Virus genome (UHGV): UHGV-1421865
DNA length: 64,000 nt
Reading direction: 5' to 3' (one strand)
From: a virus
How positions within the stretch are numbered: the stretch's first letter is position 1; every line of letters starts with the position of its first letter. Positions 1 to 64,000 of the stretch are shown one piece after another. The notes under the pieces were generated by a model. That model did no database searches, was not told where the DNA came from, and saw only the letters and a list, made by a program, of their open reading frames with translations. A program made the position numbers and the translations under genes.

Positions 1-495
1 CATTCCTATTTTAATACGAGAATAAACGACATTATTTTGATTCAATAGTTCTATATAAAATGCTTGACACATCTCGTCGTACGTTCTGTCACGGGAATAG
101 TTAAACCAAAAATTCTCAAATAAGATAAAATAGTTCAAATAGCCCAGAGTATGCCGAAATGTTATATTGAACGTCATATCCATCATCGAAAACGGCGAGT
201 TCGGCGCTCTGTATGCGACCGGTGCATTGGGACTGAGTAAATTATTCTGTTCCGTACGTTCTTGTTTTATCAACGGACCTTGTGCTCTATTCGGTTGTTC
301 TTGTGTTACAACGGCATTAGAAAACCCCAACACATCGACACTTTGTATTGTTTCGTTGATGAAATCAATAGGGGTTCTTATAAAAGATTTCCCCCTATTG
401 ATTATATTCGTATACTTTTCTTCTATCTCCGGAGCGATAAACTCTTTCGGCAACAGTAGTCGAAACGCATCTTGTTTCGATTTAAGACTCAACAT
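1..495 (-). CDS. Partial CDS of unknown function; its 3' end runs past the window start
   Basis: Open minus-strand frame from the ATG at 495-493 down to position 1 with no stop. I checked it by hand across several segments; it reads ...SKQDAFRLLLPKEFIAPEIEEKYTNIINRGK... The provided track omits it, probably because it is truncated by the window edge. Confidence 0.5.
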   Translation of the reverse strand, partial: MLSLKSKQDAFRLLLPKEFIAPEIEEKYTNIINRGKSFIRTPIDFINETIQSVDVLGFSNAVVTQEQPNRAQGPLIKQERTEQNNLLSPNAPVAYRAPNSPFSMMDMTFNITFRHTLGYLNYFILFENFWFNYSRDRTYDEMCQAFYIELLNQNNVVYSRIKIGM

Positions 496-510
496 ATTTC
501 TTTTATCGTC

Positions 511-600
511 TTTATATTCTACTACAGTCTACAGTAGTCTTGTGCAGTCTACAGTAGTCTTATACAGTCTTGTGTAGTCTATTACAGCCTGCTACAGACC
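511..600. repeat. Degenerate tandem repeats of about 11-15 bp with the core TACAGTAGTCTTGTG, downstream of the portal-like gene
   Basis: ctacagtagtcttgtgcagtctacagtagtcttatacagtcttgtgtagtctattacagcctgctacagacc. The segment cagtcttgtgtagtctattacag recurs as an inverted copy at 4335-4358. Confidence 0.7.
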
Positions 601-2466
601 TGTGTCATTGCTGTCTGGAGCATCATCTGCCGGGACACTATCAGTCTCAGGTTGGACATCGCCTTGCATTTCGTCGTCTATTTCGTCCGAACTGTCGCTG
701 GCACCTGCTTCCGGTTCCGGACCGTCGTCTTCAGGCTCGTCTCCTTCGTCGTCCATACCGAATCCACTGTCGTCATCGTCACCACCGAATCCACTGTCAT
801 CTTCCGACTCGTCGTCCTCTTCATTATTGGTGGCAGTTTTGTCTTTGAATGACTTATTAAGTGCCAAATCGGACTCACTCATCTTCAGATATTTTGTAAT
901 AAGGAACTCTAAATCGAAATAAGGATTCTCGTTTCCTTCGTCGTCCATTACAGATAGACTGTCTTTCAGATTCGTTATAAATTCGAGGCGCTTTGTCATA
1001 ATCTCTATGTTCATCATCTCTTCGAACATATTATATGAATTAAACCGAAGACCGACGCTACCGATAAGACGATAGTTGTTATTTAGTTTAGGAATACTTA
1101 ACGACAGTTGAATACGCAGCGGTTTCAGTAAGACCTCTGCAAAGACACCCCGAACTCTATTGACGAAACGAGAAAAGTCGATTTCTTCGCGCAGGGCCTG
1201 TGTCGCATCGGTACCGAACCATGTCGCTTGCGCATCGGTACTAAAACGACTGGCTGGAATCTGTGATGCTCTATATAGCTTATTTAAGAAATAATTAAGC
1301 TGATCATTATCGGACAATGTCGGTCCCGAGTCGGTTAAGGTTTCTATCCGGGGTGTGCCGTTCTCATTTTCCGGCATCCAGTATTCTTTGTTGAACGGTA
1401 GATTAACACGGCCGTTTATTTTCAATTCACCGGTTTCGTTATTAAAAGAAATATCTTCTTTATACCGGTTCATCGCTTCGGCTAATGTCTGCCGACCTTT
1501 GGCACGGTTCATACCGCCGACCGGAATAGTAAACATAGTCTTAAACGACGACTGTGTTACCGTCCAAATGATCTGCGCTTGCTCTACAATACGATATATA
1601 TTAAAAGGACGTATCAATCTTTCTAGATACGACTGACGTTGGTTAACACCGGAGTCTTCAAATTTAATATATATCACCTGTGAGTCCAACATTTTACGCT
1701 CATGGCTATGGGTGTCTTTGTACTGTACCCAGTAGGTAACACCGCCATCAACAACGCGAGTCAGTGTACAAGGATCGAGTTCGATTATAGCCTTTACAAA
1801 TTTAGGATGTTGTAGGTCATCGTAGACAATTTCAAAGGCCAGTACACCGTCGATAAGGAATCGTTTGTACTGGTACCATGCCCGTTGTTTCCATTGTAGC
1901 AAATTGTACAGTCGAATGAACTCGTTCTGTAACGTCGTGTTGATTTGTTCTATATATTCCTCTTCGAGATTCTGAATGATAGCATTATCTAAGAAAGGTT
2001 GACAAATGTACAAATCGTTTTCGTCGCCGACAATACTCTCGTTGGCCATTTTGTCGATGATGTCTTCTAATTCGGTATACAACGACATCTGACGTAAGAA
2101 ATCACGACGTTGTGTTAATGTCTTTTCAGAAAACGACCGTTCTTCCTCTGGTTTTATCTTCCAGTTACTAATAGAAGAATATATCGACATCGTATTCTCA
2201 GGCAATAAATCCTTCTGGAGAATAGGGTCTGCAGGTACTGCCTGCATGTTCTTGTATATATCGTCGTCGTAGTTCATCCCATAGTGGGACAACGACTTCA
2301 GGATTTTAGACAGTCCTTTGGGTTTCTTCGGTCTTGTATATTGCTGTGAGAATCCGTTACTGTTACTAAAGTTGTTCTTTATATTTGGATTACCAAAGCT
2401 CTCGTTTATAATGTTGTATATATTAGAACTGTCTTCGAAAACTGAGGACATGTCTGTAAATCTCAT
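592..2466 (-). CDS. Putative portal protein: 624 aa with an acidic C-terminal tail, divergent from terL
   Basis: The size, the position next to the terminase gene, and a strongly acidic Asp/Glu/Gly-rich C-terminus typical of portal proteins. I did not recognise any diagnostic motif. Confidence 0.4.
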   Translation of the reverse strand: MRFTDMSSVFEDSSNIYNIINESFGNPNIKNNFSNSNGFSQQYTRPKKPKGLSKILKSLSHYGMNYDDDIYKNMQAVPADPILQKDLLPENTMSIYSSISNWKIKPEEERSFSEKTLTQRRDFLRQMSLYTELEDIIDKMANESIVGDENDLYICQPFLDNAIIQNLEEEYIEQINTTLQNEFIRLYNLLQWKQRAWYQYKRFLIDGVLAFEIVYDDLQHPKFVKAIIELDPCTLTRVVDGGVTYWVQYKDTHSHERKMLDSQVIYIKFEDSGVNQRQSYLERLIRPFNIYRIVEQAQIIWTVTQSSFKTMFTIPVGGMNRAKGRQTLAEAMNRYKEDISFNNETGELKINGRVNLPFNKEYWMPENENGTPRIETLTDSGPTLSDNDQLNYFLNKLYRASQIPASRFSTDAQATWFGTDATQALREEIDFSRFVNRVRGVFAEVLLKPLRIQLSLSIPKLNNNYRLIGSVGLRFNSYNMFEEMMNIEIMTKRLEFITNLKDSLSVMDDEGNENPYFDLEFLITKYLKMSESDLALNKSFKDKTATNNEEDDESEDDSGFGGDDDDSGFGMDDEGDEPEDDGPEPEAGASDSSDEIDDEMQGDVQPETDSVPADDAPDSNDTGL

Positions 2467-2491
2467 GTGCTGTTATATATTTGATATTTGA

Positions 2492-3475
2492 CTATATCGG
2501 AATAGAAATGCCCGTAAGAGCCATAATTTTTAGTACCGCTTTCTGGATAAGTGACCAGGCGACGATTAGTGCCTTGGACTTTGTCTTTTCCAGTAGTGCA
2601 TGTGCCGTCTCCACACCTTTCTGTCGTACGGCGTCCATTTTAAGTGCCATTTCGTACGCAACAGCGTCGACGGCTTTATCGACAAATTTGTCTCGCTTAT
2701 CTATTATTTTATCGCTATACTTCGTTACTTTCGTATCGATGTACGATAATGCTTTATTTACTGACTTTTCGGCGTATTCGTTAACATAGTCCGGTCCGTT
2801 TTCAATGTACGTCAGCGACAACGAAATGTAACTTTCTACTTGTGGTAAATAGTCGTCGCAGAGTTTTTTAACCTCGTTTGCGTTTTTAATAAGGTCATTT
2901 ACGAATTTCGATGACTTTTTCTTCTTCTTCTTTTCCTGTTCTCGTTTATTGATGTCTTCTGCCGACTTTATTAACGATTCTAAGAGCTCACCTTTCGTCA
3001 TAAAGTAGCCTTTACCGTCTTCTCGTGTTTCGTCGATAATTTCATTAGATATATACGCGATAGCTCTCTTTCCGGCGCGACTCATTATCTCAGATAGAAA
3101 ATCGGGAGGACTAAGAAACGGGCCTATAATACGTACAAGATGTTTTGTGCCGTACGAAACGATTTGCGTCGTACACTTTTCTAATAGTTGCGTACCTAGA
3201 CCTATCAATTCTTCTTTGAAAATATCGATATATTCCGACGCAGACTTGGGATTGATACGTGCGATAACACCTGTCACCGTCGCGGCAATTTTAAGACTGG
3301 ACATGGTCGTCGGGTCTTGTAACGCATCGGAAGTCAGTTTGGTAAGTGCGGTCGTCGCCTTGCCTTGCACAAAACTCGTGGCTTTATTGATAGCCAAATT
3401 AGAAAGTGTCGTACTGCCGCCTGGACCGGTAACTGCATTTATATTACTAATTGTTACTGCGTCTGTTAATCCCAT
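2492..3475 (-). CDS. Hypothetical protein with a Lys-rich stretch; possible scaffold or internal virion protein
   Basis: 327-aa ORF packed tightly between its neighbours. It has an EQEKKKKKKSSKF segment and predicted coiled regions. Confidence 0.45.
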   Translation of the reverse strand: MGLTDAVTISNINAVTGPGGSTTLSNLAINKATSFVQGKATTALTKLTSDALQDPTTMSSLKIAATVTGVIARINPKSASEYIDIFKEELIGLGTQLLEKCTTQIVSYGTKHLVRIIGPFLSPPDFLSEIMSRAGKRAIAYISNEIIDETREDGKGYFMTKGELLESLIKSAEDINKREQEKKKKKKSSKFVNDLIKNANEVKKLCDDYLPQVESYISLSLTYIENGPDYVNEYAEKSVNKALSYIDTKVTKYSDKIIDKRDKFVDKAVDAVAYEMALKMDAVRQKGVETAHALLEKTKSKALIVAWSLIQKAVLKIMALTGISIPI

Positions 3476-4129
3476 TTATCTCATATCATATCGTTCTGTC
3501 GCCCAATCGTACGTACCCTTCGCTTTGACTGTACTTTTCGGCTTGACTGTCGATGCTTTTAGTTGTTCTATAATAGTGTCTTTGTATTTGTTAAAGACAT
3601 TATGATACAACCATTCGGAAATATCGTCATCTGTTAAATTGAAATAGTGTTTTAATACATTTATCGCGTCGAACGGAAACGTACTCTCGTCGAAACTGAT
3701 TTTAACATTTAATTTAACATCTGATTCCGACATTATTTTATCTAACATCTTAACGGCTTCGCTTTGAGGCTCTACTACATCTTCTGAAGACTCGGTTGGT
3801 TGTGTAGTGCTGTCATATAAAGAATCAGGGTATTCTGTAACGACGTCGGAAAGGAATTCTTCGACTTTATTAGTCGGTTTCGCTAACATATCTTGCTGTG
3901 CCATCGCCATCAGGTCTGACGGTGCCGAAATAGGTGCTTCTTGTACCGGTGATGTGACTGTGCCTGTGTCCGATTCCATCTTAACATAATATCTCGAAAA
4001 CTCATTCATACTCATTTGACCGTGGTCTGTCATGATGATAGTATCGCCTTCCGGTGTCATTATACTGTCACGGACGAATATCGTTTGACCGGTTTGTGTA
4101 TTGATAAATTCGCCTTGTATATTTTGCAT
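3476..4129 (-). CDS. Hypothetical protein
   Basis: 217-aa ORF contiguous with the upstream minus-strand gene (stop and start are adjacent). Confidence 0.45.
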   Translation of the reverse strand: MQNIQGEFINTQTGQTIFVRDSIMTPEGDTIIMTDHGQMSMNEFSRYYVKMESDTGTVTSPVQEAPISAPSDLMAMAQQDMLAKPTNKVEEFLSDVVTEYPDSLYDSTTQPTESSEDVVEPQSEAVKMLDKIMSESDVKLNVKISFDESTFPFDAINVLKHYFNLTDDDISEWLYHNVFNKYKDTIIEQLKASTVKPKSTVKAKGTYDWATERYDMR

Positions 4130-4261
4130 AGTTATTTCGTTATTATTCTTTCATCTATATAATAGGACACAAAGGCGAAACACAGTATAGTTTGGGTAAC
4201 TTTTGTATTGTATATGCGTGATTTTCATATATATATGCTGATGTAATCTATCTACGTACAA

Positions 4262-4366
4262 AGCAAGACTACAACACTACTACAGTCAACTAATGTAATC
4301 TATATAGAGCATGTTGACGAAAGTCTATGTCTCGCATTACTGTAGTAGACTACACAAGACTACCAA
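4262..4366. repeat. Inverted copy of the TACAGTAGTCT repeat, in the terL upstream region
   Basis: tactgtagtagactacacaagactacc is the reverse complement of ggtagtcttgtgtagtctactacagta (22 of 23 matched to 566-587). ctactacagtc also occurs at 4268-4280. Confidence 0.6.
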
Positions 4367-4369
4367 AGT

Positions 4370-6223
4370 ATGATAAAAGAAAAAGAATACGAATTTAATC
4401 CTATAAAAGAACAAACTGCCGGAAAGCAATCGGAACAGGTAGTTTGGTCGACAAAATCTATCGAAAAAGCCTGTGAAGGTCTGGATAAGGGTATGCCGCT
4501 GAAAGCATCGCCGTTTATCGGTAAGGTGACGCAGCTACTGAAACCGAATCTGGTATATAGAAGAACAAAGGAGGAAATAGAAGACTATATCCGTTGTAAA
4601 ACCGACGTGGTTTACTTCGCGACGAAATGTTACCTAATGACACCGACGGGTTTACAACCCTGTGTACTTCGTGACTATCAAGAAGGTTACTTACAACATG
4701 TCGCTAATAATAGGTTCTCTATTATGTTGGCATGTCGACAGGCCGGTAAGTCAGTATCTACCGCAATAGCGTGCTTATGGAAGATTCTATTTAATACAGA
4801 CAAGCGAGCACTTATATTGTCTAAATCGGGACCTGCCGGCGAAGACTTATTGGCTAAGATAAAGGACATGTTTATGTTCTTGCCGTATCACCTTAAATGT
4901 GGTGTGATGAAGTGGAATCAAAAAGAAATCAGTTTCGATAACAATTCCAGTATCTCCACAGAGGCTTTCTCCGACACCGCAGGTCTGGGTAAGACAATTA
5001 ACTTTCTTATATTAGACGAGTTCGCATGGTGTCCACCCGGTGAAGTCGAACTGTTCTATAATAACATTATTCCTACTATTACGGCCGATACAAACTCTAA
5101 TATCTGTATCATGTCGACACAGAACGGCTTTAATTTGTTTTATAAGATATATAAAGCGTCGCTGGAAGGAAAAAACATCTATGCACCCTATAAAGTCGAC
5201 TGGTACCAAGTACCGCAATGGGACAAGGAGATAGGGGGTTGGAAGAAACGAGACGAGGCATGGAAACAAGAGATGATCGGTATCTTAGGATCCGAAGAGA
5301 ACTTCTATTACCAGTACGGTACTCAATTTTCTATTTCTAATGCTTGTTTGGTCAGTCGCGAATGTATGACGGTACTACACGACAAGGAAGCCAAGTTTAT
5401 TTCTTATACCGAAAACGAGTACAATGACAAAGGTCTTTATTTGACGTTACAGCATCCGGAATGTCTCAGATGGCATCCCGATTACGATATTTCTAATATA
5501 AAGAAAGACTATTTTGTCATACTTGTCGACTTAGCAGAAGGATCTGGTGGCGACTATACTGTTTTTAATATAATAAAAGTAAACGGAAAAGAAGACTACG
5601 AGGCAGTAGGTCTATGGCATTCCAACCAAGTGGACTTAGAGCATAGTGCACTGGAATTTTGGCTGTTGGTGTGTCAGCTGTTCAACGACGGTAACGCTAT
5701 CATATCCATAGAATACAACACATACGGACAACTGTTTTATACTTATATAACAAACTATAACGAACAAGAGTACGACAAAGAGAAACAGTGGCGATTTAAC
5801 GTACCCGGTGCCGCCGACGGTGTAGATACTTTTAATATAGCAAAATACGGTAAACAGTTCGGTGACGATAACTTCAAATCACTCAATACACCGGGTATAA
5901 AAATAACTAGTACGAACAAACCGGTGCTGTGCTCGATGTTAAAGATGTTGTTAGAGAAATCGAAACTTAAAATATACGACATCGGAACCATTACAGAACT
6001 TGAAAATTTCGAAGATAAAAACGGTACTGGTTCTTATAAAGCAAAATACGGTCACGACGACATTATCATGTCACTATGTCAACTACCGGCATTGGAACAA
6101 AATATAAGATTCAAAAATTTCTTAGAAGACATCGAAACCGCATCAGAATATAGTAATATAGAATCGAAATTCGATATGTCGGGATATGACGATTTCAGCC
6201 CGCACGGGGTGTCGTTATACTAA
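4370..6223 (+). CDS. terL: Terminase large subunit (ATPase plus nuclease)
   Basis: Walker A-like MLACRQAGKSVST and Walker B-like LILDEFAW, then a C-terminal acidic-residue nuclease region, in 617 aa. This is the typical TerL layout. Confidence 0.85.
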   Translation: MIKEKEYEFNPIKEQTAGKQSEQVVWSTKSIEKACEGLDKGMPLKASPFIGKVTQLLKPNLVYRRTKEEIEDYIRCKTDVVYFATKCYLMTPTGLQPCVLRDYQEGYLQHVANNRFSIMLACRQAGKSVSTAIACLWKILFNTDKRALILSKSGPAGEDLLAKIKDMFMFLPYHLKCGVMKWNQKEISFDNNSSISTEAFSDTAGLGKTINFLILDEFAWCPPGEVELFYNNIIPTITADTNSNICIMSTQNGFNLFYKIYKASLEGKNIYAPYKVDWYQVPQWDKEIGGWKKRDEAWKQEMIGILGSEENFYYQYGTQFSISNACLVSRECMTVLHDKEAKFISYTENEYNDKGLYLTLQHPECLRWHPDYDISNIKKDYFVILVDLAEGSGGDYTVFNIIKVNGKEDYEAVGLWHSNQVDLEHSALEFWLLVCQLFNDGNAIISIEYNTYGQLFYTYITNYNEQEYDKEKQWRFNVPGAADGVDTFNIAKYGKQFGDDNFKSLNTPGIKITSTNKPVLCSMLKMLLEKSKLKIYDIGTITELENFEDKNGTGSYKAKYGHDDIIMSLCQLPALEQNIRFKNFLEDIETASEYSNIESKFDMSGYDDFSPHGVSLY

Positions 6224-6235
6224 CTTATCAAAACT

Positions 6236-6418
6236 TACAAAAATCTCGTCTGTGACAACGTGTGGGACACGTTTTGTGTTCCATAACGCACGATTTTTCT
6301 TTGACCTTGGTACTAGTAAGGCTGGCTGGTTTGGACACGATACAGGAGCTCTAAAGTGCCTTTACGGGCTTGTTATAGTTTGGTATACCAGTATACAAAA
6401 CAGAAACCGTCAAAGTTG
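6236..6418 (+). repeat. Conserved intergenic element family, copy 1 (divergent), directly upstream of the 916-aa gene
   Basis: ccataacgcacgatttttctttgaccttggtactagtaagg...ctaaagtgcctttacggg...cagtatacaaaacagaaaccgtcaaag. Confidence 0.7.
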
Positions 6419-6442
6419 AACTAAAATAAGACTAAAAATGAC

Positions 6443-9193
6443 ATGTTTTATACATTAGCAAAAACAGATCCCGCGTTATCGGGGAAATTCGGTCTTAGTA
6501 TAGACTACAAAGAGCACACCGTTGCTAATTTGATGTCTTTAGATACTAAAGCGACAATTCATAATATACCGGTAAAGTTATATAACGGACAGTACGAGTT
6601 CGATATTCGTCGTTGTTATAAACACTATTATGATAAATTTTATGGCACTACAAGCGATGATCCTAAGATGTACGAGTTCGGTGCCCAGCGAGTACAGAAA
6701 CAACTGTTCACACGACAGTTTATGTTTTATGCACCGTTCTATTGTGACGCAGTGAACGACATGCCCGATTCGTTTGTTATCGATATTTATCGAAAAGACA
6801 GAATACTGTCGTCGGTGAGTATTCCGTTAGACGATAAAACGTACGTAGGAAAATACTTACGTTCTTATATAGAGAAAATAGACGATAAAACAATAAACAT
6901 ATCTGTGCGCGAAAACGGTTATATCGTTACATATTACGGTATTGATCTTATAAAAGGCGGCTTGGTAGAATTCGAATATAATAACCTACATTTTGACGAG
7001 AATGGCTTGCCCAATATAGAAACAGGTTATTTCAACAAGAAAATCGTAATGCGGCAAATAATACCCCTTTGTATCACATTCGACTTAGACGAGTACATCG
7101 GACAAGACGTGATAATCCAAGGGTATTATGTCAAAAACAACATTAAATTGCCTTTATATAACATAGATAGGGTAAAAGAAACAAACAAACCGGAATATAA
7201 AAACGCATTGTCGAACAATACAACACCGTATCTATTACGCGAACGACTCCGAGAAACAGAACGCGACTATACATCACCTGTCACCAATGTATATTTCATC
7301 GACGACCTCTATACAGACGAAGAACATACTAAATCATTAAGTGACTTTATCAAATTTGCACAGAGTAAAACAAATACAAGTCTATTAAAGAACATTCAAG
7401 ACGTCGTTAATACCTATCGGTGGATAAACCGGCAATCGACAGACGCCACGGTTGTCGACGGAAAAGCGATGTACAACAATGTACTGTATTCTGGACTGGG
7501 TGATGCCAAACAGTTTAGAATCGAAGTGAATCCGATTGTAAATAACCTTAATAAAGAACATATTGTATCGTCGCGTTTTGTTATCGACAAACCGAACATG
7601 TCAAATACCAGAATCGACATCAATACGAAGGAAGGTCAAAATACATTACGAGTAGTTTCCGAACACAAGAAATACACCGTCGATTTCAATGCGTTTTTCG
7701 AACCGACGGACGATGTCACAGACAAGTCCGATTTGTACATAGAATATACTGGATTTATAAACGAATACATCACGTTAGTCGACTTCTGTGACAAGGCAGA
7801 TGGTGAAAAAGATTATATAAAAAATAATAGACTGGACGGGCAGTACGAATATACCGGTATAACAGTGGCCCCGAATAGTAACTATATCGGCGACGACTTA
7901 TACGTTGCCTCAGAAAACGGTTATACAGAATACAACGATAAAGTACACAAAGGACGGTTATATAAAAAGCAATCGTTTATTGACATTACAAAATTCAAAG
8001 ACCGGATTGTATTTGGTGCGGCAACAAGATACACCTACATACCCGTCGACGAATACAATAACAACGGCTATTTTGTAAAGACAGATTCATTGTACAGAAA
8101 CTTGTATATTTTAGGATATACACCATACAATGTCATTAAAGACTTGGGTGAAGCTGTATCGAACAAACAAATGTACTGCCAAGTCGATAATAACAAGTAT
8201 ACCGTAAAAAATTTTAGTACGTTGTTCACATCACCGGAACAAGTTGATATGTTTTATAATATAGATAACGACAGTAGACTGTATAACTCGACTAGTGACT
8301 TTGCAGCCTGGTTACCTTACCGCTTTATCACAGTACCGAAGTATTTTAATATAACAGCAGATATATATAAGAAATACATCAAATGGGACGGTAAATTTAA
8401 GCACATGTTATATCTTGTCGCATCGACAGAAAACAAACCGGCTGTGTATAATCCCAGTGCGACAAAAATAGATACAACGTCTATATTAGTAGACCCTCTA
8501 TTTGGTAACTTCGTCCAGTTCGAAGATAACGATATTGCTTTATATAACAAATTAAGATCGAAATGCGACTTTATAAACGAGCAAGCCGTCCTAAAAGAGC
8601 ACAATGCAGCATGCTTTATACGCTACGACTTAGCACCCGAAGGGGTACGTTCAACAGCCAAAAAGTATTATAAGAAGATTATCTCCGGTAGTCGTAACAG
8701 TTATATAACAAGTCGAAAAGAAAACGACGTATTTGTCTACACATTGAACGTAAACGTCACGTCGGAAGGGCACGACTGGATTTTACCGAACATGAATATA
8801 GACGTACTGAACGATCCTGAATACGTTAAGGATAACATTAGTATCATATTACCGTTATTAAAAAACAACCTCAACTTGACGGCGATAAACGAACCTGGAT
8901 TTTTTGAGCGACCGTACAAGAATAAGTTCTATTTAGGTTATTATACTCCTTATATAAAACTGTTAGAACAAACAAACCAGTTCTATTATAAGACAGAAAG
9001 GGTAGAAAACAAGTATTTACAGTATAATAAACTGTTCCCCTTACAAGACAAGGTCGTTATACCGTACGAGACCGATATATGGCAACCTTTATTATACTAC
9101 TACGGCCTATCAGACAGTACACATTTAGCATTCTTACAACGTGTTTACAACGTCATCATAACAGATGACAAAATAGAATATACACTTTTATAA
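6443..9193 (+). CDS. Large virion structural protein, 916 aa, function unknown
   Basis: Long uninterrupted ORF directly after terL inside the plus-strand structural block. Confidence 0.6.
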   Translation: MFYTLAKTDPALSGKFGLSIDYKEHTVANLMSLDTKATIHNIPVKLYNGQYEFDIRRCYKHYYDKFYGTTSDDPKMYEFGAQRVQKQLFTRQFMFYAPFYCDAVNDMPDSFVIDIYRKDRILSSVSIPLDDKTYVGKYLRSYIEKIDDKTINISVRENGYIVTYYGIDLIKGGLVEFEYNNLHFDENGLPNIETGYFNKKIVMRQIIPLCITFDLDEYIGQDVIIQGYYVKNNIKLPLYNIDRVKETNKPEYKNALSNNTTPYLLRERLRETERDYTSPVTNVYFIDDLYTDEEHTKSLSDFIKFAQSKTNTSLLKNIQDVVNTYRWINRQSTDATVVDGKAMYNNVLYSGLGDAKQFRIEVNPIVNNLNKEHIVSSRFVIDKPNMSNTRIDINTKEGQNTLRVVSEHKKYTVDFNAFFEPTDDVTDKSDLYIEYTGFINEYITLVDFCDKADGEKDYIKNNRLDGQYEYTGITVAPNSNYIGDDLYVASENGYTEYNDKVHKGRLYKKQSFIDITKFKDRIVFGAATRYTYIPVDEYNNNGYFVKTDSLYRNLYILGYTPYNVIKDLGEAVSNKQMYCQVDNNKYTVKNFSTLFTSPEQVDMFYNIDNDSRLYNSTSDFAAWLPYRFITVPKYFNITADIYKKYIKWDGKFKHMLYLVASTENKPAVYNPSATKIDTTSILVDPLFGNFVQFEDNDIALYNKLRSKCDFINEQAVLKEHNAACFIRYDLAPEGVRSTAKKYYKKIISGSRNSYITSRKENDVFVYTLNVNVTSEGHDWILPNMNIDVLNDPEYVKDNISIILPLLKNNLNLTAINEPGFFERPYKNKFYLGYYTPYIKLLEQTNQFYYKTERVENKYLQYNKLFPLQDKVVIPYETDIWQPLLYYYGLSDSTHLAFLQRVYNVIITDDKIEYTLL

Positions 9194-9200
9194 AAGACTC

Positions 9201-12200
9201 ATGGACAATACACTAAACGAATCCGAAAATATAAAGCCTATTGTTACTATCCAAAATAGGAACTATTCGACCGAAGACCGGGATAATACAATCAATGCCC
9301 TGGCCAATATGGGACAACGGCTCGGCTTAAAAGGAGACAGCGTCGCTTATCGTTATTTTACATTCGGTGACTTGTTTACCGGCAAGTACGATGCACAAAA
9401 ATATGTTGGTGTACTGTATTATGACAACAGTACAGCAAAGTTTTGTGTTGTAGAAAAAAAGGATGTGTCGTTATTATATACCGACGTTACAAAGTTCAAA
9501 ACTGTACAGGACGGTATTCCGGTATACAATACGATAGTGTCGAAAGAGATAAACAAGGCGTCGAACATTCCTATCAATAACATCGAGTACATGTGTCCGG
9601 GCACTAAGTTCTACACTGATAAGTCAAATACTAATAAGACGAACAATACGATTACCAGTGTAGGCTTCGGTAAAATCGCAGGTATGTTAGACGACGAAGA
9701 GAACAACCTCGAACTGTTGTACAGCAGATTCAATACCGAAACACACCGTCTCGAAAAGTATATTCGTATCTTCCATCTCGAAGATGTCTTTAATAACAAA
9801 TTTTATGTACTAGTACGACTCGAAGATACAAAATTAAGTATAAACATACTTGATATTTTACGTATCGACCAATATAAGAAATACTATATAGACGAAATCA
9901 TCAAACGGTTTAGCCTAAAAGGTAATCCTGAATTATCCGATTCGCGACTGTACGACCAAGGCAACTTCAACGGCGAATTGTCAAGTAACATGACAGTGTT
10001 ATTCGAAAGCATAGCCAGAAATACACCCGAGAACGATAAATACGGTCTAACATTAAACTGTACTTTCCACAGCGACGGTGTATTAGGTTATAGTATAGAC
10101 GGGGATAAAGCAAAGTTAACAAACAAATTCCTTAGTCAGTATCAACCTACACTCTCTGTACAGCGTATAATCGACTATATCAATGTATCGATAAACCGTA
10201 ATTATGAGTTTGTACTAACGGCGGTAAACAATAACATATACGGTGAGAACAAGGTTAAATTACGTCATAGTATCGTACAATCTCTGTACGAAACATTTTA
10301 TCCTGCATCACAATCACAATTATCGTACTATACAAAGACATTATATATACCCTTAGACTACAAGTTTTATTATGTCGGCAACTCGAATAACAGTGCGGAT
10401 ATTTACTATTCCAATAACATTTATATTCGACAGGTAAAGATATACCATAACAGCGACAAAGATGAGTTCAATAAACGCAATTCGCCTATTTTACAGAAAA
10501 ATGTGAAGGCGGGTGGTATTTTTTATTTCGACGACGCGGATAACGCAACAAATAAGACAGAAGTATACGGCTTTACTGTAAACTATAACGTTCGTCATAC
10601 GAATTTTATCAACTCTATTGAATCGCAGCATCTTTATACATTACCGTATATAAAAGACGAGCAATGGACGATCAACGACATCGATACTGGTGTGAACGCA
10701 GTAGGCCGAGATGCCGGTGTTCCTCATATAATCTTCGCATCGTATTTCGACGGTAAGTTCAAAATTATAAACACCAATTCACGATTCGGGTTCTTAGACA
10801 CAGAAAAAGAGGAAAATTTTACCCAAGTAGACTTACAGTTCGACGATGTAAACGGTCCGGTGACAGTGAAGGTCCCTCAAGCCTATGACGACTACCATTC
10901 TATATTCCGCGACGCTGTGATGTTTCTTTATATGAAGGTGAATACAAAGTTCGGTACTGTACGTTATCTTACGACAATTTGGGAATATAAACTAAATGCA
11001 AACAACTCGTGGTCGTTCGACTATATCCGGACACAGAATAAAAAGTACCCGATGGAACTGGGTAGTAACATTCAGGTCAGTCAATTCGATAAATTACGTT
11101 CTATTAAGTTAGACGCAACAAGTAAAGAGTTAAAGAAGAACACAGAATACGATCCCAGAGACAAGTCGGAACTTGAACTGTCGTCTAAAAAGAACTTAAA
11201 TTTTTCTATTATATATCGTCCAGACAAGTTAAACAGTACACCGACTAAAAAGTACCTTGCCGATATAGAAGTAACCAATACAGACTATAAACTGATCGGT
11301 GTATCGACTGGGACACCGCCCCCGCAACCGACGATCAACGTTATAAAACCAAATGAGTCTACTACAACAGAATCAGTACAATATACGACTGTTACAACAG
11401 ATCTAAATAGGTACATCTATCGTTCGTATATTGTCGACACTGATGCTACAGGGAAGACTGTAAAATCGTCTACACAAGTGCCAGTAAAACAATACACACC
11501 GACTGTGATGTACAGCGAGGCGCCTGACTCGTATTTTCCAGAGTATGTATTTAAGAACAATGTACCGACGTTTAACTTCGGCGAAACATTCCTCCGTGAT
11601 GTAAATGCGTTAAATAGATACAATGTTATCTCTCTGGACAGCGAAGGCCGGATGTACAATGCTTATATTGGAACACACTGGCGGAATCCCGACAAGAAAG
11701 AATTTGTTATCGGTACGTCGACAGAGAATATCAATTTAGGACGAGAAACGTTGTCGGACTATAATATGGCAGAACTGTTCTATAAGCACGATAGCCTGTC
11801 GTTGGAATTTCCACTTATAAAAACAGAATCTAAGGCGACATATCTTAGTAATCCTATATCGACACATACCATCGGTAACGTAAAACAACATTCGATATGT
11901 GGACTTGTACACGGTCATTATAGTGAACTTGCATGTGGTTATTTGGTCGACGACATGTCCAGGCTACAAGACGTCGACTCTAAATTAGGTATCAAGTTAG
12001 ATCTCACCGGTCAAAAGTTGGACGACAACGTGTTTATTAAAGTAAATCATATTAAACAGATACCGTCTAAGGAAAGGGCGTCAGAGTTAAATGCTATATA
12101 TAACAAAGACACATTATATACAACTGTTTTATATTCTAATAACAAGAGGGTACAGAACAAAGAATGCTCTGTTTACATTGAACAAGTTACTACAAAACCA

Positions 12201-12722
12201 GGTACTGCAGTAGATTTATTAGAGATACTAGGTATGAAAAATGCAGACGAAGCACAAAAAAGTAAAATTGTCTTATATATAGAACAGTATAATTTCGAGA
12301 ACGACCTTTGGGGTCTATATAAGCCGACGTACACCGCTACCGAAGTATCGTTTAAGAAGCAAGGACTGTACCGAATATGTACATGGTTAAAATACAATAA
12401 CGGGCAACATACGGGTAAAACGGTTTATGTTAAATCTATACATGCACAGGATGCTACAAACACCTATATTTGTACGTTGATAAACATCAATAAGCTACTG
12501 GAACAGAAATCTGGTATAAATGTGAATAAATTTGCAAATATAAATGTATTAAATGACGATGATAATGTGTTAAACATTAACAATCAACTATTCTTAGTAT
12601 GTAACGACGGTAAACTAATGTCGACCTCCAATAAATTTTACTATGAAAACGTAGATGTTATTTGGTATATGACCGAAGAAAAGAATGTACCTCAACTAAA
12701 CATTGAAGTTATCGATATATAA
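9201..12722 (+). CDS. Large virion structural protein, 1173 aa
   Basis: Long ORF separated from the upstream gene by 8 nt. Confidence 0.6.
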   Translation: MDNTLNESENIKPIVTIQNRNYSTEDRDNTINALANMGQRLGLKGDSVAYRYFTFGDLFTGKYDAQKYVGVLYYDNSTAKFCVVEKKDVSLLYTDVTKFKTVQDGIPVYNTIVSKEINKASNIPINNIEYMCPGTKFYTDKSNTNKTNNTITSVGFGKIAGMLDDEENNLELLYSRFNTETHRLEKYIRIFHLEDVFNNKFYVLVRLEDTKLSINILDILRIDQYKKYYIDEIIKRFSLKGNPELSDSRLYDQGNFNGELSSNMTVLFESIARNTPENDKYGLTLNCTFHSDGVLGYSIDGDKAKLTNKFLSQYQPTLSVQRIIDYINVSINRNYEFVLTAVNNNIYGENKVKLRHSIVQSLYETFYPASQSQLSYYTKTLYIPLDYKFYYVGNSNNSADIYYSNNIYIRQVKIYHNSDKDEFNKRNSPILQKNVKAGGIFYFDDADNATNKTEVYGFTVNYNVRHTNFINSIESQHLYTLPYIKDEQWTINDIDTGVNAVGRDAGVPHIIFASYFDGKFKIINTNSRFGFLDTEKEENFTQVDLQFDDVNGPVTVKVPQAYDDYHSIFRDAVMFLYMKVNTKFGTVRYLTTIWEYKLNANNSWSFDYIRTQNKKYPMELGSNIQVSQFDKLRSIKLDATSKELKKNTEYDPRDKSELELSSKKNLNFSIIYRPDKLNSTPTKKYLADIEVTNTDYKLIGVSTGTPPPQPTINVIKPNESTTTESVQYTTVTTDLNRYIYRSYIVDTDATGKTVKSSTQVPVKQYTPTVMYSEAPDSYFPEYVFKNNVPTFNFGETFLRDVNALNRYNVISLDSEGRMYNAYIGTHWRNPDKKEFVIGTSTENINLGRETLSDYNMAELFYKHDSLSLEFPLIKTESKATYLSNPISTHTIGNVKQHSICGLVHGHYSELACGYLVDDMSRLQDVDSKLGIKLDLTGQKLDDNVFIKVNHIKQIPSKERASELNAIYNKDTLYTTVLYSNNKRVQNKECSVYIEQVTTKPGTAVDLLEILGMKNADEAQKSKIVLYIEQYNFENDLWGLYKPTYTATEVSFKKQGLYRICTWLKYNNGQHTGKTVYVKSIHAQDATNTYICTLININKLLEQKSGINVNKFANINVLNDDDNVLNINNQLFLVCNDGKLMSTSNKFYYENVDVIWYMTEEKNVPQLNIEVIDI

Positions 12723-13224
12723 TGAACAGAAAAATATGAAATTACTAATCGTTTATATAACAGAAAACGATAAAATGGAATACACCCACAATCATGTCAC
12801 ATGCGGTACCGGCGGACTGTATGATGCCATGGAATACATCAAAGAAGACGAAATAAAACAGACATACAAAAACAAACAATTCTTTTGTATATCACAGATC
12901 GGCGATAACTATATCGGTGTTTATTTAGATACATGGTATAAACTATCGGAACTATCGATTTCTATACACGAGTATTTGTCGATTCCGGAAAGGTATTTAG
13001 ACGATACATTAGTAATCTTTATAGACAATAAAAAAGCACGTAAGTTAACAAAACAACTTGCAGTTAACGTACTGGACGATCTACTCTCACCGGAGAACAA
13101 CAAAATGTGGCTATGGTGTGACGAATTGGACGACCTTCCAAAAATGAAACAAGATGCGAAGGTGATCATGTCGAGCTCGGATCCGTGTACAGCGTACGAA
13201 CAGTGCAAACTCGACAACGACTAA
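12703..13224 (+). CDS. Hypothetical protein; the real start may be the internal ATG near 12733
   Basis: 173-aa ORF followed by a hairpin plus T-run terminator. Confidence 0.5.
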   Translation: MKLSIYNEQKNMKLLIVYITENDKMEYTHNHVTCGTGGLYDAMEYIKEDEIKQTYKNKQFFCISQIGDNYIGVYLDTWYKLSELSISIHEYLSIPERYLDDTLVIFIDNKKARKLTKQLAVNVLDDLLSPENNKMWLWCDELDDLPKMKQDAKVIMSSSDPCTAYEQCKLDND

Positions 13225-13230
13225 CTAAAC

Positions 13231-13276
13231 ACAGCAACTATTGTATAAAATATACAGTAGTTGCTGTTTATTTTTG
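13231..13276 (+). terminator. Rho-independent terminator
   Basis: Inverted repeat acagcaacta ... tagttgctgt followed by ttatttttg. Confidence 0.6.
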
Positions 13277-13319
13277 TATCATAAGGATTTTTACATAAGA
13301 GTACATACAAAATCAAAAT

Positions 13320-16300
13320 ATGTTATTTATAGACGATACCGGACACGGGTTTGAACTTCCCTCTTTCGATAAACTACCCGTGGGATATGAATATAACGAT
13401 AGCGGTTACAAATTCTGGGCAACCGGATACAATAGGAGCAAAGAGATCAGCGTAGGTCATTTTTGTTCCCTAACGACGTATGCCGCTGTACCGGTTAGTC
13501 ATTTGACGGATGAAAACAACGAATACGACGCAGAGTTTATAAATAACAGTCTACACATAGAGCTGTCGACGAATTCTAATGTATTTAGTCTTCTTAAATC
13601 AAAAGACGTGTCTGTACTTGCAGATTCTTCGAAACAATACTTGTCCGGCGTCAAAAGAGTAACGGACACCGATATGGTATGTACTATTATAGAAGGTTAT
13701 CTTATAATACCTATATACATTATCGGATCGTCGCAGGAAGAAGGTGACTGGTCTAGTCATGTACTGATACATCTCGAAGACAATAGTGAAGGCTATGCAG
13801 TACTGGGTACTAAAGAACAGTACTGTCCTATTGTCGTGTCGGCGGAATTTGTATCGGATATAGAAAAGTACAGTATCAATTTAGGCAATAACGGTGTACA
13901 AATACCGTATGACGTGATGCGTGCTGTGTACACTGGTTCAGGTGATCAATTCGATACGGCGAAATACAACGAGAAACTAAAAGAGTACCTTATAAATATA
14001 CATACTATTCATTCACAGGTCGGGAACTATACCTCGGCCTTAGATTCGTTGGCATGGTTCGATTGGGGTAATCTCTTAAAAGTTACAAAGCTGTTGCAGA
14101 CCGATAACGATATACAACGACAGTTTATAAGAGAACATTTTAATATCAACGAACACTTATTAGAATCTTATCGGTATTTTAGAAACTCTTCGTTACTGTC
14201 ACTCTCTGTCGACATTGACTATATTGCCGGTGAGAGTGTTCTCGACCATAGTGACGAGAGCAAGTTCTATGGTGAAGGACATCCTGTATACGACAGTCTC
14301 CTTACCAAAACTGTGGATGTCGTTCACGGTGTATGTGAGACAGTTACTTATATAAAGAACTATTTTGATTTCTCGTTCGTCGAACTGGGTATCAAACTCT
14401 CGATGCTACGGCACTATTACAAGCAACTGTTCTTACCGATTCACCTCGATGTTGCTTCGGCATCGCTAAGCGGGCATGTATGGGCAAACGATATAAAGAT
14501 GTACAATTCGGCATCGGTACAGTTGATAGAACCGACGGTACTTACCGATACAGTGCGGGTTACAGTAGAATTCCCACGTACCGACAGTCTTGTGATAAGC
14601 GAACAGGCACACCAAATCGACGACAGTTTTAATGTATTTGATAACAAAGTAGAGCGTGATGTAATGTACATCGACGAGCCTTGTATTTTCATACCTATTC
14701 GTATCAAGACGGTGAACAGTCACAAACCGGAAATGTTTTATAATGTAAATCTTATATTAGAAAAACAAATCGACGTCGACCTGTCTTATTACGATAGATA
14801 TTGTTATAGCACGGTAAAAGAGCTTAAAACTGTACGAGATATAACACTTAACGGTCAGTCTATATTCTCGGGCAATCGTACGCACAAGGTAGGTTTACAA
14901 GTGGGTAAAAAAGTAGTCTATAAAGACGTCCCGAAATCTGTAGACGATTTCAAGGCACTATTTAGTATCTTGGACGACAAGGTACAGATAATACTTAAAT
15001 TGTCGACTAACTTAGACGACACGCTAGAATTCGACGGTGTGCTGAAAGAATCGAAAATAGTCTATAAAGAGACGAGTAAGAAACTATTGGAGTCTTCTTT
15101 TAGTTTTGTACAACGACTGGACGAACACAAGAATGAAGAACATATCTACAAAGGCTTGGTAATACCCGTAGCCTGGTTAAACACGGAAGACGAACAATTT
15201 GACATCGGTGCCAGATATACGTTACGACTACTGGTGAACAATTCATGGTACAGCTACGACTTCGGTGCACATCTAACAGAACCTGAAATCCATGTCGGTG
15301 CATTAGAGTACAAATACGACGAACGCTTCAAACAGGTCTATTTCGATAATGGTGAACCGAAGTTTAATGCTTATATGTATCATCCGGAACTGGTACAATG
15401 GAATAACAAACAGTATATTTATGATCTGCACAGGTATATAAAAGACAGTAAACTAGCGGCTATAAGTGGGACTAAACTAAATAAGGGAGCGTTCTACTAT
15501 CGTTTCGAACTCGATATTGATAGTGACTACAAATTAGACCTTAATTTGTCCGAACAGGTATATAATAAACTAATAAACGAGAATGTTTACCTGAAAATGG
15601 ACACGTCTAAAATAGACAAGTCCAAGATAGAGACAGGTACGTTACAGGTGTTCGTAGACAATGAAATGTACTATATCCAATCGGGGGCGAGCGACAATGA
15701 AACATTCGACATTTATGATTTAGCCTCGCCGAACGGTGCATTTAGTATTTTACCAACCAATACAGACGTTACAAATACAGTATATCTCTATTATAATAAA
15801 ACCGATAAAGACAATAACGGGTTCGAACTGTATAATGCAGATAACAACTATTTGAGTCAACTGAAAGTACAAACCAATACGAGTAGAGATTATATAGTAC
15901 CCACACAAGTTCATAAGTTGTCGAATACGTTAGACAAATACGTACAAAATACAAGTGTGCTGTCTAAGAAATACCTTAATAGAATGCACCTATTCGAACT
16001 GTATAAGCAAGCACCGGTAAAAGACGATCTACTTTATATAAGAAGAAACTTCAATGTACAGTTCGGTAACATGCTATTTAGTCATAATATAGAACCGGAA
16101 TTTAACACAGACGGTTCGCTAAAAGTCGGAGCAAATAAGATTTTCGTGTACGCATTACCTAAATATCGAGAGACTGCACAAAACGGCATAACGTCAACAC
16201 AGACAGATATAGTAGTATCAGACGAATGGCACAATGTAGACGATACCGCAGGCAACAATACTGCACCGGACAATATAGAATACTTGTACTATACCGACAA

Positions 16301-17822
16301 TAACGACAATGCGATAAACGAGATGTCTTATTCTGTATACAAAACCGAAGAGGTGAACGAATTAGAAAAAGGTAAGAAAGTACAAACGAAATTCAGTACT
16401 ATACAAGAACTAGACGACTATTTCAATCAACCTGAACTCACTGGCGTATACTATAAAGTACTAAATATACTTGACGAGAATGGTAAAGAAATTATAGTGA
16501 CTAACCATAATTTCTATGATACTTATAATGTCTTACAAGGTAAAAGTAGTATAAAATACAGTATAAATATACAGCCTTATAAGACTGTTAAGAGCGGGGA
16601 GATAATATCTGTACCACATGTTGTGTCGGTAGATAAAGTACAGTTTGACAACGACGGTCCGTACACAGAAATCGACGGTAAACGTATTAAAGTATATATA
16701 AAGAGAGACTACGAATCACCTTATAGCGCAACACAACCAGGTATTCACTTTTATAACATCTGGGACGGTAGAGACGATGCGTACGTACAACAAGACTTGG
16801 AGTCGATAACATCGGGGCTTGATATAGATAGGTCCATAATGAACTATCTTTGTTATAAGATAAAACTACAAAAACCGGAGGGTGAAACCGACGTCAGATA
16901 CAAACTAGAACTTGGACACAACTTCACAGGTACTGCTCCGAAGCTGTATGTTTCTTGCGACGGTGGACTGTACAACTCTGTGACGAACAATACCTTTACT
17001 GTAAAATTTAACGACAACAAAAAAGAGGTAATATGTTTGTTTTATATAGAACTGCCGGACATTGTCGGCACAGATAAGTACTACGTAGAGCCTCATCTGT
17101 ATAGACTGCATGCCGAAGAGAATTCTTATGTGAATATCTATTATAGTGACACTGTGGGTGACAACGACAGTAGCATACAAGTCGGGAATACAACGTTGTA
17201 TCCGGTTTCTTCAGAACGTAATTTGCTGTATAAGGAGTTCTTTAAGGAGACAACGTTTAAGGACATACCCGGTACAGGCGATGTCGTTTATATCGACGAT
17301 ATACTAAATACGTCCGGTGCTTTGAGGGGTGAAGCCCTCCAATACGATATGTACCTCATGCACGATACGAAAAAGTACTATGTTGTACTAATATCGAGGC
17401 AAACTGAGTCCAATGTCACTACTTTGAAAGATTTAGAGTTCGTTAACAAACACATTCTTGTTAAAGGTTATAGCGAACAGAGTGAATACAAGTTGGTATG
17501 GCAACGTGCCGACGATAGATTCCTTATCAATAGAATGTCCATAAAAGACAAAGAAGGTAATAATATGTTTTCTAAAGATGAGATACCTGTTATATACACT
17601 ACTAATTACAGTAATATGTGGGCAGCACCGGAGTACGACCATAAATGGACGGTGCAGAACAAGTCGATACTTACTCACAACGAAGAAAAGACGTACAAAA
17701 CAGAGTACCTTATATTAGGAGAGAATCTTAACCGGGGCTACTACCGTATACAACAGAATTATAATATCTCTTATATAAGAAACAATTATAATCACATCAC
17801 TACTACCATCAGAGTAGACTAA
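13320..17822 (+). CDS. Very large virion structural protein, 1500 aa
   Basis: Uninterrupted 4.5-kb ORF. Confidence 0.6.
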   Translation: MLFIDDTGHGFELPSFDKLPVGYEYNDSGYKFWATGYNRSKEISVGHFCSLTTYAAVPVSHLTDENNEYDAEFINNSLHIELSTNSNVFSLLKSKDVSVLADSSKQYLSGVKRVTDTDMVCTIIEGYLIIPIYIIGSSQEEGDWSSHVLIHLEDNSEGYAVLGTKEQYCPIVVSAEFVSDIEKYSINLGNNGVQIPYDVMRAVYTGSGDQFDTAKYNEKLKEYLINIHTIHSQVGNYTSALDSLAWFDWGNLLKVTKLLQTDNDIQRQFIREHFNINEHLLESYRYFRNSSLLSLSVDIDYIAGESVLDHSDESKFYGEGHPVYDSLLTKTVDVVHGVCETVTYIKNYFDFSFVELGIKLSMLRHYYKQLFLPIHLDVASASLSGHVWANDIKMYNSASVQLIEPTVLTDTVRVTVEFPRTDSLVISEQAHQIDDSFNVFDNKVERDVMYIDEPCIFIPIRIKTVNSHKPEMFYNVNLILEKQIDVDLSYYDRYCYSTVKELKTVRDITLNGQSIFSGNRTHKVGLQVGKKVVYKDVPKSVDDFKALFSILDDKVQIILKLSTNLDDTLEFDGVLKESKIVYKETSKKLLESSFSFVQRLDEHKNEEHIYKGLVIPVAWLNTEDEQFDIGARYTLRLLVNNSWYSYDFGAHLTEPEIHVGALEYKYDERFKQVYFDNGEPKFNAYMYHPELVQWNNKQYIYDLHRYIKDSKLAAISGTKLNKGAFYYRFELDIDSDYKLDLNLSEQVYNKLINENVYLKMDTSKIDKSKIETGTLQVFVDNEMYYIQSGASDNETFDIYDLASPNGAFSILPTNTDVTNTVYLYYNKTDKDNNGFELYNADNNYLSQLKVQTNTSRDYIVPTQVHKLSNTLDKYVQNTSVLSKKYLNRMHLFELYKQAPVKDDLLYIRRNFNVQFGNMLFSHNIEPEFNTDGSLKVGANKIFVYALPKYRETAQNGITSTQTDIVVSDEWHNVDDTAGNNTAPDNIEYLYYTDNNDNAINEMSYSVYKTEEVNELEKGKKVQTKFSTIQELDDYFNQPELTGVYYKVLNILDENGKEIIVTNHNFYDTYNVLQGKSSIKYSINIQPYKTVKSGEIISVPHVVSVDKVQFDNDGPYTEIDGKRIKVYIKRDYESPYSATQPGIHFYNIWDGRDDAYVQQDLESITSGLDIDRSIMNYLCYKIKLQKPEGETDVRYKLELGHNFTGTAPKLYVSCDGGLYNSVTNNTFTVKFNDNKKEVICLFYIELPDIVGTDKYYVEPHLYRLHAEENSYVNIYYSDTVGDNDSSIQVGNTTLYPVSSERNLLYKEFFKETTFKDIPGTGDVVYIDDILNTSGALRGEALQYDMYLMHDTKKYYVVLISRQTESNVTTLKDLEFVNKHILVKGYSEQSEYKLVWQRADDRFLINRMSIKDKEGNNMFSKDEIPVIYTTNYSNMWAAPEYDHKWTVQNKSILTHNEEKTYKTEYLILGENLNRGYYRIQQNYNISYIRNNYNHITTTIRVD

Positions 17823-17841
17823 CAAAATTATACTAACAAAA

Positions 17842-18228
17842 ATGAACAAGTCGATTGTTGACCTTGCTAACGGATTTATGATCCTCAAACCTGGTTTTGA
17901 ATATAGAAAAGACGATGTCGAAAGATACCTAATGACAAACGGTTGGTCTGTGTTAAAGTCAAAGGATGAATACATCGACGTCTTCAAAGCGGAAGAGTTG
18001 TATAAGATGTACGAATTCGAAGACTTCTATGTCGACCTCGTTGCTTATATGACGTCTGGTAAGTGCACCATATATCTACTATACAAACCGTCGTACGATC
18101 CTATAAAGGAACTGACTGCGTTAAAAGAGATTATTCGACGGGATTATAGTCTAGATAAAATGAAAAATGTAGTCCATAGTTCAGACAGTGTGGAGAACGT
18201 GCAACGAGAGGCTAAATTATTTTTCTAA
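17842..18228 (+). CDS. Hypothetical protein
   Basis: 128-aa ORF. Confidence 0.45.
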   Translation: MNKSIVDLANGFMILKPGFEYRKDDVERYLMTNGWSVLKSKDEYIDVFKAEELYKMYEFEDFYVDLVAYMTSGKCTIYLLYKPSYDPIKELTALKEIIRRDYSLDKMKNVVHSSDSVENVQREAKLFF

Positions 18229-18229
18229 A

Positions 18230-18478
18230 ATGAGAAAGCAAGTCGCTAACTTGACATATTCCGAATTATGTTCTTATATAGGACAGCATGTGCGAATGAC
18301 GAGCGATTGTGATATGTTTCCGAACTTCGATGTCACCGGTGAAATACAAAATATAACTATCCGTGACAACATAGAATACATTATAACAATAGCTGTCGAT
18401 ACACATACCTCCGTATACCATAAGAAGATAATACAAATAGGTTCTAATATGTCAAATTTAACAATCGAGCTAGAATAA
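18230..18478 (+). CDS. Hypothetical small protein; start moved to the internal ATG (MRKQVANL...)
   Basis: ORF begins right after the stop of the upstream gene. Confidence 0.4.
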   Translation: MRKQVANLTYSELCSYIGQHVRMTSDCDMFPNFDVTGEIQNITIRDNIEYIITIAVDTHTSVYHKKIIQIGSNMSNLTIELE

Positions 18479-18492
18479 AATCTTTATAAACT

Positions 18493-19119
18493 ATGTTAAA
18501 GCATATCACTGAATTCTTAGATAATATAAACGAGTCGTCGTTAGATGCAAACAGTCTAAAATTATACGGTAGTTTATTAGAATCTTGGACCGCCGGCGCG
18601 AATAATACAGAAAAAGACAGCCTACAAGTCGACGTAAATAACATCGGCATCGCATCGGCACCGCCCTTAAAAGACAAAGACCTGTACGCCGATACAGTAA
18701 AGGATATTGTGACAACTAATTTTCAAGACGTCATCAAAGAGTCCAACAAGATGAAAATGACAGCGTCGAAACGCAAAGTTACCGGCTACTGGATACCTAT
18801 AACATACAATGCTGATCCGAATAACGAAAAGTCGTTGACACACATGATAGGACTTGTTCGTTTCGATACTTCTGGACTGTACATCGACTCTGTGATGCAC
18901 ATCTTAGGGATTTATATTAGTCCTGTTGTCAAAAACGATAAAGAGGTCTACAAGGCAATCCTTAGTCAGTTCGGAAAAGAATACCTTCAGAATTTTAAGA
19001 ACCTGTCGAAAACAGTGATGACGGGGCTTACTACGATAGATAATAACGACACACTGTACGATATGGGATTTGAAAAGAGCAAAGTAGGGCTACCTTTCGC
19101 AACTTATGTTATAAGATAA
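18493..19119 (+). CDS. Hypothetical protein
   Basis: 208-aa ORF. Confidence 0.5.
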   Translation: MLKHITEFLDNINESSLDANSLKLYGSLLESWTAGANNTEKDSLQVDVNNIGIASAPPLKDKDLYADTVKDIVTTNFQDVIKESNKMKMTASKRKVTGYWIPITYNADPNNEKSLTHMIGLVRFDTSGLYIDSVMHILGIYISPVVKNDKEVYKAILSQFGKEYLQNFKNLSKTVMTGLTTIDNNDTLYDMGFEKSKVGLPFATYVIR

Positions 19120-19134
19120 ATATACTCGTATAAG

Positions 19135-20646
19135 ATGAGTCAACATGGCATAAACAGAGAACAGTGGGTAAAATTCTATTATACTAAAAACGAGCAACTA
19201 CCAGAACTGTTCGGACGGTATAATACCGGTGCGTTGATAGTTGTTGAAAAAACAGCCGAAAATAAGAAAGACAAGTTTTACGAACTGTACCGTGACGATA
19301 AGCTACTGAGTTCAGGTTACGGATTCCCAAATAAAGGATTAGTAGATACACTTACCGACATTGCCGTAAAGTACAATAAAGATACCACACAGATAAGAGA
19401 TAGTGTCAAGAAAATCAAAGATACGTTAGATCTTGAATATATAAAGAAGAATTCTAATTTAGAAGACGCGTACATCGTCGTAAACACCAACGGTAGCGAG
19501 ACTAAATTGAGTGTATCGAAACTACTCGACGTAGAAAATCCGTTTTTTGAAGATCTTGTTATAACATCGTGTACATACAATATCCGATACGGCTACGGCG
19601 ACGTCAACGACGGTCTTGATAAGAACATACAAGTGCCGATAACGTTAGTAAATAACAAGCCTGTGGACGATAACGTGTCACTAGATATTCCGATAGGGAC
19701 CTTTATAAAAGAGATCACTTGTTCGTTCAGCTATAACTTAAATGACACGCTGGGTATCGATAAAGGAAAATGTACGTTCAATCTACACACCAAAGACGGT
19801 ACACATCGACTCAAAGAAATACTACCGAATATCGACATCGACAGTAGTGACGTACGAACAGAAAATGTAAACATTACGTTGTTGCTTAATACAAATGCGT
19901 CGGAAGGTATCATGCCCTACATAACAGAACAAACTGTATTGTCCGATTTGAAATTCAAAGTTAAATATGGACCTCCCTCGACCAAGAAGCTACTGTACAG
20001 TAATCCACAAGTTTACGTAAAAGACAACTTTTATAGTCGTCCCGAGTCCTACATAGAGCTACCGAAGATAACCATTAAACCTAAACTATATTTTATATCA
20101 GTTGGTATCGACGAGAATAGCAATGAAATCCCACTCAACAAAGTGTCGTTAAAGAACGTCATAGAACTTAAAAGTCTGAACGAAGGTACCATCAAATGTG
20201 ATTATATTGTTAATAAGAAGAATGTGTTGCTGTTACCGAAAGGAATGACAGTGTCGAGAGCTTATCTGGTAGACAAAAAAACAGGTTATAAAGAGTCTAT
20301 ATCGTCTACTGTTAAGTATGTGACCGTGGGAGACGTTATAAAGGTAGTTCAAGTGCCGTTAATACCGTATACCGTTACCGACCAACGCGGTGTTACTGAT
20401 ATGAACTTGTATTTTATTACAGGACTATCGGGACTAACACAGTCTGACACGATGTCTATTGTATTAGACGTCGACTGCAGCGGTACTACAAATTATTTCC
20501 GTACAGACAGTACACCAGTGAACGTTGCTAATAATTTGACGATAGTAAATGGTACAGATGTATTAAAAACTGTTATAGACGAGTCGCACGAGAACTTGTA
20601 TTGGCACGGTGTAACAGATCTATCGACAATACATTTATATAAATAA
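19135..20646 (+). CDS. Structural protein of 503 aa; could be capsid- or tail-associated
   Basis: ORF inside the structural block. Confidence 0.55.
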   Translation: MSQHGINREQWVKFYYTKNEQLPELFGRYNTGALIVVEKTAENKKDKFYELYRDDKLLSSGYGFPNKGLVDTLTDIAVKYNKDTTQIRDSVKKIKDTLDLEYIKKNSNLEDAYIVVNTNGSETKLSVSKLLDVENPFFEDLVITSCTYNIRYGYGDVNDGLDKNIQVPITLVNNKPVDDNVSLDIPIGTFIKEITCSFSYNLNDTLGIDKGKCTFNLHTKDGTHRLKEILPNIDIDSSDVRTENVNITLLLNTNASEGIMPYITEQTVLSDLKFKVKYGPPSTKKLLYSNPQVYVKDNFYSRPESYIELPKITIKPKLYFISVGIDENSNEIPLNKVSLKNVIELKSLNEGTIKCDYIVNKKNVLLLPKGMTVSRAYLVDKKTGYKESISSTVKYVTVGDVIKVVQVPLIPYTVTDQRGVTDMNLYFITGLSGLTQSDTMSIVLDVDCSGTTNYFRTDSTPVNVANNLTIVNGTDVLKTVIDESHENLYWHGVTDLSTIHLYK

Positions 20647-20652
20647 AACAAC

Positions 20653-22101
20653 ATGCCTAACTTTATATCAAATAAAAGTCGTATTTTGTTTGTAACAGAC
20701 TCTACTACGCAGTATGTTACGACTACTTCTGGTACGACGCCGTCTATTTCAAAAGCGCATCCTAATGCAGTGTTCTTTACCAGTGATACGTACAACGGTG
20801 CTGTCCCATACAAGTCGGGAGATATTGTAAAGAACGGTGTTATTTATACTCGTGTCTTAGGTATCGCTAAGAGTGTCGTAGGTGAGGGGGCGAGTCGTAC
20901 TGTAACAGTCGCCGACGATACCAACACAGCAAAGGTCTATATCGGTAATAATAAAGAAATATCCCTCAAATTAACCGACAATAACGGTTCTTCAGGGTAT
21001 CTTTATATGCAACCGTCGCAGCGGTTCTACGAGTATATGGACGGATCGGAATTGAAAGGCGCCACGATAAAACTGTATATGTTAGACAATGGACACGAAA
21101 ACAAGCGAAACAGTATCACCTTGCGTTGTATTAACGTAGACAGTACAATACCTAATTATACCGATTTGAAGTCTGACCTTGTACAAACTGTGTATTCCAA
21201 CGACGGCGGGCAACATAAGGTAACGATGTCAATAAAACCGTTATCGGAGTCTGTTAAAAACACTATAAAAGAGAATTGGACAATCAAGGACATCCGATAT
21301 AAGCTGTGGAACGAGAAAGATATTACCATCCAACCTATACACAACTCTTATGTGTACTGTGGTAGCCGCTTACCGTCCGACGATAATAGAACAATAAAGC
21401 CGAAGTTAGAATTTATAAACGAGCCTACGAAATACCTCCGGACATACAATACCTTAGAAGACTTGATAGATAAAGTGTTTTATGTATCATACAACGACTA
21501 TATTGTACTACCCCAGGCATGGTACGACCAAGTAAAGATTTGTATGGCGAACTACCATTCTGAATACTTCGGACATATCACCAATAACAGTGCCGACTTA
21601 CTGTTGAATTCTTCTAAAGAAAACATTATACTAACAGACAGCATAGGAACAAAATATGTCGTGCTTCGTAGTCAGTCGATGAACGGATTTTCTTATATTA
21701 CATTCAAGAAAGGCAGACCTACCCCGGGTGTTGAAACACCTTCCACAAATGACGTATATACCAATAACGGTAATAGCTATGCCGATATTATTAGTTCGTC
21801 GGCGCGACCAAAACGTGTTGCCGCTATTAGAATTAAAAACAATGGCAAGTTGGTAGTAGGACCTGGAAAACGACTTGAAATCGGATATGAAATTGCACGT
21901 TATACGGGTTCTGTGGTTGATAACAGTACAAATCAATTTACTATCGACGAAATTCCGGGTATAAATATAACAAAAGATGCTACTAAGATTACAGTAGCTG
22001 TACCGACGGGAACACCGAATAAGACGATCTATTTACGACTTAAATTCCCAGGCTCGCCGTTTTCACAAGATATTCCTGTTATTATTGATTCAAACGCCTA
22101 A
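20653..22101 (+). CDS. Structural protein of 482 aa
   Basis: ORF followed by a strong hairpin terminator. Confidence 0.55.
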   Translation: MPNFISNKSRILFVTDSTTQYVTTTSGTTPSISKAHPNAVFFTSDTYNGAVPYKSGDIVKNGVIYTRVLGIAKSVVGEGASRTVTVADDTNTAKVYIGNNKEISLKLTDNNGSSGYLYMQPSQRFYEYMDGSELKGATIKLYMLDNGHENKRNSITLRCINVDSTIPNYTDLKSDLVQTVYSNDGGQHKVTMSIKPLSESVKNTIKENWTIKDIRYKLWNEKDITIQPIHNSYVYCGSRLPSDDNRTIKPKLEFINEPTKYLRTYNTLEDLIDKVFYVSYNDYIVLPQAWYDQVKICMANYHSEYFGHITNNSADLLLNSSKENIILTDSIGTKYVVLRSQSMNGFSYITFKKGRPTPGVETPSTNDVYTNNGNSYADIISSSARPKRVAAIRIKNNGKLVVGPGKRLEIGYEIARYTGSVVDNSTNQFTIDEIPGINITKDATKITVAVPTGTPNKTIYLRLKFPGSPFSQDIPVIIDSNA

Positions 22102-22109
22102 AATAATAA

Positions 22110-22141
22110 AGACCCGACTAGTTTAATAACCGGTCGGGTCT
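22110..22141. terminator. Bidirectional hairpin terminator between convergent genes
   Basis: agacccgac-tagtttaataac-cggtcgggtct lies between the stop of the plus gene at 22101 and the stop of the minus gene at 22153. Confidence 0.65.
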
Positions 22142-22152
22142 TATAATTTATT

Positions 22153-22836
22153 TCAGTGTTTATACTTGTAAGAACGCCAGAACTTATGAATTTGTGTAAC
22201 GGTAGCCTTCGAAAAGTTACCTTCTGTGTACACCGCCGTAGCGAACAGTCTGGTCGGTATGACGTAGCTCTGCATTCTAAGTGATGGGACGTACATTTTA
22301 AGTCCGAATTCTATTGACTTGTTTATATTACAAATCGCTTCCAGTCTGTCTTGTGATATGATGGTGTACGGTTTATTAGACGCTTTATTAAAATACTTAT
22401 CGAACCACGGCTTGAATGTTTCGTACACTTTAATCAACATACGGGCTCGCGCGAAGGGAGGATAGTAATGTAAGTTAAATCCTAACTCTCGTATATTTCC
22501 GTCTCGTGTACGTATCATGCCGATAAATAATGTCAATGGGGTTCTGTCGTAGTACGGCAAATCTTCTTTGTGTTTCGGTTGTGTATAGTTAAACAGTACA
22601 AGCTGTCCGGGTAGTAAGTATTTCTTTGTCGGATGCAACTCCCGTTTTATATAGGCATAAGCCAGTTTCACTCGTACCGGTGTCGGCTTATTTAACAACG
22701 GACTGGAATTGATAGCATGCTCTAAGTCGAAGTTCTTGATCTCATCTGGACTATAAATATGTTTTACGTCCTGTTTGATGTCTCGAACTAGCCCCACAGT
22801 CTGTTCCGACTCGTTAATATGTCTATTATTTATCAT
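22153..22836 (-). CDS. Hypothetical protein
   Basis: 227-aa ORF; one copy of the conserved intergenic element sits directly upstream in the same orientation. Confidence 0.5.
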   Translation of the reverse strand: MINNRHINESEQTVGLVRDIKQDVKHIYSPDEIKNFDLEHAINSSPLLNKPTPVRVKLAYAYIKRELHPTKKYLLPGQLVLFNYTQPKHKEDLPYYDRTPLTLFIGMIRTRDGNIRELGFNLHYYPPFARARMLIKVYETFKPWFDKYFNKASNKPYTIISQDRLEAICNINKSIEFGLKMYVPSLRMQSYVIPTRLFATAVYTEGNFSKATVTQIHKFWRSYKYKH

Positions 22837-22857
22837 TCATTTCGGTCTGATTTTGTT

Positions 22858-23008
22858 GATTTTGTACAGTTTCTGTTTTGTGTACTGAGGTGTAAATATA
22901 TAACGTCCCCATAAAGGCACTTTTAAGGCTCTCTAACGCACTCAAATTAGTTGACCTTACCAACACCAAGGTCAAAGAAAAATCGTGCGTTAGAGTGGAG
23001 ATTTTACT
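22858..23008 (-). repeat. Conserved element, copy 2 (minus orientation), immediately upstream of the gene at 22153..22836
   Basis: The reverse complement reads ctctaacgcacgatttttctttgaccttggtgttggtaaggtcaactaatttgagtgcgttagagagccttaaaagtgcctttatgg...cacaaaacagaaactgtacaaa. Confidence 0.8.
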
Positions 23009-23014
23009 AAGTGC

Positions 23015-23371
23015 TTATTTAGTGTTGCCGTCGGTTGTATCGTCTTCGGTGTGTTTGTTTATATAAGTGCCGATTTCTTTCGACGCTAAATTGATAGCTT
23101 CCGATGTTTGTTTTGTATCAAGTTCTTTATAAGGAGGATCGGAATATGCCACAACACCGGGCTTCCCTACCCATAGGTACCATTTATTGTCTGTTTTACC
23201 TAATAGAAATTGGAATTCGTCGTTATAGGTGTATTCTATTTTCTGAAACTTTGAGTCATCATCCAATTCTGAGACTGTGTTACCTTGTTCGTCGTATATA
23301 TTAAAGACAACATCTCGTGTATTATCGGCTGCCGACTCTTGTAGTTTAATAAAAGAATATATTGATTTCAT
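23015..23371 (-). CDS. Hypothetical protein
   Basis: 118-aa ORF. Confidence 0.45.
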   Translation of the reverse strand: MKSIYSFIKLQESAADNTRDVVFNIYDEQGNTVSELDDDSKFQKIEYTYNDEFQFLLGKTDNKWYLWVGKPGVVAYSDPPYKELDTKQTSEAINLASKEIGTYINKHTEDDTTDGNTK

Positions 23372-23372
23372 A

Positions 23373-25031
23373 TTATACGTTTCTTAGTTTGTCAACGAAG
23401 TCGAAAATACAAAGTTGGTCTGTACCTGAATTTTCCGCTTCTTGTTTATATTTGTTATAATACTCTACATTATGGTCTTGTGCCCACCCTAGCGGACTGG
23501 AGATGATTAGATTCGCACCGAAATCACCGTGACATTGTCGTTCTACGAGACCGTCGCGCAACGAAACATCTTCTGGACATCCAATCTCTTTCATTTTGTC
23601 GATAACAGCTTGGTGGCTATACCCTCGACCCCATGTGTTATAATAAAGTATATTGGTATATTTCTCTTTACAACGTTTTACGAAATGAATAAAAGCGTCT
23701 AAGCTATCTCCTTCGTGGTACAGCCGAACATAGCATCTTTCCGGAAACTTGTTTATAATATCCAACGCTGTTTCGACACTGAACTTGTACTTTCCCCAAC
23801 CGTGGTATGTATAACCGTCGTCGGTAGCCGTACCGTGTCGCCACGAACATTTCGGTCGTAAGTCGAAGTAGCGAACACCCATATCGTATTGCTCGTACAA
23901 GTTGATACGTTGACAGGTCGATTTCGACTCCAGCGCCTTTTGGAATATATTACCTGCAAACTTAGCGAAAGTACAACTGTTATGTGTACCGAAGATAACA
24001 CGTCCCGTAGGAATTTTCTTTATAATAGCATTTCTCATAATTACTACATTATTATACGATACTTTTAACGACACTGGTACATCTCTACCTTTTACTTGTT
24101 TTAGTACACGAACAGTGAGTTTATAATAGAAATTCGACAAGTCTTCTCTGGTAACTTCCAGGTATTCGTTGTCGTATTCTACATTGAAATCGGACGGTAC
24201 TGTCTTTTGCTCTGCACCTTGCTGTTGATATGCCTTAAATACAAGTTCTACTGTATTGTCTTTACTAAGTACCATAGGATTGTCCTTTATAAGCGACGTA
24301 TCTAATAAATGATATGTTATCGGAAGTTCCTTTCGTACGACACTGAGTCTTATTTCGTCACGCCCGATACGAATAACTCTATCTGACACATCACTACTCG
24401 TGCTGGTAAATTTCAGTCTGTATATGCACTCTTCTGTTAGCGTCGTTGTTTCGATTGTGAATTTAGACGTATCGTAATCTATATTCGGCAAATTCCAAAT
24501 CCGGGTACCATTTTCGTCCCGTACAGTACTCTTTATATCTATTATAACAAAACCGTCGGCGTCGATACTAGTCGGGCGATTAAGTATTTCTGTATTGTAG
24601 ACTATGCTTGTTAACACCGTATATTCTTTATTATAAATAATATCACCGTCAACATTAGTCACAACTAGATTATAAGTACCTGATTTGTACGGCATTATGT
24701 TGATTATTTTTTGAGATAAGTCTATTGTCGTTGTTTTGTCGCCGAAAGTAGCTGTTAAAGTGTCTGTACGGCCGTCTCTATCGGTACCTTTATAAGCCGT
24801 TATATTATAGCTAATTGTTGTTTGTTGTCCTACTCGCAGCACTACATTTTCAGTAACAGAAATAGATGATATTCGTTTCAGTACGACATGGTCTTGGGGC
24901 GCTACACTGTTTTGTTGTATATATTCTAGTATATAAGAACGAAATTTAGGATTGTCCATACAAGATCTTATAAAACGAGAAGATAACGTTTTTGCTTTTG
25001 CCAGCTTTATATAATACTCTTTTTCTGTCAT
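23373..25031 (-). CDS. Ig-like-domain protein with a C-terminal PI-PLC X-domain-like phosphodiesterase
   Basis: The C-terminal region contains IFGTHNSCTF...VRYFDLR..., which matches the catalytic-core pattern of PI-PLC-like phosphodiesterases (GTH[DN]S ... RYxDLR). The N-terminal half reads as beta-sandwich or Ig-like segments. The ATGA start/stop overlap couples it to the small ORF upstream. Confidence 0.6.
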   Translation of the reverse strand: MTEKEYYIKLAKAKTLSSRFIRSCMDNPKFRSYILEYIQQNSVAPQDHVVLKRISSISVTENVVLRVGQQTTISYNITAYKGTDRDGRTDTLTATFGDKTTTIDLSQKIINIMPYKSGTYNLVVTNVDGDIIYNKEYTVLTSIVYNTEILNRPTSIDADGFVIIDIKSTVRDENGTRIWNLPNIDYDTSKFTIETTTLTEECIYRLKFTSTSSDVSDRVIRIGRDEIRLSVVRKELPITYHLLDTSLIKDNPMVLSKDNTVELVFKAYQQQGAEQKTVPSDFNVEYDNEYLEVTREDLSNFYYKLTVRVLKQVKGRDVPVSLKVSYNNVVIMRNAIIKKIPTGRVIFGTHNSCTFAKFAGNIFQKALESKSTCQRINLYEQYDMGVRYFDLRPKCSWRHGTATDDGYTYHGWGKYKFSVETALDIINKFPERCYVRLYHEGDSLDAFIHFVKRCKEKYTNILYYNTWGRGYSHQAVIDKMKEIGCPEDVSLRDGLVERQCHGDFGANLIISSPLGWAQDHNVEYYNKYKQEAENSGTDQLCIFDFVDKLRNV

Positions 25032-25207
25032 TGTGTTTTTCTTTGTAGTTTTCCGTTCGCGACCAAATAGTCCAATATATATGATTTCATCTGTTCGAAC
25101 TCCGGACTGGAATAAAACTCGTCGCTGAGTGATTCAGCCTCATCTGCGATAAACGAGTATTCTACATCGCCGACTATTATAGATTCTATATATTCCTTCT
25201 CGTCCAT
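25028..25207 (-). CDS. Small acidic protein of 59 aa
   Basis: I translated it by hand as MDEKEYIESIIVGDVEYSFIADEAESLSDEFYSSPEFEQMKSYILDYLVANGKLQRKTQ. Its TGA overlaps the ATG of the downstream gene. Confidence 0.35.
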   Translation of the reverse strand: MDEKEYIESIIVGDVEYSFIADEAESLSDEFYSSPEFEQMKSYILDYLVANGKLQRKTQ

Positions 25208-25274
25208 TTATACTTATATTGTATATAAATGATAATCCTTTCGTCTGCGTATTTACTATGTATACAAAACATTC

Positions 25275-25431
25275 AAAAACTTGCCCTCTAACGCACGATT
25301 TTTGTTGAGGCTTAGTAGTACCAAGGTAAGTGTATTTGAGTGCGTCAGAGAGCCTTAAAAGTGCCTTTATGGACGTGTCACGTATTTGTACGTCGGTGGG
25401 AAAAACACAAACCGGTCAAAATCGACAAAAT
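25275..25431 (+). repeat. Conserved element, copy 3 (plus orientation, between minus-strand genes); a hairpin and a plus-strand terminator follow it
   Basis: cttgccctctaacgcacgatttttgttgaggcttagtagtaccaaggtaagtgtatttgagtgcgtcagagagccttaaaagtgcctttatggacgtg...aaacacaaaccggtcaaaatc. Confidence 0.8.
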
Positions 25432-25532
25432 CAGGCATACTTTTATAGAAAGAATACCTGATTTGTACGTCACAGAACGATACATTGTACGATCTGTGTT
25501 CTATTCAACGGGATTGTTAGTACAGAACCGTC

Positions 25533-25566
25533 GGGCTGTACCTTCGAGACGTAGCCCTGTTTTTTA
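25533..25566 (+). terminator. Plus-strand rho-independent terminator downstream of element copy 3
   Basis: gggctgtaccttcgagacgtagccc followed by tgtttttt. Confidence 0.55.
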
Positions 25567-25617
25567 ATAGTCGACAGTATATCGTCTGTTATGGGGTCTT
25601 TATTGATTCTAACACCG

Positions 25618-26559
25618 TTAGAGTAGATGTTCCAGTTCTTTGTTTGTGTATCCATGATTTTCTCCGAACAGTTTTATAACAAATGCGTTATTATACTGTG
25701 CCATCTCATCAAAGCCACTATCGAGACTAGTCTTTCCGTCCATAACACCGCTAATATCGACCAGGGCGCGTTCGTACATCGCTTTAATGACATCTTTGTC
25801 GTTGATGTCATTCAGCGTTTCTGCAATGGCCTTGACAGTACCCAGTCGACTTTTCGGTCTGTCGCCATTGACAATAGAATTTCTCTGTGCACTATAATTT
25901 ACTTCGACGCTATTGATAATAACAATCTTACGGGCTCGCATCAACCACTGTGGTATCGTCCGAACATCTTCAAACTCACGTTCTCTACTATACGGATAAC
26001 TCAGTACTATTTTTCGTGTATAGATTTTGTTCCATACATTGAATTTGATAGCATTCTCCTTATATAGCGAAATAAGTGCTTGTTTCGGGTTGTTTTCAAT
26101 ACCGAACGACTCTTTTACAACACTGTTCTTTAGTCTACCGCTCAAATCACGAACTCGAACGCCGTATTCGACAATATCAGCGTTGTTTTCTAGTATTGTG
26201 ATTACAGCCGCATGGACGAAATCGGCGTTGATATAGTAGTCGTCTGCATCTAAAAACATAAAGTAGTCACCGGTACCGGCGTCGATACCGACAGCACGAG
26301 CATATCCACAACCCATATTTTCCGACAGCTCTATACTTTTATATGCGATATGGGAATTATCCGGACGTTCCGAAATCAGCCGTTCTGCAACTGTCATCGA
26401 CGAATCGGTACTACCGTCGTTAACCAGGATAAATTCAATGTTGACGTCGTCTGTTCGCTGCTTTAGAATAGACTGAACTGCACGACCTATGGTTGTCTCG
26501 GCATTGTATACCGTCATTATAATAGACACTTTATGTCTTTGTACGTCCTGTTCGTTCAT
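25618..26559 (-). CDS. Family-2 glycosyltransferase
   Basis: N-terminal SIIMTVYNAE...LVNDGSTDSS and a later DADD motif are typical of GT2 (GT-A fold). Confidence 0.75.
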   Translation of the reverse strand: MNEQDVQRHKVSIIMTVYNAETTIGRAVQSILKQRTDDVNIEFILVNDGSTDSSMTVAERLISERPDNSHIAYKSIELSENMGCGYARAVGIDAGTGDYFMFLDADDYYINADFVHAAVITILENNADIVEYGVRVRDLSGRLKNSVVKESFGIENNPKQALISLYKENAIKFNVWNKIYTRKIVLSYPYSREREFEDVRTIPQWLMRARKIVIINSVEVNYSAQRNSIVNGDRPKSRLGTVKAIAETLNDINDKDVIKAMYERALVDISGVMDGKTSLDSGFDEMAQYNNAFVIKLFGENHGYTNKELEHLL

Positions 26560-27157
26560 ATTGTGGGTAGTTAAAGATTAAAATAGTAGTGTCGTCGATG
26601 CGATTTAGTACCGGGAATGTTAACGTAGACTTTGTAGATGCCTTCTTAACAGTGCCTTTGCCAGTAACGATAACAAAATCACCGGGTTGGACGCTACTGT
26701 CATCACAAAGTACGTAGCATTTACCTAAGATATTCACTTGTCGCCATTCCTGCCGTGTGCTACGAGGCATATATATGGCACTGTCATCGTAATCTGGGTG
26801 TTTAATAGGTGTGTATTCAACATCCTTTACGGTTGTCATAATCGTCATTTCCAGTACCGGGTCGTAGACTTTCTGACCGCGCAAGATGTCTTTTCGTTCC
26901 ATATACGGGTCCCCCATACCGTTTGCACACCATTTCAACGGGTGTTCTTCTGGGTCGTCGGAGACATATTCCCCGTTCATCGCTGTGAACCCTAAGAAGA
27001 AACCACCGGTATACGGTTCTATCTTACCGGGTTCTGTCTTCGACAGCTGTACCGGTGTACCGTAAGGGAGCGACCCTGTCAGATCGCTCCTTATCTCGTA
27101 CATCTCACAGACACCGAATTTATGAACAAAATCCTGATAGTCTATAATGTTTTTCAT
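26531..27157 (-). CDS. Hypothetical protein
   Basis: 208-aa ORF. Confidence 0.45.
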   Translation of the reverse strand: MKNIIDYQDFVHKFGVCEMYEIRSDLTGSLPYGTPVQLSKTEPGKIEPYTGGFFLGFTAMNGEYVSDDPEEHPLKWCANGMGDPYMERKDILRGQKVYDPVLEMTIMTTVKDVEYTPIKHPDYDDSAIYMPRSTRQEWRQVNILGKCYVLCDDSSVQPGDFVIVTGKGTVKKASTKSTLTFPVLNRIDDTTILIFNYPQYERTGRTKT

Positions 27158-27160
27158 GTA

Positions 27161-27562
27161 TTATCCCAGTAGCTGTTTCTCTTCCTTGGTTCGTAGCATA
27201 TCGAGGGGCATATACTCCCAGTATGTCGTCATCATTTCCGAGAAGGCATTGTAATCGAAATCCTTAAAGACTTCCATTACCAACATCGGATTATTGTAAG
27301 CATTCTCCGCAGCGATGTCGATACCGTCCTGTACCAGTACATTGTGTTCGTCGGGGTGTTGTTTTGCCATACCGACATACAGTACGTACTTCGGCATTTG
27401 CCCGTCGATCTTATAAAGATTACCGACAAAGGTGACAGCCTGCTCTCTTCCGGTTTTGTAGTACTTGCGACCGGCAATAACTACCGGCTTCAATACTTCA
27501 CGGTTCTCTGTCAGAGATGTCCAGCTGAAGGACTTTACAAATTCTTTTGATACGTCGATCAT
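27161..27562 (-). CDS. Hypothetical protein
   Basis: 133-aa ORF. Confidence 0.45.
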   Translation of the reverse strand: MIDVSKEFVKSFSWTSLTENREVLKPVVIAGRKYYKTGREQAVTFVGNLYKIDGQMPKYVLYVGMAKQHPDEHNVLVQDGIDIAAENAYNNPMLVMEVFKDFDYNAFSEMMTTYWEYMPLDMLRTKEEKQLLG

Positions 27563-27582
27563 TATAATTTATTATTAAAAAG

Positions 27583-28815
27583 TTAAAAAAGTTCTAGTTG
27601 TACAGCCTCTCCGACTTCACAATCCGGTAGCTGCATTGTTGTCATAAAACGATTAAGCGGAATAATCACCGTCTTGTCCCATTGAATTGTTCTGTTCGGT
27701 ACCGGTGCCCATTCCGGCAACTCACCCTGTGGGAATGCAAAATACTGTCCTTTGTCGAATTCGTAGTATTTAATCTTCCCGGATGTCGTCTTCAGGAACT
27801 TCTGGTTGTTTTTGTACGCCAGATGGTTATAGCGAGCGATACCATGAACACTAACGGGACAACGTTTTTCGAGTAACAACATCTCTTCGTCGTCTATAAC
27901 ATATTTCTTATAGTTACCGATACCGACGCTCGACGAAATATCCTGTACCGGTGCCGTCATGAACTCGTCGCGGTACTTTAACAGTTTCTTGTTAAATTCG
28001 GTTAAGAAAGTACTTTTATCGCTCACATTATAGTCGAACATCAACATCTTCACCATATCGGTAAGGATTTTACGCGACAGCTGTGGCGTCGTCGACTTGA
28101 TGATTTCGATACCGGTACCCGATACCTTCGGACTGTCCAAGAATTTACCTTTATTAAAGACGAGACCTTTGATGTATTTCTTCTTCTTTAGATAAATACA
28201 CGACTTGGAAATTGTCTCAAGCTCAAATTCATGGATGCTAGTTGCATGACGAGGTTTGTAAATCGCCTCGCACCATTCGTTATTCAGCTTATTCTGGAAT
28301 TCTGTATTATAACGAAGAATCCATTCTGTCTTTGCTCTGTCGGACTTGTACAGTTCTTTGTATTCCGGTGTCATACACTCGAAGAACGTACCGTAGCTGA
28401 CATATACCGAATCGGTATCGGAGAACACTGCGACCTGTTGTTGTCGATACCAGTCGTGTTTAGACTCGTCCAGAGCGAAATTAAATTGTTCCCATAGGTC
28501 GTACCGTGTCCAGATGGTCTCATGGAACCACTCTTGCATATTGTGCCACATCGTTTGTGTTAGATGCCGACACTCACCGGTAATGTCACCTGCCAATTCT
28601 ACGTTATAAAAATAGAATCCTGGATTTCCACTCGCACCGTATGCCCCGTTACCGGCCAATTTCTTAGACAATTCGAACATGGTATAGTCGTGACGGAGGT
28701 CTTCGACCTTGTCCCGTAGTTCTGTTAGCTCTTCCAACGACATATTTGCCATCGCCTCTGGTGATGTCTTCAATACGTCAGAAATAATTGTCTTGATGTC
28801 GGGAGAAAATTCCAT
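27583..28815 (-). CDS. Family-B DNA polymerase, C-terminal (palm/thumb) portion only
   Basis: Motif B-like KKLAGNGAYGASGNPGFYFYNVELAGDITGECRHL (compare KxxxNSxYG...YYD...AxxITxxGR) and motif C VFSDTDSVYV (YGDTDS). Neither an exonuclease domain nor motif A (DxxSLYPS) is present in this ORF or in the adjacent ORFs. Confidence 0.7.
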   Translation of the reverse strand: MEFSPDIKTIISDVLKTSPEAMANMSLEELTELRDKVEDLRHDYTMFELSKKLAGNGAYGASGNPGFYFYNVELAGDITGECRHLTQTMWHNMQEWFHETIWTRYDLWEQFNFALDESKHDWYRQQQVAVFSDTDSVYVSYGTFFECMTPEYKELYKSDRAKTEWILRYNTEFQNKLNNEWCEAIYKPRHATSIHEFELETISKSCIYLKKKKYIKGLVFNKGKFLDSPKVSGTGIEIIKSTTPQLSRKILTDMVKMLMFDYNVSDKSTFLTEFNKKLLKYRDEFMTAPVQDISSSVGIGNYKKYVIDDEEMLLLEKRCPVSVHGIARYNHLAYKNNQKFLKTTSGKIKYYEFDKGQYFAFPQGELPEWAPVPNRTIQWDKTVIIPLNRFMTTMQLPDCEVGEAVQLELF

Positions 28816-28887
28816 TTTAGATATGTAGTAGTATTCTATATTATTTAGTGTTTAACACCAGAGCCTATAGAAAGATTCTACAGAATA

Positions 28888-29226
28888 TCACATAAGACCC
28901 AGTGTGTTCGGTACCTTACCGTTCGTTACCGGCGTCGGCATACTGTTAATCACAGCCACCTGTGCGACCGGACTGCCTGCTGTCATGATAGTACCGTAGA
29001 TCTGCGCGTTTTTAACGTAATAGTCGATTGCATTTGCAATACTAGACGCCAGCGGCTGTGATACAAGTTCGTCAAAGGTATCTGCAAAGCGTTGTGCTTT
29101 CTCTTCTGCGAGTTTAGATTTACCGAATTGACAATAGTCTTGTAATACACAGTGCCGGATAGCGTCTTTAAGGTATTTGCTAAATGCAGCTTTTAATTGC
29201 GATTCTAGCGCACTTGCATTTAACAT
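28888..29226 (-). CDS. Hypothetical protein
   Basis: 112-aa ORF. Confidence 0.4.
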   Translation of the reverse strand: MLNASALESQLKAAFSKYLKDAIRHCVLQDYCQFGKSKLAEEKAQRFADTFDELVSQPLASSIANAIDYYVKNAQIYGTIMTAGSPVAQVAVINSMPTPVTNGKVPNTLGLM

Positions 29227-29253
29227 GTTGAATATCAGATATTTATTAACTCG

Positions 29254-29703
29254 TTACTGAGCCATTACAAAGTCACAAAATTGACGAAGGTATTCGTAGT
29301 CTGCTTTGTCTACAGTACCTTTGGTATCATAAAGATACTTGATGATCCAATGTCCGTACTTAGAAGGGGTCAGTACAGGTGAGCTGCAGTCACACTTAGC
29401 GTACGTGTTGTTGTCACAAGTCTTCAGTCGAGCGAGGACATCAATGTTATTTTTGAGGATCTTATCGAAACTATCTTGTGACGACTTGTCGTCCTCAGGC
29501 TGGTCTTTTTCTTGACTGATACCGTCATCGTCAGCATCGTCGTTGCAACCGAACACCTCTGTAAGCAATGCGACAAGTGCATTTTGAAGTGCTTCAAATT
29601 CTTGTTTCACTTCTTTATGTTCATTTACATTGTCCTTTTGTTGTTCTTGTTTGGACTGTTCTTGGTCGCTTTGAAGTAAATTAAAAAGTTCGTCGAGTGT
29701 CAT
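29254..29703 (-). CDS. Hypothetical acidic protein
   Basis: 149-aa ORF. Confidence 0.45.
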   Translation of the reverse strand: MTLDELFNLLQSDQEQSKQEQQKDNVNEHKEVKQEFEALQNALVALLTEVFGCNDDADDDGISQEKDQPEDDKSSQDSFDKILKNNIDVLARLKTCDNNTYAKCDCSSPVLTPSKYGHWIIKYLYDTKGTVDKADYEYLRQFCDFVMAQ

Positions 29704-29708
29704 AATTT

Positions 29709-30056
29709 TTACTGATTTAGTTTATAAAAGAAATTAAGTTTATAGTTGTTGTTTTCGTCGCGGTTTCGTTCCGTCATAGAACGATCGGCTTCGTTGATTT
29801 GTTCTTCTGTCCACGGCCCGTCTCCGTTTGCGTCGTAGAACTTGCCGTCTCTGTATTGAAACGTCGCTTCGTAGTCAGGTTCCCAGTTACCCGGTGAGTC
29901 TATCTTCATCAACGTCCAAAATCCAGGTGTCTTTATATCTCGAAGAAGTTTTGCTACTGTCATATTTTTTATATAAACTAGTGAACTACTTAAGAGTTTT
30001 ACTACTGTATTACTATTTGTTAAATAAAAGTACCCAAGATACCGAATACAACACAC
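29709..30056 (-). CDS. Hypothetical protein
   Basis: 115-aa ORF. Confidence 0.45.
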   Translation of the reverse strand: MCCIRYLGYFYLTNSNTVVKLLSSSLVYIKNMTVAKLLRDIKTPGFWTLMKIDSPGNWEPDYEATFQYRDGKFYDANGDGPWTEEQINEADRSMTERNRDENNNYKLNFFYKLNQ

Positions 30057-30211
30057 AACAAAGTAATAGCGATAGCGATGATAATTACACTTGATATGCT
30101 GTTAATAAGTAGACTAATACCTTGCCATAGGAGTCCGAACACAAAACCGGATACTTTGAAGAATACCCCGATGCCTACAACAAATAATAGGATGAAAAGT
30201 AGAACTGACAT
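30020..30211 (-). CDS. Small membrane protein with two predicted TM helices
   Basis: 63 aa, strongly hydrophobic: LLFILLFVVGIGVFF...IIIAIAITLLCVVFGILG. Confidence 0.4.
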   Translation of the reverse strand: MSVLLFILLFVVGIGVFFKVSGFVFGLLWQGISLLINSISSVIIIAIAITLLCVVFGILGTFI

Positions 30212-30246
30212 ATTAAATAGTCTCTTTTATTTGTATTCGGTTATTA

Positions 30247-30483
30247 TCAACAGTCATCACCAGACCAGTATTGTGGTCCGAAGTAGCTGTTTACACTACG
30301 ATCCATAATTGCCTCTGTTTCTTCGGGGTTGAACATGTTATAATGTTCTGCAGCACCCGGCTCGTCCATGTGTTTAAGATAATTGTACGTGTCGTGAACA
30401 GTCCATTGTTCGTATTCGTCGCACGTATCGATGATAGGCTTGAAGTATTCAATGTCGCTGAGAAGAGAACTGAGATTAATCAT
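30247..30483 (-). CDS. Hypothetical protein
   Basis: 78-aa ORF placed the right distance downstream of a minus-strand promoter that carries the conserved spacer. Confidence 0.45.
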   Translation of the reverse strand: MINLSSLLSDIEYFKPIIDTCDEYEQWTVHDTYNYLKHMDEPGAAEHYNMFNPEETEAIMDRSVNSYFGPQYWSGDDC

Positions 30484-30519
30484 GACTGTAGCACTTTAAC
30501 TGTTTGACTTGTTTGTTAT

Positions 30520-30556
30520 ATATGTAATATAGCGTACTTTGTGAGCAAAATCAATA
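30520..30556 (-). promoter_or_regulatory. Sigma70-like promoter (TTGATT-N17-TATATT) with the conserved TCACAAAGTA spacer
   Basis: On the minus strand: TTGATTttgctcacaaagtacgcTATATT. Confidence 0.55.
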
Positions 30557-30571
30557 CAACCACATAGAAAG

Positions 30572-30835
30572 TTAGTCCTTGAAGAGCATTAGTTTGTCGG
30601 ACAATACTTCCGTCTTGTATTTTATATCACTGTGTTCGATGACAGTAGCCGCGTCTATACTACAAGTTTCTAAGTCAGTAGCCTGCTCCTCTGTTATAGG
30701 TACAGTAGTGTATTCCGGTTGCTCACTGTCTGTACGCTGACACAAATACAGCCGGTTGTCTTTCGAAGACCGACAATAGAACTCTATCGGTTCGTCGTAG
30801 AAACATAAAATCTTAATCTTACCTAACTGCTCCAT
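30572..30835 (-). CDS. Hypothetical protein
   Basis: 87-aa ORF. Confidence 0.45.
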   Translation of the reverse strand: MEQLGKIKILCFYDEPIEFYCRSSKDNRLYLCQRTDSEQPEYTTVPITEEQATDLETCSIDAATVIEHSDIKYKTEVLSDKLMLFKD

Positions 30836-30854
30836 CTTTATCTTGTTTTATATA

Positions 30855-30888
30855 CTTTATATAGTACATGATGTATACAAAATCAGTG
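30855..30888 (-). promoter_or_regulatory. Sigma70-like promoter cTGATT-N17-TATATAAA; its spacer is not the conserved one
   Basis: On the minus strand: cTGATTttgtatacatcatgtacTATATAAA, upstream of the gene at 30572..30835. Confidence 0.4.
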
Positions 30889-30984
30889 CAATTTTGACGG
30901 TTTCTGTTTCGCATACTGGTATGTATAAACGTAGAATCGTAATAAAGCCACCATATTCGTCCTCTGTCGCGTCCGAATGGTCTA

Positions 30985-31040
30985 GCCTTGGTACTACTAA
31001 GCCTCAACAAAAATCGTGCGATAGAGGAGAGATTTTCTCA
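30985..31040 (-). repeat. Conserved element, copy 4: a partial half-element in minus orientation
   Basis: ggtactactaagcctcaacaaaaatcgtgcgatagag is the reverse complement of the gcacgatttttgttgaggcttagtagtacc half found in copies 3 and 5. Confidence 0.6.
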
Positions 31041-31058
31041 AGTTTTTTAATGTTAACA

Positions 31059-31097
31059 AAAAGAACACTTGTACGGTTAGCTGTACAAGTGTTCTTT
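31059..31097. terminator. Hairpin terminator after the 1110-aa gene
   Basis: Perfect inverted repeat aagaacacttgtac / gtacaagtgttctt immediately after the gene's stop codon. Confidence 0.65.
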
Positions 31098-31103
31098 ATA
31101 GTA

Positions 31104-34100
31104 TCAAAGTTTATAGCGTTTATTGACAGTTATTGATATAATATAGTGTTCTAGTTCTTTTAAGAGCGCCGGACGAATATCGAAAGCCAGTGTCTTGCTG
31201 TAGCTCTCTTCTAAACCGTTGTCCTTAAACATATAGTCCATTACGAGAGGTATAGTAATGTCCTTGTTGGAATCTATCGTGCTATATTGGTATTTATCGT
31301 ATTTGTTACATTGAAGCGACTCGACATCTTTCAATTCAAGATAAAGTACCGCACCGAACATCTTAGATTGGAATTCAGTACCCGGTCTACTGTTCTTCGC
31401 CGGATTCTTGATCTTATCCGAAGACGTGACCGGAATATCCACATAACGATAAATATCGGATATTGTATTATATACAAATGTATCTAAAAAGTCCCCGTCG
31501 TCGTACGTTAGGTTGTCTAAGTTATTTATCACATCGACGTTTTCCGAAGCTGTATTGTTTTTATCTAATACATTGTCGTTTTTAAGTACCAATTTATCGT
31601 CTTCTTTCACTAACGACAGTACTTTATTAGTCGCTACATTTATAATACCGTCACTGACATAACTTAAGATGCTGTTTTTATCGCCTATTCTGTACCGATA
31701 CGGCAACGACAGCTGTTGTTTGCTTTCAAGTATCCTATCTTGTGTGGCAATATCGTACCTTAGTCTATCTTTCTTCTCCAACGTCATATTTTTGCGATAC
31801 ACAGCCAAGTCTTTCATTCGTTGCTGCGGACTGTCGTAATAATAAGATTGATGGGTGTACGGATCCGTTGTTCTAAAATAGATAAATTGTCCCAACGTTT
31901 GTGCACGTGCTGTTTTAGTATCGTCTTTTATATGAAACGGTGTTCTTTCGTAGTCGCCTATCTTGTATTCGTAATAGTCTGCGTTTGTACACAGTAACGG
32001 TATCTTCACGTCGCCCGGAAATATACTATACAAATTCAAGTTTGTATCGTTCTCGTTTTTTATAACAAGATTAAATCGTTTTTGTGCATACCCCGATGTC
32101 AGTTCTTCGTGGTCGAACGAGATATAAGCCCGGTTATTACGATGTAGTTCTACTTTCTTGTCGTCGTATTCCAGGTACACCTTCAGATTAGAATGTAGCT
32201 CCGATTCGATAAGAGCTTTGTACTGTTGTAGTTCAGAATTCAGATCTGTTAGTTTATCCTTTAACGACAACATTTTACTGTCCTTGTCCATAAATCCGGA
32301 ATAGATGTTCTCCGGTGTATGATAGAACTTACGGTCTTTGGCTAAAATCTTATCGTCGACATGTTCTTGATAACCTTCGTTCAGTAGGTGCCGTATAAAG
32401 GCGGACTCTATTAAATCGGCGTTATTTTGTGTAACAATGTTGTATATACTGGTAACGTCGGCGTATTCGTGAGGGAACTGAATGACGAATTCTTCGCTCC
32501 ACGGTGTATATAAATCGATAAACGGTTGTCCGATAGAGTATTTGTATCTGAAACGAATCGTAACGTCTTCACCGACGACGATAGGAATATCCAGTTGGTT
32601 CCATCGTACACCGACGTCTTGCCCTTCTTTGAAGACTGGTTTGTATGCCCCGGTGACACTGTCGAAGACAATAGAACGTTCTCTTTCTATATTATACTGT
32701 TTATTCCATACCGACAACGATGTCTCGCCTCGCGTATTGATACCGGTAATAGCTGTGTTGTTAGAACTTGTATTCGAATACTTGTATTCTATATCTAAAG
32801 CGATAACATTGATTTCTTCGTTGTAGGTATCTTTTAACGCCAGTTCTAATGTATCGTACGCAGTAACACCACGGACAGCGAATTTAGGACTTTCAAAACC
32901 GTAAACGTCGTCTTTTATGTTATTGATATTGTCTATAATAGAAATATACTGTTTCTGGAGCGCGATTCGGTCTGTGTATTTCTTGTCGATTTCCTTCTTT
33001 AGCTCCGTCGCATTTGTAGCACCTTTCAGTATTTTGGTCTGTGTATCGTCGATACTACTTTGCAACGCCGTTAATGACGCGTTGATGTTCTGTTTTTGTT
33101 TATGTAAGTTAATAACGTCTTTAGAACTGTTGTCGTCGATAAGGTGCTTGTTTATCTGCACAACTTGTACATTATCTCGAACAAAGGTAGCACTAACAAT
33201 ACTTTTTATGGTATCAGAAGTTACTATCTCACTGATAATGAAGTTGTTAAAGTTACGAATAGACGGGTAGGCTACTTCTGTTAGTCCTAATATAATATCG
33301 CCGATGTTACGACAGTATTTTTTATAGTACTGAATGTAGTTCATACGAACATCGTTGTCGTACACATACTGGTTGTTTCTATCCTTTACAAAGACCTTTT
33401 CGAGGTCGACCAGGAACGGTTTACTGAACTCGCCGCGGACGTTATTGACAACCGAGCCGATAAAGACACAAATGTACCTGTTTTCTTCCAGTGGGATGTC
33501 GACGTATCTAAATTCCGAAAAGCTTTCGTTATATAAGACAAAATACATATCCTTGTCCTCGTTAATAGGTTGAAGGACTGTGTGGCCGATTTCCTCTTCT
33601 ACCTCTATATAGAACTTTTTATCGTCGCGATTACTGTTTTCTAATTTAGTTATCTTATATATAACATTACGGCCCGGAATAGTCAGCTTATCGCCGATGC
33701 GAAGGTACTGCTCTATGGCGTTATCTTCTGTTCCGGTGTACTTAAAGGTATTTATTCTGATACGATAGGTGTTATTTAGTCCGTCGATATGAGTGTTGTC
33801 GAGACGGGTTACGTCCAAGATCTCGAATCGACTGTCGTACTTGTTGTATTTTGTCGGCGCGGTGATGTGTGCGTCGTATTCGTCGTAATCGCGACCTGGA
33901 ACATAGTTGAACAGCGCTTGTTTGTATTCTTTGTACGACTGTAGATTGTTCCCCGACAGCAACGTAAAGAGTTCCTGACTGTATATTACAATCTTTTTAT
34001 ATACATATTCGTTTATCGTATCAGGAATGTTCTGAACATTCAGTCGAAGGTACATATACGGCGATACAAGGTCTTTGAGGAAATTGTTATCGCGGATGTG

Positions 34101-34436
34101 GACATGTCCAGAGTCGACATATTCGGGTTTGTTCGGTGCCGAGTTCCCTACCGACAGTTCTATTTTGTGCATATTGTCGGCATGTGTCAACCACGCGGAA
34201 CCCGTCTTGTTTAGATTTACCAGCGACTCGATAGAACTACTCAGTTCCTCTACCTTATTGTCTAAATAAAGTAACGATGGAATACGATATTCTGTATCGT
34301 CTTCTAATTTAATAGAAATTTCAGGCGATCTCGACAGTAGACTTTGGTTGATACTAGTGAGCATATTCACCGCGTCGTTGTACATCGACTGCAGTTTTAT
34401 GTAGTATTCTTTTAGAGATGAATTTTCTGTGACCAT
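31104..34436 (-). CDS. Large tail or baseplate protein of 1110 aa with coiled segments
   Basis: Long ORF with coiled-coil-like stretches; lies directly downstream of the 400-aa fibre-like gene. Confidence 0.55.
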   Translation of the reverse strand: MVTENSSLKEYYIKLQSMYNDAVNMLTSINQSLLSRSPEISIKLEDDTEYRIPSLLYLDNKVEELSSSIESLVNLNKTGSAWLTHADNMHKIELSVGNSAPNKPEYVDSGHVHIRDNNFLKDLVSPYMYLRLNVQNIPDTINEYVYKKIVIYSQELFTLLSGNNLQSYKEYKQALFNYVPGRDYDEYDAHITAPTKYNKYDSRFEILDVTRLDNTHIDGLNNTYRIRINTFKYTGTEDNAIEQYLRIGDKLTIPGRNVIYKITKLENSNRDDKKFYIEVEEEIGHTVLQPINEDKDMYFVLYNESFSEFRYVDIPLEENRYICVFIGSVVNNVRGEFSKPFLVDLEKVFVKDRNNQYVYDNDVRMNYIQYYKKYCRNIGDIILGLTEVAYPSIRNFNNFIISEIVTSDTIKSIVSATFVRDNVQVVQINKHLIDDNSSKDVINLHKQKQNINASLTALQSSIDDTQTKILKGATNATELKKEIDKKYTDRIALQKQYISIIDNINNIKDDVYGFESPKFAVRGVTAYDTLELALKDTYNEEINVIALDIEYKYSNTSSNNTAITGINTRGETSLSVWNKQYNIERERSIVFDSVTGAYKPVFKEGQDVGVRWNQLDIPIVVGEDVTIRFRYKYSIGQPFIDLYTPWSEEFVIQFPHEYADVTSIYNIVTQNNADLIESAFIRHLLNEGYQEHVDDKILAKDRKFYHTPENIYSGFMDKDSKMLSLKDKLTDLNSELQQYKALIESELHSNLKVYLEYDDKKVELHRNNRAYISFDHEELTSGYAQKRFNLVIKNENDTNLNLYSIFPGDVKIPLLCTNADYYEYKIGDYERTPFHIKDDTKTARAQTLGQFIYFRTTDPYTHQSYYYDSPQQRMKDLAVYRKNMTLEKKDRLRYDIATQDRILESKQQLSLPYRYRIGDKNSILSYVSDGIINVATNKVLSLVKEDDKLVLKNDNVLDKNNTASENVDVINNLDNLTYDDGDFLDTFVYNTISDIYRYVDIPVTSSDKIKNPAKNSRPGTEFQSKMFGAVLYLELKDVESLQCNKYDKYQYSTIDSNKDITIPLVMDYMFKDNGLEESYSKTLAFDIRPALLKELEHYIISITVNKRYKL

Positions 34437-34440
34437 AATG

Positions 34441-35643
34441 TTAGTTTATCGTTGTTGATGTTGTATCGAGATTCCAGCGTAAGGTATCTAAGATAGTTCT
34501 AAATTCGTCTAATTGCTTCTGGTTGTTCTGTTGTAGTTCTTTGAAGTTGGCCATCAACGTCTTTTGGACATTGTCTAACACAGTCTGTGACGACGACTGT
34601 GCCGTTATATTGTCTATTCTTGTATTTACGTCCATCAACTGACTCGATAAGGTATCTACTTTATTAGACAGAGCTGCAATCTGCGACAGTACCTGTGCGA
34701 AGGTGGCGAACGAATTGGTGATTTCTGAATTCCGTGCCTCCGAGGGCATTTGTTTAGAATATGGGAAGGGCTTGAACTGTGAGGCTATCGAAAGCGACCA
34801 TGTCGGTGCGAAGCCAGATACCTTGTCTCTTTTAAGGACAATATCGTCACCGAACCAGATACCGTACGGCACATTGATAGTACCCGTCGCTGGTAGTTGT
34901 TCACTGTCCTTAGAAAGTTCGCTTAGCGAGATATTATTCGTGACATAATTTGTATCGACCAAGTCGAACAGTGGTATAATACAGTTGAATACAAGCTCGT
35001 CTTTGACGGTACTGTTGTCTGTTACTTTAACATATTTGTTGGCTAATGTAGAATAGTAGTTTTTACCGTCTTGTGTAGTGTCAAATTCTGTTTCCAATGT
35101 AGACCATTCTGTGTTCGACAGCTCCTGTTCTGTCCAGCCGTACAGTCTTGTTTTGTTATCGGTTACTTCGATGAAACTTGTATTGTCTTGGGTTGTATCA
35201 GTAGGTTTGACTGTCCCACCAAGTTCAGTACTAACAATACTGTCTAAATTAACAATACAAATGGTGTCGGTATAGGTACCGTTATAGTCTTGTTCTGTTA
35301 TTTCGTTTATAGCACGTACTTCAAATCCGTCTATACTATCGTTGATAATACAGTCCAATAGATAGTTTAACGGTAGTAGCACATCGTTTGCCTTCGACCT
35401 ACTCTGACCGTCGAAATGGTCACGTAAGAATGCCAGTTTAGACTCGTAGTGTTTTATTAAGCTTTCTATTATAATAGGTTTATTCGTTTCAATGTTGGGA
35501 ATATAACAACAAAGGAATCTGGAGGGGTATAGTTTGGTATATGTCGACAAGAAATGACCCGTTAGTGCTTCGGTGTAATTACTAAACGTCAAAAACTTAC
35601 TGTCCGGACCGTCTTTATAAAATAAATTAGTTCTTCTTTTCAT
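34441..35643 (-). CDS. Putative tail fibre protein
   Basis: C-terminal heptad-like coil LSQIAALSNKVDTLSSQLMDVNTRIDNITAQSS...; the upstream region is dense with palindromic sites. Confidence 0.5.
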   Translation of the reverse strand: MKRRTNLFYKDGPDSKFLTFSNYTEALTGHFLSTYTKLYPSRFLCCYIPNIETNKPIIIESLIKHYESKLAFLRDHFDGQSRSKANDVLLPLNYLLDCIINDSIDGFEVRAINEITEQDYNGTYTDTICIVNLDSIVSTELGGTVKPTDTTQDNTSFIEVTDNKTRLYGWTEQELSNTEWSTLETEFDTTQDGKNYYSTLANKYVKVTDNSTVKDELVFNCIIPLFDLVDTNYVTNNISLSELSKDSEQLPATGTINVPYGIWFGDDIVLKRDKVSGFAPTWSLSIASQFKPFPYSKQMPSEARNSEITNSFATFAQVLSQIAALSNKVDTLSSQLMDVNTRIDNITAQSSSQTVLDNVQKTLMANFKELQQNNQKQLDEFRTILDTLRWNLDTTSTTIN

Positions 35644-35669
35644 GTGTTCTCTTTATAGTGATACAATTA

Positions 35670-35777
35670 AAAATCTCTATCAGAGATTTTATATTTGAAC
35701 TTTGTTCAAATCAAAAATCTGCGTCGCAGATTTCATATTTCAATTTATTGAAATCAAAAATCTATATCATCTGTTTT
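35670..35777. promoter_or_regulatory. Three spaced operator-like palindromes around an AAAATCT / AGATTTT dyad
   Basis: Sites read aaaatctct-atc-agagatttt (35670-35690), aaaatctgcg-t-cgcagattt (35714-35733) and the degenerate aaaaatctatatcatctgtttt (35756-35777), at about 44-bp spacing, interleaved with tgaac-ttt-gttca and ttcaat-tta-ttgaaa dyads. Confidence 0.5.
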
Positions 35778-35808
35778 GTACCATCTTCTTATAACTTATA
35801 AAACGCCC

Positions 35809-35960
35809 AAAAATTTGCTCTCTACCACACGATTTTTGTTGAGGCTTAGTAGTACCAAGGTAAGTGTATTTGAGTGCGTCAGAGAGCCTAAAAAGTGCCT
35901 TTATGGACGTGTTATGATTCTACTGTAGCCTACCCAGAACAGAAACCGTCAAAAAATCAA
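35809..35960 (+). repeat. Conserved element, copy 5 (plus orientation, between minus genes); a hairpin follows
   Basis: Nearly identical to copy 3 over about 100 nt. Tail is cagaacagaaaccgtcaaaaaatc followed by cagacg...cgtctg. Confidence 0.8.
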
Positions 35961-36007
35961 CAAAAAACAGACGCATTCTAGTTAAAGAACACGTCTGCTT
36001 GTTCAAA

Positions 36008-36922
36008 TTATAATATAGAATAAATCAAAGATTCTGTTCTGTTCTGCCACTGTCCGGATTTAATACTTCTTCTGATAGGTATATATTCTATTTTGTATCG
36101 TTTGTCGTTATATAGTGTCTCGAAGAATTTATCTGAGCCACTCGTATCGGAATTCGACTGTACCGTACACCCGCCGTTACTTATAATGTAATCTGATAAT
36201 TCTTTAATTTGTTTTTGACAAGAGTCGTCAAACGAGTTAGCGGTATAGCTACTGTATTCCGAATTGGTTTTGACTACATAATACGGTGGGTCGAAATATA
36301 CAAACGTCTTTTCGTCTTTGTTGTATACTTCTTTTAACAGACTATTAAAGTCTTTATTGTACAGTTCTGCTCTTTGTAGTAACGTAGAACATTCCTTAAG
36401 TGTATCAACATCAAATACAGCTGGATTCTTTTTACAACCGTGAGATACATTATATAAACCTTTTGAGTTTTCTCTGTACAGGCCATTGAATCCTGTCTTA
36501 TTAATGAACATAAAAAGTGCAGCGGACCGTACTGTGTTTTTAGGTTCTGCATTGTACTCGTCCCGACAGCGATAGTACATGTCTTCTCTGTCTGTACTAC
36601 CAAATTCATAACCTACATATTCTAATCTAAGATCAGTAAGTAAGTCAATCAAAGCATCTACATTGTCTCTAATTTGTTTATATACGTTAATAAGACCGGT
36701 ATTGACGTCATTTATCACGACACGCTTACAGTTTTTATAATGTTTTAGTATATAAAGCGACAATGCAGCGCTGCCGGCGAAAGGTTCTATAAAAGTGAAC
36801 TCCGGTGAGTTTAATATGTCTTTGTTTGTATGTGACAGTATAGTATCGATAATAGTATGTTTAGAACCGACCCATTTCAACACTTTCGGAATATCTACTT
36901 TATATTGTTTTATATCATTCAT
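36008..36922 (-). CDS. dam: N6-adenine DNA methyltransferase of the Dam / D12 class
   Basis: KWVGSKH (compare KWAGGK), EPFAGSAA and DPPY motifs appear in the order expected for Dam-family methyltransferases. Confidence 0.8.
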   Translation of the reverse strand: MNDIKQYKVDIPKVLKWVGSKHTIIDTILSHTNKDILNSPEFTFIEPFAGSAALSLYILKHYKNCKRVVINDVNTGLINVYKQIRDNVDALIDLLTDLRLEYVGYEFGSTDREDMYYRCRDEYNAEPKNTVRSAALFMFINKTGFNGLYRENSKGLYNVSHGCKKNPAVFDVDTLKECSTLLQRAELYNKDFNSLLKEVYNKDEKTFVYFDPPYYVVKTNSEYSSYTANSFDDSCQKQIKELSDYIISNGGCTVQSNSDTSGSDKFFETLYNDKRYKIEYIPIRRSIKSGQWQNRTESLIYSIL

Positions 36923-36942
36923 GTAACTTAATTTACGAAGTT

Positions 36943-37443
36943 TTAACCACGAAGTGTTATTATTCTCTGATTGACAGAGCCTCTAAACTTTAAGTTCAAG
37001 TCTTTCTGCGACTCTTCGAAACGCCCGTCGACTAAGGTACCGATATAGTCCAAATACGGTCGACACAGTTCGTTCTGTTGTAAGTCTTCTAACAAATAAC
37101 CTGTCCATACCCATACGTCGGTAGTGTACTTGTTAATTAGTTTGAACAGTTCTAGTACGTCTTCAGAAGCCTGCACATGCCCGTTCCATGCGTGGTAGAA
37201 AGGATCACCCCCTAAGATAGATACTTTTACAGGTGTCGACGTATATGATTTTAGAAGAGACTCTATATAAGGTAATTTGTCTGTCAACAAATCCCCTTTA
37301 TTCGGGTCCCAGGTATGTGGTGACCAACACCCTTTACAGGCATTAGAACAACCACTCAACCATATCGACAGTCGAATACCCGGACCGTTCTGTACGTCGT
37401 ATTTATGAATTGCTAAGACACGTGATTGCATTGTATCTGTCAT
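36943..37443 (-). CDS. nrdG: Anaerobic ribonucleoside-triphosphate reductase activating protein (radical SAM)
   Basis: CX3CX2C cluster (CSNACKGC) plus [30 protein letters not shown] and FRGSVNQ, which are collinear with E. coli NrdG motifs. Confidence 0.8.
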
Positions 37444-38731
37444 CTTGATTTGGTATTATTTGATGTAGTTCGAATTGCTCGGCAAATTCCTTAACTTCCG
37501 TCTTAATAGCCTGCAAGGCATCGTCGTCATTCCACTTGTCGATAGCACGCACGATAAAGTTAGCGACCCATACCATATCCTCTTCGTCCATACCTCTTGT
37601 TGTTAGAGCTGCAGTACCAATTCTGATGCCAGATGTTTGGAACGGACTTCGCTTGTCGTACGGTATCATGTTCTTATTAACGGTGATACCGGCTTTTTCT
37701 AATGCGATTTCTACCTGCTTTCCTGTAAGGTCGGGATGTGCGTACGTTAGGTCGACCAAGAAAGAGTGATTGTCTGTACCACCCGACACAATTCGTTCAC
37801 CCCAGTGTTGTAGACTTGTAGCCAACGCTTGTGCGTTCTTAATTACTTGCTGTGCATATAATCGAAATTCTGGTTCACAAGCCTCTTCGAAACATACGCA
37901 TTTCGCTGCGATGACATTCTCCAACGGACCGCCTTGAATACCAGGAAAGACCATACTATCGATGACTTCCGACATCATTTTTACGCTGCCGTCTTTCTTT
38001 CGTAGACCTTTAGGATTTTCAAAGTCTTTTCCCATCAAGATAATACCGCCACGAGGTCCGCGCAATGTCTTGTGTGTCGTCGATGTTACAATATGTGCGT
38101 ACTTTACAGGGTTACTCAAACATTTACCGGCGATAAGTCCCGCGGTATGTGCCATATCGACAACAAGGACCGCACCGATACTATCGGCGATCTGTCGAAG
38201 ACGTTCCCAGTCCCATTCTCTGGAATATGCCGACGCACCTGTCATAATCATTTTGGGACGATGTGAGGTAGCTAACAATTCTAATTCGCTGTAGTCTACA
38301 CGTTCTGTGTTGGGGTCTACATGATACGGAATAGGTTTGTAAAGCATACCAGACAGATTAACAGGAGAGCCGTGAGTAAGGTGGCCGCCGTGTGCCAAGT
38401 CGAGACCTAAGAATTTATCACCTGGTTCCAGTACAGCATTGAAAACAGCCTGGTTCGCTTGAGACCCAGAGTGTGGTTGAACATTGGCATACGTCGCATC
38501 GAACAATTTACAAACAGTATCAATAGCTCGTTGTTCTATTTTGTCTATTACTTCACAGCCACCGTAGTATCGTCTGCCGGGATAACCTTCAGCGTACTTA
38601 TTAGTAAGTACAGAACCCAAGGCGTACAATACGCCATTCGATACATAGTTTTCTGAGGCAATCAGTTCGAGACCGAACAGCTGCCGCTGAGTTTCGTCTA
38701 ATATAAGATCGTATACATTTTTTTCAAGCAT
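37403..38731 (-). CDS. glyA: Serine hydroxymethyltransferase
   Basis: [26 protein letters not shown], a PLP-lysine context ([12 protein letters not shown]) and GHLTHGSP all say SHMT. The 3' end overlaps the nrdG start by about 41 nt. Confidence 0.9.
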
Positions 38732-38737
38732 ATATTA

Positions 38738-39304
38738 TTAATCTTTAAGTTTTTCTATAAGTCTTTTGAAATTTTCTAATTTTACCGACAAGTCTTTCTC
38801 GATAGAGACAAAATTTATTCTTTTAAGCTTGTCGAAAAAATTAGTTGTGAAGTTTTCAAAACGTCTACTGTAGTCACCAAGTACATCGGTAGAGAGTATA
38901 TCAAAATTGGTATTGATACGAATTGGATCGTCATACATAACATTCATATAATATGACGTACTTAGACTACCTGTATTAGTGTTATAATAACAAACAACCT
39001 TAATAGAAGTTATGTCGGTACCGATAATGAATTTATCTGTTTCAAACGAATAAATATCATACTCACTATTTAAATCTATACGTTCTGTTTTATCATTTAT
39101 ATCATCACTGTAAATCTCGTAAAAGTCACGTAGCATTGTTGTGATAAGGATACCGTCAATAATAGCCTCTTTATTTGAATCGATGAACTCCTCGATTTGT
39201 TTTATACTACTATTGATACGCTCGATATAGATCGTCGCCCTGTCGTTTACGAACTTATTATAGTCTTCTATTGTATCATTAAACAAGTTTAGAATCTTGC
39301 TCAT
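38738..39304 (-). CDS. Member A of a four-gene paralog family of about 190 aa
   Basis: Shares an N-terminal F..F..NKEAI.DG.. motif and a C-terminal K-rich helix with the ORFs at 39660, 40264 and 40848. Confidence 0.55.
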   Translation of the reverse strand: MSKILNLFNDTIEDYNKFVNDRATIYIERINSSIKQIEEFIDSNKEAIIDGILITTMLRDFYEIYSDDINDKTERIDLNSEYDIYSFETDKFIIGTDITSIKVVCYYNTNTGSLSTSYYMNVMYDDPIRINTNFDILSTDVLGDYSRRFENFTTNFFDKLKRINFVSIEKDLSVKLENFKRLIEKLKD

Positions 39305-39660
39305 TTTGTTTTGGATTGTTTACTGTTTGGATTGTCTGTCATAGAAAAACCTGTAATGTGTTTTCTAGTAAACTGTTGCGCGTTATCGTCGCCACCGTAC
39401 AGTCTACGATACAGGTATTTGATAATTAGCCCTATCAACATACAACCACACCAAATACTTAAGAAAATACCGTACAGAAACGGAAATATCGATAGAAAGA
39501 CAATATGGTTATCTGTCGTCTCACTATAATAGGTAAATTCCGTGTCAGGTCCGATGTTGTTATACACGACGCGCAGTTTCAGAAACAGAAGAAAACACAC
39601 TATATTAAATACGACACCGACGATGTGCAGTAAGAAATATATAATTGTGGTCTGTGTCAT
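39301..39660 (-). CDS. Small membrane protein with two TM helices, embedded in the paralog array
   Basis: Hydrophobic segments IIYFLLHIVGVVFNIVCFLLFL and FLYGIFLSIWCGCMLIGLII. Confidence 0.5.
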   Translation of the reverse strand: MTQTTIIYFLLHIVGVVFNIVCFLLFLKLRVVYNNIGPDTEFTYYSETTDNHIVFLSIFPFLYGIFLSIWCGCMLIGLIIKYLYRRLYGGDDNAQQFTRKHITGFSMTDNPNSKQSKTK

Positions 39661-40253
39661 TATATGCTTGATTCTATTTCTTTCAAGTTCTTATTTAACT
39701 CATCTTTTACCGACTTAAAATTATAATAAAACTTTCGTTGTTCAACGTATGTAATCAACTTATCAAACGACTCGATGATACATGTTAGCAACTGTGTGCT
39801 ACAGGACGGAGCAATTACTTCTACTGTAAGACCGTCATTTAGCGCTTGTCCGTTATTGTCGGTAATAAGAAATTTAATCACATAATCATTCTCACCGTAA
39901 TAAAACACCGGTTTAACATAGATAAAACTGTTATTGAATTTAACAGTACAATCATCCGGTTTATTTATAATACAATATGATAAACCGTCAATTTGTTCAA
40001 ATTTATAAATACCGCAATTTGAATAGATAACAGACGGGTCTAAATTAGAATCCGGGTTGGCTAGTTTGAATTGGTTTAATAACTGCCATGCAGTAAGACC
40101 GTCAATAAGCGCTTCTTTGTTCGAAGAAAAGAACTTGATGAAATAATTCATCTGTTTAGACAGTGTATTTAACAGCGTCGATCTTCTATTTTCTTCTACG
40201 TTACTATATTGTTTAATAAGGTTACTAACCTTGTCAGTAATTTCGTAGTCCAT
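39660..40253 (-). CDS. Paralog family member B
   Basis: Carries the FIKFFSSNKEALIDGL motif. Confidence 0.55.
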   Translation of the reverse strand: MDYEITDKVSNLIKQYSNVEENRRSTLLNTLSKQMNYFIKFFSSNKEALIDGLTAWQLLNQFKLANPDSNLDPSVIYSNCGIYKFEQIDGLSYCIINKPDDCTVKFNNSFIYVKPVFYYGENDYVIKFLITDNNGQALNDGLTVEVIAPSCSTQLLTCIIESFDKLITYVEQRKFYYNFKSVKDELNKNLKEIESSI

Positions 40254-40263
40254 TTGGTTTGTA

Positions 40264-40851
40264 TTATTGTAATTGTAGTTTAATGTCTTCGAATGTTTTA
40301 TTTAACTCGTTGTACACCGACAGAAAACCGCTGCATCTTAGGATTTCTCTGAATTTATTCACCATCTTTTCAAGACATTTATCGATAGCGTGCAACTCTT
40401 CTTTGGTATATGTCATGTTATCCAAATCACCATAGCTCAAATTTATGTACCCACTATTGCGATAAATAGTCAGGTAAGACGTAAATTCATTAGTAGGGGG
40501 ATTTACAACCGTAGTAAACGATACTCTAAACATATCGTTTGTACCGACCGGTGCAACATCGATAGAATAATAGTTTATAATAAAGCCATTTTCCTCGGGT
40601 ACGAATTTATATAAACCAGATTTGTGGTCTAGCGCTGTTCGAAAGTCTTTATTTGTAACAGTTTTGTATTCGTTCGAAAACTTACGAAGTACATCTAACG
40701 TCTTCAAACTTTCGACAATACCTTCTTTTTGTCCGTCACAGAAATCGTTAAAGTGATTAAACTTTTCTTTAATACGTTCTATAAGTGTACTTTCCTGTTG
40801 GTTTTGTTTGTACGTCTTAAACAAGGATTCCATTTCGCTTGCAATGTTCAT
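40264..40851 (-). CDS. Paralog family member C
   Basis: FNHFNDFCDGQKEGIVESL; LDHKSGLYKF is shared with member D. Confidence 0.55.
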   Translation of the reverse strand: MNIASEMESLFKTYKQNQQESTLIERIKEKFNHFNDFCDGQKEGIVESLKTLDVLRKFSNEYKTVTNKDFRTALDHKSGLYKFVPEENGFIINYYSIDVAPVGTNDMFRVSFTTVVNPPTNEFTSYLTIYRNSGYINLSYGDLDNMTYTKEELHAIDKCLEKMVNKFREILRCSGFLSVYNELNKTFEDIKLQLQ

Positions 40852-41408
40852 AGTAGTTCTTTTTTAATTTGTTCTAATGTTTTCTTTAGTTCGTCGTTCA
40901 CCGATTTGAAATTACTGCTGTATTTGATCTCGTTAAATTTCTTAATCATCTTATCAAGACACTTTTCGATAGTACACAACTCTGCGTTGTTATAGCAGTC
41001 CATTTTCTTTATATCGGCATAGTTTACTATTCTATGACAACCGTAGCGATAAATTACAAGACGCGTAATAAATTCGTTATTTTCTTCACCATTTACAGTA
41101 AAATCGACTACCACACTAAATCCCTCGCCTGTCGAAGGTACTGTTTCATAATTTTCACCGTAGCGTATAATAACACTTCTATTTTCACGCTGGAATTTGT
41201 ACAAACCATTTTTATGATCTAACTCACTGGGAAGTATTTCTGCGGAGAAGTCATTGATAACATCCAACATATTCAATCCGTCGGCGATAGCTTCTTTGTT
41301 TTCCAAAAAGAATTTACGAAAGAAATTGAACTTTTCTTGTATACGACTTATAATAACAAGCTTATTTTCTTTTTTCTTGTTTTTGTGTTCTTCCAACACC
41401 GCTATCAA
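40848..41408 (-). CDS. Paralog family member D
   Basis: FNFFRKFFLENKEAIADGL; LDHKNGLYKF. Confidence 0.55.
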   Translation of the reverse strand: MIAVLEEHKNKKKENKLVIISRIQEKFNFFRKFFLENKEAIADGLNMLDVINDFSAEILPSELDHKNGLYKFQRENRSVIIRYGENYETVPSTGEGFSVVVDFTVNGEENNEFITRLVIYRYGCHRIVNYADIKKMDCYNNAELCTIEKCLDKMIKKFNEIKYSSNFKSVNDELKKTLEQIKKELL

Positions 41409-41449
41409 TTCACTTGTGATACTTATATTCTGAGGACTTTATTGTTATA

Positions 41450-41487
41450 TATATATTATATAGTCTACTTTGTGAACAAAATCAGCA
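41450..41487 (-). promoter_or_regulatory. Sigma70-like promoter with the conserved spacer (cTGATT-N17-TATATAAT)
   Basis: On the minus strand: cTGATTttgttcacaaagtagacTATATAAT, upstream of the paralog array. Confidence 0.55.
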
Positions 41488-41585
41488 TGTAAAACATACA
41501 AAATCAGTGTACTTGTGCACAAAAATCAATGTACCAAATTAGAATAGAGTGATTTTCAAATAAGACGTATATAAAGAACACCGAC

Positions 41586-41867
41586 ATGTCTATCACCGAG
41601 ACTAATACACACACCAGTACGAGCGCCATACAGTGGCCCGGTTATGTCTTTATATATAAGAACGAAAACAATCGCATTGTAATATATTTCTATAAAGGTC
41701 TGGAATACAATGAGTTAGACTTGTCTGAAATAGACGTACCGTATGAAATAGAATATATAAGTGACGGTGCTGTCAAACTATCGTTTTTAACTGATATTTC
41801 TTATATAAAATGTAAGTTAGTAAAAACAGACGGGTCATACGAGTATATCCGATATAAATCAAACTAA
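41586..41867 (+). CDS. Hypothetical protein
   Basis: 93-aa ORF. Confidence 0.45.
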   Translation: MSITETNTHTSTSAIQWPGYVFIYKNENNRIVIYFYKGLEYNELDLSEIDVPYEIEYISDGAVKLSFLTDISYIKCKLVKTDGSYEYIRYKSN

Positions 41868-41880
41868 AACGAATCAAAAT

Positions 41881-42186
41881 ATGGACATCACAGAATATCA
41901 AGAAACAATAAAGAACTTTGCAACATACAATCACGATTTGGGTGCGTTCTTAGTACCGTATAACATCGGTGCCGCTGTGGGTACATTGCAGACCAAAATA
42001 GCTAATATAATGAACACGGACAGTACGGCGATAACAGAACGCGACAAGATCAGTTTAGCTATCAGCATAGGCGATATATTACAGCAACTGTCTTATATGA
42101 CATCCGAACTGGGTCTGTCGTTAGAAGAAGTAATCGCTCTTAATATAAAGAAAAACGCATCGCAGCAACCGAAACGAGAATTCTAA
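41881..42186 (+). CDS. MazG-like nucleotide pyrophosphohydrolase-fold protein (tentative)
   Basis: C-terminal LAISIGDILQQLSYMTSELGLSLEEVIALNIKK resembles the MazG family helix pair. The N-terminal EExGE motif is not conserved. Confidence 0.35.
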   Translation: MDITEYQETIKNFATYNHDLGAFLVPYNIGAAVGTLQTKIANIMNTDSTAITERDKISLAISIGDILQQLSYMTSELGLSLEEVIALNIKKNASQQPKREF

Positions 42187-42189
42187 TCT

Positions 42190-42642
42190 ATGAACAAAAG
42201 AAGATACAAAGAGTACAGTGTTGTTATAAATACGAATCCAAATAATTCCGTACTAAATTACGAGTACGATCCGGAGAAGAACATTCATATAACAAACATC
42301 GGTTCGGGTACATTCTATAAAACTTACTATAAAAAAGAACTAGTCAACACCGGTACAGCCAATACTGGTACAGTCAACACCAATACGAACAACACTACAG
42401 TCTACCCGACGTCACTAACCGACGTTTTTAATAAGTACAAAACCGAACTAGAAAATGACAAGTTAAATGCCTATCGACTGTACAACAACGTCGATGAGGA
42501 GGCTATATTAAAGGTAATAAAGAACGGTAACGGACATATTTATCTTAAAAGAATGCCCTCCGGTCACTACTACGACGACACTGTTATCGACCGTCTCGAA
42601 CTATTACTGACAAATACCGAAAATGATGTCAAAAATAAGTGA
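42190..42642 (+). CDS. Hypothetical protein
   Basis: 150-aa ORF. Confidence 0.45.
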   Translation: MNKRRYKEYSVVINTNPNNSVLNYEYDPEKNIHITNIGSGTFYKTYYKKELVNTGTANTGTVNTNTNNTTVYPTSLTDVFNKYKTELENDKLNAYRLYNNVDEEAILKVIKNGNGHIYLKRMPSGHYYDDTVIDRLELLLTNTENDVKNK

Positions 42643-42647
42643 TTTAT

Positions 42648-42690
42648 TTGTTGTTTCGATCTATTATATAAATAGATTTATTTGTAACTA
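42648..42690 (+). terminator. Possible hairpin terminator
   Basis: atctattatataaatagat inverted repeat after the stop codon. Confidence 0.35.
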
Positions 42691-42707
42691 ATTCAGAACA
42701 ATATAAC

Positions 42708-44606
42708 ATGGGAAAAATTCATATCACAGACTGGTCACGCGACGTGTGTGGAGAATACCAGGCAAAAGAAAAGGAACGTCATGAACGCGAAGACGAACAG
42801 TATCATTTTGCTGCAAAGCATTACGAGGAAGAGAACCCCAACCATATTTCCGACGAGGAGTTTTTGAAAATGATTCCTTATAAGATAGTACATCTCACTA
42901 ATAACAAGTTGTACTATGCCGTTTCGTTTGCCGCTATCCTTCAAAATATGCAAGGACAGGTGAATCCGTTTGATACTTTCTTTTTGCTTATCGACAATAC
43001 ATGGGACGCAAACAAACGATTCGGTTTCTTCCCGTTCTTTAAGCGACTCGCAAAGGCCAAGGACTTCAATGAAGTATCGACGATTCTCCGAAATAAACTC
43101 GACTACATCAAAAATTATGAATTCGGTTTTTATGTAGCTCCGATGGAACGTCACCTCGAAGTTATCTATATGGATAAAGACTCGTTTAAGATGCCGAACC
43201 TCACCGGTGATACCCCCCAGTACGAAGACGGTGTTGATTATAAGAAGATTTTACCTAAAATGGTTACACCGCGCGGTGACAAATTTACGAACAAGACGAT
43301 TGAAGAACAGATTAAGTTAGGTGTAGTACCGGAACTCTCCACCGATTTCGTCGGACGAACTATTCCCGCTATTTCTGAAGAAGCAGAACGACTAATCGCA
43401 GAACGTAACGCTCGCCGTGCTACAGATGTGCCTCATACTGTTTCTGACAGTGCTGTTGATACTACTAATGATACAGCCGGTGATACACTCAATGATACAG
43501 TACATGATACTACTAAAGATGCTGATTTACAAGCCGTTAACTCAACCAATAATGTAAGCGGTGATACAGTAGATGATACAGTCATTGATACAACGACTGA
43601 TATGTCGACGACGACGGCCACTATTAAAGACACTAATATAGTTAACAATACAGGCCGTACAAGTTCAGTACCAGATACCGATGTAGGACATGTCGATAAC
43701 ACAGTTGTAGACAGTAATAGAGACGATACAAGCGCAAAACAAGTACCGAAACTAGTATTGCCGGGTATTAAAATGGAAAGTTTGTATATCGACGATCAAT
43801 TTACATTGAATCAAAAGTATAAATTGCTAAATATCACGTTAAGTAATGCTATATTAGAAGCTCGTAAAAACGGACTGGTATTTTCCAAACAAGACTTGTT
43901 GAACCTTAATAAGACGTTTAATAAAACAATACTAGATAATATCTTGGACGACCCGGAAGAAGGGCCACCCAAGACACCGAAGACGGACTTTTATCGGTCT
44001 ATAATGTCTTATTATAAGAACAACAAAACAGACTGTGTCGTACTGGGTCTACAACAACTGGAGACTTTTAAGAATGCCAAGGCACCCCCTACAGATAGAT
44101 CAAAGTTCGACAACAGTATGCCGAAACGTGCCGGGTGTGTGACAATGGTACAACCCACACCGATGCAACCAAGCCCGACAGTGCAAGTTTCGTGTACGGA
44201 GCAGTACAAAAAAGACATGGATGAGGCTTACAAGAAAATGTTAGGTGACTGTGAATTTTATTGTATGTTTATAAATCCTGTGTTGAACAGTATGCTGCAA
44301 CAACTTTTAGGGGACTATATAAAAGCTGTATCACAAAATCCAGAATTTGCAGATCCCAATTCGTCCAGTGGTATACAAAAGTGTGCATCTAATTATACGA
44401 ACAATGTAAATAGATGTCCTGACATTTGTAAGTCACAGTTTATGACGGGTGCCGTACAATATCAAGTACAGTTCAATGCAATCAGTACAGTAACTGCAAT
44501 GTCAGAACTATTAAAGCGTATTGCTAGTGGTGAAAGCCCGATGGACATGTGTAATTCATTTATGATTACCGGTACGCAGTTCGCAGACTTTTTGTTACAG
44601 CACTAA
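42708..44606 (+). CDS. Hypothetical protein of 632 aa with a Thr/Asp-rich low-complexity repeat region
   Basis: Degenerate repeats DTxxDT (VDTTNDTAGDTLNDTVHDTTKD...) in the middle, and a Cys-rich C-terminus. Confidence 0.5.
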   Translation: MGKIHITDWSRDVCGEYQAKEKERHEREDEQYHFAAKHYEEENPNHISDEEFLKMIPYKIVHLTNNKLYYAVSFAAILQNMQGQVNPFDTFFLLIDNTWDANKRFGFFPFFKRLAKAKDFNEVSTILRNKLDYIKNYEFGFYVAPMERHLEVIYMDKDSFKMPNLTGDTPQYEDGVDYKKILPKMVTPRGDKFTNKTIEEQIKLGVVPELSTDFVGRTIPAISEEAERLIAERNARRATDVPHTVSDSAVDTTNDTAGDTLNDTVHDTTKDADLQAVNSTNNVSGDTVDDTVIDTTTDMSTTTATIKDTNIVNNTGRTSSVPDTDVGHVDNTVVDSNRDDTSAKQVPKLVLPGIKMESLYIDDQFTLNQKYKLLNITLSNAILEARKNGLVFSKQDLLNLNKTFNKTILDNILDDPEEGPPKTPKTDFYRSIMSYYKNNKTDCVVLGLQQLETFKNAKAPPTDRSKFDNSMPKRAGCVTMVQPTPMQPSPTVQVSCTEQYKKDMDEAYKKMLGDCEFYCMFINPVLNSMLQQLLGDYIKAVSQNPEFADPNSSSGIQKCASNYTNNVNRCPDICKSQFMTGAVQYQVQFNAISTVTAMSELLKRIASGESPMDMCNSFMITGTQFADFLLQH

Positions 44607-44623
44607 GTGCATTGTGAATAAAT

Positions 44624-45076
44624 ATGCTAATAAAAATGCAATCATTACAGAATTGGGTAGATACTAGGCAGTCTATCACAAAACCTAAGATAACCGGTGA
44701 CAGATACTGTTTATTGTACGACGAATACAAAGATGTCACGACAGAAACCAATACCCGTCACCGTGTGTACAGAATATGTGCTATTATCGATATGCCGGAA
44801 ATCGATGTTTATAAAGGCGACGTCGGTGGTTATATCGAAGAGGAAGCTAATTTAGACAATGACGAACTAAGCGGTAACACACCGTGGATATACGACGATG
44901 CCATGGTATACGCCGGTGCTCGTGTTACAGACTATGCTACAATTCACGATAGTATAAAAATAGTAGGCAATGTCTTGGTGTCCGGTTCGAGTGTGCTGGA
45001 AGGTGATGGTGTACTACAAAACTTCAAACCCGAAAGAACAGAGTTCTGTGACATGTTTATCAATCAAAATAAATAA
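44624..45076 (+). CDS. Hexapeptide / beta-helix repeat protein; paralog of the ORF at 61717..62511
   Basis: GDVGGYIEEEANL...WIYDDAMVYAGARVTDYATIHDS closely resembles GDKGGWIQTEENL...WLYNDAKVYDDAKV in the other ORF. Confidence 0.5.
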   Translation: MLIKMQSLQNWVDTRQSITKPKITGDRYCLLYDEYKDVTTETNTRHRVYRICAIIDMPEIDVYKGDVGGYIEEEANLDNDELSGNTPWIYDDAMVYAGARVTDYATIHDSIKIVGNVLVSGSSVLEGDGVLQNFKPERTEFCDMFINQNK

Positions 45077-45085
45077 GACCAACAA

Positions 45086-45904
45086 ATGTCCGATAGACTA
45101 CAAAACAAAGAAAATACGGACTTAAAACGAATCAAGAAGTGGGTAAAGCCGTGGAACAAAGCAAAGTTCGACGACTTGTACGATAGAGACGATAGATTCT
45201 TTGCTGTTATCACTAAGGGCATACTGTCTTATCTAAATGAACATATCGTTCTGTACGACAAATCTATCAATCATTTTATCTTCAATACAGGTTCGTCCTA
45301 TCTTTATATAGAGAAGAACGGTTATCAGTACAAGATGAACGAAGTAACCGGAGAGGACAATCTGTATATGAAGATGCCCCGCGGTATGGTAGAACTATCT
45401 AGTATTTCTGTTGATACTGCCGAACTGAGTAATCCTTTCGTAAGAGGACAGTACGAACGACTTAACGGCGACGTGATACAAGGATTCAATGCGACGATGC
45501 GACGTCTTCCGATAGAAATAAGTATGGAAATAAAGTACGTGCTTAGTAATTACAACGAGTCGATAGTATTGTTACAAGAACTGTACGACAAGTTGATATT
45601 CCAACGGTACTTTTATATAACATATTTAGGTGAAACAATTCAGTGTTCGATAGAGTTCGGTACCGACGCGAAACCTGAGTTTAACAAAGTTGATCTAACG
45701 TCGACGGATGTCAATCAACGTAATTTGACTATCGGTATCAAAGTAGCTACAAATTATCCGATTATAGACGAACGAACAGAGCTACTTAATGATATGATAA
45801 TTGATAATGGCACCAGGCAACAAATGACTATCAATCATAACAATGCCGATACTGGGCAGCATACAACAGACAAATTGCCCATAAGAAATATAGATAGAAC
45901 TTGA
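45086..45904 (+). CDS. Hypothetical protein
   Basis: 272-aa ORF; its TGA overlaps the ATG of the next gene. Confidence 0.5.
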   Translation: MSDRLQNKENTDLKRIKKWVKPWNKAKFDDLYDRDDRFFAVITKGILSYLNEHIVLYDKSINHFIFNTGSSYLYIEKNGYQYKMNEVTGEDNLYMKMPRGMVELSSISVDTAELSNPFVRGQYERLNGDVIQGFNATMRRLPIEISMEIKYVLSNYNESIVLLQELYDKLIFQRYFYITYLGETIQCSIEFGTDAKPEFNKVDLTSTDVNQRNLTIGIKVATNYPIIDERTELLNDMIIDNGTRQQMTINHNNADTGQHTTDKLPIRNIDRT

Positions 45905-48900
45905 ATGATAACTAATATAGATAAATTTAGTAATCTTAGATTCATTACGTCGTCGTTAAATCCGCTGGAGCTTATTGGAAAGGTATTAAAGGATGCACAA
46001 AACAGTATTATAATAAATACCTACGGAGGTCATATCGGTATCTTTGTTTGTGACGGTGTCGGTAACATCCAACGTGCAACGGCCGAATTTTCTAATGACT
46101 TCAATATCGACGGTAATGTCGCGTCTATATCCGGTGCGGTAAATGAGTTGAAACAACAAATCAAGGACCTTAGAGATGCTTTCAATAAACTAAGTGAAAA
46201 TGGAGGTAATGTTCATGTACCGTTGATTACCAATCCTCCGCTACCGAAACCGGTTGATGTGAACTTATCTACTTCGAATGTTGTTATATTGGGGGATGAA
46301 GTGGCAAAAGTCACGATTACAGTCAGGTACGATAAGAACATTCGTTTTGATAGCGATGTAATTACACCGTCTATACATAAGAAGCACAGTGATATTCGGA
46401 CTGGTCTAAAGCTGGAGAATAGAGGTAGCAATACATGTCAATATACACTAACCATTTCTAAAGGCGATGCTACAGTCAGTAATAATACTATAACGGTTAA
46501 TGTAGGTGATCTGCACGCTAGGTTAGATGTAACTGTAACCAGACAAAATGATGTATTAGCTAAAATAACAAGATTACGTGTCACACCGGATAAAATAGTA
46601 TTTAATAACGATAATCAGTCGGCAATTATAAAGGTACATAAAGACTTATCGGCGGGTACCCAAAATATCAATCAATTAAAGACAGAAATTATCTCTTCCT
46701 CTGGTATAACAATTTCTAAAGTTGAATACAGCGAGCAAGTCGATAAGTACTATGTATCGGCTTCCGGGGGTGGTGGTACAGTAGTCTTCGGTGTGGCCGA
46801 TAGAAATTGGAATCCGGGTGTAGATAACACAAGTATTTCTATTACCGATAACAGAACAGTCGTTACACCGTCTGTAGTTCCAACACCCCCAACACCGAAA
46901 GCATTGCGTCGTATATCGAAGGTGATAGTAGAAGGTAATACTGGTATTGCTAATTCAGTACAATTCAAGGCAGGTACAGTTAAGACATTTAAGTATACTG
47001 CAGACTATGTAGGTGAACAAGAAGACGACTATACTAATAACATCTATATTGCATCTAAGGACGGTATCACAGTTGAAGTAGACAAAAAAACTAAAACAAT
47101 TACGTTCACTACACCGCGCACTTTAAGTGCTAAATCAGATGTCATATTTGACGTAATGTCTAATAACAAAGTAGTAGGTACAATACATGTTAACGTAACG
47201 GCACTTGAAATTCAACGTATATCGTCTGTAAGGGTAAACAACGGTGAACCTATAAGTATCACAGCGGGTACCGACAAGAAAGTATCGTACGAGATTGTGT
47301 CTTATAATGGCGAACTACCTGATAACGATACTAATAACATTGAGATTGCATCTAAGGATAATATAAACGTTACAGTAAATACAAAAGAAAAGACGATTAC
47401 ATTCCATACGGAAAGGACTTTAAGTGCTAAACAAGTCGACTTTGATATAACATCTAATAACAAAGTAGTAGATACAATACATGTTAATGTTAAGGCACTG
47501 CCTCTTAGACGTATAACTAAGATAACGGTAAATACTACTAATTCAGTACAATTCAAGGCCGGTACAGACACTACTGTTAACTACACTGTAACATACAACG
47601 GTAGCCCAGAAGACACTATTAGTGACAACAATACAGACAACATCGAGATTGCGTCAACACCCGACGTCATGGTTGGTATAAATCCTGTAGGAAAACAAAT
47701 TATGTTTAGTACAGAAAGCAATCTGGGTAAAAAATCAGTCGACTTTACTGTAACGTCGAACGGGGAAATAGTAGGTACAGTGCATGTTGATGTGACAGCT
47801 CAAGAGCCTCGACGTATAAGTGAAGTCCGAGTAAACGACAATAAACCGGTAAGTATCACAGCGGGTACCGACAAGAAAGTATCGTACGACATTATAGCTT
47901 ATAAAGGTGAACTACCAGATAACAATACAGACAACATTGAGGTTGTATCACCGGACAGTAGCATCACTGTTAAAGTAGACAAAACAAATAAGTCAATTAC
48001 GTTCACTACACCTCGCACTTTAAGTAGCCAATCGCATACCTTTAATGTGACATGTAACGGTAATAAAGTAGGCACAGTAAATGTTAACATTACGGCATTG
48101 CCAATTAGACGTATAACTAATGTAAGTGTAAACGGTGGTAGACCTGTAAGTCTCGCGGCCGGTGACGGTACTACTGTGGACTATACTGTAGCATACAACG
48201 GTAGCTCAGAAAACACCAATAGTGACAACAATACAGACAACATTGAAATCGTATCAAAGGACAATATCAATGTTATATTAGACCCTCGGAGAAAAAAAAT
48301 CACGTTCAGATTATCGCTCGATGTAATAAGTGCTAAATCGGTTAGCTTTGATATAATGTCTAACGGTACGAAAGTAGGTGAGGTAAATGTTGTGTTGCGT
48401 TATAATATAGTTCTTAAAAACGGATTAGGTGAGAATCCTATGATTCTGGTTCAGAATAGACGTGTCGCATTATCTGACTTAGCAAAGATTACCGGTACCT
48501 ACGGTACGCTTAAATACAAGTCATCTGTCTTTGCTTTAGAGAATCTTGATAATGAGTTGCAGTTTACAGAAAATGAAAACAAGCAGGGTACAGTTACGCT
48601 TTATGTAAAGGAAGACCCGACAGTCGAAAAATCGTTTACCGTTAAAATGTATAAGGCTTCGAGGGCAGAGATATATGCAGACGGAAAAGATTTAACAAGC
48701 GGTGTATTACGACGTGATCTACCGTTACAGTTAGCTACTAGATTTATTGACGGTGGTGTTACATTCTTTAATGATACCAATACGTTTAGAAAAGAAGTTA
48801 CATGGTCAGTTGAAAATGTCCATGGTAATACTAAAGTTGTAGATGCAATAGATCAAAACGGTCAGTTTAGAGTAGACAATGCTAGTGAATATAATATAAC

Positions 48901-50710
48901 GGGTATACTTACATATAAGTTGGCTAATGGCCGTGAAGTTTACAGAGAAAGTCTTTTTAAGCGAATTACAGTGTCCAACGATGAACTGAAGCGTCCTCGA
49001 TTTATATCATTAGACCCCGAGAATATCGAAATCACAGCCGGTACATCTAAAGAAATAGGATATAAGATAACATCACATAAAGGTACAGATATTACCGACG
49101 GTCAACAAGATACTATAACTGTAAAGCCTAAAAACGCTGAAGATAACAGACTTGTCGACATTACTGTAATGTTGGGTGATAATAAAATACGAATAACACC
49201 GAAAGTTACAGATAAAAATAAAACTGTTACATTAGGCATTTATGACGCGGACGATCGCCTAGTAAGAAATTTTGACGTGAAAATTAAAGGTGTTCAGAGG
49301 CACGGTCTGATACTAAAAGAAGGTGTAAAAACGCCGCTTGTTTTGTTTAAGGACAATACTATAGACTATAATGATTTAGTAACTGTTACAAATCGTTACG
49401 GTAATGAGAAAGAAAACCTAGTAGTTACATCACAGGATTTCAAGTTGGGTGGAGCATCTACTAGTTACTATATAATTGGAGATGAAACAAAACGTGGTAC
49501 TATAACGGTCAGCCTTCCTGGTGACGATAGTATGTCCTTAGATATAGATGTTCAACAGTATAAACGACCTGAAGTAACAATCAATGAAGGCAATCAGACT
49601 ATATTCAGGGATGAAAAGAAGCGGTTTACAGTAACATATCATATAGATTCGGATAATATCGACGTGCGAACTCGAGATGAATTTAGGTATGAAATAGAAT
49701 GGTCTGTACGTAAAGAGTTTAATAAACCAATTATCGGTACTATAAATCAAAATACTGGTGAATTTATACCGCAGGCAGAAGGTGAATGTACAGTAGAAGC
49801 AACGGTAACACACTTTAAGCTTAACAACGTTATATATACTCAAACGATTACTAGAAAGGTAACAGTAAAGGCATCTGACAATGCGAATTATGTATTACGT
49901 GCTACACAACCAGTTAAAAAAGTGGAAATCAACCAATTTAATATAACTGATACAATTGGTGTATCTGCGGACGTTATCTTAACATCTACACGTAACGGTA
50001 ATTATGAAATACCTAGTGTTGAAGTAATAACTAATAACGGTGCTCCAAAATCAGCTATAAATTATTATTTAACACGAGTAGAAGGTACTAATAATTGTAA
50101 ATTAACAATAGCATCTGCGACACATTCTACTACAAATGGACAAAATCTAAAGGGTGCTACAGGTATTGTTAAATTAACATTAGGTAAGGGTAGTAGGAAT
50201 GAACAAAATGTAGAAATACCCTTTGTGAAGAACTACGACACACCACTTAACGGTATATATGCAGACGATAAGACCGTAGTAATACGTAATACAGATAAAG
50301 ACAAGTCTGCAACTATTAGCGGCACAATTCGTTATAGTGATAAAGTTAATAATGTTGTACAAAGAGATGCCAATGGTGTCGTAAGACCAGTGAGTAACTT
50401 ATATACTATAAATACAACACTGAATGAGTGGAACGAACGTAATCCTAATGACAACAAATGGAATGATTGGCAAATAGGTAAAATTAGTAGTGGTGATAGA
50501 TTTAGTATACCTGTATCAGTAATGTATCCGAATGAATCGACTGGTTATGAATCTAATATGAGAATCTACTCAGAGGTCGACCCGAACTGGTCTGCAGATG
50601 TACATTTAGTTTATTGGAGCGAAAACGGTGATAATTCACTTATCGAACCGACAGTATCACCTTCACCGGTACCGACGGGAGATACATCTGCGTCCACACC
50701 AAAACCATAA
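45905..50710 (+). CDS. Ig-like (BIG-type) tandem-repeat structural protein of 1601 aa
   Basis: About seven tandem domains of roughly 100 aa, each with the pattern IT(F)TTPRTLSAKS...VGTIHVNVTALPIRRI; the C-terminal remainder is beta-rich. Confidence 0.65.
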   Translation: MITNIDKFSNLRFITSSLNPLELIGKVLKDAQNSIIINTYGGHIGIFVCDGVGNIQRATAEFSNDFNIDGNVASISGAVNELKQQIKDLRDAFNKLSENGGNVHVPLITNPPLPKPVDVNLSTSNVVILGDEVAKVTITVRYDKNIRFDSDVITPSIHKKHSDIRTGLKLENRGSNTCQYTLTISKGDATVSNNTITVNVGDLHARLDVTVTRQNDVLAKITRLRVTPDKIVFNNDNQSAIIKVHKDLSAGTQNINQLKTEIISSSGITISKVEYSEQVDKYYVSASGGGGTVVFGVADRNWNPGVDNTSISITDNRTVVTPSVVPTPPTPKALRRISKVIVEGNTGIANSVQFKAGTVKTFKYTADYVGEQEDDYTNNIYIASKDGITVEVDKKTKTITFTTPRTLSAKSDVIFDVMSNNKVVGTIHVNVTALEIQRISSVRVNNGEPISITAGTDKKVSYEIVSYNGELPDNDTNNIEIASKDNINVTVNTKEKTITFHTERTLSAKQVDFDITSNNKVVDTIHVNVKALPLRRITKITVNTTNSVQFKAGTDTTVNYTVTYNGSPEDTISDNNTDNIEIASTPDVMVGINPVGKQIMFSTESNLGKKSVDFTVTSNGEIVGTVHVDVTAQEPRRISEVRVNDNKPVSITAGTDKKVSYDIIAYKGELPDNNTDNIEVVSPDSSITVKVDKTNKSITFTTPRTLSSQSHTFNVTCNGNKVGTVNVNITALPIRRITNVSVNGGRPVSLAAGDGTTVDYTVAYNGSSENTNSDNNTDNIEIVSKDNINVILDPRRKKITFRLSLDVISAKSVSFDIMSNGTKVGEVNVVLRYNIVLKNGLGENPMILVQNRRVALSDLAKITGTYGTLKYKSSVFALENLDNELQFTENENKQGTVTLYVKEDPTVEKSFTVKMYKASRAEIYADGKDLTSGVLRRDLPLQLATRFIDGGVTFFNDTNTFRKEVTWSVENVHGNTKVVDAIDQNGQFRVDNASEYNITGILTYKLANGREVYRESLFKRITVSNDELKRPRFISLDPENIEITAGTSKEIGYKITSHKGTDITDGQQDTITVKPKNAEDNRLVDITVMLGDNKIRITPKVTDKNKTVTLGIYDADDRLVRNFDVKIKGVQRHGLILKEGVKTPLVLFKDNTIDYNDLVTVTNRYGNEKENLVVTSQDFKLGGASTSYYIIGDETKRGTITVSLPGDDSMSLDIDVQQYKRPEVTINEGNQTIFRDEKKRFTVTYHIDSDNIDVRTRDEFRYEIEWSVRKEFNKPIIGTINQNTGEFIPQAEGECTVEATVTHFKLNNVIYTQTITRKVTVKASDNANYVLRATQPVKKVEINQFNITDTIGVSADVILTSTRNGNYEIPSVEVITNNGAPKSAINYYLTRVEGTNNCKLTIASATHSTTNGQNLKGATGIVKLTLGKGSRNEQNVEIPFVKNYDTPLNGIYADDKTVVIRNTDKDKSATISGTIRYSDKVNNVVQRDANGVVRPVSNLYTINTTLNEWNERNPNDNKWNDWQIGKISSGDRFSIPVSVMYPNESTGYESNMRIYSEVDPNWSADVHLVYWSENGDNSLIEPTVSPSPVPTGDTSASTPKP

Positions 50711-50720
50711 TGTACAGAAC

Positions 50721-51173
50721 ATGGGATTTGATATTAAAACGTTAAAACCGAATAAAAATGGTCGATATAAACAAGGTTATTTAGATAAATCACAATGTAA
50801 GAAATTAGTATGTGAAAATAATGAGCCTGTTATATATCGTTCCGGTCTGGAATTAAAGTTTATTAAATACTGTGAGACGAATCCGCTGATCAAACGTTGG
50901 GGGTCTGAAATAATCAAAATAGATTACTACAACCCCCTTCGTGAGAAGATGTGTGAGTATTTTCCGGATTATGTGATAGAACATACCGACGGGCAGAAGT
51001 TTATTGTTGAAATTAAACCGTACGAGCAAACCAAGAAGCCACGGAAGAAAGCGTCACAATGGTTGAAAGAGCAATATGTTATCAACGTTTCTAAATGGCG
51101 TGCAGCTCAGGCATACGCTACGGCAAATAACGTTAAGTTCGTTGTTGTCACAGAACGGTTCTTCGGTCACTGA
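50721..51173 (+). CDS. Possible PD-(D/E)xK-fold nuclease-like protein; start moved to the internal ATG
   Basis: FPDYVIEHTDGQKFIVEIKPYEQ looks like a D...E.K core. This is tentative. Confidence 0.35.
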   Translation: MGFDIKTLKPNKNGRYKQGYLDKSQCKKLVCENNEPVIYRSGLELKFIKYCETNPLIKRWGSEIIKIDYYNPLREKMCEYFPDYVIEHTDGQKFIVEIKPYEQTKKPRKKASQWLKEQYVINVSKWRAAQAYATANNVKFVVVTERFFGH

Positions 51174-51193
51174 TTTTTACTATTGAAAAAATA

Positions 51194-51229
51194 AAAAGAG
51201 ACTGTGCAGTTACTTGTACAGTCTCTTTT
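51194..51229 (+). terminator. Hairpin plus T-run terminator
   Basis: agagactgtgcag...ctgtacagtctcttttttg. Confidence 0.6.
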
Positions 51230-51250
51230 TTGTCAACTTATCAAAACATA

Positions 51251-51400
51251 CAAAAATTTGCTCTGTATCGCATTATTTTTCTTAGCCTTGGTGTAACTAA
51301 GGTCACTACATTTGAGTGCGTCAGAGGGCCTTAAAAGTGCCTTTATGAAGACGTAGGGTATTTACATACCAGTATGCAAAACAGAAACAACACAAAAACT
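51251..51400 (+). repeat. Conserved element, copy 6, between convergent terminators
   Basis: tttgctctgtatcgcattatttttcttagccttggtgtaactaaggtcactacatttgagtgcgtcagagggccttaaaagtgcctttatg...cagtatgcaaaacagaaacaacac. Confidence 0.8.
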
Positions 51401-51428
51401 ATAAAATTAGATTGAAATATAAAGAAAA

Positions 51429-51466
51429 AAGACTGTACAAGTAACTGTACAGTCTCTTTTTAGTTT
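51429..51466 (-). terminator. Hairpin terminator after the minus-strand gene at 51465
   Basis: agactgtacaagtaactgtacagtct with a flanking T-run on the minus strand. Confidence 0.55.
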
Positions 51467-51938
51467 AGTAAAATACCAGACCCAGTGATCTGTCGATGAT
51501 ATAATTACTGTCGTTGATAGTTTGTTCGTTCGGTGCTCTGGTATCTGAAAGTAGCTTCTTGAAATTGTCCGATTCGTTATTGACACTGATATTTACATCG
51601 TCGTCTTTATCTGGTGTAACAAATTCAGATGCTTTCCGTGTCTTTTTGATAAATTCCATAACAGTCTCTACACTTGGTATATAAAGAATATCGTCTTCAT
51701 TTATCTCGAACGGATTACTAATACCGTTTACCTTACAAATTATATCGGCATAATCGTCTTCACCGTACATTGCCAAGGATATAAGATCAGGACGGGCGAC
51801 ATAATGTGCATTCACTACTATCGGTTGTCCCGACATTATATCTAACGGTATAACGTTATCTGTTAGTAGGTCGATAAATTCTTCACCGTCGACATTAACA
51901 GTTGCTTTGGTGTCCAAAATCTTATATTCTAACGCCAT
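51465..51938 (-). CDS. Hypothetical protein
   Basis: 157-aa ORF. Confidence 0.5.
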   Translation of the reverse strand: MALEYKILDTKATVNVDGEEFIDLLTDNVIPLDIMSGQPIVVNAHYVARPDLISLAMYGEDDYADIICKVNGISNPFEINEDDILYIPSVETVMEFIKKTRKASEFVTPDKDDDVNISVNNESDNFKKLLSDTRAPNEQTINDSNYIIDRSLGLVFY

Positions 51939-51950
51939 TGTTTTATATTA

Positions 51951-52424
51951 TCATTTCACTACTAACGTAGACGGCTCACCTACTACACTTTCAGACACTG
52001 TTTCTGTGGCTTTATGATCTTCAGGTTCAGGCACAACGGGAGACGACAAGACACTGTCATGTACGTCAGCTTTATGATCCTCAGGTTCAGGTGCTGTGAG
52101 AGAAGTTACTACAGTGTCATGTACATTGGCTTTATGTTCTTCTGATGCTACTGCCGCCACGGTTACTGTCTCTCCAGCAACGTCGCCTAAAACGGGCACT
52201 GTAGGTGTCACTAAACTGTCACCATCAGTATCTGTTAATGTAGTGTCAATAGCTTTTCTAAATGCAGCAGCTTCTGCATTGGCATCTGTTTTACCGACAG
52301 ACCATTTGATAAAGTCGTGTAGTGCCTTTTGTTCGTCTGTTTTAGGATCCAGTGCTGTGTTAAAATCGGCTTCACTGATGTGTACAAGACCGGTTAGATC
52401 AAGAAATTTTTGGTATAGTGTCAT
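51951..52424 (-). CDS. Hypothetical protein with an internal duplicated segment
   Basis: APEPEDHKADVHDSVLSSPV and APEPEDHKANVHDTVVTSLT occur as a repeat. Confidence 0.5.
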   Translation of the reverse strand: MTLYQKFLDLTGLVHISEADFNTALDPKTDEQKALHDFIKWSVGKTDANAEAAAFRKAIDTTLTDTDGDSLVTPTVPVLGDVAGETVTVAAVASEEHKANVHDTVVTSLTAPEPEDHKADVHDSVLSSPVVPEPEDHKATETVSESVVGEPSTLVVK

Positions 52425-52510
52425 TATCTTAAAGTATATATACGTTACTATATAAATAATCCGAATACGCCTGATTTTTGATATATAAGATAAATTATAG
52501 TATAAACAAG

Positions 52511-54901
52511 ATGTTATCGTTCCCCAATGGTCTAAATGTAGGCGGTGTCAATATGCACCCAGAAGGCAAGTCGCAAGCGACGAAAGTAAAAACACAGAAC
52601 GTAAAGGTTCCTATGCAGTCGGCGTTGGAGCGTCTTCGCGCTGTGAATATCAATATGAATCCTTATATTAAAACCAGTCTTTATGACAGTCAATACGTCG
52701 ATATTACATCAAATACAGAATATACACCACAATCAATACTTCAAAGCGGTAGTAATAGACCCGGTGACCCATTTATAGAGAACCCGTTTACAGAGCCTCA
52801 ACGCTTCATTGCCGGAATGAACAGATACCGTTTTGTATATAATGCTAAATTGAAACAACTCGTCGACGCTGGTTTATTAAAAGATTCCAAAACGCCACAG
52901 GCGCGGTATGTAGAAAGCGGGCCGAATACGATAGTAACATCTATATTTAATCCTCTTTATTGTGTACAGGTTCGCGGTATCGCACCGAATGTGCCCCTAC
53001 TCGACACACATAAGTCCGACGGTGTATCGGTCGCCGATAATATATCAAATTGTACTATCCGAGAACTTGTCGGTCTATCGCAGAAGAGATCGTCGGTACT
53101 GGGACAGGCACGTTATAAGTTCGCGGATTTCATGTACTGTTACGATTTAGGTAAATTTGCCAATAACCATCTTATAACACTGAGGAAGTTCGCTCACCCT
53201 GTCGGCGATAATATCTTTAAGTACACATCGGGTAAGCACAGAAAAAATACCAGAATGGATAACGGACAAGATGTCGCTCGTCTTGTTACCTGGTTCGGAA
53301 CAGAAGATAACAAACTAGAAAATATCTTAAGATACAGTTATAAAGCAACATGGAAACCCTTGAATTCAGAAATCCAAGAGATCGATACCGACTCAGAGAG
53401 CCAGGACAGAGGCATTGTCGGTTATATCGGTAACTCTATCAATGCGGCACACAATACCTACCAAGGCGGTGATTACGTGTCTGGTAAGAGCGTCTGGACT
53501 GATTTAGGTAGCTGGGTGATGAAAGCTACACCGTTGAGTAAGTTACTTAATACAGAGCCACACGGTACAGCAAACGACGCAGTACTTAGAAATTACGACA
53601 GTAATAAAGTATACACACCGAAAGATACGGTACAGAGTACGCATATCTACGAAGGTAAATTAGAAATGTCACAAGACATCACGTTGGTTTTTCGTTATAA
53701 GCTACGGTCGTACGACAATATCAATCCGAAATCGGCATTTTTGGACCTTATCGGTAATATATTAGAATTAACCTACCGACGAGGACATTTCTGGGGTGGT
53801 TCTAGAAAAATGATAGGTCCGCCTCAAAATATGGCGGTATACAAGAAGGTGAACGCTTTTATCGATAACAGCTTTGATAAATTAGGTGGTTTCGCCGCCG
53901 CTTTGGGTAACGGTACATTAGACTTGGGAAGTGTTGTCGCGTCAATCAGCTCCGCCATAACATCGGGTGCCGGTAAGGTTGTTGATGCCGCATCGAAGGC
54001 TGCGTCGGGTATCGCGTCCGGAAAAGTGAATATCGTACAGTCTATCTTCAGTGGTCTAAATAATATAAATAACAAATTCGGTGTATCGCATGCCTTAAAG
54101 GGACAGTTAAAGGCTGCATTGGGACGCCCTGCACTGTACGCGATGAATTCCTTACTGAGCGGTGATAACGTCGGTCTATGGCACCTTACTATCGGTAATC
54201 CTAAGAATCCTATCGCCGCTATCGGTAACCTTATATTAGAAGACTCTACCATAGAACATACCGGGCCGTTGGGTATCGATGATTTCCCTACTGAGATTAA
54301 AGTAACGGTGAAATTAAAGAACGCAAAACCTCGCGACCTTACAGAAATCAGTCGCATGTACACCCACGGTGTTAATTCTATTTATATGTCGAACGCTCGT
54401 AATAAACTCGGTGACTTTTATAGTTATAGTGGTTTCGACGAAGATAAATTAGACCAAGCACAAGCCAATGCACATGCCGCGGCGGTGCGGGCAGAAAGAA
54501 GTCGTGCTAAAGATGCAGCGTCCGTCGCAAAGAGTGCAACCGATGCACAAAAGAATGCCGACAGTGTAAATGCGGCATCGGGAACACCTCAAAAAACAAA
54601 GGATGTAAAACGACAGAATCAGCAACAATCACCGGTACAAACCCCCGACGACGGTCAACAAACACCGGTACAGGACAGTAAAGAAACAAAATCAGCCGAT
54701 AGTGCAGCAGAAACCGCCGATGTCGCCGTAGCAAAAGAATTAGATGCAGCATACGAAAAGGCCGATGATTTAGCTGTGAACGACGTAGATACATTTGATG
54801 ACATTGACCCTGAAATAACTAGTAAGAATAATGAGTTACACCATCAAGGGGGTTACGAACGTGCGATAGAACTTCGACAAAATATCGATGAGATCGCTTG
54901 A
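52511..54901 (+). CDS. Large virion protein of about 796 aa with a Gly/Ala/Ser-rich segment and a coiled C-terminus
   Basis: The track starts this ORF at a TTG. I prefer the ATG at 52511, which gives MLSFPNG... Confidence 0.55.
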   Translation: MLSFPNGLNVGGVNMHPEGKSQATKVKTQNVKVPMQSALERLRAVNINMNPYIKTSLYDSQYVDITSNTEYTPQSILQSGSNRPGDPFIENPFTEPQRFIAGMNRYRFVYNAKLKQLVDAGLLKDSKTPQARYVESGPNTIVTSIFNPLYCVQVRGIAPNVPLLDTHKSDGVSVADNISNCTIRELVGLSQKRSSVLGQARYKFADFMYCYDLGKFANNHLITLRKFAHPVGDNIFKYTSGKHRKNTRMDNGQDVARLVTWFGTEDNKLENILRYSYKATWKPLNSEIQEIDTDSESQDRGIVGYIGNSINAAHNTYQGGDYVSGKSVWTDLGSWVMKATPLSKLLNTEPHGTANDAVLRNYDSNKVYTPKDTVQSTHIYEGKLEMSQDITLVFRYKLRSYDNINPKSAFLDLIGNILELTYRRGHFWGGSRKMIGPPQNMAVYKKVNAFIDNSFDKLGGFAAALGNGTLDLGSVVASISSAITSGAGKVVDAASKAASGIASGKVNIVQSIFSGLNNINNKFGVSHALKGQLKAALGRPALYAMNSLLSGDNVGLWHLTIGNPKNPIAAIGNLILEDSTIEHTGPLGIDDFPTEIKVTVKLKNAKPRDLTEISRMYTHGVNSIYMSNARNKLGDFYSYSGFDEDKLDQAQANAHAAAVRAERSRAKDAASVAKSATDAQKNADSVNAASGTPQKTKDVKRQNQQQSPVQTPDDGQQTPVQDSKETKSADSAAETADVAVAKELDAAYEKADDLAVNDVDTFDDIDPEITSKNNELHHQGGYERAIELRQNIDEIA

Positions 54902-54914
54902 TTTAGAAGAAGTC

Positions 54915-55070
54915 AGAAAATCTGCCCTCTAACGCACGATTTTTCTTTGACCTTGGTACTACTAAGGTCGCTACATTTGAGTGCGCCAGAGAGCCTAAAA
55001 AGTGCCTTTACGTGGACGTCAGATATTTACACATCAGTATGCAAAACAGAAACGTCAAAATAACCAACCC
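54915..55070 (+). repeat. Conserved element, copy 7; the strong terminator at 55082 follows
   Basis: ctgccctctaacgcacgatttttctttgaccttggtactactaaggtcgctacatttgagtgcgccagagagcctaaaaagtgcctttacgtggacgtc...cagtatgcaaaacagaaacgtcaaaataacc. Confidence 0.85.
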
Positions 55071-55081
55071 AACATAACAAA

Positions 55082-55126
55082 AATGCCTGTCGAAGGAACT
55101 TGTTGATTCCTTTAGACAGGCATTTT
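55082..55126 (+). terminator. Strong hairpin plus T-run terminator after element copy 7
   Basis: aaaatgcctgtc...gacaggcatttttatatttt. Confidence 0.6.
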
Positions 55127-55159
55127 TATATTTTGTTGTTTGTCACAGATATAAAGCTA

Positions 55160-55320
55160 TAAAAACTTGCCCTCTAACGCACGATTTTTCTTTGACCTTG
55201 GTGTTGGTAAGGTCAACTAATTTGAGTGCGTCAGAGGGGCTAAAAAGTGCCTTTACGGACGTGTGATGATTCTGTACGTCGGTGTACAAAACAGAAACCA
55301 CCCAATCAGCCCCAATATAT
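55160..55320 (+). repeat. Conserved element, copy 8, in tandem with copy 7; a hairpin follows
   Basis: cttgccctctaacgcacgatttttctttgaccttggtgttggtaaggtcaactaatttgagtgcgtcagaggggctaaaaagtgcctttacggacgtg...gtacaaaacagaaaccacccaatc. Confidence 0.85.
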
Positions 55321-55522
55321 AACAAAAATGTCTGCCGAGGAACGAACAAGAAACCCTCGACAGACAAATAATAGCAATTCTTAAGTCAGGATAAGTAATA
55401 ACTTTCCTAACACCCATGATGTTGTTATTAGTCATCTAGATATACGTTGATCTATATCAGTTTTACGTGATAATGGTACGATTCTATTGCCTCTGCAGCG
55501 ACAATAGACATTCTCATTTTAG

Positions 55523-55595
55523 TACGGCCACTGGGATTCAAACCCAGGTAGTCCCTTTAGAAGAGGGATATTCTATTCAATTGAATTATAGCCGC
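55523..55595 (-). tRNA. tRNA-Arg(TCT)
   Basis: Hand fold: acceptor GCGGCTA/TGGCCGT with two G-U pairs, D stem ATTC/GAAT, anticodon arm TCCCT-cttctaa-AGGGA, T arm CTGGG-tttgaat-CCCAG. Confidence 0.65.
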
Positions 55596-55604
55596 ATGTA
55601 AGTG

Positions 55605-55703
55605 TGGTATCTACAAGAATTGAACTTGTGACACACGGATTTTCAGTCCCACGCTCTGGTCAACTGCGTTGACTTACTTTGTCACCAACTGAGCTACATC
55701 ACC
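55605..55703 (-). pseudogene. Degenerate tRNA-Phe(GAA)-like locus with a 26-nt hairpin inserted in the D-loop
   Basis: Has GTAGCTCAGTTGGT...AGAGC, a CTGAAAA anticodon loop and a T arm ACAAG-ttcaatt-CTTGT. The acceptor strands and the anticodon stem do not pair. Confidence 0.35.
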
Positions 55704-55705
55704 GA

Positions 55706-55781
55706 TGGTTGCCTTGCAAGGATTCGAACCTCGACTATTTGAACCAAAATCAAATGTGCTAAACCATTACACCACAAGGCA
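55706..55781 (-). tRNA. tRNA-Gln(TTG), CCA encoded
   Basis: Acceptor TGCCTTG/CAAGGCA, anticodon arm TTTGA-ttttggt-TCAAA, T loop ttcgaat, 3' ACCA. Confidence 0.7.
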
Positions 55782-55811
55782 AGACAATTATTGTGTACTA
55801 TACACAATCAG

Positions 55812-55885
55812 TCACGCCGGTGGGACTCGAACTCACAACTCCTTGCTCCCAAAGCAAGTACCTTAACCGATTAGGCTACAGCGTG
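55812..55885 (-). tRNA. tRNA-Pro(TGG)
   Basis: Anticodon arm CTTGC-tttggga-GCAAG and T loop ttcgagt; the acceptor has one wobble pair. Confidence 0.65.
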
Positions 55886-56022
55886 GGATCTTATAGTGTT
55901 CATGACCACATATAAGATCTGTACGATGAAAGGCTACACATCGCCATGTAAGATTTGTATTTTATACAAATCACCGACCGTTAGGCTATATTTTTATAAA
56001 AAATAGCTGTCGGGCACTGTCG

Positions 56023-56109
56023 CGGAAGGTGCAAGATTCGAACTTGCGGTACAGTTACCTGTACATCTCCTTAGCAGGGAGACGGTTTAAGCCACTCACC
56101 CAACCTTCC
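56023..56109 (-). tRNA. tRNA-Ser(GCT), class II
   Basis: Acceptor GGAAGGT/ACCTTCC, anticodon arm TCTCC-ctgctaa-GGAGA, long variable arm, T arm GCAAG-ttcgaat-CTTGC. Confidence 0.8.
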
Positions 56110-56114
56110 TAAAA

Positions 56115-56195
56115 ATAGTCCCAGGCCAGGATTCGAACCTGAATTTCGTCTCCAATGAGACGTGTATTAGCCTTTATACTAACTGAGTAATATAG
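56115..56195 (-). pseudogene. tRNA-like remnant: a T arm is present, but there is no foldable anticodon arm or 5' acceptor
   Basis: caggTTCGAATcctg T arm; the central segment forms a cgtctc-attg-gagacg mini-hairpin instead of an anticodon arm. Confidence 0.3.
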
Positions 56196-56270
56196 TTGCG
56201 GGAGGGGGACTCGAACCCAACCGATCTTCAGCTTATGAGGCTGACGAGATGCCATCTTCTCTATCCCGCG
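56196..56270 (-). tRNA. Initiator-type tRNA-fMet(CAT)
   Basis: Starts CGCGGGA and ends TCCCGCAA, giving a C1-A72 mismatch as in bacterial tRNA-fMet. Anticodon arm is TCAGC-ctcataa-GCTGA. Confidence 0.65.
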
Positions 56271-56280
56271 ATATTTTGAT

Positions 56281-56580
56281 TTAGTTTTCCATTTTTGGTT
56301 TATAAGATACTGTCTTAATTTCTTCACCTTCAAAAGCATAGCAATTAACATCACAATCAGAAGCCAGCATGTATTCACTGTATACATTAGATAAACCTTC
56401 AATACCCAAAATACCGTCTTCTAATTGAAAGTAAGAAGTGCTGGTTTCGTACCATCTATGACGGTTTATATCAATGTTACTTGCTAATTGTGTTTCGTAG
56501 TCAATTACACTTTCTGCATCGTCTATATAATAGAGTTCTTCAGAATTATTTATTCGTTCTATTGCTTCTTTTAGTTTCAT
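56281..56580 (-). CDS. Hypothetical protein
   Basis: 99-aa ORF. Confidence 0.4.
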   Translation of the reverse strand: MKLKEAIERINNSEELYYIDDAESVIDYETQLASNIDINRHRWYETSTSYFQLEDGILGIEGLSNVYSEYMLASDCDVNCYAFEGEEIKTVSYKPKMEN

Positions 56581-56586
56581 AATTAA

Positions 56587-56770
56587 ATTGAATTAAAAAC
56601 AAATGTCGTCATGCCAATTGCTTAACATATCACTACGGAATTCTTTCGCATCATCTAAATACTCAGACAAAAACGAAGACACTTCCTTAAAGTTGCTTAT
56701 GTCACCATTAAAGGGTACGTTAAGTACATCTTGACAAAATCTAACGGCAGCTTTTTGTCTTTCTGTTGTC
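56587..56770 (-). CDS. Small hypothetical protein of about 60 aa
   Basis: Hand translation gives MTTERQKAAVRFCQDVLNVPFNGDISNFKEVSSFLSEYLDDAKEFRSDMLSNWHDDICF. Confidence 0.3.
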
Positions 56771-56773
56771 ATA

Positions 56774-56846
56774 AGTTCGCTCGCTGGAACTCGAATCCAG
56801 GACTCCTTGATTAAAAGTCAAGTGCTCTACCAACTGAGCTACGAGC
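56774..56846 (-). tRNA. tRNA-Lys(TTT)
   Basis: Acceptor TCGCTCG/CGAGCGA, D arm GCTC-agttggtag-AGC, anticodon arm CTTGA-cttttaa-TCAAG, T arm CTGGA-ttcgagt-TCCAG. Confidence 0.8.
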
Positions 56847-56867
56847 GATTCTATAAACTATACAAGT

Positions 56868-56941
56868 TGCGGACAATGCAGGATTCGAACCTGCGACCTA
56901 CTGATTAACAGTCAGCCGCTCTAACCATCTGAGCTAAATGT
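56868..56941 (-). tRNA. tRNA-Asn(GTT)
   Basis: Anticodon loop ctgttaa, D arm GCTC-agatggtta-GAGC, T arm GCAGG-ttcgaat-CCTGC, discriminator G. Confidence 0.75.
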
Positions 56942-56955
56942 CCATACTCTATTAT

Positions 56956-57027
56956 AGAGCTTCCTGTCAGAGTCGAACTGACAACCTCTTCATTACAAGT
57001 GAAGCGCACTGCCATTGTGCTAAGGAA
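56956..57027 (-). tRNA. tRNA-Thr(TGT)
   Basis: Acceptor GCTTCCT/AGGAAGC, anticodon arm CTTCA-cttgtaa-TGAAG, T arm GTCAG-ttcgact-CTGAC. Confidence 0.8.
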
Positions 57028-57147
57028 GCGAATGCTTCCAGTATATCACGTTAGTGACATTAAGGAAGCGAATGCTTCCAGTATATCACGTTAGTGACAT
57101 TAAGGAAGCGAATGCTTCCAGTATATCACGTTAGTGACATTAAGGAA
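57021..57147. repeat. 40-bp tandem direct repeat, 3.2 copies, starting inside the 5' end of tRNA-Thr
   Basis: Unit aggaagcgaatgcttccagtatatcacgttagtgacatta, three times and perfect. Each unit holds the palindrome ggaagc-gaat-gcttcc and a TATACT (-10-like) on the tRNA strand. Confidence 0.85.
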
Positions 57148-57215
57148 GCAGGTGTAGTCTAAATTAGACTTTGATTGTGGTGTAAAATCACGCTAATTAA
57201 ACTACATTCATTGAG

Positions 57216-57290
57216 GGTGTCCTATGGGATTCGAACCCATGACCTTCAGAACCACAATCTGACGTTCTAACCGTCTGAACTAAGGACAAC
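57216..57290 (-). tRNA. tRNA-His(GTG) with an encoded G-1
   Basis: Anticodon arm TCAGA-ttgtggt-TCTGA, D arm GTTC-agacggtta-GAAC, T arm ATGGG-ttcgaat-CCCAT. The extra 5' G pairs with discriminator C73, a His-specific feature. Confidence 0.7.
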
Positions 57291-57388
57291 ATGATGGTGG
57301 AAAAACGACTGCGCCCCACCTACGCAAGGTCTTCAAAGACCACCGACCGTGTTTTATAGTTAACTATAAAAGTAATCAGGTACTGTCG

Positions 57389-57488
57389 TGGACCAGGTAG
57401 GACTTGAACCTACGACTCTGGAAAACAAACTAGAGAAAGGAGGTTAAACTAGTGTGAATTCGGCTCTGGCCATCTGAGCTACTGGTCC
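57389..57488 (-). pseudogene. Interrupted or intron-like tRNA gene: acceptor, D and T arms are canonical, but the anticodon and variable region is 49 nt
   Basis: GGACCAG-TA-GCTC-agatggcca-GAGC and GTAGG-ttcaagt-CCTAC-CTGGTCC-A. No 17-nt anticodon arm can be folded. The insert carries an actag/ctagt stem and, on the opposite strand, AAGGAGGT followed by GTG then TGA. Confidence 0.45.
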
Positions 57489-57582
57489 GGTTGACGGTCA
57501 AACGCTCCACACCGTCGGGTGGATGTCTGTACTAAACAGACAACAAACAGTATGCTTGAATCAGAGGCCGTTGTGCTTATTG

Positions 57583-57657
57583 ACAGTGTTATAGGATTCG
57601 AAACTACATCTCTTGATTCAAAACATCAAGGCTCTACCAATCTTTGAGCTAGACACC
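57583..57657 (-). pseudogene. tRNA-like locus with a Lys-type anticodon arm; the acceptor does not pair
   Basis: D arm GCTC-aaagattggta-GAGC and anticodon arm CTTGAT-gttttga-ATCAAG are fine; the T stem and acceptor are aberrant. Confidence 0.3.
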
Positions 57658-57864
57658 GCGCATGTAGTTTTTCTATGCCCACATAAACTACAAAAATGTT
57701 CTGTTTGCTATGTATTCTTTGAACACGTAGTGTTCATACGTTGAACAGCTGTCTGTTTGAGGTTAATTCTGTGCACAGAAACATAGCCTTAACATGGGTC
57801 TTTACAATATGATTTGCAACGCAATACGATTCGTACTAAGCACGACACCAGTATTGTTCTATTT

Positions 57865-57898
57865 ATAATAATAGCGAACTTTGTGAGGTAAATCAGCG
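57865..57898 (-). promoter_or_regulatory. Sigma70-like promoter with the conserved spacer, upstream of the tRNA block
   Basis: On the minus strand: cTGATTtacctcacaaagttcgcTATTAT. Confidence 0.5.
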
Positions 57899-57923
57899 TA
57901 ATTTACAAGAAAAATCAGTAAAG

Positions 57924-58271
57924 TCAATCATTAAATTCATAATTTAGTACCTTACGGACTTTTTTATAAGTGCTAATTACTATCTGGTCGTTATAGACCC
58001 AATAGGTTTCCTCTTCATTGTGAGGGGGGATTCCACTGTTTATTTTCTTTAGATAAAAGAGAATGAATATCAGCAGCGTAACGAAACAAAGGTAGTGTAC
58101 GTTACCGATAAGCAACAACAGTATATGCCACAGTTTAACTCGGAAATTCCTATTAGGGTACCTGTGTACATTAAAACCTCGGTGGTCTACATCGAAATCG
58201 TAGTACTGTGTATTGAACAACACACGTAGTTCTATTAGAAACAGAACAATACCTGGTACATACCACATCAT
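57924..58271 (-). CDS. Membrane protein with two or three TM helices
   Basis: Hydrophobic N-terminus MMWYVPGIVLFLIELRVLF and LLLIGNVHYLCFVTLLIFILFYL. Confidence 0.45.
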   Translation of the reverse strand: MMWYVPGIVLFLIELRVLFNTQYYDFDVDHRGFNVHRYPNRNFRVKLWHILLLLIGNVHYLCFVTLLIFILFYLKKINSGIPPHNEEETYWVYNDQIVISTYKKVRKVLNYEFND

Positions 58272-58302
58272 ATTTTAAGAACTTAATTAAACTTCAACGT
58301 AT

Positions 58303-58500
58303 TTAGTCATAGCCTTTATAGACTCTTTTGAACTTGTGAACGTCACAGTCTTCAAAGACGACTCTGTTTCTGTGTCTGATGTACCGATTCAATTGATTCT
58401 TCAACCATTTTCTTTCACCGGCCTTGATGTACTTTCTTTTCTTGTGGTCTTTATTGTAAGGCAATAAAGTTGAACACAGTTGTAGTCTACGTAATGCCAT
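58303..58500 (-). CDS. Small basic protein of 65 aa
   Basis: Lys/Arg-rich: KRKYIKAGERKWLKNQLNRYIRHRNR. Confidence 0.35.
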   Translation of the reverse strand: MALRRLQLCSTLLPYNKDHKKRKYIKAGERKWLKNQLNRYIRHRNRVVFEDCDVHKFKRVYKGYD

Positions 58501-58505
58501 ATCTA

Positions 58506-58862
58506 CTAATATAATCCAGCATGTCGCTTAATAGGTTCATAATACAACTCGTCTACTCGTTCGTTGCTGTACTTATCGTTTATTGCGACAACCAGCTTAC
58601 CATCTTTTTCTGAAACAACATACTCAGCAATGGTCCGACCGAACACATAAAGTACGATGTGTAGGTTTTTATAGTTCGAATGATCGAACATCACTTCAAT
58701 TTCATCGAGCAGGGCACATTCATTATGATACAGATACGGCAATGTTTCTACGAAATCGATGATGCTATCGGTATTGGTGAATTTTGAATATGCGCAAAAC
58801 ATAACAAACTCGTCTCTGTCACTATCGACAGGATAACCTGACTTCATTTCTGTGTACAACAT
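58506..58862 (-). CDS. Hypothetical protein
   Basis: 118-aa ORF with a conserved-spacer promoter immediately upstream. Confidence 0.5.
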   Translation of the reverse strand: MLYTEMKSGYPVDSDRDEFVMFCAYSKFTNTDSIIDFVETLPYLYHNECALLDEIEVMFDHSNYKNLHIVLYVFGRTIAEYVVSEKDGKLVVAINDKYSNERVDELYYEPIKRHAGLY

Positions 58863-58904
58863 ACTGTGTAATTTTTACTGGTCTTGTTTCTAACTTGATT
58901 TGTT

Positions 58905-58941
58905 ATATATTATATAGTCTACTTTATGAATAAAATCAACT
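58905..58941 (-). promoter_or_regulatory. Sigma70-like promoter with the conserved spacer
   Basis: On the minus strand: TTGATTttattcataaagtagacTATATAAT. Confidence 0.55.
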
Positions 58942-59111
58942 TATGTAGTACCAGAAGCGGGACTCATCGTACATGAAAATCTAAATCATTACATTTAGTT
59001 TTCACTTCTTGCTTCAATCTATCACTACTAATTGTAATCAATATCACAATCCCATAGGAGGATAGTCCACAAGCGTAAATTCGGTACTACGAATACCTAC
59101 TAGTTTTGTTC

Positions 59112-60251
59112 TTATACTGCACTTATCCTACGACCCTCGTAGAGGATATTTAGTGCTGCATTGTAATCTCTATCATGGTTTGTGCCACATTTAGGACAAC
59201 ACCAATAACGGTCTTGTAACTTCAAGTCATTGTGTACATAACCACATTGTGAACAAGTCTTTGAGCTGGGATAAAATCGATCAATAAGTACAACCTTCTT
59301 GTCGTTTTGTAAAGCCTTAGTTGATAGCACAGTCTTGAACTTAAAAAATCCAACTTCTTGGATTGCCTTGGCAAGTTTATGATTTTTCATCATCCCTTAT
59401 ACATTCAAGTCTTCCATGTAGACAGTATCATACTGTGACAATAACTCATTTACTACAGAATGTATATAGTTTTCCTTCTTATTCGTAATAGTCTCAAACA
59501 CTTTCGCTATCCTCTTACACTGTTTATAGAAGTTGTTTGAACCTTTACGTTTCCTCGACAACTGTCGTTGTAGCTTTACAAGTCGCTTTTCTTCTTTATT
59601 ATAGAAATGTTTGTTGTCAAATGTAGTGTCATCTGATGTTATAACAAAATCCTTAACACCTAGATCGATACCGACATCACGACCTGTTTTATTGAACTTA
59701 GTAAGTTCGTTATCATTCATATCAATAAGAATAGATAAGAAGAAATTCCCACTCTTGGTTTTCGATAAGGTTGCACTTCTTATATTGTTCTTATATCTAC
59801 GCAATCTTGCCAAGTACAAATCAGAACATCTAAATGATATGTCTTTTAATTTGGTTGTAAGTGTTATCTTACGTGTCACAAATGTATTTTTCTTGGATAT
59901 TGTACCTTTCGGGAACAACGCAGATTGGTTATTCTTCTTCGACTTGAACTTTGGAAACCCATTATGTTGTTTGAAGAATTTTTGGTAGCCACTATCCATT
60001 TGTCTAATAGCTTGATTCATTATCTTTGTATTCTGTTCCTTCAACCAAGCATATTGTTCATCTTTCAATAACTCATGATGAAAATGTTTGGATAGTTGAG
60101 TTGTTCCAAGATTTGTTTTATCTGTGTTATACGCTTCTTGTTTACGAGCAAGCATGTAGTTATAAACAAAACGATAACACCCAAGCACACTATTTAGTAC
60201 CTGTTCTTGTGTTTTATTTGGATATAACCTTATTTTGATTGCTCGTAACAT
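59112..60251 (-). pseudogene. tnpB: IS200/IS605-family tnpB (OMEGA / RNA-guided nuclease), interrupted by an in-frame TAA
   Basis: N-terminus MLRAIKIRLYPNKTQEQVLNSVLGCYRFVYN and GIDLGVKDF (RuvC-I) ...MEDLNV, then TAA, then in the same frame GMMKNHKLAKAIQEVGFFKF...CSQCG...CPKCG...HDRDYNAALNI (zinc finger plus RuvC-III). Hand translation confirms a single in-frame stop where a Lys codon is expected. Confidence 0.8.
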
Positions 60252-60293
60252 TGATTTCCTTATTTAACTACTTGATTGTTTACTGTTACTATT

Positions 60294-60382
60294 TGGTGCC
60301 CGAAGTGGGGGTCGAACCCACACGAACATTACTGTTCAAGAGATCCTAAATCTCTCATGTATACCAATTTCATCATTCGGGC
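60294..60382 (-). tRNA. tRNA-Leu(TAG), class II, CCA encoded
   Basis: Acceptor GCCCGAA/TTCGGGC, anticodon arm AGAGA-tttagga-TCTCT, variable-arm hairpin GAACA-gtaa-TGTTC, T arm GTGGG-ttcgacc-CCCAC, 3' ACCA. Confidence 0.8.
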
Positions 60383-60635
60383 AACTAAGTATGGTTATAA
60401 CGTTACCAACGCAGCTCACTAAGACTAATTCGCGACTTAGCAAATAATGATTACTCCGAGATTTGGAATGTATAATTACTCTATCTTCTACGGCTGTATG
60501 ATAGAAACCTAATTAGTTTAGGATACTCTGGGTCCCAATGTGCCCAAATTTTGCATACTCTTATCGTACGTTATATATGTTAATAGTATGCGAAAAACAT
60601 ATACACGCCAGTTTCTAGTGACTTGGGTACTGTTG

Positions 60636-60709
60636 TGGACCAGGTAGGGATTGAACCTACGACCTTCGCCTTATGAGGGCGCCGCTCTGTACCACTGAGC
60701 TACAAGTCC
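60636..60709 (-). tRNA. tRNA-Met/Ile(CAT), elongator type
   Basis: Anticodon loop ctcataa; the T arm and 3' acceptor are the same as in the interrupted tRNA at 57389. The acceptor has one mismatch. Confidence 0.55.
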
Positions 60710-60714
60710 TTATT

Positions 60715-60790
60715 CAAGACAGTATAGGATTCGAACCTATGACGTTGGTATAATCACCTTAAGCATTCGTCCACTCTGCCAAGCTGTCTT
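60715..60790 (-). pseudogene. tRNA-like locus: good T arm and acceptor, but the D and anticodon arms do not fold
   Basis: ATAGG-ttcgaat-CCTAT, acceptor AGACAGC/ACTGTCT; no canonical anticodon arm. Confidence 0.3.
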
Positions 60791-60809
60791 GTTATAAATG
60801 TGTATTAGT

Positions 60810-61193
60810 TTAGTAAGTAAAAGTAATACTATAGATATAATCGTCGTTATAGTTTTCAAGAATCTCTTGAAATACAGTTAAGACTTTCTTCACATCCTTA
60901 AAATAATTATTATTGTATTTTGACGGTACAAATAAGAAATGATCTGTTGTCGGTAACAATTCAGTACACATGCTGTGATCTTCTAATACAAGTGTACAAT
61001 CCTCAACTAAATACTCAATTTCTTCTTTTGTAATTGGTGTATTATGAATACAATTTTCTCCGTACGGATGTCCAGCGAAATACCTATAAAGAAAGTTAAT
61101 ATCAGTAAGAAGACTAATATCTTCATATTCAGAACCCATACCCGTACGGTGTTCTTCTTTAAGTCCTCTACCAATCTCAATTTTCAAACTCAT
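60810..61193 (-). CDS. Hypothetical protein
   Basis: 127-aa ORF immediately downstream of tRNA-Leu(TAA). Confidence 0.5.
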   Translation of the reverse strand: MSLKIEIGRGLKEEHRTGMGSEYEDISLLTDINFLYRYFAGHPYGENCIHNTPITKEEIEYLVEDCTLVLEDHSMCTELLPTTDHFLFVPSKYNNNYFKDVKKVLTVFQEILENYNDDYIYSITFTY

Positions 61194-61221
61194 AACCTAC
61201 TTGATTGTTTACTGTTACTAT

Positions 61222-61308
61222 TTGGTACCCGAAGTGGGGGTCGAACCCACATGGTCTACTGACCAAAAGATTTTAAATCTTTCATGTATACCGATTTCAT
61301 CATTCGGG
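61222..61308 (-). tRNA. tRNA-Leu(TAA), class II, CCA encoded
   Basis: A paralog of the tRNA at 60294 including about 30 bp of 3' flank. Anticodon arm AAAGA-tttaaaa-TCTTT. Confidence 0.75.
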
Positions 61309-61469
61309 CATTGTATATACTATAATCCGTCCCCAACCGCTATTATAGTATATGATTCATTACAAATTTATGGCTTCTGACTGGACGGTTTTGTAATTAC
61401 GCAGGAAATGTTCTTCATCTTAGGAAGACAAATCCCGAAACTGAATGTATTTATACATCAGCGAGTAGT

Positions 61470-61540
61470 ATTCAGGCTGGGACTTGAACCCAGATTGGAT
61501 GTGTATAAGACATCTAGCCTAACCTTTAACTGACCTGAAC
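61470..61540 (-). tRNA. tRNA-like, probably Ile(TAT); the D arm is poorly resolved
   Basis: Anticodon arm GATGT-cttatac-ACATC, T arm CTGGG-ttcaagt-CCCAG, acceptor TTCAGGT/GCCTGAA. Confidence 0.45.
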
Positions 61541-61594
61541 GTGCAACCTACTTTAGAGTAGGTCTTGATTGCGTTACATACTTGATGTGTTACA

Positions 61595-61630
61595 TATCTA
61601 AAATAGTACACTTTATGAGAAAAATCAATG
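61595..61630 (-). promoter_or_regulatory. Sigma70-like promoter with the conserved spacer
   Basis: On the minus strand: TTGATTtttctcataaagtgtacTATTTTAG. Confidence 0.5.
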
Positions 61631-61716
61631 TAGGCTCTAAAAATTTATTGCCATATTGTTTTGTTGTAACTCACATTCATAATAATAGTCTATATTAGTA
61701 GCAAAATCAATACAGT

Positions 61717-62511
61717 CTACACATTTTGTTGTTTTGTATCGAAATAAATTGCCTTCACAACACCAACGTATTGCTGTGCAAGCCGGTACGCATGCTCACT
61801 AACGGTCTTTTCGTGCTTCAAAAATTCCTCCGTAGTCAAACTACCCAACCAGTCGAGTGACCACATCATATTTGATGCACTATACGTTACAACATGCTTA
61901 CGTTCATCATCTTCATTTACAACAAAGGTTATAAACGACTTATTACTGTCGATAACGGCATCGCCGCAGATAATATCGTCAGAACCTAAAACAACGTCCC
62001 CGTAGATTACAACATCATCTTCGACGTAAGTAAATCCAGTAAGCATAGCGTGTCCGTAAATGTTGACATTGTCACCGACATATACATCACCGCTAAGACT
62101 AGCATTACCGTGGATATGTGCGCGGTTACTGACAGTAACTCTATCTGATATATTAGCATTTTCATATACCTGTACAAAATACTGTAGGATTACATCACCG
62201 AATACCCTTGCATTGTCTTTAATAATAACATTCTCACTACATTTTACACTGCCGCCGATATACGCATTGCCGAAAACACAAACATTATCTCTTAACGTCG
62301 CATTTTTCTCTACCTTAGCATCGTCGTACACCTTGGCGTCATTGTATAGCCAACATAAGCCGTCCTGGGATAGATTTTCCTCTGTTTGAATCCACCCACC
62401 CTTATCACCCGACTTGACATCGTTGAAGTCTTTTACAGCCTGAACGCGGTACAGCGTACGACCTTCATGCCGAATAGTCTCGTCTACCAGCATTACATAT
62501 TTTCCTCCCAT
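61717..62511 (-). CDS. Hexapeptide / beta-helix repeat protein of 264 aa; paralog of the ORF at 44624..45076
   Basis: Long run of approximately pentapeptide or hexapeptide repeats ([YV]xG[ND]A/V...). Confidence 0.55.
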   Translation of the reverse strand: MGGKYVMLVDETIRHEGRTLYRVQAVKDFNDVKSGDKGGWIQTEENLSQDGLCWLYNDAKVYDDAKVEKNATLRDNVCVFGNAYIGGSVKCSENVIIKDNARVFGDVILQYFVQVYENANISDRVTVSNRAHIHGNASLSGDVYVGDNVNIYGHAMLTGFTYVEDDVVIYGDVVLGSDDIICGDAVIDSNKSFITFVVNEDDERKHVVTYSASNMMWSLDWLGSLTTEEFLKHEKTVSEHAYRLAQQYVGVVKAIYFDTKQQNV

Positions 62512-62684
62512 ATCTTATTATTTAATTTCAAAATCGTTCAATTGAACGAGTAAATCACTCATAATGCTATCTAATTCACTAAACGCGTCCGGTGAAATTA
62601 GTCCCCTATTATCTTGTAAACAGACATTTAGTTGTTGTGCACTTTCTTTTATTGAGTTGAATAGCCCTTGTTTGTACATATTAA

Positions 62685-63041
62685 TCACTTGAATTTTGGT
62701 TTATATGCATCATCTATATGACAATTATCGAACATAAAACGATGGTATTTTACATTGCTGACGTCCCACTTAGACAAGTCACAGCTGAATTCTTTACAAC
62801 CAGAAAACATTTTGTCCATGTTCGTAACGTTAGAGACGTCCCATTCGTCGATTTTGATGTTTCTAATACCAACCCAAACAAATAAAAACGACATGTCTGT
62901 AATCAACGACGTATCAATGAAATTGAGATCAGCATCTGGACCTTGTCGCTTAATTTCTTCCATTATAATAGAAGTAAGTTCATCTTTTGATGTAGGCGTC
63001 AATGTTGCCGATTTTGTATTTGATGTGATATGTATTGCCAT
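62685..63041 (-). CDS. BspA-type leucine-rich-repeat (DUF285-like) protein, paralog 1
   Basis: WDVSNVTNMDKMFSGC...DLSKWDVSNV repeats. Confidence 0.65.
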   Translation of the reverse strand: MAIHITSNTKSATLTPTSKDELTSIIMEEIKRQGPDADLNFIDTSLITDMSFLFVWVGIRNIKIDEWDVSNVTNMDKMFSGCKEFSCDLSKWDVSNVKYHRFMFDNCHIDDAYKPKFK

Positions 63042-63059
63042 TACTATTTAATCTAAATA

Positions 63060-63560
63060 TCATCTATATCCAAATAACTGTCTCATAATCCTATTTAATT
63101 CATCAACACGGTCAGACGACATTGCGTCATTGTTAAATTTTGGTTTATATGACTCCATTATAGGACAGTTATAGAACATACCAGACATATCTGTCACATT
63201 AGAAACGTCCCACTTAGACAAGTCACGGTTGAATTTGATACAACAATCAAACATGTTTTCCATGTTAGTCACATTAGAGACGTCCCACTTAGACAAGTCA
63301 CAGTTGAATTTTAGACAACCACAAAACAGGTGGCGCATATTTGTCACATTAGAGACTTCCCACTGGTCTACTTTAATGTTACCAATGGTAATCATACCAA
63401 ACAACATAGACATGTCTGTTATAAGCGACGTATCGATATGATTCAAATCGGCATCCGGACCTTGCCGCTTAATTTCTTCCCAGATAATGTCTCTGAGTTC
63501 GTATTTTGTTGTTGGTTTTATTGTTAATGATCTCGCATTTGATGTAATGTGAATCGGCAT
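63060..63560 (-). CDS. BspA-type LRR (DUF285-like) protein, paralog 2
   Basis: Three units of FxCDLSKWDVSNVTxMxxMF. Confidence 0.65.
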   Translation of the reverse strand: MPIHITSNARSLTIKPTTKYELRDIIWEEIKRQGPDADLNHIDTSLITDMSMLFGMITIGNIKVDQWEVSNVTNMRHLFCGCLKFNCDLSKWDVSNVTNMENMFDCCIKFNRDLSKWDVSNVTDMSGMFYNCPIMESYKPKFNNDAMSSDRVDELNRIMRQLFGYR

Positions 63561-63576
63561 AGTAAAACTGTGTTAA

Positions 63577-63933
63577 TCAATAAAATTTTGGTTGCAGTTC
63601 CGGTGTCATATTAGGACAATCCTCAAAAATACCATCATATCGTTCTACATTGCTAACATCCCAACCAGACAAGTCACACTTGAAATTTTGATTTGTAAAC
63701 ATGGCGATCATATTCGTGACATTGGATACGTTCCATTCGTCTATCTTAATGTTTCCAATCTCAATCCACCAAAACAACATAGACATATCTGTAATAAGCG
63801 ATGTATCGATAAAGTTCAAATCAGCATCGGGACCTTGACGTTCCAATTCTTGTTCTATAATAGACCTCAGTTGTTTTTTCGATGTTGGTTTCAGTCTTAA
63901 TAATTTGCTGTTAGATGTGATGTGAATTGGCAT
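63577..63933 (-). CDS. BspA-type LRR (DUF285-like) protein, paralog 3
   Basis: MPIHITSN...QGPDADLNFIDTSLITDMSMLF...WNVSNVTNM. Confidence 0.65.
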   Translation of the reverse strand: MPIHITSNSKLLRLKPTSKKQLRSIIEQELERQGPDADLNFIDTSLITDMSMLFWWIEIGNIKIDEWNVSNVTNMIAMFTNQNFKCDLSGWDVSNVERYDGIFEDCPNMTPELQPKFY

Positions 63934-63938
63934 GGCTA

Positions 63939-64000
63939 CATAAATTTAGGTTTTAGATCATCTGTCATCTTGTCACAAAACGTGAACATACCTGCTGCAT
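63939..64000 (-). CDS. Partial CDS: C-terminus of a fourth BspA-like paralog; its 5' end is beyond the window
   Basis: Hand translation ends ...AAGMFTFCDKMTDDLKPKFM*, matching the YKPKFK / LQPKFY C-termini of the neighbouring paralogs. Confidence 0.5.

Follow-up and report, generated by a model that had tools for sequence, protein, structure and literature searches.

A family of intergenic elements of ~165 bp is dispersed through the genome of a phage (UHGV-1421865) that is T4-like and uncultured. The element is most likely a small transcription unit. We propose that every copy by itself encodes a non-coding RNA of ~95-110 nt, on the strand opposite to the one considered in a preliminary description of the elements, and we give this reading a probability of roughly one in three. 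Should the copies be autonomous RNA genes, the opposite strand is the one that has an integral hairpin followed by a U-run. By the window we mean the whole stretch of 64,000 nt that was analyzed, and by the plus strand of the element the orientation in which it was first described.

Family and architecture of the element

Exactly eight full copies were found in the window by nhmmer (profile E-values of 1e-40 to 1e-46; Table 1), as originally counted. The alignments contain every part named at that time: an outer inverted repeat around an inner hairpin, GACCTT/AAGGTC, and then the AAAAGTGCCTTTA block and the ACAAAACAGAAAC tail. In the window, CTCTAACGCAC with at most one mismatch has 11 matches compared to 0.7 expected, and RAAACAGAAACC has 8 compared to 0.74; the observed motif counts were reached by no shuffle. 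The source contig contains at least 12 copies in 83 kb, and a relative of ~87% identity at least 14. The conserved unit extends from ~AAAACCnnnAAAAATTTG at the left to ~GACYAAAAT at the right, wider than the limits first given. Our family alignment comprised 21 copies (paralogues); copies outside the window are labeled c10 or with an L number.

The architecture is rigid. Mean pairwise identity is 87% in the A-run and 5′ arm, 87.5% in the conserved block (block iii), 55% in the spacer and 80% in the tail, and columns 101 to 150 are free of indels in all 21 paralogues. The palindrome takes up only the left ~70 bp. The AAAAATTT run is conserved in every copy that is complete at that end and free of the mini-insert, a 28-nt hairpin (6256-6283) that splits the 5′ arm of c1, where the 3′ arm is degenerate and the tail intact. 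In c4 it is the block that is degenerate. The internal-loop sequences GATTTTT and CATTTGAG are invariant though unpaired on either strand. Variation in the arms (R at position 5, S at position 3) reads as that of degenerate half-sites and not as compensatory pairs, and the 3′ arm is GTCAGAG in 15 of 21 copies and GTTAGAG in the other 6. There is no conserved open reading frame on either strand; a minus-strand frame that is open through the hairpin was rejected as a small ORF, having no start codon and stops in several copies.

Table 1. Window positions of the eight copies, the parts of c7 and c8, and the hairpins beside them
Feature	Positions	nhmmer match	Strand	Basis or remark
c1	6250-6440	6274-6424	+	profile match, alignment
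c2	22851-23012	23010-22852	-	profile match
c3	25269-25430	25270-25429	+	profile match
c4	30883-31043	31042-30884	-	profile match
c5	35803-35964	35804-35963	+	profile match
c6	51246-51406	51248-51403	+	profile match
c7, whole cassette	54912-55072	54912-55066	+	orientation as first described; E=7e-46, alignment
c8, whole cassette	55157-55317	55158-55315	+	E=3e-46
c7 A-run/T-run (GAAAATCT; consensus AAAAATTT)	54916-54923			minus strand: U-run starting 3 nt past helix
c7 outer 5′ arm (GCCCTCTAACGCAC)	54924-54937
c7 inner hairpin, GACCTT-GGTACTACT-AAGGTC	54949-54969			loop in both orientations across family
c7 outer 3′ arm (GTGCGCCAGAGAGC)	54981-54994
c7 AAAAAGTGCCTTTA block	54997-55010			within family's best-conserved stretch; unpaired in minus-strand fold
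c7 spacer	55011-55034			sequence variable, length invariant; CAGATA at plus-strand TAnnnT position
c7 conserved tail (CAGTATGCAAAACAGAAACG)	55035-55054
c7 predicted RNA	~55009 to ~54916		-
c8 outer arms	55169-55182, 55226-55239
c8 inner hairpin	55194-55214
c8 block	55242-55255
c8 tail	55280-55299
c8 predicted RNA	~55254 to ~55161		-
Bidirectional terminator hairpin between c7 and c8	55079-55129			A-run, stem GCCTGTC/GACAGGC, T-run
Hairpin past c8 (GTCTGCCGAGG...CCTCGACAGAC; minus strand then ATTTTTGTTAT)	55330-55365		-	T-run on minus strand only

The element matches no described family in Rfam or the phage database, in agreement with the preliminary description. In the window, tRNAs alone pass the gathering score of the Rfam covariance models, and c7-c8 gave only sub-threshold hairpin matches at E<=10; megablast and blastn searches of the phage database with the region found nothing. 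IMG/VR had no match for two specific two-block patterns and only chance singletons for a 14-nt pattern, and a match in a genome collection (L163) and three in metagenomes (L149, L152 and L156) were also rejected as chance. Relatives with a 60-67% identical terminase had no copy in the stretches that were fetched (~10-kb terL flanks), and nhmmer found none near terL in 34 IMG/VR relatives or in three closer lineages of 65-67% TerL identity, the repeats of which are coding DUF285-type repeats. From these searches, the cassette appears confined to the phage's own narrow lineage. Several Logan and ENA contigs end within copies, so the family fragments metagenome assemblies.

Strand asymmetry, structure and context

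The two strands of the palindrome differ. Standard pairs make up 91.7% of the outer helix on the opposite strand compared to 82.3% on the strand first described, where outer pair 27/83 is most often an A.C mismatch (in 15 of 21) and pair 25/85 is G.G in 7 of 21. Of 20 copies, 15 have the more stable hairpin on the opposite strand, and the mean energies are -27.8 kcal/mol there and -25.1 kcal/mol on the strand first described. For example, c3 folds on the minus strand only (z of -5.4, compared to -0.9 on the plus strand), and the values for c8 are -7.4 and -4.9; the plus-strand 5′ domain has a z of ~-4.9 in both c7 and c8, and the 3′ domain is no more structured than shuffles (z of +1.3 and -0.3). 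Only the opposite strand has an integral hairpin and then a T-run, the conserved AAATTTTT that follows the outer helix. The wobble asymmetry amounts to 9 versus 4 site-events, which is not significant, and follows the local direction of transcription (3 antisense versus 8 sense copies; one-sided rank test ~0.02, calculated by hand), so that a transcription-coupled C>T bias could generate it.

Covariation never exceeded that of shuffled alignments on either strand of the 21 copies, with scores of 0.088 on the plus strand (shuffled mean 0.096) and 0.129 on the minus strand (shuffled mean 0.144); the RNAalifold covariation term was positive, and a single truly compensatory substitution is seen in c4, where pair 28/82 is T-A in place of A-T. 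The preliminary description had taken the occurrence of the inner loop in both orientations, GGTACTACT and AGTAGTACC, as the signature of a real and selected secondary structure. Both forms exist, but just 3 of 9 bases change between them, because GTA.TAC is itself palindromic, and an intermediate, GGTAGTACC, occurs in L157. A second loop type is truly inverted, with GGTGTTGGT in c2, c8 and L158b and ACCAACACT in L154a (8 of 9 bases reverse-complemented). Loop inversion is thus real for one loop type. Nevertheless, inversion between short inverted repeats is a mutational event at the DNA level, neutral to RNA folding only by symmetry, and together with the covariation result this removes the argument for selection. 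Hairpin-associated minute inversions were reportedly described by Kelchner and Wendel in 1996 in chloroplast non-coding DNA, and template switching at quasipalindromes is a comparable mutational mechanism. There too, homologous copies differ in the orientation of a loop flanked by short inverted arms, although that literature concerns a mutational mechanism and no element family. Such a mechanism explains the flipping without selection on RNA structure.

Read on the opposite strand, the parts of the element would form a compact gene. The tail (CAGTAYRCRAAACAGAAACC and the A-rich end) would be promoter-proximal DNA, and the stretch of 22-25 nt that is variable in sequence and constant in length would be the promoter spacer. 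The invariant block, RUAAAGGCACUUUUWAGG on that strand, may be the single-stranded 5′ part of the RNA, and the 70-nt nested palindrome its terminal hairpin, in which a basal helix of 14 bp and an apical helix of 6-10 bp are separated by an 11x11 internal loop with a fixed sequence; the conserved AAAAATTT at the left would supply the U-run. In the predicted fold, ~18 unpaired, conserved 5′ nucleotides precede the hairpin. The conservation profile (well-conserved blocks, a divergent spacer and no indels) fits an RNA product. It is possible, though we hold this more tentatively, that the copies are dispersed sRNA genes of ~100 nt, at least 12 in 83 kb, each with its own promoter and hairpin/U-run terminator, and that together they yield an abundant RNA, the invariant 18-nt single-stranded 5′ segment of which acts on a host or phage target. 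We speculate that the RNA could be a high-dosage decoy or a regulator; the window contained no targets complementary to the conserved block.

Several observations stand against an opposite-strand RNA, besides the covariation scores and the wobble statistics. The best promoter candidate on that strand, TTGCRT-N17-TAACRn, is unconvincing, having the critical last T in just 7 of 21 copies, and the better -10-like hexamer is on the strand first described. An intrinsic terminator is a GC-rich hairpin followed directly by a U-tract; here AAA or CAAA keeps the 14-bp helix apart from the conserved T4-6 run, a non-canonical gap of 3 nt or more that falls outside our terminator scan rule (0-2 nt between helix and T-run). 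In c1 the hairpin is broken and the tail kept, and at three loci (c1/L161, c2 and L154a/L176-17582) the unit would be antisense within apparent operons. We know of no phage in which sRNA genes have been described as a multi-copy family of this kind, and the prior is therefore low.

The loci themselves are natural for an opposite-strand gene at ~16 of ~20, by our own tally. Both c8 and c7 lie directly downstream of the minus-strand tRNA cluster and are co-oriented with it when read on the minus strand. As first described, c3 and c5 are each antisense to both minus-strand flanking genes; on the opposite strand c3, c5, c10 and L160a are co-oriented with both neighbor genes, c3 and c5 each coming after the upstream gene's terminator. 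Copies c6, L151, L160b, L154b and L162b occupy convergent junctions, with a terminator hairpin on both sides at c6/L162b, L151 and L160b and only on the convergent-gene side at L154b. At c4, L157, L159 and L160c, the unit and a sigma-70-like promoter-like motif diverge from each other, back-to-back. In the window, copies are present at 2 of 3 convergent junctions compared to 5 of ~45 co-directional gaps. An apparent 18:3 bias to follow a co-oriented gene was rejected as an artefact of counting convergent junctions; the informative co-directional gaps are 7 sense versus 4 antisense.

The preliminary description had also seen several copies as independent transcription units ending at the hairpins that follow them. 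This is weakened by the finding that most of these hairpins belong to the neighbors and face the other way. After c3, c5 and c8 the T-runs are on the other strand, so these hairpins are terminators of neighboring minus-strand genes or of the tRNA operon and not of the element; past c8 the minus strand alone has a T-run, so that this hairpin ends the tRNA operon on that strand and not c8. The hairpin after c7 is bidirectional and has a stem that covaries with that of the hairpin past c8. The only other bidirectional one of these hairpins follows c6, which sits, as had been noted, between two terminators; these are inverted copies of one hairpin (51194-51233 and 51425-51464). Separate terminators of neighbor genes precede ~10 of 21 copies, often 10-25 nt before the element.

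Promoter-like signals and alternative readings

Three options had been offered for the element at the outset. A promoter and leader module and an sRNA family remain the best candidates, and of the third, a miniature mobile or recombination element, recombination between copies has been established.

A PeSL-like promoter-plus-leader regulatory cassette on the strand first described is the main rival, and one that we regard as doubtful. Its module A, the palindrome, would be an operator or an opposite-strand insulator, and its module B would hold a promoter in which the box AAAAGTGCCTTTA (~-34 to -22) replaces the -35 and is separated by 9 nt from a TAnnnT -10. An unstructured, CA-rich leader, starting at the conserved tail, would end with GACYAAAAT right before the start codon; gene-linked copies would drive the next gene, and orphans would be short leader RNAs or rearrangement relics. 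Consistent with this, TAnnnT at alignment columns 116-121 is found in 14 of 21 copies and is the top-scoring column of the whole alignment, within its most variable stretch; the corresponding tail/spacer region of the opposite strand has no comparable hexamer. That c1 and c2 lie directly upstream of genes in the same orientation was borne out: the c1 tail reaches within 19 nt of the ATG at 6443, and c2 occupies the entire gap between genes 23015-23371(-) and 22153-22836(-). At c1/L161, c2 and L154a/L176-17582, the ATG abuts the conserved end ~55-60 nt past the hexamer, with no other promoter-like motif between. The unstructured 3′ domain is A-rich, like the upstream regions of the phage's own genes, which have no Shine-Dalgarno sequences, and c1 keeps module B with module A decayed. 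The phage is itself T4-like, and PeSL cassettes of T4-like phages share the stem-loop-then-promoter logic and also mark rearrangements (PMC4122927).

However, such a cassette would have no -35: there is no TTG 17 nt 5′ of TAnnnT, and a sigma-70 scan (-35, N17, -10) found no promoter inside c6-c8. An ATG abuts the conserved end at just 3-4 of ~20 loci, and ~11 of ~20 cassettes would face nothing or be antisense to both neighbors; transcription from c8 would enter the tRNA cluster in antisense, unchecked by any same-strand terminator. The 100 nt of highest conservation would lie upstream and go untranscribed, and the T-run of the stem-loop is on the wrong strand for PeSL. The T4 MotA box is TGCTTtA, and T4 middle promoters have it at -30, 11-13 nt from TAnnnT, and need the MotA/AsiA pair. 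The box TGCCTTTA resembles the MotA box, which speaks for the cassette, but its spacer to TAnnnT is 9 nt, and the precomputed annotation of ~83 kb of the genome has no MotA- or AsiA-like Pfam match; Pfam and PHROG scans of large neighboring ORFs found no regulator. The Bacteroidota sigma-A consensus is TTTG (-33), 19-21 nt and TAnnTTTG (-7). A promoter of this type was rejected: TTTG-N17-23-TAnnTTTG occurs 3 times in the window compared to 3.4 expected, c7 is the only element with the composite, and intergenic DNA, with 9 of 54 TAnnTTTG matches, shows no enrichment for it.

Recombination between copies is evident from their mosaic structure and from a ~24-kb inversion (window ~31057-54901), the ends of which lie in c4 and c7/c8 in comparison with ERZ651108 (L150, L162). 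Different variants are found at orthologous positions (c3 and L158b), which indicates exchange between copies. As repeats of ~165 bp in both orientations, the copies also serve passively as recombination substrates. One interpretation, which we consider improbable, is that the family consists of dispersed repeats, selfish or neutral, that spread by recombination or in the manner of a MITE and play no part in phage gene expression, their blocks being conserved by self-propagation or gene conversion. Its restriction to one lineage (including its absence from the terL flanks and IMG/VR), its enrichment at convergent junctions in both orientations, the variant exchange and the inversion breakpoints would all suit such a repeat, and a remnant of tnpB is present in the phage, as is a second insertion element of tiny size. 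However, terminal inverted repeats are absent, the ends being direct-repeat-like, and there is no target-site duplication: a copy's left flank and its own tail are no more alike than those of different copies (permutation p=0.36), which also disposes of a duplication suggested by AAACC-N3-AAAAT at both ends. All four loci that can be compared with the ~87%-identical relatives (c1, c3, c4 and c6) are occupied and stable in position, and uneven conservation (87% versus 55%) with strict length invariance points to constraint beyond neutral decay. There is no similarity to the tnpB locus; derivation from IS200/IS605 (PATE) or a TnpB omega-RNA was rejected after blastn-short and nhmmer comparison with window 58700-60450 gave chance 8-12-mers.

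Distinctly improbable is a protein-binding module acting at the DNA level, in which inverted half-sites CTsTRACGCAC 43 bp apart, with GACCTT-N9-AAGGTC between them, would be bound by a phage factor; the module might be an operator, take part in replication or recombination, or be a structure-specific site of recombination. The half-site-like variation of the arms, the invariance of the unpaired internal loops, the irrelevance of loop orientation and the inversion breakpoints within copies would agree with it. This proposal leaves the conserved, asymmetric 90-nt 3′ half unexplained, and no candidate binding protein was found. An integron attC was rejected: of the R′′/R′ boxes (RYYYAAC ... GTTRRRY), GTT is replaced by GTC in 15 of 21 copies. 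The annotated ~83 kb showed no integrase or invertase.

A structured ~150-nt plus-strand RNA (sRNA or cis-leader) with selected nested stems, as in the preliminary description, is very improbable: the 5′ domains of c7 and c8 do fold, and c1, c2 and L154a would certainly be transcribed through if their operons read through, but covariation is at or below shuffles, the outer helix is mismatched at pairs 27/83 and 25/85, c3 is unfolded and the 3′ half unstructured on that strand, and the element has neither a promoter upstream, where a neighbor's terminator often stands instead, nor a terminator of its own.

Comparison with known systems

Phage T4 encodes small stable RNAs (species 1 and 2, RNA C and D) beside its tRNA cluster. 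Similarly, c7 and c8 are ORF-less units of ~100 nt downstream of, and co-oriented with, the tRNA cluster of this phage. Unlike the T4 RNAs, to which it has no sequence or Rfam relationship, the element is dispersed in at least 12 copies and extends beyond the tRNA region. The host of the phage is probably a member of the Bacteroidota, and we know of almost no exploration of phage-encoded RNA regulation in Bacteroidota phages. If the copies are RNA genes, they would constitute a high-copy sRNA family in a phage of such a host.

Bacterial genomes contain dispersed extragenic repeats such as REP/BIME, ERIC, Correia/NEMIS, BOX and RUP. Like these, the element is an imperfect, intergenic palindrome in the range of ~100-150 bp, enriched near gene 3′ ends, present in both orientations and a substrate for recombination. 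In contrast, it is phage-borne, is palindromic only in its left part, and is without terminal inverted repeats or a TA or other target duplication.

Close parallels are also found in PeSL and PmSL, cassettes that T4-like phages carry (Arbiol et al. 2010, PMC2839356; Comeau et al. 2014, PMC4122927). The element resembles them as a multi-copy, composite intergenic motif of a T4-type genome, with a stem-loop beside a promoter-like sequence, some copies ending at a start codon, lineage-specific sequences, and copies at points of rearrangement between close relatives. It differs in being approximately twice as long and far more rigid, in having no -35/N17/-10 sigma-70 promoter, and in its stem-loop, where conservation is highest and the T-run is on the opposite strand. 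Moreover, half of the copies are not placed to drive a gene, the family is found both in plastic regions and between core and structural genes, and the 3′ ribosome-binding site and start codon that define PeSL are not the rule, with an ATG at the few loci given above and no Shine-Dalgarno sequence. If the copies are promoter cassettes, the PeSL idea, in which mobile regulatory cassettes reshuffle the genomes of T4-type phages, would reach a very distant branch, extended by a non-sigma-70 architecture and by inversions of core-gene blocks. Under either reading, the family marks how repeats drive rearrangement in large uncultured phages.

Anatomy, phage setting and age of the family

The region at 54915-55340 contains two tandem copies, c7 and c8, of an intergenic element of about 165 bp, with a bidirectional terminator hairpin between them. 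The family of eight proposed in the preliminary description holds: a profile built from the copies matches exactly eight full copies (c1 to c8; E 1e-40 to 1e-46) and no further full copy in the window, with c2 and c4 actually on the minus strand. Diagnostic motifs of the element far exceed shuffled expectation. Alignment A3, of 21 copies drawn from the window and from close relatives, is essentially free of gaps. Mean pairwise identity among the copies is 87% in the left flank and arm, 71% in the inner hairpin, 87.5% in the central block, 55% in the variable stretch, 80% in the tail and 53% at the end. The variable stretch keeps a constant length in every copy although its divergence is 45%. 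No conserved ORF was found in the element.

The phage is large and T4-like. The window encodes portal, large terminase, DNA polymerase and, on the minus strand, a tRNA cluster; Pfam Portal_T4, Phage_T4_gp2 and T4_Y16D are present in its relatives and source contig, and the nearest isolate is Tenacibaculum phage PTm1 (TerL identity 31.6%). Across the window, no Shine-Dalgarno sequences precede start codons, suggesting a Bacteroidota host. Many ATGs throughout the window have a short TATA(A/T)A motif 8-25 nt to their 5' side, implying very short 5' UTRs.

No element-like sequence was found in the phage collection or in IMG/VR. A single metagenome scan yielded a relative at about 85-90% nucleotide identity, ERZ651108 NODE-4 (143 kb) and NODE-28 (69 kb), whose retrieved parts contain at least 14 copies; a 7-kb contig of ERZ1674171 has two further copies. 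The contig corresponding to the window is ERZ772909 NODE_12 (187 kb), where 10-kb flanks on either side add four copies, giving 12 in 83 kb. Several short assemblies terminate within copies, as expected for a repeat. In relatives with 53-67% identical TerL, the roughly 10-kb flanks of terL contain no copy, which marks the family as young and lineage-specific.

Features of the element and its surroundings (element parts 5' to 3' in the orientation of c7 and c8; L-numbers are loci on related contigs)
Feature	Location	Sequence or remark
Left flank		(A)AAACC-N3-AAAAATTTG
First arm	3' of left flank	GCCCTsTRACGCAC, 14 nt
Stretch	3' of first arm	GATTTTTsTT, invariant
Inner hairpin		(GA)CCTT-9 nt-AAGG(TC)
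Stretch	3' of inner hairpin	CATTTGA, nearly invariant
Second arm		GTGCGTYAGAGrGC
Central block	3' of second arm	CTWAAAAGTGCCTTTA, invariant
Variable stretch	3' of central block	about 22-25 nt
Tail	3' of variable stretch	CAGTAYRCRAAACAGAAACC
A-rich end		GTCRAAATYAGACYAAAAT, semi-conserved
Promoter-like motif	near 30885, 30553, 41484 (and 41506), 58938, 61709 (-); also L157, L158, L159, L162	nTGATT-N17-TATATA
Terminator hairpins around c6	51194-51233, 51425-51464	reverse-complemented loops
Inverted segment	~31057-54901	about 24 kb
Mini-insert	6256-6283; L160:~12731, L162:~2016, L151:~10935, L158:~1629, L153 (contig NODE-4)	CAMCGTGTGGGACACGTTKTGTGTWCCA, 28 nt
TnsA-like gene	50721-51173 (+)	150 aa
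tnpB	59112-60251 (-)	in-frame TAA at 59397-59399; ORFs of 284 and 93 aa
tRNA-Leu 3' flank, duplicated	60268-60322, 61197-61251	98% identity
tRNA-Thr	56957-57029
Tandem repeat	57021-57149	40-nt unit TAAGGAAGCGAATGCTTCCAGTATATCACGTTAGTGACAT, about 3.2 copies
tRNA-like oddities in cluster	55605-55703, 57389-57488, 56118-56188
DUF285 genes	62685-63933 (-) and beyond (L174)	BspA-type repeat

Recombination between copies and neighbouring features

Compared with ERZ651108, L150 joins window 33478->31057 to 55153->55635 through an element, and L162 joins 29995->30838 to 54901->52247 through a partly deleted one. The window and this ~87%-identical relative differ by an inversion that includes DNA-metabolism and structural genes; one end lies in c4 and the other in c7/c8, copies of opposite orientation. 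Copies exchange sequence, as seen from the different variants at one orthologous site (c3 versus L158b, which matches c2 and c8). Flipping of the hairpin loop, inferred earlier, is borne out for one loop type that is truly inverted (8 of 9 bases), whereas the example originally offered differs at only 3 bases and intermediates exist. Both c6 and L151 have inverted copies of one terminator hairpin on their two sides, reverse-complemented loops showing the inverted orientation, which suggests duplication or inversion via palindromic terminators.

Other features lie in or near these loci. The mini-insert, a perfect 6-bp hairpin with a GGG loop, occurs at differing sites in or beside elements, always in the same orientation and with TAA or TGA on either side, resembling a 3-bp duplication; its appearance is that of a very small mobile insertion. 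Directly upstream of c6 is the gene for a possible free-standing homing-type nuclease, whose N-terminal endonuclease domain resembles Tn7 TnsA. The tRNA region contains an IS605-family tnpB (Pfam HTH_OrfB_IS605, OrfB_IS605, Cas12f1-like_TNB) downstream of the duplicated tRNA-Leu 3' flank; no tnpA was seen, and the split gene may be a pseudogene or recoded. A perfect tandem repeat with an internal hairpin starts inside the end of tRNA-Thr. Odd tRNA-like genes in the cluster include two ~100-nt Rfam tRNA matches that ARAGORN did not call, which may have introns or long arms, and one ARAGORN tRNA with a 2-nt "anticodon". The DUF285 genes are paralogues arranged in a run and contain long internal repeats at the DNA level (families D1 and D7); the gene family is likewise expanded in a 65%-TerL relative (L169).

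Structure, strand and context

Among the 21 copies, standard pairs fill 83.0% of nested-helix cells on the forward strand (plus for c7 and c8) versus 88.1% on the opposite strand. For the outer helix the values are 82.3% and 91.7%, because A.C at alignment pair 27/83 (15 of 21 copies) and C.A at 22/88 (8 copies) become G.U on the opposite strand. The hairpin is more stable on the opposite strand in 15 of 20 copies; fold z-scores for c3 are -5.4 opposite and -0.9 forward, and the right half lacks structure on the forward strand (z +1.3 and -0.3). This asymmetry comes from few independent events (9 versus 4 site-types) and tracks local gene direction (one-sided p about 0.02, hand calculation), so transcription-coupled mutation bias could account for it.

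A sigma-70-like promoter-like motif is clear in this phage (see table). It is the sigma-70-like reading of a second conserved motif in intergenic DNA, yTGATTTTG-N14-CTATATAA(n)TATAnAAACAA, which lies upstream of blocks of small ORFs and tRNAs, often back-to-back with elements. The element matches neither the nTGATT motif nor the start-codon-proximal TATA(A/T)A, and canonical Bacteroidota TTTG/TAnnTTTG motifs are not enriched across the window.

Among roughly 20 distinct loci, seven copies between co-directional genes are sense and four antisense; five to six lie at convergent junctions, where orientation is uninformative, and one at a divergent junction. The hairpins after c3, c5 and c8 were earlier read as terminators of the element itself; their T-runs, however, lie on the opposite strand, and neighbouring genes end there. 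About ten copies have a neighbour's terminator 10-25 nt ahead, leaving no promoter room for a whole-element transcript on the forward strand.

Candidate functions

We give a probability of about one in three to an RNA gene on the opposite strand. Its product would comprise the U-run, hairpin and conserved block, the fixed-length variable stretch would be the promoter spacer, and the tail would be upstream promoter DNA. This model explains all parts of the unit by one function and suits about 16 of the roughly 20 contexts, including the c7/c8 locus behind the tRNA cluster. Against it stand the offset U-run, the absence of covariation, a low prior and a poor promoter match: the best candidate is TTGCRT-N17-TAACRn, usually missing the final T.

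Somewhat less probable is a forward-strand promoter and leader cassette, for which there is precedent in the stem-loop and promoter cassettes (PeSLs) of T4-like phages (PMC4122927). Its -10 is the better one, a TAnnnT that 14 of 21 copies carry 9 nt past the invariant block and that gives the top column of the alignment; no -35 was found for it on that strand. The cassette explains why c1, a broken copy, has kept its tail intact, and it accounts for three gene-abutting loci (c1/L161, c2, L154a/L176-17582), where two genes on one strand have nothing but the element between them and its conserved end leads directly to the following ATG. However, it would leave the best-conserved 100 nt untranscribed, and about half of the copies are antisense or point at nothing.

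A selfish repeat is unlikely; neither a target-site duplication nor a terminal inverted repeat of the element was found. We consider a DNA-binding module slightly less plausible still. The structured forward-strand RNA of the preliminary description is improbable, as the selected secondary structure proposed there finds no support: across the 21 copies, neither strand shows covariation above the shuffled mean, and RNAalifold finds a weak consensus of -7.5 kcal/mol, its covariation term being positive. An Rfam search gave no match to the element. Other possibilities take up the rest of the probability.

In kind, the element belongs with dispersed cassettes of a regulatory or RNA type, already known to shuffle T4-type genomes; what is new is this element family, its architecture and its lineage.

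What the first reader, a model, noticed from the sequence alone, without database searches (positions are those of the whole stretch)
55500..61545. tRNA array mixing about 13 intact tRNAs with at least 5 interrupted or degenerate tRNA-like genes
Clean hand-folds were obtained for Arg(TCT), Gln(TTG), Pro(TGG), Ser(GCT), fMet(CAT), Lys(TTT), Asn(GTT), Thr(TGT), His(GTG, with G-1), Leu(TAG), Leu(TAA) and Met/Ile(CAT). Other loci are aberrant. 57389-57488 has perfect acceptor, D and T arms but a 49-nt segment where the 22-nt anticodon-plus-variable region should be; it is also a paralog of the intact CAT tRNA at 60636. 55605-55703 is Phe-like with a 26-nt hairpin inserted into the D-loop and non-pairing acceptor strands. 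56115-56195 has a T arm only. 57583-57657 and 60715-60790 are partial. These could be intron-containing tRNAs, tRNA-derived regulatory RNAs, or decaying duplicates. The cluster is also punctuated by protein genes and the IS element.
Basis: seen in the sequence. Interest (0 to 1): 0.6.

Follow-up and report, generated by a model that had tools for sequence, protein, structure and literature searches.

The report
Phage tRNA array with anticodon-less tRNA-like genes
A giant phage from human mouth metagenomes carries 13 normal tRNA genes plus five odd ones, and at least two of the odd ones are conserved tRNA-shaped RNAs with no anticodon, one of which displays a copy of the ribosome's anti-Shine-Dalgarno tail.

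Summary
On the minus strand, 55523-61540, there are 13 canonical tRNA genes and five aberrant tRNA-like loci. The region also holds small ORFs and a TnpB (IS605-family) element. The sequence is identical in independent oral-metagenome assemblies.

The five loci are not one class.
- X1 (57389-57488) is present in 7 diverged relatives. All 26 base pairs are kept and 5 pairs show compensatory changes. Its anticodon arm is replaced by a long hairpin with a near-invariant 15-nt loop, UUUA(A/C)CCUCCUUUCU. In the window this loop contains the 11-nt 16S rRNA 3' tail sequence ACCUCCUUUCU.
- X5 (60717-60788) is conserved in 6 relatives. It has a 4-bp hairpin with a variable tetraloop in place of the anticodon arm.
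- X3 (56118-56188) is similar in form, but its orthologs are too close to test.
- X2 is a tRNA-Phe with a conserved 26-nt D-loop hairpin. X4 is a second tRNA-Lys(UUU) lineage. Both belong to structurally conserved lineages, but the window copies carry stem mismatches.

The intron reading is rejected for X1. Function is unproven. The anti-SD mimic idea is an inference only.

The parts
55523..61540 (-). Whole tRNA array: 13 canonical tRNAs, 5 aberrant tRNA-like loci, small ORFs and a TnpB element
57389..57488 (-). X1: tRNA-like RNA gene. The acceptor, D and T arms are intact. The anticodon arm is replaced by a 41-nt imperfect hairpin whose 15-nt loop UUUAACCUCCUUUCU contains the 16S 3'-tail (anti-SD) 11-mer
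   Evidence: RF00005 42.7 bits with a 45-nt insert. Fold z = -3.66. Six orthologs aligned: 26/26 pairs kept, 5 compensated, 0/500 shuffles as high. A seventh ortholog is in L055. The 11-mer equals the oligo printed in PMC7797042
60717..60788 (-). X5: tRNA-like RNA gene derived from a type II tRNA. It has a 7-bp acceptor stem, a D arm and a T arm. A 4-bp hairpin with a variable tetraloop stands in place of the anticodon arm. It lies 7 nt upstream of the CAT tRNA
   Evidence: 24.8 bits. Six orthologs: 99.2% of cells paired, 2 compensated acceptor pairs. D arm resembles tRNA-Ser(TGA) and T arm resembles tRNA-Tyr. Absent from L023 and L055
56118..56188 (-). X3: tRNA-like locus with a 6-bp stem and 4-nt loop (AUUG) where the anticodon arm should be. 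The acceptor stem is 5/7 paired
   Evidence: ARAGORN 'tRNA-??? anticodon (tt)'. 28.0 bits, below the gathering score of 29. Orthologs exist only at 95-97% identity, in L026 and L024. Absent from L022 and L055
55605..55703 (-). X2: tRNA-Phe(GAA) with a 26-nt hairpin insert in the D loop. The window copy has 2 acceptor and 2 anticodon-stem mismatches
   Evidence: Orthologs in L026 and L022 keep the insert and fold as perfect cloverleaves. L055 shares the mismatched 3' strand AGATACC
57583..57658 (-). X4: second, divergent tRNA-Lys(UUU)-like gene. The window copy has C7.A66 and U53.C61 mismatches
   Evidence: Seven orthologs: 141/147 cells paired, and all 5 anticodon-stem pairs are compensated between two subtypes with UUU kept
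55523..55595 (-). tRNA-Arg(TCT)
   Evidence: 58.7 bits; missed by ARAGORN
55709..55781 (-). tRNA-Gln(TTG)
55812..55885 (-). tRNA-Pro(TGG)
56023..56109 (-). tRNA-Ser(GCT)
56196..56270 (-). tRNA-Met(CAT), initiator-like (C1 opposite A72)
56776..56848 (-). tRNA-Lys(TTT)
56870..56943 (-). tRNA-Asn(GTT)
56958..57029 (-). tRNA-Thr(TGT)
57216..57289 (-). tRNA-His(GTG)
60297..60382 (-). tRNA-Leu(TAG)
60636..60709 (-). tRNA with anticodon CAT (Met or Ile2); paralog of X1
   Evidence: The X1 model scores it at 50.7 bits
61226..61309 (-). tRNA-Leu(TAA), intronless here
   Evidence: The L022 ortholog carries a group I intron
61469..61540 (-). tRNA-Ile(TAT)
59112..60251 (-). TnpB (IS200/IS605-family OrfB) gene interrupted by an in-frame TAA near 59394-59396
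   Evidence: Pfam PF12323, PF01385 and PF07282 on the two halves. Intact 379-aa copies in L002 and L022

Best explanation
This is the tRNA gene array of an uncultivated jumbo phage from human oral metagenomes. Its host probably does not use Shine-Dalgarno sequences and is likely a member of the Bacteroidota. The five aberrant loci fall into two groups.

(1) X1, X5 and probably X3 are tRNA-shaped RNA genes that cannot decode. They keep the acceptor, D and T arms, so the L-shaped body and elbow that tRNA-processing enzymes recognise are retained. They have lost the 7-nt anticodon loop.

Inferred mechanism: they are transcribed with the array, cut out by RNase P and the 3' processing and CCA machinery like tRNAs, and persist as stable small RNAs. 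X1 uses the tRNA body as a scaffold to present an invariant loop that copies the 16S rRNA 3' tail (ACCUCCUUUCU). The mechanism I consider most likely is that this loop pairs with extended SD sequences. In Flavobacteriales such sequences are essentially confined to rpsU, the gene for ribosomal protein bS21. Alternatively the loop competes for whatever binds the 16S tail.

(2) X2 and X4 belong to conserved variant tRNA lineages. X2 is a tRNA-Phe with a D-loop hairpin. X4 is a second tRNA-Lys(UUU) with an unusual anticodon loop. In this phage both copies carry disruptive stem mismatches and are probably impaired.

Shown: the structures, their conservation and the covariation. Inferred: expression, processing and every functional step.
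For: X1: 6 aligned orthologs at 88-93% identity keep 26/26 pairs in every sequence. Five pairs have changes on both sides (four in the acceptor stem, one at the base of the long arm). No shuffle in 500 reached the observed values, and the slid-partner controls collapse to 24-50% paired. Substitutions fall in bulges, internal loops or as G-U wobbles, while 22 consecutive columns across the loop are invariant. A seventh variant in L055 keeps everything.

X1 is found in every relative that covers this region. No ORF of at least 40 aa overlaps it. The + strand reading of the SD-like sequence is followed only by 1-7 codon ORFs.

The 11-mer ACCUCCUUUCU is printed in PMC7797042 as the complement of the SD oligo AGAAAGGAGGU. 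PMC9976891 reports 9-13 bp SD-ASD helices that are specific to rpsU in Flavobacteriales.

None of 41 phage ORFs in the window has a GGAG-type SD. The nearest cultured relatives are Tenacibaculum, Chryseobacterium and Sphingomonas jumbo phages.

X5. X4. X2. Other anticodon-arm-less mini tRNA-likes occur in relatives.
Against: There are no expression or processing data.

Only 6-7 closely related sequences are available. Most covariation sits in the acceptor stem; the long arm has a single double change.

The match to the 16S tail was noticed after the fact. The host is unknown, so its 16S tail and rpsU leader were not examined.

No complementary target exists in the 64-kb window. The only match to AGAAAGGAGGT with up to 1 mismatch is X1's own antisense, and duplex energies of other sites are within the range of shuffled loops.

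No bS21 gene was detected in the window or the fetched phage loci (L001-L029) by a weak tblastn test.

X1 was not found in IMG/VR or in 185,579 genomes.

X5 is missing from two relatives, so it is dispensable. X3 has no informative variation.
Confidence: 0.6

Rival explanations
1. All five loci are neutral wreckage. They are tRNA duplicates decaying in a highly recombinogenic array, with no function of their own.
For: The window copies of X2 and X4 carry stem mismatches. L025 holds a Gln/Phe fusion gene. X5 is absent from L023 and L055, and X3 from L022 and L055. A 40-nt tandem duplication of the tRNA-Thr 5' end varies in copy number. The array order differs among relatives.
Against: X1 keeps 100% of its pairs with 5 compensated pairs and an invariant loop. 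The X5 acceptor stem and the X4 anticodon stem are compensated. The X2 orthologs in L026 and L022 are perfect cloverleaves that retain the insert.
Confidence: 0.12
2. X1 and X2 are intron-containing tRNA genes. The extra segment is removed after transcription to give a working tRNA.
For: Relatives do have interrupted tRNA genes. L022 has a group I intron in tRNA-Leu(UAA) (48.7 bits, E 8e-10). L002 has an HNH-ORF insert in a tRNA. The Lys and CAT tRNAs of L022 carry 40-nt two-hairpin inserts in the anticodon loop. Deleting the 26-nt X2 insert recreates a normal D loop.
Against: The extra 27 nt of X1 and the 26-nt X2 insert are far too short for a group I core, and no such core is detected. No single deletion in X1 gives more than 3 of 5 anticodon-stem pairs. 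No bacterial or phage mechanism is known for splicing such short inserts (own knowledge). The X1 loop is the most conserved part, which is the opposite of what is expected of an intron.
Confidence: 0.06
3. The anticodon-less elements act only in cis. They are RNase P / RNase Z cutting signals that punctuate the polycistronic transcript of tRNAs and small ORFs, and the excised RNA has no role.
For: X5 sits 7 nt upstream of the CAT tRNA in all six genomes that have it. X3 lies between tRNA-Met and tRNA-Ser, with 7-8 nt gaps. ORFs are interleaved on the same strand. Acceptor-T minihelices are sufficient RNase P substrates (own knowledge).
Against: This does not explain the invariant 15-nt loop and compensated long arm of X1. 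Neighbouring tRNAs would already supply cutting sites.
Confidence: 0.15
4. The variant tRNAs and tRNA-likes are counter-defence tools. X4 (and X2) are nuclease-resistant versions of tRNAs that host anticodon nucleases target. The anticodon-less molecules are uncleavable decoys for tRNA-binding defence proteins.
For: tRNA-Lys(UUU) is a classic anticodon-nuclease target, and phage tRNAs with altered anticodon loops are proposed to evade such nucleases (PMC10264068, listed). X4 keeps UUU but has unusual loop flanks, G32/G37 or C32/A37/C38, alongside a canonical tRNA-Lys.
Against: No defence system or nuclease was identified here. The window copy of X4 has a broken G53-C61 pair. The hypothesis gives no reason for the 16S-tail sequence in X1.
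Confidence: 0.12

Closest known systems
tRNA gene arrays of jumbo and T4-like phages, including the small stable 'species 1/2' RNAs (rnaC, rnaD) encoded in the T4 tRNA cluster (own knowledge; the literature search for these failed on a term-length error)
   Same: A dense same-strand cluster of tRNAs interleaved with small ORFs and mobile elements. Non-decoding stable RNAs with tRNA-like termini sit among the tRNA genes.
   Different: No sequence relation could be tested. X1 and X5 keep complete D and T arms and replace only the anticodon arm. X1 carries a 16S-tail sequence, which is not described for the T4 RNAs.
Virus-encoded non-aminoacylated tRNA-like RNAs (murine gammaherpesvirus 68 vtRNAs/TMERs) and cellular mascRNA (own knowledge)
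   Same: The tRNA shape is used as a processing and stability module rather than for decoding.
   Different: Those are eukaryotic Pol III and RNase Z systems. There is no homology. The Rfam mascRNA match in the window (20.8 bits against a gathering score of 42.5) lies on tRNA-Gln, not on an aberrant locus.
Bacterial pseudo-tRNA 'tRNA-Other' of Bacillus cereus (PMC3399842, listed)
   Same: A tRNA-like gene that does not function in translation yet has a regulatory effect.
   Different: It is chromosomal, not in a phage array. No 16S-tail loop is reported in that paper's abstract, the only part seen. No sequence comparison was made.
Phage tRNAs with altered anticodon loops that evade host anticodon nucleases (PMC10264068)
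   Same: X4 is a second tRNA-Lys(UUU) with non-standard loop flanks next to a canonical copy.
   Different: Resistance was not tested. The window copy has stem defects.
SD/anti-SD biology of Bacteroidia: sequestered 16S 3' tail and rpsU autoregulation through an extended SD (PMC7797042, PMC9976891), and phage-encoded bS21 (PMC9723584)
   Same: The X1 loop equals the 11-nt tail sequence ACCUCCUUUCU. The phage genes lack SDs, as in these hosts.
   Different: No phage RNA mimic of the 16S tail is described in the parts of those papers I read. The link is an inference only.
Group I intron in tRNA-Leu(UAA) (RF00028)
   Same: It is present in the orthologous tRNA-Leu(UAA) of relative L022.
   Different: The window's tRNA-Leu(UAA) is intronless, and none of the five aberrant loci contains a group I core.

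Membership tests
Canonical tRNA (Rfam RF00005) | Acceptor, D and T arms with elbow nucleotides (GG in the D loop, TTCRANT T loop) | tested here: met
   Fully met by X1 and X5, where all pairs of these arms are kept. X2, X3 and X4 have the three arms, but their window copies carry 1-2 mismatches in them
Canonical tRNA (Rfam RF00005) | 5-bp anticodon stem closed by a 7-nt loop with U33 and a 3-nt anticodon | tested here: not met
   X1: 45 nt replace 18 model positions. X3: 4-6 nt loop, ARAGORN 'anticodon (tt)'. X5: 4-bp stem plus tetraloop. The feature is met by X2 (GAA) and X4 (UUU)
Canonical tRNA (Rfam RF00005) | Score at or above the gathering threshold (29 bits) | tested here: inconclusive
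   X1 42.7, X2 36.0 and X4 33.2 bits pass. X3 28.0 and X5 24.8 bits fail
Intron-containing tRNA gene (group I intron, RF00028) | Group I catalytic core within the insert | tested here: not met
   No Intron_gpI match at E<=1 in 55400-61700. A positive control exists in relative L022 (48.7 bits)
Intron-containing tRNA gene (any type) | Removing one contiguous segment restores a canonical cloverleaf | tested here: not met
   X1: the best deletion gives 3 of 5 stem pairs. For X2, deleting the 26 nt does recreate a normal D loop, but no splicing mechanism is known
tmRNA | tRNA-like domain plus a tag-peptide reading frame | tested here: not met
   ARAGORN reports no tmRNA
Y RNA-like YrlA (RF02553) | Match to the covariance model; the tRNA-like module closed by a Ro-binding stem formed by the 5' and 3' ends | tested here: not met
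   The only match is 22.5 bits against a gathering score of 69, at 56824-56898 on tRNA-Lys/Asn. In X1 the ends are in the acceptor stem
16S rRNA 3'-tail (anti-SD) mimic | Single-stranded display of the tail sequence ACCUCCUUUCU | tested here: met
   The 11-mer lies in the predicted 15-nt loop. 10 of the 11 nt are invariant in 7 variants. The sequence matches the oligo in PMC7797042
16S rRNA 3'-tail (anti-SD) mimic | Binds an SD-bearing mRNA or a tail-binding ribosomal component | not testable with these tools
   No target in the window. The host genome is unknown
IS200/IS605-family TnpB element | OrfB_IS605 and zinc-ribbon domains in one intact ORF | tested here: not met
   The domains are present (PF12323, PF01385, PF07282), but the frame is broken by a TAA. 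Intact 379-aa homologs are found in relatives
Phage T4 species 1/2 stable RNAs | Sequence or structure homology to rnaC/rnaD | not tested

The most novel reading that the evidence does not exclude
X1 is a phage-made, tRNA-scaffolded mimic of the 16S rRNA 3' tail. In a Bacteroidota host, essentially only rpsU (ribosomal protein bS21) carries an extended SD. There X1 would pair with that SD, or occupy the pocket of bS21, bS18 and bS6 that holds the tail. Either action would change the bS21 content of ribosomes and hence start-site selection during infection. This would be a new way for a virus to reprogram translation initiation with an RNA. More broadly, this phage clade would hold several families of anticodon-less tRNA-like effector RNAs.
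Probability: 0.15. Interest if true: 0.85.

Novelty: new variant of a known kind. Interest (0 to 1): 0.62.

Why it matters
Phage tRNA arrays are usually read as codon supplements or as spares against anticodon nucleases, and odd members are discarded as pseudogenes. Here, comparison of relatives shows that at least one odd member (X1), and probably a second (X5), is kept by selection as a structured RNA that cannot decode. X1 displays the sequence that defines SD recognition, in a phage whose own genes have no SD. If the mimic idea is right, it links phage small RNAs to the recently described bS21/anti-SD control of Bacteroidia ribosomes, and it is directly testable. If it is wrong, the clade still gives a compact natural set of tRNA-body variants: loss of the anticodon arm, a D-loop hairpin, and an insert at the acceptor/D junction. 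These are useful for studying what tRNA-processing enzymes tolerate.

Tried and rejected
- **Near-identical phage records.** There was no megablast hit in 50,697 phage genomes.
- **Neighbouring ORFs against IMG/VR.** ORFs 60813-61193 and 58509-58862 gave nothing.
- **Exact X1 loop patterns.** These were absent from IMG/VR and from GTDB genomes.
- **Generalised pattern.** 'ACCTCCTTTCT + 15-35 nt + T arm' returned 25 genome hits, about the chance expectation. Only two overlapped a weak match to the X1 model. Both proved to be the 3' part of a tRNA lying next to a sequence that reads as a ribosome-binding site plus ATG on the other strand, which is typical of an integration site. Neither is X1-like.
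- **SD-like sequence as a + strand ribosome-binding site.** Rejected: only 1-7 codon ORFs follow it.
- **SD-bearing gene at 23131.** Rejected: the site lies inside a minus-strand ORF.
- **'tRNA-Stop(TTA)' called by ARAGORN in L022.** The alignment shows it is the Leu(TAG) ortholog with one stem substitution, so the call is probably a register artefact.
- **bS21 gene.** None was found with the E. coli S21 sequence as tblastn query. This is a weak test.
- **Bacteroides-type -7 promoter motif TAnnTTTG.** There are only four hits in the array on the gene strand, and only one is intergenic, so the search is uninformative.
- **Theta/HDV-like ribozymes.** These were considered for the inter-tRNA elements. 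There was no Rfam match, and the paper's text gave no usable motif.
- **Literature search for the T4 rnaC/rnaD RNAs.** It failed on a term-length error.

Full report
**What is there**

All tRNA-type genes lie on the minus strand between 55523 and 61540. ARAGORN. The Rfam tRNA model gives 16 matches at or above its gathering score, and two more below it.

Thirteen are ordinary cloverleaves: Arg-TCT, Gln, Pro, Ser-GCT, initiator-like Met, Lys, Asn, Thr, His, Leu-TAG, a CAT tRNA, Leu-TAA and Ile-TAT.

Five are aberrant. I name them:
- X1, 57389-57488
- X2, 55605-55703
- X3, 56118-56188
- X4, 57583-57658
- X5, 60717-60788

Same-strand ORFs sit between the tRNA genes. So does a TnpB gene of the IS200/IS605 family, split by an in-frame TAA. 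Three descriptions need correcting. X3 has D and T arms plus a capped stem, not only a T arm. X4 is a complete cloverleaf. X5 is a complete four-helix molecule.

**Source and reproducibility**

The window encodes a portal protein and a DNA polymerase. A 1110-aa protein has distant (23%) matches in Tenacibaculum, Chryseobacterium and Sphingomonas jumbo phages and in huge uncultured phages. No close phage genome exists in the collection.

Exact-protein look-ups found the same sequence, 99.98-100% identical over 54466-62862, in contigs of 187 kb and 28 kb from other samples. One is a human oral metagenome. The aberrant loci are therefore real sequence.

None of 41 long ORFs in the window has a GGAG-type Shine-Dalgarno motif. 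Their upstream regions are A-rich. Together with the relatives, this points to a Bacteroidota-type host. That is an inference; the host is not identified.

**Relatives used for comparison**

A conserved 99-aa ORF inside the array recovered 15 related loci from viral and metagenome contigs of up to 325 kb, with 4-21 tRNAs per tRNA-bearing locus by ARAGORN. These lack the window-specific segments that hold X1, X4 and X5.

Homologs of two small ORFs next to X1 (84-90% identical) led to closer, still diverged genomes: L020, L022-L026, L028, L029 and L055. These carry orthologs of the aberrant loci.

**X1**

The acceptor, D and T arms are perfect. The anticodon arm is replaced by an imperfect hairpin: 3 bp, a 2x2 internal loop, 2 bp, a bulge, then 5 bp, closed by a 15-nt loop (z = -3.66).

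In six aligned orthologs, every one of the 26 pairs is a standard pair in every sequence. Five pairs changed on both sides, four in the acceptor stem and one at the base of the long arm. None of 500 shuffles reached the observed values, and sliding the 3' partners drops pairing to 24-50%. Other substitutions sit in the internal loop or the bulge, or make G-U pairs. Twenty-two consecutive columns spanning the loop are invariant. A seventh variant (L055) conforms. X1 is present in every relative that covers the region.

X1 is not an intron-bearing tRNA. No group I core is detected, and no single deletion gives more than 3 of 5 anticodon-stem pairs.

The loop reads UUUA(A/C)CCUCCUUUCU. The window's 11-mer ACCUCCUUUCU is exactly the sequence printed in Jha et al. 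as the complement of the SD oligo AGAAAGGAGGU (PMC7797042). That is the 16S rRNA 3' tail with the anti-SD. A relic ribosome-binding site on the opposite strand is unlikely, because only 1-7 codon ORFs follow it and this phage's genes lack SD motifs.

**X5 and X3**

X5 has a 7-bp acceptor stem, a D arm like that of tRNA-Ser(TGA), and a T arm like that of tRNA-Tyr. In place of the anticodon arm it has a 4-bp hairpin whose tetraloop varies (ATTA, ATCA, ATGG).

Six orthologs keep 99.2% of cells paired, with two compensated acceptor pairs. The shuffle controls are weaker than for X1 (45-183 of 500), but the slid controls collapse. X5 always lies 7 nt upstream of the CAT tRNA, yet it is missing from L023 and L055. 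It is conserved but dispensable.

X3 has a 6-bp stem with a 4-nt loop. Only near-identical orthologs (95-97%) exist, and it is absent from L022 and L055, so selection cannot be judged.

Relatives hold further tRNA-likes with no anticodon arm at all: L028 1984-2048, L003 651-718, L005 10582-10648 and L011 81-147. Anticodon-less tRNA-shaped genes are therefore a recurring feature of this clade.

**X4 and X2**

X4 is a second tRNA-Lys(UUU)-like gene. Across seven orthologs 141 of 147 cells pair. All five anticodon-stem pairs are fully compensated between two subtypes (UUGAU/AUCAA against CCAGA/UCUGG), while the UUU is kept. Two relatives add a 14-nt insert after nucleotide 7. The window copy has C7.A66 and U53.C61 mismatches.

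X2 is a tRNA-Phe(GAA) with a 26-nt hairpin insert in the D loop. The insert is conserved in L026, L022 and L055. The L026 and L022 copies fold by minimum free energy into perfect cloverleaves with the extra hairpin. The window and L055 copies combine the 5' strand GGUGAUG with the 3' strand AGAUACC, giving two mismatches. The window copy also has two anticodon-stem mismatches.

These two lineages are under structural selection. The window copies look impaired.

**How it most likely works**

Shown: the structures, their conservation, the covariation, and the identity of the X1 loop with the 16S tail.

Inferred: the elements are transcribed with the array and excised like tRNAs, because the parts that RNase P, 3' processing and CCA addition recognise are intact (established tRNA biology). 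They then persist as stable L-shaped RNAs.

For X1, I commit to a tRNA-scaffolded display of the anti-SD tail. The Fredrick laboratory papers report that Bacteroidia ribosomes sequester this tail in a pocket formed by bS21, bS18 and bS6. They also report that in Flavobacteriales essentially one gene, rpsU, has an extended SD of 9-13 bp (PMC9976891). Phage-encoded bS21 is known (PMC9723584). An X1 loop of 10-11 complementary nucleotides could therefore pair specifically with an rpsU-type leader, or compete for the tail pocket.

I put about 0.75 on X1 being a selected, structured, non-decoding RNA. I put about 0.15 on the anti-SD mechanism.

Against the mechanism:
- No target is found in the window.
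- No bS21 gene is found in the DNA held.
- X1 is not found outside this clade.
- The host is unknown, and there are no expression data.

**Rivals**

- Pure decay explains the window copies of X2 and X4, and possibly X3. It does not explain X1.
- Splicing is contradicted for X1. For X2 there is no known mechanism.
- A purely cis-acting role as processing punctuation fits the placement of X5 but not the invariant loop of X1.
- A counter-defence role (nuclease-resistant tRNA-Lys, decoys) is plausible for X4 in light of PMC10264068, but it is untested.

**Comparison and novelty**

Phage tRNA arrays, pseudo-tRNAs, non-decoding stable RNAs in the T4 tRNA cluster and viral tRNA-like RNAs are known kinds. 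A conserved tRNA body that carries the 16S-tail sequence in place of an anticodon was not found in the literature I could search. I rate it a new variant of a known kind. Interest is 0.62, limited by the small and shallow set of homologs and the lack of expression evidence.

Noticed in passing
window 60392-60516 (- strand); copies include L002 10303-10421 and 11839-11952, L013 7235-7358, L005 17107-17221: 'Element A' is a roughly 120-nt non-coding element that lies a few nt upstream of tRNA genes (Leu-TAG here; Tyr, Ser-TGA or His in relatives). Several relatives carry two or three copies. Sixteen copies aligned give 28 predicted pairs, 9 of them with compensatory changes, plus long invariant single-stranded stretches (ACAGCCGTAGA, TCTCGGAGTAAT, AGCTGCGTTGGTAACGT). 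There is no Rfam match. It looks like an undescribed structured RNA, possibly a ribozyme or a processing element.
   Followed up: partly
window 61318-61397 (- strand); relatives include L002 10438-10519: 'Element B' is about 80 nt and lies directly upstream of tRNA-Leu(TAA) here and of tRNA-His in relatives. It has two hairpins whose loops can pair (CCGTCC with GGACGG). The loop-loop pairing covaries: CCATCC/GGATGG and CCACCC/GGGTGG. It also contains the only intergenic TAnnTTTG motif of the array.
   Followed up: partly
window 57490-57560 (- strand): About 70 nt immediately upstream of X1 are almost invariant in L022 and L024. They can form a hairpin (GTCTGT/ACAGAC) and a pseudoknot-like pairing (GACGGT with ACCGTC). 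Related CGGTCGGTG motifs precede tRNA-His and tRNA-Pro.
   Followed up: no
window 59112-60251 and 58954-59123 (- strand): The TnpB gene has an in-frame TAA (LNV*GM), which is also present in L017 and L018. Relatives have intact 379-aa copies, sometimes two per locus. In several relatives, solo copies of the segment just 3' of TnpB (its presumed right end, where the TnpB guide RNA would be encoded) lie at or overlapping the 3' end of tRNA-Glu.
   Followed up: partly
window 57021-57149: A perfect 40-nt tandem repeat with 3.2 copies. Each unit starts with the first 9 nt of tRNA-Thr and contains the inverted repeat GCTTCC/GGAAGC. L017 has one unit fewer.
   Followed up: partly
L022 2775-2992; L002 10765-11655: Relatives have genuinely interrupted tRNA genes. 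L022 has a group I intron (48.7 bits, E 8e-10) in tRNA-Leu(UAA). L002 has a roughly 800-nt insert with an HNH endonuclease ORF in a tRNA whose anticodon loop reads CTTTAAA, so it may be a UAA suppressor.
   Followed up: partly
L022 7251-7362 and 3133-3240: Two different tRNA genes of one relative (Lys-UUU and the CAT tRNA) each carry a related two-hairpin insert of about 40 nt in the anticodon loop (GACAACAC..GTGTTGAATT..TTTGT..ACAAA). It was not found in any other locus held.
   Followed up: partly
L002 9129-9204; L005 9560-9635; L006 265-340; L008 335-410; L009 387-462: A very A+T-rich (24-29% GC) 76-nt tRNA of type I shape with anticodon UAA is conserved across several relatives alongside normal type II tRNA-Leu(UAA). 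Its amino-acid identity is unclear.
   Followed up: no
window, upstream of 41 ORFs: The phage genes lack Shine-Dalgarno motifs entirely. The only AGGA/AAGG match upstream of a start codon precedes TnpB. This points to a Bacteroidota-type host.
   Followed up: yes

Follow-up and report, generated by a model that had tools for sequence, protein, structure and literature searches.

A tnpB-only OMEGA module in the tRNA region of an oral jumbo phage, probably inactivated by a recent nonsense mutation

The DNA analyzed here (the window) is a 64,000-nt stretch of the virus genome UHGV-1421865, from an uncultivated human-oral jumbo phage of roughly 190 to 220 kb, and carries a tnpB gene interrupted by a single in-frame TAA. 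The locus is best explained as a tnpB-only OMEGA module in the phage tRNA region that was inactivated in this strain by one recent change of CAA (Gln285) to TAA, a reading to which we assign a probability of roughly 0.8; the interruption has the appearance of ordinary gene loss, not of programmed readthrough. The 379-aa TnpB belongs to a large, phage-restricted clade present in 200- to 330-kb phages from metagenomes, the window strain being represented in human oral samples. The closest TnpB proteins in bacterial genomes are at most 38% identical, and the best matches among deposited phage genomes come from Lak phages (53%). The relatives of the portal protein are likewise those of huge phages, PAU, PTm1, and Lak, with identities of 40% or less.

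On the minus strand, the upstream ORF (60251..59397) encodes 284 amino acids and ends in a TAA at 59399..59397. This stop is followed by GGG and by an ATG at 59393, from which the same frame continues for 93 codons to the natural stop, the TAA at 59114..59112. The two ORFs are parted only by the internal TAA, as the initial annotation had stated, so that joining 60251..59400 to 59396..59115 yields one TnpB frame of 379 codons, which in the window strain is not an uninterrupted single chain but is broken at codon 285. Codons 1 to 284 (59400..60251, minus strand) comprise the HTH/WED and REC regions, RuvC-I (D196), and RuvC-II (E280), as delineated by ORF calls, Pfam, and alignment to ISDra2; codons 286 to 379 with the natural stop (59112..59396, minus strand) comprise a CxxC...CxxC zinc finger (TNB) and RuvC-III (D362). 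The Pfam families HTH_OrfB_IS605, OrfB_IS605, and Cas12f1-like_TNB span the junction of the joined reading, all three above their cut-offs, and NCBIfam guided_TnpB matches it with 302 bits against a cut-off of 100. In the full-length alignment to the solved ISDra2 TnpB (8exa/8bf8; E = 2e-53), D196, E280, and D362 fall on ISDra2 residues 191, 278, and 361, which we take to be the catalytic positions of that enzyme. The four zinc-finger cysteines (C333, C336, C352, and C355) are invariant across the family. The alignment and the family comparison thus bear out the earlier statement that every catalytic part is present in the combined reading.

The position of the stop is occupied by a sense codon in all 115 full-length relatives examined. 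Among these 379-aa proteins, residue 285 is Ser in 93, Gln in 19 (including all the closest ones), and Lys in a single one, contrary to the initial view that homologs carry Lys at this point; Ser, Gln, Lys, His, and Gly are all accepted by the family. The four closest genes read CAA at codon 285; this codon is present in L077, L084, and L085 and likewise in the more distant L012. L077 and L085 are syntenic orthologs, carried by related phages 205 and 216 kb in size. The change was accordingly CAA to TAA and not AAA to TAA: the recent nonsense mutation suggested initially fits the evidence, whereas the path proposed for it does not, the actual event being a C-to-T transition that appears on the plus strand as G-to-A at 59399 (internal TAA, 59397..59399, minus strand). 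With the TAA shared by none of the 115 relatives, the stop is evidently the derived state.

The mutation also appears to be young. Pairwise dN/dS values of tnpB range from 0.12 to 0.21, and the window's own branch has accumulated 15 synonymous and 5 nonsynonymous changes (binomial P of about 1e-6 under neutrality), with zero nonsynonymous changes 3' of the internal stop. This excess of synonymous changes on the lineage's own branch implies that the break is young, and tnpB was, by this measure, under purifying selection until recently. Other copies of the family in phages have decayed as well, L042 retaining only the N-terminal part and L070 and L072 only the C-terminal part; judged from such remnants, decay of this tnpB family in phages is common. 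No exact copy of the intact Q285 protein of the window strain was found in a collection of 15 billion proteins. A 39-nt pattern with N at the mutated site had no match in JGI metagenomes or IMG/VR, the strain being present only in ENA/Logan data, and a megablast search of the locus against deposited phages gave no match.

If the two parts of the interrupted frame were both translated, an enzyme might still form: translation would terminate at the TAA and re-initiate at one of the ATG codons 3 or 6 nt downstream, and fragments of 284 aa (WED, REC, and RuvC-I/II) and 92 to 93 aa (zinc finger and RuvC-III) would come together on the omega-RNA as a TnpB with full or partial activity. The local sequence TAA GGG ATG ATG, in which the ATGs closely follow a purine-rich AAGGG, invites this reading, but the AAGGG lies 0 to 3 nt from the ATGs, too near for normal Shine-Dalgarno spacing, and the Met-Met pair is a conserved feature of the family (GMMKNHK) that predates the break. 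The 93- or 92-aa ORF is called by gene callers in three sources, the downstream piece is free of nonsynonymous change on the window's branch, as noted above, and the omega-RNA is intact; conversely, the 120 closest family members among those listed are all single chains of 379 to 382 aa, and the truncated copies in L042, L070, and L072 have no partner ORF. To our knowledge, no TnpB or Cas12 has been described that is naturally split. An AlphaFold2 model of the intact ortholog P0001, built from a 25-sequence alignment, reached a pLDDT of 48.9, which makes it too poor to judge tolerance of a split at residue 285. A two-piece TnpB is, on these grounds, unlikely. We consider it similarly improbable that TnpB is still made in the window strain by either route, as two chains or through near-cognate decoding by tRNA-Gln(UUG) that restores Gln, and cuts the tRNA region of competitors via the tRNA-Leu guide.

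Programmed or conditional readthrough, in which a suppressor tRNA or the phage tRNA-Gln(UUG) or tRNA-Lys(UUU) would decode UAA-285 and thereby make TnpB expression conditional, is very unlikely. The phage does encode a tRNA-Gln(UUG) (55706..55781), near-cognate for UAA, and two tRNA-Lys(UUU) genes; the residues that such decoding would insert are among those tolerated at position 285, and the array includes aberrant tRNA-like genes. In bacteria, however, basal near-cognate readthrough of UAA is very low. Suppressor tRNAs were sought with ARAGORN (default settings, with introns, and with a relaxed threshold) and with Rfam (gathering and E-value thresholds); this search and that for additional tnpB copies covered the 64-kb window of the roughly 190- to 220-kb genome. 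None of the 14 ARAGORN or 16 Rfam tRNAs in the window has a UUA anticodon, nor does any of the three aberrant tRNA-like genes present UUA in a 7-nt loop. A 106-nt segment across the stop has no stronger fold than shuffled sequences do (z = 0.21), leaving no sign of a stimulatory structure 3' of it. Moreover, the phage ends its genes with TAA more often than with any other stop (26 of 41 long ORFs, three TAAG contexts included), so that an efficient UAA suppressor would lengthen most phage proteins. With a stop that no relative conserves added to these observations, the possibility of programmed readthrough or suppression raised in the initial annotation finds no support.

Genome-wide recoding was also considered and rejected: reading any of the stops as sense does no more than join ORFs together, and TAA is the prevailing terminator. 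Under the standard code, long ORFs cover 88.5% of the window, and every other long ORF is explained, in line with the earlier observation that these ORFs are intact and global recoding is unlikely. The locus resembles the recoding of Lak-type phages, with their TAG or TGA reassignment and suppressor tRNAs, in that an in-frame stop interrupts a gene of a large phage that encodes a tRNA set. It differs in consisting of one stop in one gene, in that stop being TAA rather than TAG or TGA, and in a window that is devoid of a suppressor tRNA and otherwise accounted for by the standard code. Being, on the evidence, an ordinary young nonsense allele, it is not to be counted as a case of recoding.

Least credible of all is a sequencing or assembly artefact, with C as the true base and an intact gene: one source contig has only about 5x coverage (NODE_12 ... 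cov_5.3) and all TAA carriers are nearly identical (99.99 to 100% to the window, that is, a single near-clonal strain), but the exact 284-aa ORF occurs on 7 to 8 contigs of up to 223 kb in SPAdes, MEGAHIT, and Logan assemblies, and two of the TAA-carrying genomes are distinguished, no more than 3 kb from the site, by a single-nucleotide polymorphism and a 40-nt indel. Since several assemblies and at least two nonidentical genomes carry the TAA, the stop is a genuine allele, and the sequencing error that the initial annotation had named as a possible refutation is unlikely.

The inactivated module lies within the tRNA array, as first described. All 16 Rfam tRNA matches in the window fall between 55.5 and 61.5 kb, with tnpB inside the cluster and the three aberrant tRNA-like genes among its members. 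Directly 5' of tnpB is an intact tRNA-Leu(UAG) gene (60294..60382, minus strand; ARAGORN, and Rfam tRNA with 51.9 bits), the T-arm 3' half, acceptor 3' strand, and flank of which recur as a second, diverged copy across the element. A 42-nt spacer (60252..60293, minus strand) with an AAGGAAA ribosome-binding site separates this tRNA from the tnpB ATG, and 60268..60293 repeats the 3' flank of tRNA-Leu(UAA) (61197..61222). In related phages, tnpB occupies one of three distinct positions within this tRNA region, HNH genes are found in that region as well, and two genomes (L084 and L087) have empty sites, so that both empty and occupied alleles are, from these alignments, apparent among the relatives. 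At the occupied site, about 37 nt of the tRNA-Leu 3' end are duplicated in diverged form; at a different site, the comparison reveals a 51-nt replacement. The junctions are mosaics of two tRNA-Leu paralogs, not clean insertions. Copies at different sites share only about 13 to 20 nt 5' of the ATG, so that no transposase-type left end is recognizable, and no left-end hairpin was found.

Immediately downstream of the gene, the predicted omega-RNA scaffold (58966..59100, minus strand) folds into five helices, delineated by alignments and covariation, and has the 3' end ...CAUGUACGAU. RNAalifold on 27 homologous scaffolds gives 24 pairs, 9 of them with compensatory changes; the pairing holds in 98.9% of cells, a value that none of 500 shuffles reaches and that compares with 33 to 65% in slid controls, and the fold has a z-score of -2.75. 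The scaffold differs from that of L077 at 1 position in about 135 nt, whereas the coding sequences are about 89% identical. Similarity among the homologous scaffolds ends abruptly after ...TACGNT. By these criteria of covariation and conservation, the structured omega-RNA directly 3' of tnpB is real, as anticipated, with an extent of about 59100..58946 rather than the whole of 58863..59111. No second omega-RNA copy was detected in the window by BLAST or by a pattern search allowing 3 mismatches.

The scaffold is followed by the putative guide segment GAGTCCCGCTTCTGGTACTA (58946..58965, minus strand; a guide length of 20 nt is assumed), which corresponds to a displaced tRNA-Leu 3' end, that is, the T-loop/T-stem 3' half and the acceptor 3' strand. 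It matches the tRNA-Leu genes of the related phages L084 and L087 at 18 of 20 positions, the first 12 perfectly and with GGGTTC before them, a correspondence that identifies a tRNA-Leu gene as the origin of this predicted guide. The target sequence predicted for the guide is GAGTCCCGCTTCGGGTACCA. No exact copy of the tRNA-Leu 3' end was found in the genomes of 185,579 bacterial and archaeal species (one genome each), and the target accordingly looks phage specific. For the presumed TAM, four comparisons of empty and occupied sites yielded no consistent motif, the 5' nucleotides being GGTTC, GGTC(T), TTCC, and TGTAT. Together with the guide, the segment at 58891..58945 (minus strand) makes up a 75-nt stretch that is deleted in L077; it consists of a decayed tRNA-Leu 3' flank and the promoter-like, AT-rich GTAGACTATATAATATATAAC, a motif that recurs elsewhere in the window, just 5' of a 118-aa gene.

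In line with the initial annotation, tnpA is absent from the vicinity: neither a Y1 nor a serine transposase is found among the window's 84 ORFs of 95 aa or more, Y1 TnpA is also missing from ±10 kb of the source contig, and no serine transposase lies within ±6 to 10 kb of tnpB in the closest relatives (L077 to L088). Conversely, L002, L014, and L062, with TnpB proteins of 70 to 73% identity, are the nearest relatives in which a transposase occurs: a serine transposase that passes the NCBIfam model "IS607 family transposase" at 195 bits (cut-off, 110) immediately precedes their tnpB genes. The protein itself scores 355 bits on NCBIfam IS200_TnpB versus 173 bits on IS607_TnpB, both below the model cut-offs. 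Thus, given that a Y1 TnpA and a left-end hairpin are lacking and that relatives at 70 to 73% identity follow an IS607-family transposase, the label "IS200/IS605, IS1341-type" used at first is apt as a description of the arrangement and does not establish membership.

Comparison with known systems places the module more closely. Like ISDra2 and other OMEGA TnpBs (8exa, 8bf8, and 8h1j), it has the same domain order, the D-E-D triad, and the CxxC...CxxC motif, as well as a structured RNA at the 3' end of the gene that is extended 3' by flanking DNA. Unlike in those systems, the conserved part of the scaffold begins after the stop codon and does not overlap the ORF 3' end, the ORF is broken at codon 285, Y1 TnpA and the left-end hairpin are lacking, and the element is carried by a phage and takes its guide from a tRNA gene. 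The IS607-associated elements of L002, L014, and L062 carry the same omega-RNA scaffold as the window, whereas the window and L077 to L088 have no serine-recombinase TnpA upstream of tnpB. The IS1341-type solo tnpB elements, a group defined by arrangement only, share with it a tnpB without tnpA and a noncoding RNA at the 3' end but not the left end of at most about 20 nt or the tRNA-Leu mosaic junctions. Recombinational spread fits this junction pattern better than transposition by TnpA acting in trans.

These features suggest how an intact copy of the module would operate. TnpB would bind the structured RNA transcribed just 3' of its own gene, the 3' guide being whichever DNA abuts the element, here the displaced tRNA-Leu 3' end. 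In a co-infecting phage without the insertion, the guide sequence would lie intact in the tRNA-Leu gene, after the T-loop GGGTTC, and TnpB would cut there; repair of the break by recombination with the occupied genome would then bring in a copy of the element, a form of TnpA-independent homing. Because the junctions are mosaics, the homing step is one that we infer. The occupied allele would retain a working tRNA-Leu by virtue of the second tRNA 3'-end copy to the left of the insertion. The idea that occupied genomes are made self-immune by compensatory T-stem changes was rejected, as L084, whose site is empty, shares its T-arm with the window. The internal TAA of the window strain would end translation 5 codons past the RuvC-II glutamate, with the omega-RNA remaining intact, and the nuclease should be lost because RuvC-III and the zinc finger are cut off. 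The stop is the only flaw in the ORF, and the omega-RNA has hardly changed, observations that weigh against a loss of function and would be equally expected of a working gene.

That TnpB can spread independently of TnpA has been described, as has SegB-type homing in phage tRNA regions (PMC13565253). Like the T4 SegB-type homing endonucleases (PMC13565253), the module places a nuclease gene among phage tRNA genes, with a predicted target in a tRNA gene of related phages and a presence/absence polymorphism among them (empty in L084 and L087). It differs in that recognition would be RNA guided rather than protein based and in that the present copy is probably dead.

As originally posed, the question of a possibly programmed stop in tnpB matters little, and the surroundings of the stop are more useful. 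They reveal a phage clade with a well-defined, covariation-supported omega-RNA and signs of TnpA-independent spread, as the insertions shift around the tRNA region without a transposase. One insertion appears to split a tRNA-Leu at the T-loop while retaining a functional tRNA copy, the displaced 3' end serving as the putative guide. The clade also offers a natural time series, in which L085 has an intact gene and guide, L077 an intact gene from which the ancestral guide has been deleted, and the window an intact guide behind a gene that is broken. If homing guided by TnpB does take place between co-infecting phages, the module would be an RNA-guided counterpart of T4 SegB, and such homing would help explain the mosaicism of phage tRNA arrays.

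The minus-strand tnpB gene (60251..59112) lies in the middle of a phage tRNA gene cluster, as the initial annotation had described: all tRNA genes of the window are located around it, between 55.5 and 61.5 kb. The phage encodes a T4-type portal and a large terminase, and the nearest relatives of the portal, at no more than 40% identity, are found in uncultivated huge phages, Sphingomonas phage PAU, Tenacibaculum PTm1, and Lak. One contig of human oral metagenomic origin (ERR589709) matches the window at 100% identity and a second, of 187 kb (ERZ772909), at 99.99%; a 223-kb contig also carries the same protein. The gene consists of two same-frame ORFs split only by a TAA. ORF 1 (284 aa) extends from the ATG at 60251 to the TAA at 59399..59397, and ORF 2 (93 aa) starts, one GGG codon later, with the ATG at 59393 and ends with the TAA at 59114..59112; read as one frame, the two give a 379-codon protein. 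The joined protein matches the Pfam domains HTH_OrfB_IS605, OrfB_IS605, and Cas12f1-like_TNB, passes the general TnpB model of NCBIfam, and can be aligned end to end with ISDra2 TnpB, for which the structure has been solved (E = 2e-53). Residues D196, E280, and D362 align to ISDra2 positions 191, 278, and 361, the catalytic residues of that enzyme, and all four zinc-finger cysteines are invariant across the family, so that every catalytic region is indeed present in the combined reading. The stop follows the RuvC-II glutamate by five codons.

The identification as TnpB stands, but the assignment to IS200/IS605 was too specific. No Y1_Tnp or resolvase was detected among the window ORFs, and a tblastn search with IS607 TnpA was negative for the window and for the related phage loci L077 to L088, in agreement with the reported lack of tnpA. 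Because neither a Y1 TnpA nor end hairpins were found, the IS200/IS605 label is not justified by this test. Against the NCBIfam models, the window TnpB scores 355 bits for IS200_TnpB, below the 425 cut-off, versus 173.5 bits for IS607_TnpB, and in three related loci (L002, L014, and L062; 70 to 73% identity) tnpB is preceded by a gene that passes the NCBIfam model “IS607 family transposase.” It is most accurately labelled a derivative that has kept tnpB alone, from a clade in which the autonomous members are of the IS607 type. The TnpB matches 440 phage records, and the occurrence of TnpB genes in phages, huge ones among them, has already been reported (PMC12607003).

The internal stop is unlikely to be a random sequencing error because SPAdes, MEGAHIT, and Logan assemblies all contain the identical 284-aa product, on 7 to 8 contigs in total, and because one SNP and an indel of 40 nt distinguish two TAA-bearing genomes nearby. 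The clearest evidence that these genomes are not all one assembly comes from the interval between tRNA-Thr and tRNA-His (window ∼57021-57149), where a tandem repeat of ∼40 nt has one unit more in the window than in the otherwise 99.99% identical contig L079. All carriers of the TAA belong to one near-clonal strain. Among the thousands of relatives retrieved by the protein search, the best 120 are all 379 to 382 aa long, mostly on contigs of 200 to 330 kb, and the stop is not conserved at position 285. The lysine that had been proposed for homologs at this position occurs once in 115 relatives, compared with Ser in 93, Gln in 19, and His and Gly in one each. The closest relatives (81 to 89% identity) all have Gln; at the DNA level, codon 285 is CAA in the four closest genes compared and AGT in L087. 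Given that the CAA genes include L077 and L085, syntenic orthologues flanked, as in the window, by tRNA-Leu and the genes of 127 aa and 118 aa, the mutation was evidently a C-to-T transition, CAA to TAA, rather than the AAA to TAA change suggested previously. The intact Q285 form of this strain's protein had no match in the protein collection searched.

A recent nonsense mutation, one of the two explanations offered initially, is supported by these sense codons and by the selective history of the gene. When the five closest genes are compared in pairs, dN/dS is 0.12 to 0.21, and dS between the window gene and its nearest known relatives is ∼0.44 to 0.54. Besides the stop, the branch leading to the window gene carries 15 unique changes that are synonymous and 5 that are non-synonymous, none of the 5 lying 3' of the stop; under neutrality, ∼77% of changes are expected to be non-synonymous (binomial P ∼ 1e-6; upper 95% bound of omega, ∼0.28). 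Hence, tnpB was under purifying selection for nearly all the time since the split from its nearest known relatives, and the stop is a late event. This test dates the mutation and leaves its effect undecided; continued function would fit equally well. Since the stop separates RuvC-III and the zinc finger from the rest of the protein, the nuclease should have been lost in the window strain. Other phages contain truncated tnpB remnants (L042, L070, and L072), which show that decay is the usual fate, and the classic homing cycle predicts decay once empty targets grow rare.

Two ways of retaining activity are residual possibilities. A two-piece enzyme could arise by re-initiation at an ATG 3 or 6 nt past the internal stop; however, the Met-Met restart site is an old feature of the family (GMMKNHK), not an adaptation. 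Alternatively, the phage tRNA-Gln(UUG) might rarely decode UAA as a near-cognate codon. Programmed readthrough or suppression, the other explanation originally proposed, is not supported: in addition to the lack of conservation, ARAGORN at three settings and Rfam revealed no tRNA with a UUA anticodon in the window, its aberrant tRNA-like genes included, and the 106 nt spanning and following the stop are no more stably folded than shuffled sequence (z = 0.21). TAA is the main terminator, ending 26 of the 41 long ORFs (three in the same TAAG context as the tnpB stop), so that an efficient UAA suppressor would harm the phage's own proteome. We thus see no marks of a programmed stop event. Global recoding is unlikely, as anticipated, given that long ORFs cover 88.5% of the window under the standard genetic code. 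In a more distant phage with a TnpB of the same family (L021), ARAGORN predicts a tRNA at 10983-11071 whose anticodon, CUA, is that of a UAG suppressor (label, “Pyl”); a solo omega-RNA scaffold lies ∼200 nt downstream of it, and that phage may use recoded TAG.

Directly 3' of the tnpB stop, conservation and covariation identify the omega-RNA scaffold at 59100..58966 (-). The omega-RNA had been placed just downstream of the gene, at 58863-59111; the location holds, although not over that full span, and the guide starts at 58965. This segment shows 1 difference in ∼135 nt relative to L077, compared with ∼89% identity in the coding sequence. It is also found 3' of tnpB in more distant relatives; 27 copies align well up to ...CAUGUACGNU, after which similarity ends entirely. 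The structure predicted by RNAalifold contains five helices and 24 pairs, with compensatory changes at 9 of the pairs. For this structure, 98.9% of the cells are paired, compared with 93.5% after shuffling (none of 500 shuffles attained 98.9%) and 33 to 65% when partners are slid by 1 to 3 columns. The window scaffold, present in a single copy, folds with z = -2.75.

Solo scaffolds without adjacent tnpB are present in the tRNA arrays of relatives (L042:4066-4219, L012:4676-4840, and L077:12957-13098). They begin 3 to 25 nt past a tRNA gene, and those of L042 and L012 stop 30 nt short of tRNA-Glu. In such a tRNA/guide-RNA/tRNA layout, tRNA processing could excise the guide RNA; alternatively, the solo scaffolds may be remnants left after tnpB deletion. 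The scaffold 3' end is ACGGU or ACGAU. The 10-mer ACGGTCGGTG, which occurs exactly twice in the window (55972-55981 and 57341-57350, both minus strand), in each case lies 2 to 14 nt upstream of the site where a relative has a scaffold 3' end (the L077 solo scaffold and the L084 tnpB element) and may be a remnant or a recognition motif.

The guide (58965..58946, minus strand, for an assumed length of 20 nt) derives from tRNA-Leu. What comes after the scaffold in L085 is GAGTCCCGCTTCGGACACCA, then AATAGTAACAGTATACG..., that is, the 3' half of the tRNA-Leu T-loop/T-stem, the 3' acceptor strand, and CCA, and then the native 3' flank. In the window, the scaffold is followed by GAGTCCCGCTTCTGGTACTA and a shortened form of the L085-type tRNA-Leu flank; in L077, the whole 75 nt after the scaffold are deleted. 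The empty site, in L084 and L087, contains tRNA-Leu(UAG), the flank, and the 118-aa gene in order. Of its 20 positions, the window guide shares 18, including all of the first 12, with the tRNA-Leu(UAA) genes of L084 and L087, where GGGTTC precedes each match. Occupied genomes retain a complete tRNA-Leu left of tnpB; this gene bears a second copy of the 3' end and, behind it, the kind of flank normally seen after tRNA-Leu(UAA), so both junctions are mosaics of two tRNA-Leu paralogues. An identical 30-nt stretch lies 3' of tRNA-Leu(UAG) (60268-60297) and tRNA-Leu(UAA) (61197-61226), and the two genes are 88% identical over ∼120 nt, which suggests gene conversion or duplication between them as the source of the mosaic left junction. 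In L084 and L087, tnpB occupies two other places of the same tRNA region; one insertion replaced 51 nt and brought along a tRNA-Lys-like fragment, and the other adjoins the 5' part of a tRNA-Thr. Copies at different sites share only ∼13 to 20 nt upstream of the tnpB ATG. Insertion-site comparisons yielded no consistent TAM. Across the genomes of 185,579 species, the tRNA-Leu 3' end had no exact match and the closest TnpB was at most 38% identical, so target and nuclease both look phage-restricted.

We infer that TnpA-independent spread best fits this pattern: no transposase, a minimal left end, mosaic junctions, presence or absence at homologous sites, and a guide that matches the unoccupied allele. 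TnpB would cut the DNA of a co-infecting related phage, and recombinational repair would then copy the tnpB element into the cut genome. Such spread has been described for IS605 on plasmids, and SegB in the T4 tRNA region provides a parallel to the proposed homing (PMC13565253).

Selfish nuclease genes seem to accumulate preferentially in the tRNA region of these phages. In relatives, a 134-aa gene lies between tRNA genes (L084:3469-3873, L085:5057-5461, and L087:3369-3773); the L084 and L085 copies, with a weak HNH_3 match, are putative homing endonucleases, the L087 copy has no Pfam match, and the gene is absent from the window. Elsewhere in the window, a free-standing gene right after a 1601-aa ORF (50610-51170, plus strand) encodes an endonuclease N-terminal domain like that of Tn7 TnsA and is possibly another selfish nuclease of this phage. 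Several tRNA genes of the array are aberrant. In the one at 57389-57488 (-), scored by Rfam as a tRNA at 42.7 bits, the acceptor, D, and T arms are normal, but a 45-nt imperfect hairpin takes the place of the anticodon arm. Its 15-nt loop, UUUAACCUCCUUUCU, is similar to the 3' end of Firmicute 16S rRNA, which carries the anti-Shine-Dalgarno sequence; the loop core CCUCCUUU is conserved in 5 of 5 related phage lineages (the window strain, L077, L084, L088, and L086, the last with an extra U). Another, at 56118-56188 (-), has the 6-nt anticodon loop CAUUGG (ARAGORN anticodon “tt”), and L077 has a solo omega-RNA at the corresponding place. The third, at 55605-55703 (-) (∼99 nt; Rfam, 36 bits), has what looks like a GAA anticodon and, judging from its length, an insertion of ∼26 nt, by eye apparently in the D-loop region. 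An AT-rich motif that precedes several genes (58904-58938, minus-strand GTAGACTATATAATATATAAC; 41450-41484; 30507-30554; 61580-61628) is probably a phage promoter element; its copy at 58904-58938 has the omega-RNA guide on one side and the 118-aa gene on the other.

The interrupted tnpB is thus confirmed, and the stop itself is ordinary. The features worth a bench test are the tRNA-derived guide, the tRNA-preserving insertion, and the solo omega-RNAs between the tRNA genes of relatives.
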